From a virus: a stretch of 5,019 bases of DNA. The number at the start of each line of letters is the position of its first letter. The stretch's first letter is position 1. Location: the IMG/VR virus record IMGVR_UViG_3300020030_000039, positions 1-5,019 of that record. One strand, 5' to 3'. The translations under genes and the position numbers were made by a program. Shown here piece by piece: positions 1 to 5,019 of the stretch. The notes below the pieces were generated by a model. The model was not told the origin of the DNA. It was given only the letters and a program-made list of their open reading frames with translations, and did not search any database.

Positions 1-90
1 TTACGCTGACTTATGATGATGCTCATTTGCCTGCTGATGGCTCACTTCATTACGAGCATTTTCAGCTGTTCATGAAGCGCATGCGTAAAT
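1..90. repeat. Terminal redundancy, copy 1. It is an exact 90-nt duplicate of 4930..5019 and marks closure of a circular 4929-nt genome.
   Basis: Base-by-base comparison shows 1..90 identical to 4930..5019. The VP4 reading frame continues across the join without interruption, because 4929 is divisible by 3. Confidence 0.95.
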
Positions 91-701
91 ACTTCATGAG
101 CCGTTTTGGTCAACAGCTTCGTTTTTTTATGTGCGGCGAATATGGCGACAAGCTTGGTCGTCCGCATTATCATGCGATTATCTTTGGCGTGACTTTTGTA
201 GATAAACAGCTCTGGTCGATTCGTCGAGGCAATAACTTATATCGTAGTCGTACGCTTGAGAAACTTTGGCCGTATGGTTTCAGTTCAATTGGCGCAGTCA
301 ATTTTGAGACTGCAGCTTATGTTGCTCGTTATGTTACGAAGAAGATTACAGGTCCTCTTAAGTTAGAGCATTACGATGGCAAGGTCGCAGAGTTTTGTCA
401 TTGCTCGCTTAAACCTGGCATTGGTCATGACTTTTGTGAAAAGTACATGACTGATATTTATACTAATGATCGTCTTATTCTTAGTGAGAAGATAATGATG
501 TCTCCTCCAGCTTATTTTGATAAGTTGCTTGAGCGTTCTGATATCATTCGCTATGAAGAGATTAAGCGATTGCGCGAGAAGCGCGGTCGTGATTTTGAGG
601 ATACTGGCGAGACTTCGCCTCAACGTCTTTTAGTTCGCGAACGCGTCCAAGAACTGAAGGCTGCTAAATTGAGACGCGTTATGGAAGAGAATCAATTATG
701 A
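1..701 (+). CDS. VP4: Replication initiator VP4, 3' part (5'-truncated by the window; first full codon at position 3). Stop is TGA at 699..701.
   Basis: The HUH motif HYH is at 165..173 (RPHYHAIIFG). The two-tyrosine catalytic motif YVARYVTKK starts at 318 and resembles phiX174 gpA motif III. Third-codon positions are strongly T-biased. Confidence 0.93.
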   Translation, partial: TLTYDDAHLPADGSLHYEHFQLFMKRMRKYFMSRFGQQLRFFMCGEYGDKLGRPHYHAIIFGVTFVDKQLWSIRRGNNLYRSRTLEKLWPYGFSSIGAVNFETAAYVARYVTKKITGPLKLEHYDGKVAEFCHCSLKPGIGHDFCEKYMTDIYTNDRLILSEKIMMSPPAYFDKLLERSDIIRYEEIKRLREKRGRDFEDTGETSPQRLLVRERVQELKAAKLRRVMEENQL

Positions 702-988
702 TCCTTAAAGTTTTTTCCGTTTTCGATTCGAAGCTTCAGGTGTTTAATACGCCCTTTTTTAGCCGTTCTGCAGCTGATGCTTCTCGGTCTTTTTCTGATC
801 TCGTTCGTGACAGTCGTACGACCGTAGGTCAGCATCCTGATGATTTTTTCTTGTATGAAATTGGTCAGTATTCTGATGAAACTGGAGAGCTTGTAGCTTC
901 TGTTCCGACACAGATTGCTGCTGCAACAGCTTTTGTATCTACGATTGAAGATCCCAAAGCGGCCGCGCCTGCTAAGTCCGAAGTCTAA
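698..988 (+). CDS. VP5: Gokushovirus VP5-like small non-structural protein, 96 aa. VP5 is proposed in the literature to act like phiX174 protein C in ssDNA synthesis or packaging.
   Basis: The N-terminus MILKVFSVFDSKLQVFNTPFF...HPDDFFLYEIGQYSDETGEL matches my recollection of the conserved VP5 pattern (M.kvFsV.D.K...F..PFF......HP.DF.L..IG). Its ATG forms an ATGA overlap with the VP4 stop (698..701). It occupies the canonical position directly after VP4. Confidence 0.8.
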   Translation: MILKVFSVFDSKLQVFNTPFFSRSAADASRSFSDLVRDSRTTVGQHPDDFFLYEIGQYSDETGELVASVPTQIAAATAFVSTIEDPKAAAPAKSEV

Positions 989-1004
989 GTACAGACGCGG
1001 CCGC
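959..1004 (+). repeat. Inverted repeat forming a 9-bp all-GC stem, GCGGCCGCG at 959..967 paired with CGCGGCCGC at 996..1004. The 28-nt loop contains the VP5 stop codon.
   Basis: The arms are perfectly complementary, and each contains the 8-bp palindrome GCGGCCGC. The loop holds AAGT three times (974, 981, 987) at 6-7 nt spacing. Confidence 0.85.
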
Positions 1005-1025
1005 AACACATAGATTCTTCTAATC

Positions 1026-1054
1026 AGTCCTTGCATAGTGTGAGGACTTTTTTT
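1026..1054 (+). terminator. Weak intrinsic-terminator-like hairpin between VP5 and VP3.
   Basis: Stem AGTCCT (1026..1031) pairs with AGGACT (1043..1048) around an 11-nt loop, followed by T6 (1049..1054). The stem is short, so this is probably leaky if it functions at all. Confidence 0.45.
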
Positions 1055-1067
1055 GTATGGAGCTTAT

Positions 1068-1499
1068 ATGAAGTTCAAAATTAATCACACAAATGCTACG
1101 GCTGAAGGTATTGTTTTTACAGATCCTTCAATGACCCAACAGCACTTTAAAGATGAAACGATGATTGATAACATTCTTCAGAAGTATGCTGAGACTGGTT
1201 TTTTGACTGATCCTTTTTCCCCGAAGCGTCCGATTCAGTTTGGCGACTTTTCTGACGTCACAGATTTTCAGACTGCTCAGAATTCTGTTGCTCGCGCTAC
1301 AGAGTACTTTGAAAGCTTGCCATCGCACATTCGTGCTTCTTTTAGTAACTCTCCCGCTGAATTTCTTCAGGCGCTTAATGATCCTGATCAGAGGAGTAAG
1401 CTCGAAGAGCTTGGTTTTGTTGCTCCTGAGCCTTCTGAAGAGCCTCAGCCCACTCCCGCGACTGAGGTTAAACCGTCTGATTCTGACAACAACGGGTAA
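1068..1499 (+). CDS. VP3: Internal scaffolding protein VP3 (Chlamydia-phage Chp2 scaffold family), 143 aa.
   Basis: GGAG at 1059..1062 lies 5 nt upstream of ATG 1068; the track's TTG at 1053 has no SD. The sequence SMTQQHFKDETMIDNILQKYAETG...QFGDFSDVTDFQTAQN...YFESLPSHIRASFSNSPAEFLQAL...LEELGF fits the conserved gokushovirus VP3 pattern. The C-terminus is acidic and proline-rich. Confidence 0.85.
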   Translation: MKFKINHTNATAEGIVFTDPSMTQQHFKDETMIDNILQKYAETGFLTDPFSPKRPIQFGDFSDVTDFQTAQNSVARATEYFESLPSHIRASFSNSPAEFLQALNDPDQRSKLEELGFVAPEPSEEPQPTPATEVKPSDSDNNG

Positions 1500-1516
1500 T
1501 TACTAATAACCAATAC

Positions 1517-1549
1517 AAGGGATGGTTTCCATCCCTTCAAAATCCCTTC
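1517..1549 (+). other. Hairpin with two alternative 3' arms.
   Basis: AAGGGATGG (1517..1525) pairs perfectly with CCATCCCTT (1529..1537), a 9-bp stem with a 3-nt loop. The 8-mer ATCCCTTC occurs twice (1531..1538 and 1542..1549), so AAGGGAT can pair with either copy. Confidence 0.7.
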
Positions 1550-1578
1550 GATCGCCCGCTTGCGGCGATCTTTTTTTT
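1550..1578 (+). terminator. Rho-independent terminator downstream of VP3.
   Basis: GC-rich stem GATCGCC (1550..1556) pairs with GGCGATC (1564..1570) around a 7-nt loop. It is followed immediately by T8 (1571..1578). Confidence 0.75.
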
Positions 1579-1597
1579 CAGATATCTCAGCGATTTG

Positions 1598-1674
1598 CGC
1601 ACGGGTACACACCGGAACCAGTTACTTACTTGATGTAACTGGTTCCGGTGACACCCCGATGTCCGCACGGGTAC
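1598..1674 (+). other. Perfect 16-bp hairpin flanked by 11-nt direct repeats. It is a candidate replication origin (Rep nick site) or complementary-strand priming signal.
   Basis: CACCGGAACCAGTTAC (1610..1625) pairs with GTAACTGGTTCCGGTG (1635..1650). The 9-nt loop TTACTTGAT (1626..1634) contains ACTTGAT. CGCACGGGTAC occurs at 1598..1608 and 1664..1674. GGG (1603..1605) can pair with CCC (1654..1656) to extend the stem across an internal loop. The structure is a sequence fact; the function is inferred. Confidence 0.8.
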
Positions 1675-1694
1675 CGTACGAAACTCTCGTATGT

Positions 1695-1722
1695 TTGATT
1701 TTTACTTGGCATGTGGTATATG
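1695..1722 (+). promoter_or_regulatory. Sigma70-like promoter candidate upstream of VP1.
   Basis: The -35 element is TTGATT (1695..1700). A 16-nt spacer follows. An extended -10 TG (1714..1715) precedes the -10 element TATATG (1717..1722). Each hexamer matches the consensus at 4 of 6 positions. Confidence 0.4.
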
Positions 1723-1774
1723 CTTCGTTGTACGGTGATAAAGCTTTTTGAGTCTTGGTTTTAGAGCCGTAAGG

Positions 1775-1820
1775 CGATCGGTTCGATGTGAGAGCTTTCG
1801 GAACTGGTCGTCTTTTTTTT
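1775..1820 (+). terminator. Terminator-like or attenuator-like hairpin with a T8 run, 24 nt upstream of the VP1 ATG.
   Basis: CGATCGGTTC (1775..1784) pairs with GAACTGGTCG (1801..1810), giving a 10-bp stem that includes two G-T wobbles, with a 16-nt loop. After TC comes T8 (1813..1820). Confidence 0.5.
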
Positions 1821-1843
1821 ATCTATAGCTATTGGATAAGTAC

Positions 1844-3508
1844 ATGTCATCTGTTAATCGTTCTACACAGCATCTTTTCTCACAGATTCCTTCAACTCAA
1901 ATTCCTCGATCTGTCTTTGATAGATCTCATGGATATAAGACAACTTTTAATTCTGGTTATCTTGTTCCTTTTTATGTCGACGAAGTACTTCCTGGCGATA
2001 GCTTTAAGTTGACAGCTACTTTGTTTGCTCGTCTGGCAACTCCGATTGTTCCTTTTATGGACAATTTGTACTTAGAGACTTTCTTCTTCTTTGTTCCCAA
2101 CCGCCTTGTTTGGGATAACTGGCAGAAGTTTAATGGTGAGCAGAAGAATCCAAATGATTCAACAGACTTTTTAATTCCTACGGTTTCCGGTACGAATGTT
2201 CAGAATCAAACGCTTTGGGATTACTTCGGTCTTCCGACGAATGTCAGTGATGCTTTGAAAGTAAATGCGCTTCCTTTCCGCGCTTACAATTTGATTTTCA
2301 ATGAGTGGTTTAGAGACGAGAATCTTCAAGAATCTTTGAAAGTTCCAACAAACGACGGTCCAGATAATCTTTCTGATTACAATCTTATTCGTCGTGGCAA
2401 GCGTCATGACTATTTCACGTCATGTTTGCCCTGGCCGCAAAAAGGACCTGGTGTCGAAATTTCGCTTGGTGGCACTGCTAAGGTCTCTGGCGACGTTAGT
2501 TTAGCTGCTCAGTACGGTTCTTATCATGTAGACAATGGCATTTCTGGCGTTAACAATTGGTCTAGCGCTTATCCTATTTCTTTCACTAATCCTGTTAGTT
2601 TAGGTAGTAAAGATCAGACTTGGGGACAAGTTTCTAAAACTGTTCCTTTAAGTATTACTGCAATGAATCCTTCAGATCCAGGAAGAGTTTCTTTTTACGC
2701 TGGTCGTGGTTTAGTTTTAGCTAACAATTTGTCTGCTGATTTGTCTGGTGCTACTCCGATTTCTATCAACGACTTGCGCCAAGCTTTCCAGATTCAAAAG
2801 CTCTATGAGCGCGATGCACGCGGAGGTACGCGATACACAGAAATCTTGCGGTCTCATTTTGGCGTAATCTCGCCTGACGCTCGTTTGCAACGTCCTGAAT
2901 ACCTTGGCGGTTCGTCTGCTCGTATTTCGATCAATCCTGTGCAACAGACGTCTTCTACGAATGAGACGACGCCCCAAGGCAATCTCGCGGCTTATGGTGT
3001 TGTCGCTGATAGTTTTCATGGTTTCTCGAAGTCTTTCGTTGAGCATGGCTATGTCTTTGGCTTTGTAAACGTTCGTGCCGATTTGACTTATCAACAAGGT
3101 TTGAATCGCATGTGGTCGCGTCAAGGACGCTTTGACTTTTACTGGCCTGTCCTTGCCCATCTTGGCGAACAAGCTGTTCTTAATAAAGAAATTTATGCTC
3201 AAGGTACTGCTGATGACGATAAGGTCTTTGGCTATCAAGAGCGTTATGCTGAGTATCGGTACTACCCCGGCCAGATTACAGGGAAATTCCGGTCAACTGA
3301 TCCTCAGCCGCTGGATAGCTGGCATTTAGCGCAGAAGTTTAGTTCTTTGCCGACTCTTTCAGCTCAGTTTATTGAAGACGATCCGCCTGTCGAGCGTGTA
3401 ATCGCTGTTCAGAATGAGCCGCAGTTTTTGTTTGATTCGTATATTCGTTTGAAGTGTGCTCGTCCGATGCCTGTTTATTCAGTTCCTGGACTTGTTGATC
3501 ATTTCTAA
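1844..3508 (+). CDS. VP1: Major capsid protein VP1 (Microviridae F-type jelly-roll capsid, gokushovirus form with a large insertion loop), 554 aa.
   Basis: The sequence contains hallmark gokushovirus VP1 strings: FSQIPSTQIPRSVFDRSHGYKTTFNSGYLVPFYVDEVLPGDSF, LPFRAYNLIFNEWFRD, INDLRQAFQIQKLYERDARGGTRYTEILRSHFGV and FGYQERYAEYRY. I prefer ATG 1844 (GGA 7 nt upstream) over the track's TTG at 1832. Stop is TAA at 3506..3508. Confidence 0.97.
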   Translation: MSSVNRSTQHLFSQIPSTQIPRSVFDRSHGYKTTFNSGYLVPFYVDEVLPGDSFKLTATLFARLATPIVPFMDNLYLETFFFFVPNRLVWDNWQKFNGEQKNPNDSTDFLIPTVSGTNVQNQTLWDYFGLPTNVSDALKVNALPFRAYNLIFNEWFRDENLQESLKVPTNDGPDNLSDYNLIRRGKRHDYFTSCLPWPQKGPGVEISLGGTAKVSGDVSLAAQYGSYHVDNGISGVNNWSSAYPISFTNPVSLGSKDQTWGQVSKTVPLSITAMNPSDPGRVSFYAGRGLVLANNLSADLSGATPISINDLRQAFQIQKLYERDARGGTRYTEILRSHFGVISPDARLQRPEYLGGSSARISINPVQQTSSTNETTPQGNLAAYGVVADSFHGFSKSFVEHGYVFGFVNVRADLTYQQGLNRMWSRQGRFDFYWPVLAHLGEQAVLNKEIYAQGTADDDKVFGYQERYAEYRYYPGQITGKFRSTDPQPLDSWHLAQKFSSLPTLSAQFIEDDPPVERVIAVQNEPQFLFDSYIRLKCARPMPVYSVPGLVDHF

Positions 3509-3517
3509 GGAGTTGTT

Positions 3518-3580
3518 ATGGCTTTAGTTATTTGGCTTGCTGTTGTTGGTACTGTTATTGTTTTTGCTTTAGGACAGTAA
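3518..3580 (+). CDS. Candidate micro-ORF encoding a 20-aa hydrophobic peptide, MALVIWLAVVGTVIVFALGQ. Function unknown.
   Basis: Consensus SD AAGGAG (3507..3512, overlapping the VP1 stop) lies 5 nt before ATG 3518. TAA at 3578..3580 ends 2 nt before the VP2 ATG. 13 of 19 codons after the ATG end in T, matching the phage's codon bias. The ORF is below the length cutoff of the supplied track. Confidence 0.45.
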   Translation: MALVIWLAVVGTVIVFALGQ

Positions 3581-3582
3581 TT

Positions 3583-4203
3583 ATGGGTTTCGGTTGGGCT
3601 GAAGCGATAGGCGGCGCTGCCAATTTTGGTAGTTCTGCTTTGTCTGCTTACTTTGGTTGGAAGCATCAGAAAGAAGTGATGCAAAATCGGCATCAGTGGG
3701 AAGTTGAAGATTTGAAAAAATCAGGTCTCAATCCGATTCTTTCCGCTGGCGGTCAAGGCGCTTCTGGTAATGCTCCTGTGATCGTTCCTCCTGACATCGC
3801 TGGCGCTATGGAAGCTGGTGCGCGTACTGATACGCAACATTCTGAGAAGAGTTTGAAAGATGCTTTGAAAGATCAAACTTACGTTCAGAATTCCGCTCTT
3901 CAAGCTGATGCAGGTTTGAAGCGTGCGCAGTCTGTAGCTGCTGATTCTTCTTCAAACTTGATGTGGTCGCAGACTAAAGGTCAAGAGATTGCTAATAAGA
4001 TTCAAGAAGAGAATTTGAAGCAAGCGAAATTCATGACACAGAATTCTGCTATTGCTTCTGAGAAGCAAAAAATGGTCTTTGATTATATGAAAGATCATAA
4101 AGGTGCTTGGTCTTTTGGCCAGTGGATGAATTTGATAAATCCGTTTAATTCGACGGCACCAGTGACGAATTCTGCTGTTGGTGCTGCTCATCTTGCGAAA
4201 TGA
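3583..4203 (+). CDS. VP2: Minor capsid / DNA pilot protein VP2, 206 aa.
   Basis: ATG 3583 has AGGA (3571..3574) upstream. The N-terminus is Gly/Ala-rich and is followed by MQNRHQWEVEDLKKSGLNPILSAGG, which fits the gokushovirus VP2 D-L-K-x-(A/S)-G-L-N-P motif. The C-terminal half is Q/K/A-rich and looks helical. It sits directly after VP1. The track's TTG 3532 extension (MACCCWYCYCFCF) is rejected. Confidence 0.85.
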   Translation: MGFGWAEAIGGAANFGSSALSAYFGWKHQKEVMQNRHQWEVEDLKKSGLNPILSAGGQGASGNAPVIVPPDIAGAMEAGARTDTQHSEKSLKDALKDQTYVQNSALQADAGLKRAQSVAADSSSNLMWSQTKGQEIANKIQEENLKQAKFMTQNSAIASEKQKMVFDYMKDHKGAWSFGQWMNLINPFNSTAPVTNSAVGAAHLAK

Positions 4204-4298
4204 TTGATGTCATTCTTAAGTTCGTTGATGTTTTGCTGAGGTCTGGCTCAGCAGTTTGGGAGGCCTTCAAGGCCGTTAAGAAACTTTTTAAAAAGTGA
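4200..4298 (+). CDS. Candidate small ORF encoding a 32-aa cationic amphipathic peptide, MIDVILKFVDVLLRSGSAVWEAFKAVKKLFKK. Function unknown.
   Basis: Its ATG forms an ATGA overlap with the VP2 stop (4200..4203). Its TGA (4296..4298) overlaps the GAGG SD of VP8. It fills an otherwise unexplained 102-nt gap. There is no SD of its own, and it is below the track cutoff. Confidence 0.35.
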   Translation: MIDVILKFVDVLLRSGSAVWEAFKAVKKLFKK

Positions 4299-4305
4299 GG
4301 TTTAT

Positions 4306-4428
4306 ATGTCTCGTCGTCGTCATAAGCTTTCTCGTAAGGCATCTAAGCGTATTTTTCGTAAAGGTGCATCACGCACGAAGACTTTGAATACTCGTGCTAC
4401 GCCGATGCGCGGTGGTTTTCGCATTTAA
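4306..4428 (+). CDS. VP8: VP8-like, highly basic DNA-binding or packaging peptide (functional analogue of phiX174 J), 40 aa.
   Basis: My translation is MSRRRHKLSRKASKRIFRKGASRTKTLNTRATPMRGGFRI, with 14 Arg/Lys in 40 aa. GAGG (4297..4300) lies 5 nt upstream of ATG 4306. Stop is TAA at 4426..4428. Size, charge and the GG(F/I)R C-terminus fit gokushovirus ORF8 proteins. Confidence 0.8.
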   Translation: MSRRRHKLSRKASKRIFRKGASRTKTLNTRATPMRGGFRI

Positions 4429-4503
4429 GCGTTAACCCTAATTATTTGCCGCGGTCGTCATAGTTATCATTTTGAGCATCTTAACTTCATTTGGAACCAC
4501 ACT

Positions 4504-4734
4504 ATGGCTACTGCGGCTTTTCGTCTTACGCTCAAAGATTTTGGCGTCTGTTGGCTCATTCCTGGAGAAGAGAGTTACGTTGGTCGTCGCAAGTTGGTGA
4601 CCTGGACGCTTTATCGTGATCGGCCTTGGGTTGCTTTAGCGTCATTTCAGGTTCGTTCTCGCTCTTCTCGTGAGACGATTCTTCGTGAGCTTCATATTGT
4701 GTGTCTTGAAAAATGCCTTGCTTTCACCCGATAA
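4504..4734 (+). CDS. Hypothetical 76-aa protein (orphan) that overlaps the VP4 start by 22 nt.
   Basis: ATG start. About half of its codons end in T by hand count, as in the bona fide genes. It lies on the coding strand and ends at TAA 4732..4734, inside VP4. I recognise no family. Only a weak GGAA lies 7 nt upstream. Confidence 0.5.
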   Translation: MATAAFRLTLKDFGVCWLIPGEESYVGRRKLVTWTLYRDRPWVALASFQVRSRSSRETILRELHIVCLEKCLAFTR

Positions 4735-5019
4735 CGGCTTATCGTCTTGCCGGTCAGAAGACTAAGGATGGACAACGCAATGCGATAACGTTTGATCCGT
4801 CTAAAGCTATTCCGTTTTCTGAGTTTAAGATTCCTTGCGGCCAGTGCATTGGTTGCAGACTTTCTAAATCTCGCGAATGGGCCGTTCGATGCGTAGTCGA
4901 AGCTAAGTCACATAAGAACAACATGTTTCTTACGCTGACTTATGATGATGCTCATTTGCCTGCTGATGGCTCACTTCATTACGAGCATTTTCAGCTGTTC
5001 ATGAAGCGCATGCGTAAAT
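4713..5019 (+). CDS. VP4: Replication initiator VP4 (HUH rolling-circle endonuclease, phiX174 gpA-like), 5' part. It continues at position 91 of the window; the full gene is 4713..4929 plus 1..701, 305 aa.
   Basis: ATG at 4713 is the first start after an in-frame TGA at 4707. My translation is MPCFHPITAYRLAGQKTKDGQRNAITFDPSKAIPFSEFKIPCGQCIGCRLSKSREWAVRCVVEAKSHKNNMFLTLTYDD.... It contains the CxxCxxC cluster and Rep motif I (FLTLTY) typical of gokushovirus VP4. The frame is open to the window end. Confidence 0.92.
   Translation, partial: MPCFHPITAYRLAGQKTKDGQRNAITFDPSKAIPFSEFKIPCGQCIGCRLSKSREWAVRCVVEAKSHKNNMFLTLTYDDAHLPADGSLHYEHFQLFMKRMRK
4930..5019. repeat. Terminal redundancy, copy 2 (identical to 1..90). 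This reflects assembly or linearisation of a circular genome, not a biological direct repeat.
   Basis: Same comparison as copy 1. The repeat lies inside the VP4 coding sequence (motif FLTLTYDD...KRMRK). Confidence 0.95.

Follow-up and report, generated by a model that had tools for sequence, protein, structure and literature searches.

A conserved hairpin with a phiX174-like nick motif as the probable viral-strand replication origin of gokushoviruses

The window analysed here, a whole stretch of 5019 bases, covers the complete 4929-nt circle of a gokushovirus genome, with positions 1-90 repeated at 4930-5019, and we find that its positions 1605-1658 probably constitute the viral-strand (+) rolling-circle origin, the target of the HUH endonuclease VP4. 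The original prediction had put forward a hairpin with a phiX174-like CTTG/AT motif in its loop as a candidate VP4 origin, and this proposal is strongly supported by the distribution of the element among gokushoviruses, the covariation of its stem, its invariant loop, and a second sequence box that lies at the distance found in phiX174. Judged by these sequence comparisons, the case for an HUH origin of the phiX174 type displayed in a hairpin is a strong one, with the VP4 nick predicted to fall between G1632 and A1633.

Every gene of the window genome is on the + strand, and in Microviridae the coding strand is the packaged strand. Among GenBank genomes, six that come from human samples show 85-87% identity to the window, including Gokushovirus WZ-2015a and Human gut gokushovirus. 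The gene layout is as follows.

4713, across the circular junction, to 701, + strand: VP4 initiator (4713..5019 is the 5' part and 1..701 the 3' part; identified by Pfam and tblastn)
698-988, + strand: VP5
1068-1499, + strand: VP3 scaffold
1500-1843: VP3-VP1 spacer, non-coding, 344 nt
1844-3508, + strand: VP1 capsid
3583-4203, + strand: VP2
4306-4428, + strand: small basic protein gene

Within the VP3-VP1 spacer, the hairpin and the sequences around it are arranged as follows.

1598..1608, + strand: left copy of the direct repeat CGCACGGGTAC, a clade-specific flank that is 100% identical in 14 close relatives and absent in other clades
1610..1625, + strand: 5' arm of the hairpin, CACCGGAACCAGTTAC, part of a 16-bp perfect inverted repeat in which the lower stem covaries and the upper part, CAGTTAC, is conserved
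1626..1634, + strand: hairpin loop of 9 nt, TTACTTGAT, which carries the predicted VP4 nick core CTTG^AT
1635..1650, + strand: 3' arm of the hairpin, GTAACTGGTTCCGGTG, whose first bases, GTAA, are kept as sequence even where they are unpaired
1649..1655, + strand: TGACACC box, overlapping the base of the stem and present as the sole copy in the genome on either strand
1664..1674, + strand: right copy of CGCACGGGTAC, within a variable segment (1657-1700) that has two alternative hairpin-forming alleles

The two arms (1610-1625 and 1635-1650) are each 16 nt long, 100% complementary, and separated by 9 nt, which makes 1610-1650 the longest perfect hairpin of the genome; the runner-up, at 1517-1537, has only 9 bp. 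The DNA fold of 1598-1674 reaches -22.9 kcal/mol (z = -6.3), a value equalled by 0 of 200 shuffles, and the earlier description of a perfect 16-bp hairpin was borne out. The CTTGAT core in the loop occupies 1629-1634 on the + strand and is the same as that at positions 4302-4307 of phiX174. The loop motif had been equated with the cleavage core of the phiX174 gpA protein, and this holds as a 7-nt match that is real because the phiX174 record reads CAACTTGATATTAATAACACTATAGACCAC and has its rep_origin annotated at 4306.

The sequence ACTTGAT occurs twice on the + strand of the genome, at 1628 and 3956, and is absent from the - strand. The second of these copies, within VP2, had been raised as a caveat to the original prediction; it does exist, but it is a coincidence private to this genome and is not conserved. 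The corresponding site in relatives mostly reads AATTTGATG and is otherwise unrelated sequence. We asked whether the VP2 copy, ACTTGAT(GT) at 3956-3964, might act as a substitute or additional origin and rejected this, as it is not conserved, forms no hairpin, lacks TGACACC at +20, and in the covariance model described below reaches 3.1 bits compared to 52.3 for the spacer element. For a given 7-mer to fall within the 9-nt loop, in any of three registers, the chance is 1.8e-4, a figure that is post hoc; it is the comparative evidence, rather than this figure, that is decisive.

To obtain that evidence we assembled a sample of 87 sequences (84 gokushovirus genomes) consisting of the window, its six GenBank relatives, and 80 IMG/VR genomes picked solely by VP1 similarity, at 57-93% amino-acid identity. 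We scanned the + strand of each for hairpins whose stem has 7 bp or more and whose loop contains CTTG[AGT][TC]. The scan was positive in 74 of the 87 sequences, comprising 52 distinct hairpins, and one of these positives (L030), located inside VP1, is false. A covariance model recovers nine of the 13 sequences missed by the scan, bringing the element to 83 of 87, and the sequences still without it are contigs that have no terminal repeats and that lack the relevant spacer or break within it. When perfect hairpins were scanned for, the strongest one in many distant relatives again proved to have CTTGAT in its loop, on a different stem. In addition, the exact pattern CTTGATGTAA-N10-TGACACC is present in at least 120 IMG/VR contigs, and among the matches listed 78 of 80 are 3.2-6.2 kb in size. 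We also built an independent covariance model from 53 elements with the window's own clade left out; applied to the window, it gave a single significant match, at 1605-1658 on the + strand (52.3 bits, E = 2e-13), and its next match was the same hairpin on the opposite strand, at 14.5 bits.

The element is also carried by the classic isolates, with CTTG at position 2922 in Chp2, 2762 in Chp1, 3315 in phiMH2K, and 526 in SpV4. Four hairpins are annotated in the Chp1 record of GenBank, none of them the origin-like one. A search of complete E. coli genomes yielded no near-identical prophages, and a more distant search recovered seven enterogokushovirus prophages, which carry the element within the VP3-VP1 spacer. 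Regardless of gene order, the element is located in non-coding DNA downstream of VP3; the gene that follows it is VP1 in 37 genomes, VP5/VP4 in 19, and the small basic protein gene in 15, and in every case the strand of the element is the coding strand. Its presence in isolates with unrelated hosts argues for a phage-encoded partner. The original prediction had named relatives lacking any hairpin or CTTGAT-like loop at this locus as the observation that would count against it; nearly all the relatives we examined have both, with 83 of 87 sequences and the classic isolates positive, a covarying stem, and an invariant loop.

We evaluated covariation over the 16-bp structure in an alignment of 62 distinct elements. 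In this alignment 73% of the stem cells are paired, compared to 59% after shuffling, and changes on both sides are evident in 14 of the 16 stem pairs. The covariation score is 0.365, compared to 0.148 +/- 0.011 for shuffled alignments, and was reached by 0 of 500 shuffles; when the pairing partners were slid by 1-3 columns, it dropped to 0.08-0.12. The middle pairs of the stem interchange freely between G-C, C-G, and A-T, and the four outermost pairs are formed in only a minority of sequences. The structure of the stem is therefore under selection. The opposite pattern, conservation of sequence, is found in TACTTGATGTAA, which extends from -2 to +9 relative to the C of CTTG and covers the loop and the upper 3' arm; it is conserved even where GT or GTAA is unpaired. 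Across 61 distinct elements CTTG is invariant, A is present at +4 in 50 and T at +5 in 59, and positions +5 to +9 (T G T A A) are 75-97% conserved, giving a family loop consensus of yTACTTGAT. No other 41-nt stretch of the genome is as conserved among the 14 close relatives as the hairpin region, where identity to the window is 0.983 compared to 0.616 at VP1 third codon positions; four of these relatives show a compensatory exchange of C-G to A-T in the stem, and the first loop base can be T, G, or A while ACTTGAT is constant.

These results bear on whether the hairpin could have arisen by chance, together with its motif, or could be a XerCD (dif-like) attachment site of the kind found in enterogokushoviruses, and they leave this pair of explanations with a negligible probability. 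In 4.9 kb, about 0.3 copies of a 7-mer are expected on each strand, but chance is excluded because the element is conserved and covarying in about 80 genomes. With regard to attachment, some gokushoviruses do integrate at dif (PMC7062461); yet the best match to the E. coli dif sequence, the only one used for this comparison, is 17 of 28 positions in the window, equal to the shuffled null, whereas the E. coli prophage control gave 27 of 28 and 23 of 28. PMC7062461 also places the dif motif of enterogokushoviruses between VP2 and VP5, near the VP4 N-terminus and outside the VP3-VP1 spacer, and the enterogokushovirus prophages carry the hairpin internally besides.

The intergenic position and the coding-strand orientation would also suit an element that works as RNA in the VP3-VP1 transcript, for example as a terminator, stabiliser, or processing site, and terminator-like hairpins are indeed enriched in this genome, with 15 found compared to 5.2 +/- 2.1 expected. 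We nevertheless regard this as very improbable, given that the covariation is almost entirely Watson-Crick with few G-U pairs, that the loop has the sequence of a DNA cleavage site, and that an Rfam scan of the whole window returned no family, its best result being a chance match of mir-582 on the hairpin (E = 0.25). The terminator scan, moreover, passed over the 1610-1650 hairpin and yet called a hairpin followed by T8 at 1550-1578, upstream of it. An intrinsic terminator in the strict sense, a G+C-rich stem followed by a T-run, was rejected, since the stem is followed by ACACCCCGAT, which contains no T-run.

The second recognisable part of the element is the TGACACC box at the base of the stem, which starts exactly 20 nt past the C of CTTG (+20 to +26) whatever the length of the stem. 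This box had been overlooked in the original prediction. Of the 61 distinct elements, which were chosen without using the TGACACC box, 50 have a GAC(A/G)(A/C)C box at one of two offsets, 41 of them at 21 and nine at 22. The same 21 nt lead from the C of CTTG (4302) to the G of GACCAC (4323) in phiX174, in the layout CTTG^AT-N15-GACCAC. We therefore propose that the TGACACC box may correspond to GACCAC, the 3' 'key' end of the 30-nt phiX174 origin, which would make it a putative protein-binding 'key' sequence. The match between the two boxes is partial (GACACC compared to GACCAC), and the box is degenerate in Chp2 (TGATAGC) and phiMH2K (TCACAGA). In phiX174 the origin is cleaved between G4305 and A4306 by Tyr343 and Tyr347 (bioRxiv 10.64898/2026.07.25.740675), and saturation mutagenesis has shown that codons Q107-D115 of protein A have detrimental synonymous changes (bioRxiv 10.64898/2026.07.25.740675). 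By codon arithmetic these codons correspond to bases 4299-4325, and they thus span the origin from the core through the GAC.

The original prediction had also likened the 11-nt repeats CGCACGGGTAC on either side of the hairpin to iterons. As such they would bind Rep, as in origins of the geminivirus and circovirus type. The presence of the repeats was upheld: a repeat as long as CGCACGGGTAC occurred in 0 of 200 flank shuffles, and over a longer stretch, 1591-1608 and 1657-1674 agree at 16 of 18 positions. Within the clade, moreover, the left copy is completely conserved, and CGGGTAC is found on both sides in 10 of the 13 distinct close-relative flank pairs. Those 10 pairs share only this 7-nt sequence, however, and the remaining three are without it; in most relatives the right copy reads CGTGCGGGTAC, and it falls in the two-allele segment 1657-1700, where mean identity is 0.74. 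Outside the clade, no more than 7 nt are shared in 54 of 56 distinct flank pairs; of the other two, one has an 8-nt match and the second, L031, an unrelated 10-nt repeat, and no excess of flank repeats was found among these 56 pairs. The proposed family-wide second recognition element is TGACACC, which is not a repeat. The iteron role did not stand, since the repeats are clade-specific and their right copy is variable; iterons as a general feature of the element are rejected, and as an explanation for the window itself they are unlikely.

The cognate initiator appears to be encoded by the same genome, as VP4 has the sequence features of a two-tyrosine HUH initiator. It matches the Pfam family REP_ORF2-G2P at E = 3.7e-25, with a weak match to Phage_GPA, and is 98% identical to the annotated VP4 of MG945560 (tblastn). 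Compared directly to phiX174 protein A, VP4 gives a blastp E-value of 4e-8, and both catalytic motifs are shared: the HUH motif reads RPHYHAIIF in VP4 and RLHFHAVHF in protein A, and the two-tyrosine (Y-x3-Y) motif reads YVARYVTKK in VP4 and YVAKYVNKK in protein A, where it contains Tyr343 and Tyr347.

Taking the element and VP4 together, we infer cleavage of the loop at the position given above, extrusion of a cruciform, and a binding role for TGACACC, in a cycle that would proceed as follows. The 16-bp inverted repeat would extrude as a cruciform in the negatively supercoiled replicative form, or fold on displaced ssDNA, either of which would leave the loop TTACTTGAT single-stranded. VP4 would recognise TACTTGATGTAA together with the TGACACC box at its fixed distance and cut between G1632 and A1633, with Y179 or Y183 becoming joined to the 5' end, and the 3'-OH at the nick would prime the host polymerase. 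After one round, the regenerated hairpin would present the site again for cutting by the second tyrosine, and the first tyrosine would then join the ends, releasing a circular viral strand. Because the phiX174 origin has no hairpin, the role assigned to the stem in this scheme is extrapolated from other HUH systems, and the hairpin may have another function on ssDNA, in addition or instead.

One such function would be that of a complementary (-) strand origin, in which the hairpin on the incoming ssDNA primes synthesis via host primase, RNA polymerase, or PriA, in the manner of the G4 and phiX174 intergenic signals. A stable hairpin on the packaged strand in a non-coding region would fit this, and conserved intergenic hairpins of other microvirus groups have been tentatively tied to (-) strand synthesis (PMC9865509). 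Such priming would, however, leave unexplained both the gpA core in the loop and the second box at the spacing of the phiX174 (+) origin. A signal read by the host would be expected to differ between hosts, whereas phages of Chlamydia, Bdellovibrio, Spiroplasma, and E. coli have this element in common, and the same spacer offers other hairpins suitable for priming (1517-1537, 1550-1578, and about 1775-1820). We therefore consider (-) strand priming a possible added role that is much less likely to be the main one, and as an explanation of the element it has a low probability.

The open-access literature on gokushovirus and Microviridae origins and hairpins yielded no description of this element, and none is found in the accessible parts of PMC7062461, PMC9865509, PMC3394797, PMC3091885, and PMC9753089. 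The same open-access search agreed with the earlier statement that gokushovirus origins have not been defined experimentally, as no such definition was found. The present analysis predicts an origin to the nucleotide, and the same element is present in E. coli prophages of the kind from which the cultivable EC6098 system was resurrected. With this element, circular microvirus genomes could be rotated and annotated from a natural zero coordinate; it is also a marker of genome completeness, given that several incomplete contigs break in its spacer, and a possible start for minimal replicons or sequence-specific HUH tags.

Among the known systems to which the element can be compared, rolling-circle plasmids of the pC194/pUB110 family have a double-strand origin with the nick consensus CTTG^ATA and an HUH Rep with one tyrosine and a glutamate. 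The likeness lies in the HUH-type Rep and in the core motif, the only part compared, in which CTTGATG of the window agrees with 6 of 7 positions of the plasmid consensus; the plasmids differ in the active site of their Rep (one tyrosine plus glutamate) and in the surrounding architecture of the origin. CRESS-DNA viruses (geminiviruses, circoviruses, and nanoviruses) resemble the gokushovirus element in having the nick site in a loop, a stem that covaries while the loop is fixed, and an HUH Rep. Their loop carries the nonanucleotide (T/N)A(G/A)TATT^AC, however, compared to CTTGAT in gokushoviruses, and the form NANTATTAC is absent both from the window loop and from the family consensus; their Rep is a single-tyrosine enzyme fused to an SF3 helicase, and they have iterons beside the stem where the gokushovirus element has a single box at fixed spacing. 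Reekeekee- and roodoodoo-microviruses likewise have conserved non-coding hairpins with compensatory substitutions, but by their description in PMC9865509 those hairpins are tentatively tied to (-) strand synthesis and no nick motif is given for them.

We also checked five more-distant microviruses for the element by simple criteria. In Tortoise microvirus 108, CTTGAC and TGACACC go together with a 14-bp hairpin, and the covariance model matches at E of about 1e-3; MG945433 has CTTGAC followed by TGACAC in the same spacing class, without a hairpin; and Rhizobium phage RHph_TM36 has CTTGAC...CTGACAG immediately upstream of its Rep gene. In the other two of the five, bajarodmic virus 222 and Dulem virus 224, these criteria revealed no recognisable element. 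This hints that the two-box sequence may be family-wide and the hairpin optional.

The closest known system is phiX174, whose origin is the only one defined experimentally among the relatives of these phages and whose bipartite recognition logic was worked out in the 1980s. Its 30-nt origin, CAACTTG^ATATTAATAACACTATAGACCAC, is cut by the gene A protein, a two-tyrosine HUH initiator homologous to VP4, and the two phages belong to the same virus family. Both origins lie on the packaged coding strand, and they can be aligned at the core CTTGAT, at the GAC of the second box (+21 to +23, 21 nt past the C of CTTG), and at the further common bases T+7, A+9, T+11, and C+26; the covariance model itself gave no match to phiX174 at E <= 1. 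Bipartite recognition of the phiX174 type thus appears to extend across the family, combined in gokushoviruses with the presentation in a hairpin that is typical of eukaryotic CRESS viruses. Tortoise microvirus 108 and MG945433, distant microviruses that have CTTGAC...TGACAC(C) with and without a hairpin, respectively, point to a broader interpretation, which we put forward tentatively and hold to be slightly short of an even chance: the 54-nt module, consisting of a variable stem, TACTTG^ATGTAA, and TGACACC at +20, may be the ancestral (+) origin of Microviridae and base-for-base homologous to the 30-nt origin of phiX174, with the nick site melted by hairpin extrusion in gokushoviruses and by an AT-rich spacer in phiX174 after the origin moved into gene A. 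If this is true, it would link the phiX174-type origins mechanistically to the stem-loop HUH origins of CRESS viruses and plasmids, and it would define a portable minimal origin for a highly abundant group of phages, gokushoviruses being among the most abundant ssDNA phages in gut, marine, and soil viromes. The two origins also differ in position and structure: gene A contains the phiX174 origin, the gokushovirus element is intergenic and downstream of VP3, and the spacer between core and box is AT-rich and has no hairpin in phiX174, whereas in gokushoviruses it is the 3' arm of a covarying stem of 7-17 bp that holds the core in its loop.

The proposed origin (hairpin, CTTGAT loop and TGACACC box) lies in a spacer between VP3 and VP1 that contains several further candidate signals, and two small reading frames occur elsewhere in the window.

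Features of the window
1517-1537, conserved hairpin AAGGGATGG-TTT-CCATCCCTT, directly after the VP3 stop
1550-1578, conserved hairpin GATCGCC-cgcttgc-GGCGATC followed by T8, after the VP3 stop, resembling an intrinsic terminator
1714-1722, possible extended -10 promoter, TGgTATATG
about 1775-1820, hairpin GGCGATCGGTTC...GGAACTGGTCGTC followed by T8, just 5' of the VP1 start
3514-3590, hydrophobic 20-residue reading frame MALVIWLAVVGTVIVFALGQ, after the VP1 stop and ahead of the VP2 start
4504-4734, 76-residue reading frame upstream of VP4, overlapping its start

The second of the hairpins after VP3 is likely an intrinsic terminator, and the promoter-like motif is conserved in all relatives; the proposed origin therefore has a likely terminator on its 5' side and a possible promoter on its 3' side. 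Directly 3' of the origin, the segment at 1657-1700 exists as two alternative alleles among close relatives, one found in the window and its relative L009 and the other in the rest. Each allele forms its own small hairpin, different in each and followed by a T-rich run, and the segment looks like a swapped structural module. The hairpin just 5' of VP1 shows compensatory variants in relatives (GGCGGTTAGGTC/GGACCTAGCCGCC and GGCGATTGA/TCAGTCGCC), and the window version needs three G-T wobbles to pair. This points either to a role in RNA, as a terminator or attenuator, or to priming of the (-) strand.

The four IMG/VR contigs in which the element is absent (L012, L021, L066 and L069) have no terminal repeat, and their ends lie in or near the spacer downstream of VP3. 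The long perfect hairpin may be a recurrent assembly break point.

The 20-residue frame is preceded by an AGGAG ribosome-binding site and is kept in 13 of the 15 genomes of the clade, where the substitutions are synonymous or conservative; in L015 it is deleted. Its putative product could be a small membrane peptide. A Pfam search with the 76-residue frame gave no match.

Origin-like sequences were also located in E. coli chromosomes and in more distant microviruses.

Origin-like sequences outside the window
L092 (NZ_CP127252) 3905-3950, origin-like element in an E. coli enterogokushovirus prophage
L093 (NZ_CP059835) 3885-3927, the same
L210 2342-2396, CTTGAC then TGACAC(C), more distant microvirus
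L211 about 5985-6025, the same
L209 about 3237-3265, the same

In both chromosomes the element, CCTGGCACAGT-gcccta-CTTGATGTAACTGTGCCAGGTGACACC, is internal to a prophage integrated adjoining dif, the XerCD attachment site, and L092 carries an inverted copy of the TGACACC box (GGTGTCA) about 45 nt downstream. In the more distant microviruses, the distance between the two boxes falls in the same spacing class as in the gokushovirus origin element. The pair is accompanied by a 14-bp hairpin in Tortoise microvirus 108, stands without any hairpin in MG945433, and in Rhizobium phage RHph_TM36 the two-box sequence lies immediately 5' of the Rep gene.

Follow-up and report, generated by a model that had tools for sequence, protein, structure and literature searches.

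A 63-nt open reading frame (ORF) lodged between the major capsid gene VP1 and the DNA pilot protein gene VP2 of a gokushovirus from a widespread human-gut group is probably a real gene that is translated into a single-helix membrane micropeptide of 20 residues, which we consider the best explanation of the evidence as a whole. The ORF lies in a window of 5,019 nt, by which we mean the whole stretch of DNA analysed. Such a gene would be new: it is conserved, unannotated in the six GenBank relatives found and missing from 15 billion predicted proteins, so that real genes evidently escape the usual annotation of small phage genomes. Gokushoviruses rank with the most abundant ssDNA phages of the human gut, and the micropeptide may be a concrete candidate for how these phages act on the host membrane, possibly in lysis.

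Anatomy of the VP1-VP2 junction

The VP1 gene (1844..3508, + strand; Pfam Phage_F, E = 2.5e-194) ends in a TAA stop at 3506-3508, which overlaps an AAGGAG motif (3507..3512, + strand) in such a way that TAAGGAG serves the micro-ORF as its Shine-Dalgarno (SD) sequence. A 5-nt spacer separates this motif, with a predicted duplex of -8.6 kcal/mol, from ATG 3518. The micro-ORF itself (3518..3580, + strand) consists of 20 codons and a TAA stop at 3578-3580 and encodes MALVIWLAVVGTVIVFALGQ, a predicted single membrane-spanning helix with zero charged residues and a mean Kyte-Doolittle hydropathy of 2.28 over its 20 residues. Two nucleotides (TT) then lead to the ATG of VP2 at 3583. The VP2 gene (3583..4203, + strand) matches PHROG pilot/minor tail protein families (E = 2e-65), and six GenBank relatives name its product VP2 or DNA pilot protein. 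All these positions, from AAGGAG and ATG 3518 to the end of the micro-ORF and the gap before VP2, had been given in a first-pass annotation and agree with the sequence and the ORF list. In all relatives, TAAGGAG or a close variant stands right behind the VP1 C-terminus (...VDHF).

The first-pass annotation had further described this SD as the best in the genome. It does form the strongest anti-SD duplex of any gene start, but the result is a near tie, as GTGAGGT before a 40-aa basic ORF at 4306 reaches -8.5 kcal/mol. AAGGAG occurs a single time in the whole genome, and a stronger GGAGG within VP1 (about 2822) has no start codon to serve. The reported bias toward T-ending codons was borne out, with T at the third position in 70% of micro-ORF codons compared with 50% in VP1 and 47% in VP2. 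The genome is 33% T, and a hydrophobic 20-codon ORF is by itself unremarkable there; a 22-codon hydrophobic ORF (orf22), for instance, lies out of frame within VP1 at 2535-2603 and is not conserved. What raises the ORF at 3518 above chance is its intergenic site, the SD in front of it and, most of all, the way it is conserved among relatives.

Conservation and selection on the predicted peptide

The micro-ORF is intact in about 80 related genomes, drawn from six GenBank records, about 55 IMG/VR genomes and 25 metagenome contigs with an intact 20-codon frame, and 68 unique contexts were studied in detail. It is kept even where VP2 identity is only about 50-64%. Preservation of the frame in relatives was the test by which the first-pass annotation had proposed to judge its own reading, and the frame is intact in 68/68 unique contexts, with an excess of synonymous change. 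The start codon is ATG in 67 contexts and GTG in one, and codon 21 is a stop in 68/68 (TGA in 38, TAA in 28 and TAG in 2). Across 71 genomes the SD reads AAGGAG, AAGAGG, AAGGAT, TGAGG or GGGGAG.

Substitution events placed on a VP1-only tree comprised 107 synonymous and 71 non-synonymous changes, where neutrality would give 32.5% synonymous (p = 4e-14), and were distributed over the three codon positions as 49/12/117, counts that are inflated by recombination and by the quick NJ tree. The pN/pS ratio was 0.26 in the micro-ORF frame versus 0.89 and 2.81 in the other plus-strand frames. About 55 replacement events were counted, and zero led to D, E, K, R, N, Q, H or P, compared with 18% of random changes; by our calculation the chance of this is about 2e-5. 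Replacements were conservative, with a mean BLOSUM62 score of +1.31 versus -0.29 under random mutation, and codons 2-19 in the 68 contexts held only V, A, L, I, G, F, W, T, S and C. At the level of sequence comparison, these data establish coding-type purifying selection and a hydrophobic constraint on the micro-ORF.

Constraint is not uniform along the ORF. In the central codons 8-15 (AVVGTVIV; 3539..3562, + strand) the wobble positions are free and the amino acids constrained: pS is 0.35, about the VP1 rate, and pN is 0.072, giving a ratio of 0.21; changes at G11 are limited to S, A and C, and those at T12 to S, A and V. Judged by these substitutions, what acts on codons 8-15 is pure peptide-level selection. 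Synonymous sites are constrained in codons 2-7 and 16-19, and part of the conservation is therefore at the nucleotide level. Codons 16-20 together with the stop and the TT (3563..3582, + strand) double as the VP2 translation-initiation region; codons 16-19 have a pS of 0.075 and a pN of 0, with GCTTTAGGA unchanged in nearly every genome. Codon 20 varies freely (pN/pS 2.6) and reads Q, H, R, N, C, K, E, G or stop. One 20-codon ORF appears to carry three overlapping layers of selection: on its own initiation region, on the peptide, and on the region where translation of the following gene starts.

A second family at the same position

The VP1-VP2 junction of another lineage carries an unrelated family of 26-aa transmembrane micro-ORFs (relatives of L159; 11 unique sequences), with a pN/pS of 0.23 and codon-position counts of 29/6/56. 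An SD is found in every genome of this family, and the stop codon overlaps the VP2 start or forms the VP2 SD. The family was found via VP1 and a DNA pattern, a VP2-based search having come up empty. Among junctions outside the clade of the 20-codon ORF, an SD-preceded ORF of transmembrane type is present in 6/35 long gaps, against 0.32 expected from shuffled sequences and 0 on the reverse complement. Outgroups hold unrelated hydrophilic ORFs in this slot, and one genome (L170) has a 28-aa ORF where its relatives instead carry a hairpin plus SD. The membrane-type micropeptide proposed in the first-pass annotation is well supported by the predicted hydropathy, by the lack of any polar or charged replacement and by this independent second family in the same slot.

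Origin and loss of the micro-ORF

Mapping of the junction onto the relatives demonstrates, as far as sequences can, that the micro-ORF has a single origin, at the stem of one clade of human-gut gokushoviruses. The insert of roughly 64 nt was placed exactly between the ancestral VP2 SD with its spacer and the VP2 ATG. In outgroups, VP2 is preceded immediately by an SD, or else by a hairpin with an SD, and the SD of the micro-ORF is homologous to the one that directly serves VP2 in outgroups and deletion variants; three genomes (L025, L032 and L071) show the identical SD and spacer before the VP2 ATG. An internal donor repeat for the insert was searched for and none was found, and the idea that it began as a tandem copy of the VP2 5' end was rejected, the alignment being no better than shuffles (p about 0.5).

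The micro-ORF has been cleanly lost in 2 of about 58 IMG/VR genomes, L025 and L032, which otherwise appear intact. L025 is nested in the clade, and its precise loss restored the SD-ATG(VP2) arrangement. The nearest outgroups and sister lineages are without the micro-ORF and never had it. The two losses and the absence from sister lineages indicate that any role of the micropeptide is dispensable, and on this distribution an essential lysis function is unlikely, with the reservation that the losses come from metagenomic genomes, which need not be viable, and that lysis genes turn over in small phages.

Probable coupling to VP2

The distance from the micro-ORF stop to the VP2 start is 1 nt in 40 of the 71 genomes, 2 nt in 29 and 4-5 nt in 2. 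The only SD-like motif for VP2 within the micro-ORF is AGGA at 3571-3574 (codons 18-19), 8 nt upstream of the VP2 ATG, with a duplex of only -3.9 compared with -8.6 kcal/mol; where the micro-ORF is deleted, VP2 comes to lie directly behind the strong SD. Translation of VP2 probably relies on reinitiation, on the weak AGGA inside the micro-ORF, or on both. In other gokushoviruses, VP1 and VP2 are often directly coupled (TAATG) or split by a terminator-like hairpin.

Several structural devices were considered at this junction. A hairpin that would hide the VP2 SD by pairing it with codons 13-16 can form, with 87.8% of cells pairable, yet it shows no covariation, and the predicted accessibility matches that of codon-shuffled controls. 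A conserved RNA structure was likewise rejected (alifold consensus -8.45 kcal/mol with almost no covariation; single-sequence z-score -1.66), as was a frameshift fusion of the micro-ORF to VP2, since the reading frame of VP2 is +1 in 40 genomes and +2 in 30, leaving no fixed shift. The second reading offered by the first-pass annotation, a coupling ORF that sets the VP2:VP1 ratio, was upheld in part. Coupling fits the anatomy (the 1-5 nt spacer in 71/71, the VP2 initiation region within codons 16-19 and the captured ancestral VP2 SD), but it does not suffice as the sole role, as the peptide sequence is under selection and there is no dedicated occluding hairpin.

Database searches and lysis candidates

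Family searches with the micropeptide gave no match in Pfam, PHROGs, NCBIfam (E <= 10) or PADLOC, and there was none in PDB or by tblastn against 50,697 phage records. A bacterial Peptidase_M14 uses almost the same 15-mer as its signal or anchor helix, a point in favour of the membrane-peptide reading. The micro-ORF pattern was absent from 185,579 bacterial genomes in a host search, and the nearest integrated or binned VP1 relatives, from Veillonella, Sutterella, Burkholderiaceae and Intestinirhabdus, are only 58-68% identical. A 9-kb contig (L132) turned out to be a concatemer.

The first-pass annotation had compared the peptide with type I toxins such as Ibs and put it forward as a candidate factor in lysis or membrane depolarisation. 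The micropeptide is, by prediction, a small (<60 aa) hydrophobic protein with one transmembrane helix, as type I toxins are; membership of the Ibs type was nevertheless not borne out, with no NCBIfam match at E <= 10 and none in Pfam, PADLOC, PHROGs or Rfam. The Rfam search gave no match of any kind, Sib-like RNAs included. Promoter-like sites on the minus strand were no commoner than in shuffles, and none adjoined the micro-ORF.

A transmembrane domain with a plausible start signal has been used to select candidate single-gene lysis (Sgl) proteins (bioRxiv 10.1101/2023.10.16.562596), and the micro-ORF presents both, with a hydrophobic 19-mer and an ATG 5 nt after AAGGAG. Homology to known Sgl proteins (phiX174 E, MS2 L, LysM) was not detected, as neither the micro-ORF nor any other ORF of the window had a Pfam or PHROG match to them. 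The 4.9-kb genome contains VP1-VP5-type genes only, and no peptidase, endolysin or holin family was found in it. Our literature search returned neither a lysis gene nor a junction micro-ORF described for gokushoviruses; M15 peptidases in some lineages were the only genes with a lysis or membrane function that it brought up. As candidates for lysis, two further conserved small ORFs of the genome, orf32 (amphipathic) and orf76, match or surpass the micropeptide, which further weakens the case for an essential role of the latter. Three other ORFs were rejected as lysis genes: orf22, embedded in VP1, is not conserved; orf74 is broken in 33/57 relatives; and orf88, inside VP3, is open in 51/54, but the synonymous sites of VP3 are not depressed.

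Alternative explanations

Could the micro-ORF be nothing but a coupling or attenuator ORF, whose strong SD captures ribosomes and passes a fixed fraction to VP2, setting the VP2:VP1 ratio, with the peptide as a degraded by-product? The close stop-start spacing in 71/71 genomes, the weakness of the VP2 SD, the frozen synonymous sites of codons 16-19 and the takeover of the ancestral VP2 SD are all as expected, and the TAATG or terminator-like hairpin at this junction in many other gokushoviruses suggests that dosage control is common. However, the peptide should then drift, whereas codons 8-15 show a pN/pS of 0.21 at a normal synonymous rate. Replacements are conservative, charged and polar residues are missing at codons 2-19, the unrelated 26-aa family is likewise hydrophobic and likewise under peptide-level selection, and no dedicated hairpin ties VP2 initiation to translation of the upstream ORF. 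We regard pure coupling as improbable. A further alternative is a regulatory nascent peptide, an arrest or leader peptide of the ErmCL, TnaC or SecM type, which would act in the exit tunnel to control VP2 translation. A 20-aa peptide would sit wholly within the ribosome tunnel at termination, the ORF is directly upstream of a gene and conserved at the amino-acid level, and FALG near its C-terminus is invariant. This invariance is confounded by the nucleotide constraint from the VP2 initiation region, and codon 20, the nearest to the peptidyl-transferase centre, is the most variable (pN/pS 2.6). As selection maintains hydrophobic character in general (V and I exchanged, G replaced by S, A or C) and not a specific motif, and there is no alternative RNA structure for an arrest to remodel, such a peptide seems quite improbable.

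Alternatively, the peptide could serve VP2 or the virion, as a membrane chaperone or decoy for the hydrophobic pilot N-terminus in assembly, a DNA-delivery cofactor or a superinfection-exclusion factor directed at incoming pilot proteins. Both micro-ORF families lie directly upstream of VP2 and are apparently linked to it in translation, dispensability suits an accessory function, micro-ORF variants travel with divergent VP2 alleles (AAVGTI, for example, with the MAFDW and MSGW VP2 types), and N-terminal transmembrane domains have been described in VP2-like proteins (PMC3394797). The micro-ORF nevertheless hardly changes across VP2 alleles as far apart as 50% identity, which speaks against tight co-adaptation, and the position may merely be the one insertion-tolerant junction, given that outgroups hold hydrophilic ORFs there; a role of this kind appears unlikely, though worth keeping in mind. 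Least of all do we favour a non-coding role on the plus strand, whether the conserved feature is an element of DNA or RNA or instead a gene on the other strand, for which the candidate is a 62-aa minus-strand ORF at 3505-3693; this is highly improbable. The antisense frame that shares the wobble positions is open in 68/68 contexts with a pN/pS of 0.22, as low as that of the micro-ORF itself, and synonymous sites are constrained at both ends of the micro-ORF. But the antisense frame has no ATG in 52/68 genomes and is inconsistent in length elsewhere, its implied replacements are more radical than random (-1.15 vs -0.07), and the 1-nt versus 2-nt spacer indel breaks its continuity with the part antisense to VP2. 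To our knowledge, microviruses have all their genes on one strand and only one strand is transcribed. A non-coding element is further disfavoured by the lack of a conserved RNA structure (alifold -8.45 kcal/mol, z-score -1.66) and of any Rfam match, and it leaves the 3-nt periodicity and the kept start, SD and stop unexplained.

Proposed working of the micropeptide

We propose that the micro-ORF would work as a membrane micropeptide gene in the following way, its translation level, membrane insertion and reinitiation being inferred. Ribosomes ending VP1 at the UAA within UAAGGAG, or loading afresh on the strong SD, would start at AUG 3518, and the micropeptide would be made late in infection, abundantly and together with the capsid protein. 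A peptide of 20 residues would be released before leaving the ribosome tunnel, so its entry into the membrane would have to be post-translational. It would presumably insert into the inner membrane, as is thought for Ibs-type toxins, and act as a bare transmembrane helix. Termination 1-2 nt before the VP2 AUG would allow reinitiation on VP2, aided by the AGGA in codons 18-19, and in this manner the micro-ORF would also relay, and probably limit, translation of VP2. Its job would be that of a beneficial, dispensable membrane-acting factor that either perturbs the membrane or binds a host membrane protein helix-to-helix, and this action would tune lysis, its timing or the burst size.

A lysis-related role, taken on its own, is speculative, and we think it possible with the chances clearly against it. 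The broader proposal, that gokushoviruses repeatedly evolve tiny single-helix membrane peptides at a coupled VP1-VP2 junction, with the 20-aa and the unrelated 26-aa families as two instances, and that these are overlooked effectors of lysis or lysis timing that act as bare transmembrane helices on a host membrane target, is more doubtful still. If it were true, an effector of 20 residues would be far smaller than the Sgl proteins of the cited papers. The micro-ORF is shorter than the length cut-off of every gene-caller. If the peptide has a specific membrane target, it would be a minimal 'protein antibiotic' scaffold.

Comparison with known systems

Like the micropeptide, the Ibs toxins (IbsA/IbsC, 18-19 aa compared with 20 aa) consist almost wholly of hydrophobic residues and lack the length for co-translational targeting. 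IbsA is reported to bind the membrane-embedded Fo a/b subunits (bioRxiv 10.1101/2025.05.26.656083), and a peptide of this size can therefore have a specific membrane target. In contrast to Ibs, the micropeptide has no sequence similarity to these toxins, no evident antisense RNA antitoxin and no charged residue at all, and its place in the late operon of an ssDNA phage, behind a consensus SD, suggests that it is built for high expression and not for tight repression.

The Sgl proteins resemble the micropeptide in that they belong to small-genome phages, are encoded by short ORFs recognisable only by a transmembrane helix, are lineage-restricted and apparently arose de novo. Known examples are phiX174 E (91 aa), MS2 L (75 aa) and LysM of phage M (37 aa), and LysM and E act on lipid II pathway proteins by intramembrane helix contacts (PMC12506998, bioRxiv 10.1101/2023.10.16.562596). 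Unlike them, the micropeptide has no soluble or basic domain and is about half the size of LysM, the smallest in the cited papers. The micro-ORF is not embedded in another gene, is lost in two genomes and absent from sister lineages, and has no homology to E.

Protein K of phiX174 is also hydrophobic and membrane-associated, and as a small microvirus accessory it has the same 'beneficial but not essential' profile. This 56-aa protein is dispensable, since nonsense mutations in it are tolerated, and it is reported to modulate burst size (bioRxiv 10.64898/2026.07.25.740675, citing Gillam 1985). K, however, overlaps genes A and C and belongs to the Bullavirinae, whereas the micro-ORF is a free-standing intergenic cistron of the Gokushovirinae, apparently coupled to VP2, and is unrelated to K in sequence and size. 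Coupled upstream ORFs with TAATG or ATGA overlaps share the stop 1-5 nt from the next start and the weak downstream SD, but the micropeptide is under purifying selection for hydrophobicity, which coupling alone does not require. Single-helix peptides of the AcrZ, MgtS and KdpF class (<50 aa) bind larger membrane proteins and are routinely missed by annotation (PMC12648545); in comparison with these, the micropeptide is phage-encoded and shorter, and it is without the flanking charged residues that fix topology.

Genome organization and nearest relatives

The window covers the whole of a circular gokushovirus genome (~4,929 nt), with bases 1-90 repeated at the end, and all of its genes lie on the plus strand. 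The gene for VP4, the replication protein, wraps across the window ends; the others encode VP5 (698-988), the VP3 scaffold (1068-1499), the VP1 capsid protein (1844-3508), the micro-ORF peptide (3518-3580), the VP2 pilot protein (3583-4203) and small proteins of 32 aa (4200-4298), 40 aa (basic; 4306-4428) and 76 aa (4504-4734). Six relatives in GenBank, sampled from the human gut or vagina (China, France), share 84-87% identity with the window, and in all six the VP1-VP2 interval is without any annotation, though each contains the micro-ORF. In the related genome KX513869.1 (L006), GenBank places a "putative VP5" on the minus strand at 909-1226; this is probably an annotation error, because the Phage_ORF5/DNA-binding gene is on the plus strand at the equivalent position in the window and other relatives.

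Two further regions were conspicuous. The VP1 stretch at ~2488-2750 had no blastn match even to genomes 84-90% identical elsewhere and corresponds to a hypervariable surface-loop region in the capsid. The non-coding region 1500-1840 contains two terminator-like hairpins (1517-1570) and a perfect 16-bp hairpin (1610-1625 / 1635-1650), which sits between the two copies of a direct repeat of 18 nt (1591-1608 and 1657-1674, CGAT.T.CGCACGGGTAC); the region may serve as an origin, packaging signal or recombination site.

The micro-ORF evolves as a coding sequence

The positions that the first-pass annotation gave for the Shine-Dalgarno (SD) sequence, the micro-ORF start and stop and the VP2 ATG all agreed with the sequence and the ORF list. 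Its description of this SD as the best in the genome holds in that the anti-SD duplex is the strongest of any gene start (-8.6 kcal/mol), but the 40-aa basic ORF at 4306 ties with it (-8.5 kcal/mol). AAGGAG occurs only once in the genome, where it overlaps the VP1 stop (TAAGGAG). A 20-codon hydrophobic ORF alone is not beyond chance, since the genome is T-rich and a 22-codon counterpart, which is not conserved, lies out of frame within VP1.

We collected relatives via VP2 (63 IMG/VR loci) and, as a second route, with a degenerate codon pattern for the peptide, which matched 56 contigs in IMG/VR and 25 from human-gut metagenomes but no bacterial genome. The micro-ORF was present in ~80 genomes, which gave 68 unique contexts for detailed analysis. 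Preservation of the frame in relatives, on which the first-pass annotation had staked the ORF, was borne out: it spans 20 codons in every context except one genome with 19, begins with ATG in 67 and GTG in 1, and ends at codon 21 with a stop that switches among TGA (38), TAA (28) and TAG (2). An SD precedes it in every genome, and it is retained even where VP2 identity is 50-64%.

Parsimony on a VP1-only tree assigned 107 synonymous and 71 non-synonymous events to the micro-ORF, against a neutral expectation of 32.5% synonymous (p = 4e-14 for the synonymous excess), distributed 49/12/117 over the codon positions. The pN/pS was 0.26 in the micro-ORF frame versus 0.89 and 2.81 in the other plus-strand frames, and replacements were conservative (BLOSUM62 +1.31 vs -0.29 for random ones). 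Across all genomes, codons 2-19 never encode D, E, K, R, N, Q, H or P, although these residues would arise in 18% of random replacements; by our own calculation, their absence over ~55 events has a probability of ~2e-5. G11 is replaced by S, A or C only.

Other sources of this conservation were considered. No conserved RNA structure accounts for it, and an Rfam search returned nothing relevant. The antisense frame that shares wobble positions performed as well as the plus frame, with a pN/pS of 0.22 and an open frame in 68/68 contexts. An antisense gene was nevertheless rejected: its ATG is absent in 52/68 genomes and its extents are inconsistent, the changes it implies are more radical than random (BLOSUM62 -1.15 vs -0.07), and an indel (1 nt vs 2 nt) splits the antisense frame from its upstream part. 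On comparative grounds, the micro-ORF thus reads as a real, previously unrecognised micropeptide gene. The peptide has no match in Pfam, PHROG, NCBIfam, PADLOC or PDB. Nor does it occur in a set of 15 billion predicted proteins, which does contain the neighbouring 32-aa ORF, with one of its variants on 533 contigs. The literature searched held nothing relevant on a gokushovirus lysis gene or a VP1-VP2 junction micro-ORF.

Layered selection and proposed coupling to VP2

Selection is layered along the micro-ORF. Synonymous sites are constrained in codons 2-7 (pS 0.056, pN 0.034), its own initiation region. In codons 8-15 (pS 0.35, pN 0.072, pN/pS 0.21) the synonymous rate resembles that of VP1 (0.32-0.46), and selection acts purely at the peptide level. 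Codons 16-19 (pS 0.075, pN 0), which hold an AGGA 8 nt before the VP2 ATG, are frozen at both levels, and codon 20 (pS 0.083, pN 0.216, pN/pS 2.6) is free to vary.

In 40 genomes a single nucleotide separates the micro-ORF stop from the VP2 start; 29 genomes have a 2-nt spacer and the other 2 have one of 4-5 nt. Because this spacer varies, VP2 lies in the +1 or the +2 frame relative to the micro-ORF, depending on the genome, and a fixed frameshift fusion of the two is therefore excluded. The SD of VP2 itself is weak (-3.9 kcal/mol). Coupling to VP2, as the first-pass annotation had proposed, keeps its footing in the stop-to-start proximity, but a dedicated structure was not found: codons 13-16 can pair with the VP2 SD in 87.8% of cells, yet this helix lacks covariation, and the site is occluded to the same extent when the ORF codons are shuffled. 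From the proximity we infer that the micro-ORF may act, as a second role, as a translational relay to VP2.

Origin, loss and possible VP2 exchange

Outgroups of the human-gut clade that carries the micro-ORF (~70% VP1 nucleotide identity) lack it. Some of their junctions have an SD directly ahead of VP2 (gap 9 nt) and some a GC-rich hairpin with a T-run and SD; others contain an unrelated ORF, hydrophilic and ~60-75 aa long, accompanied by promoter-like and terminator-like signals. The SD and spacer of the micro-ORF (AAGGAGTTGTT) match the VP2 SD of the outgroups, which places the insertion point of the ~64-nt insert downstream of the ancestral VP2 SD and ahead of the VP2 ATG. Duplication of the VP2 5' end or of any other genome part as the source of the insert was ruled out by comparison with both.

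In two otherwise intact genomes, L025 and L032, the micro-ORF is precisely absent and the SD-ATG(VP2) arrangement is restored; they are the only two IMG/VR genomes with such a clean absence, versus 56 with the micro-ORF. A quick NJ tree placed L032 near the base and L025 within the clade, and because of this nesting L025 is tentatively regarded as a secondary loss. The profile of the micro-ORF is that of a gene gained once, which purifying selection has kept in ~97% of genomes but which can still be lost.

VP2 alleles of the clade drop to 50-64% amino-acid identity (window 3583-4203 vs loci L042-L059), while beside them the VP1 C-terminus holds at 92-99% and the micro-ORF is nearly constant. 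This suggests that VP2 has been exchanged by recombination whose breakpoint lies at or close to the border between the micro-ORF and VP2.

A second micro-ORF family in the same slot

We scanned 140 distinct VP1-VP2 junctions outside the clade. Gaps of <=25 nt (70 junctions) were often TAATG overlaps, and those of 26-59 nt (39 junctions) mostly held a hairpin and SD. Among gaps of >=55 nt, 6/35 hold an SD-preceded ORF with a TM-like segment, compared with 0.32 expected in shuffled gaps and 0 in the reverse complement. One of these ORFs represents an unrelated family of 26 aa (11 unique sequences) that occupies the same slot in another gokushovirus lineage (VP1 C-terminus ~72% identical), at L159:1415-1495, L254:2121-2201, L258:2030-2110, L262:2006-2086, L263:1906-1986 and also in L295-L304. 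Its pattern is (M)N[DE][LM][HQ][IVL][ST]T, a hydrophobic core and R[ST]F[GN]LI, with a polar N-terminus and an R(T/S)FGLI tail. Every sequence has a GGAGGTG-type SD and a TTG or ATG start. In some the stop codon overlaps the start of VP2 (TAATG or ATGA); in the rest it makes up the SD of VP2 (TGAGGTG). The pN/pS is 0.23, codon-position counts are 29/6/56, and the other two plus-strand frames carry stops in 11/11 sequences. With this second, unrelated family in the same slot, the junction architecture has evolved at least twice, and such repeated evolution favours the predicted membrane peptide itself as the selected product.

Other arrangements were also seen. Small hydrophobic ORFs specific to single lineages occur in L170 and L148. 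A 28-aa hydrophobic ORF with its own AAGGAG (MDTIKKVFKVFIWFMLIMCVFYLLGLLL; L170:7495-7581, a Bacillota MAG contig) lies between VP1 and a VP2 with a separate AAGGAGG, and the L148 junction (+8..+191) encodes 60 aa that include hydrophobic segments; each of the two ORFs is a singleton in the sample. Many gut gokushoviruses (L071, L073, L063, L064, L074, L176-L202) have a GC-rich hairpin and T-run followed by AAAGGAG, with stems that vary in sequence by genome and keep complementarity. This hairpin looks like an intrinsic terminator or attenuator setting the VP2 dose, and is an alternative solution at the same junction. In the pig-gut relatives L072 (1839-2183) and L075 (1845-2186), the ~340-nt gap is occupied by an ORF for a hydrophilic product (…DKDTPKKRLTATLTFSEAYYVKKF…) whose length is ~59-76 aa according to which start is used. 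This ORF belongs to no Pfam family, has its own TTGAC(G)-17-TATAAT-like and terminator-like signals, and looks like an accessory ("moron"-like) insertion into the same slot.

Other small ORFs of the genome

The 32-aa ORF (4200-4298, plus strand; MIDVILKFVDVLLRSGSAVWEAFKAVKKLFKK) overlaps the VP2 stop (ATGA), encodes an amphipathic helix with a basic tail and is a "hypothetical protein" in public databases. It is intact in 79/79 full-length matches, including both genomes without the micro-ORF, and is a candidate alternative or partner for a membrane-active or lysis function. The 40-aa ORF (4306-4428, plus strand) is highly basic (MSRRRHKLSRKASKR...), has the strong SD GTGAGGT (-8.5 kcal/mol) and matches phrog_10695 (unknown function); unannotated in several GenBank relatives, it probably encodes a small DNA-binding/packaging protein (VP8/J-like). 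The 76-aa ORF (orf76; 4504-4734, plus strand) lies immediately ahead of the VP4 start, which it overlaps. It is intact in 79/79 relatives, with 92-100% conservation, and matches none of the Pfam, PHROG, NCBIfam or PADLOC families. A hydrophobic, Leu/Arg-rich ORF of 88 codons (1240-1506, plus strand), embedded in the VP3 gene, recalls phiX174 E within D and is open in 51/54 relatives. It is probably a by-product of base composition, because VP3 synonymous sites over it are not broadly depressed, apart from a dip at 1248-1292.

Probable membrane role and the lysis question

The peptide amounts to a bare helix of 19 hydrophobic residues, and a location at the membrane is predicted as probable. 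In the form fMALVIWLAVVGTV(V/I)(I/V)FALGQ, it offers no tryptic sites. The sole non-viral match to the codon pattern (L118:886-1632, minus strand of the locus; a JGI metagenome record) is the N-terminal signal/anchor (MQLRRHCWLAVVSAIIVFALGG...) of a bacterial 248-aa Peptidase_M14, with a 15-mer almost identical to the peptide. This likeness is probably chance convergence of hydrophobic helices, yet informative for a membrane role. Lysis proteins of small phages work via transmembrane helices (PMC12506998), and IbsA has been reported to target the Fo a/b subunits, indicating that peptides this small can have specific membrane targets (bioRxiv 10.1101/2025.05.26.656083). An essential lysis role is counted against by the two natural deletions, by the absence of the micro-ORF in sister lineages, and by the conserved 32-aa ORF (4200-4298) and orf76, which the deletion variants retain. 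In its evolutionary profile, the micro-ORF most resembles an accessory factor; one example is protein K of phiX174, which is dispensable and has a reported effect on burst size (bioRxiv 10.64898/2026.07.25.740675).
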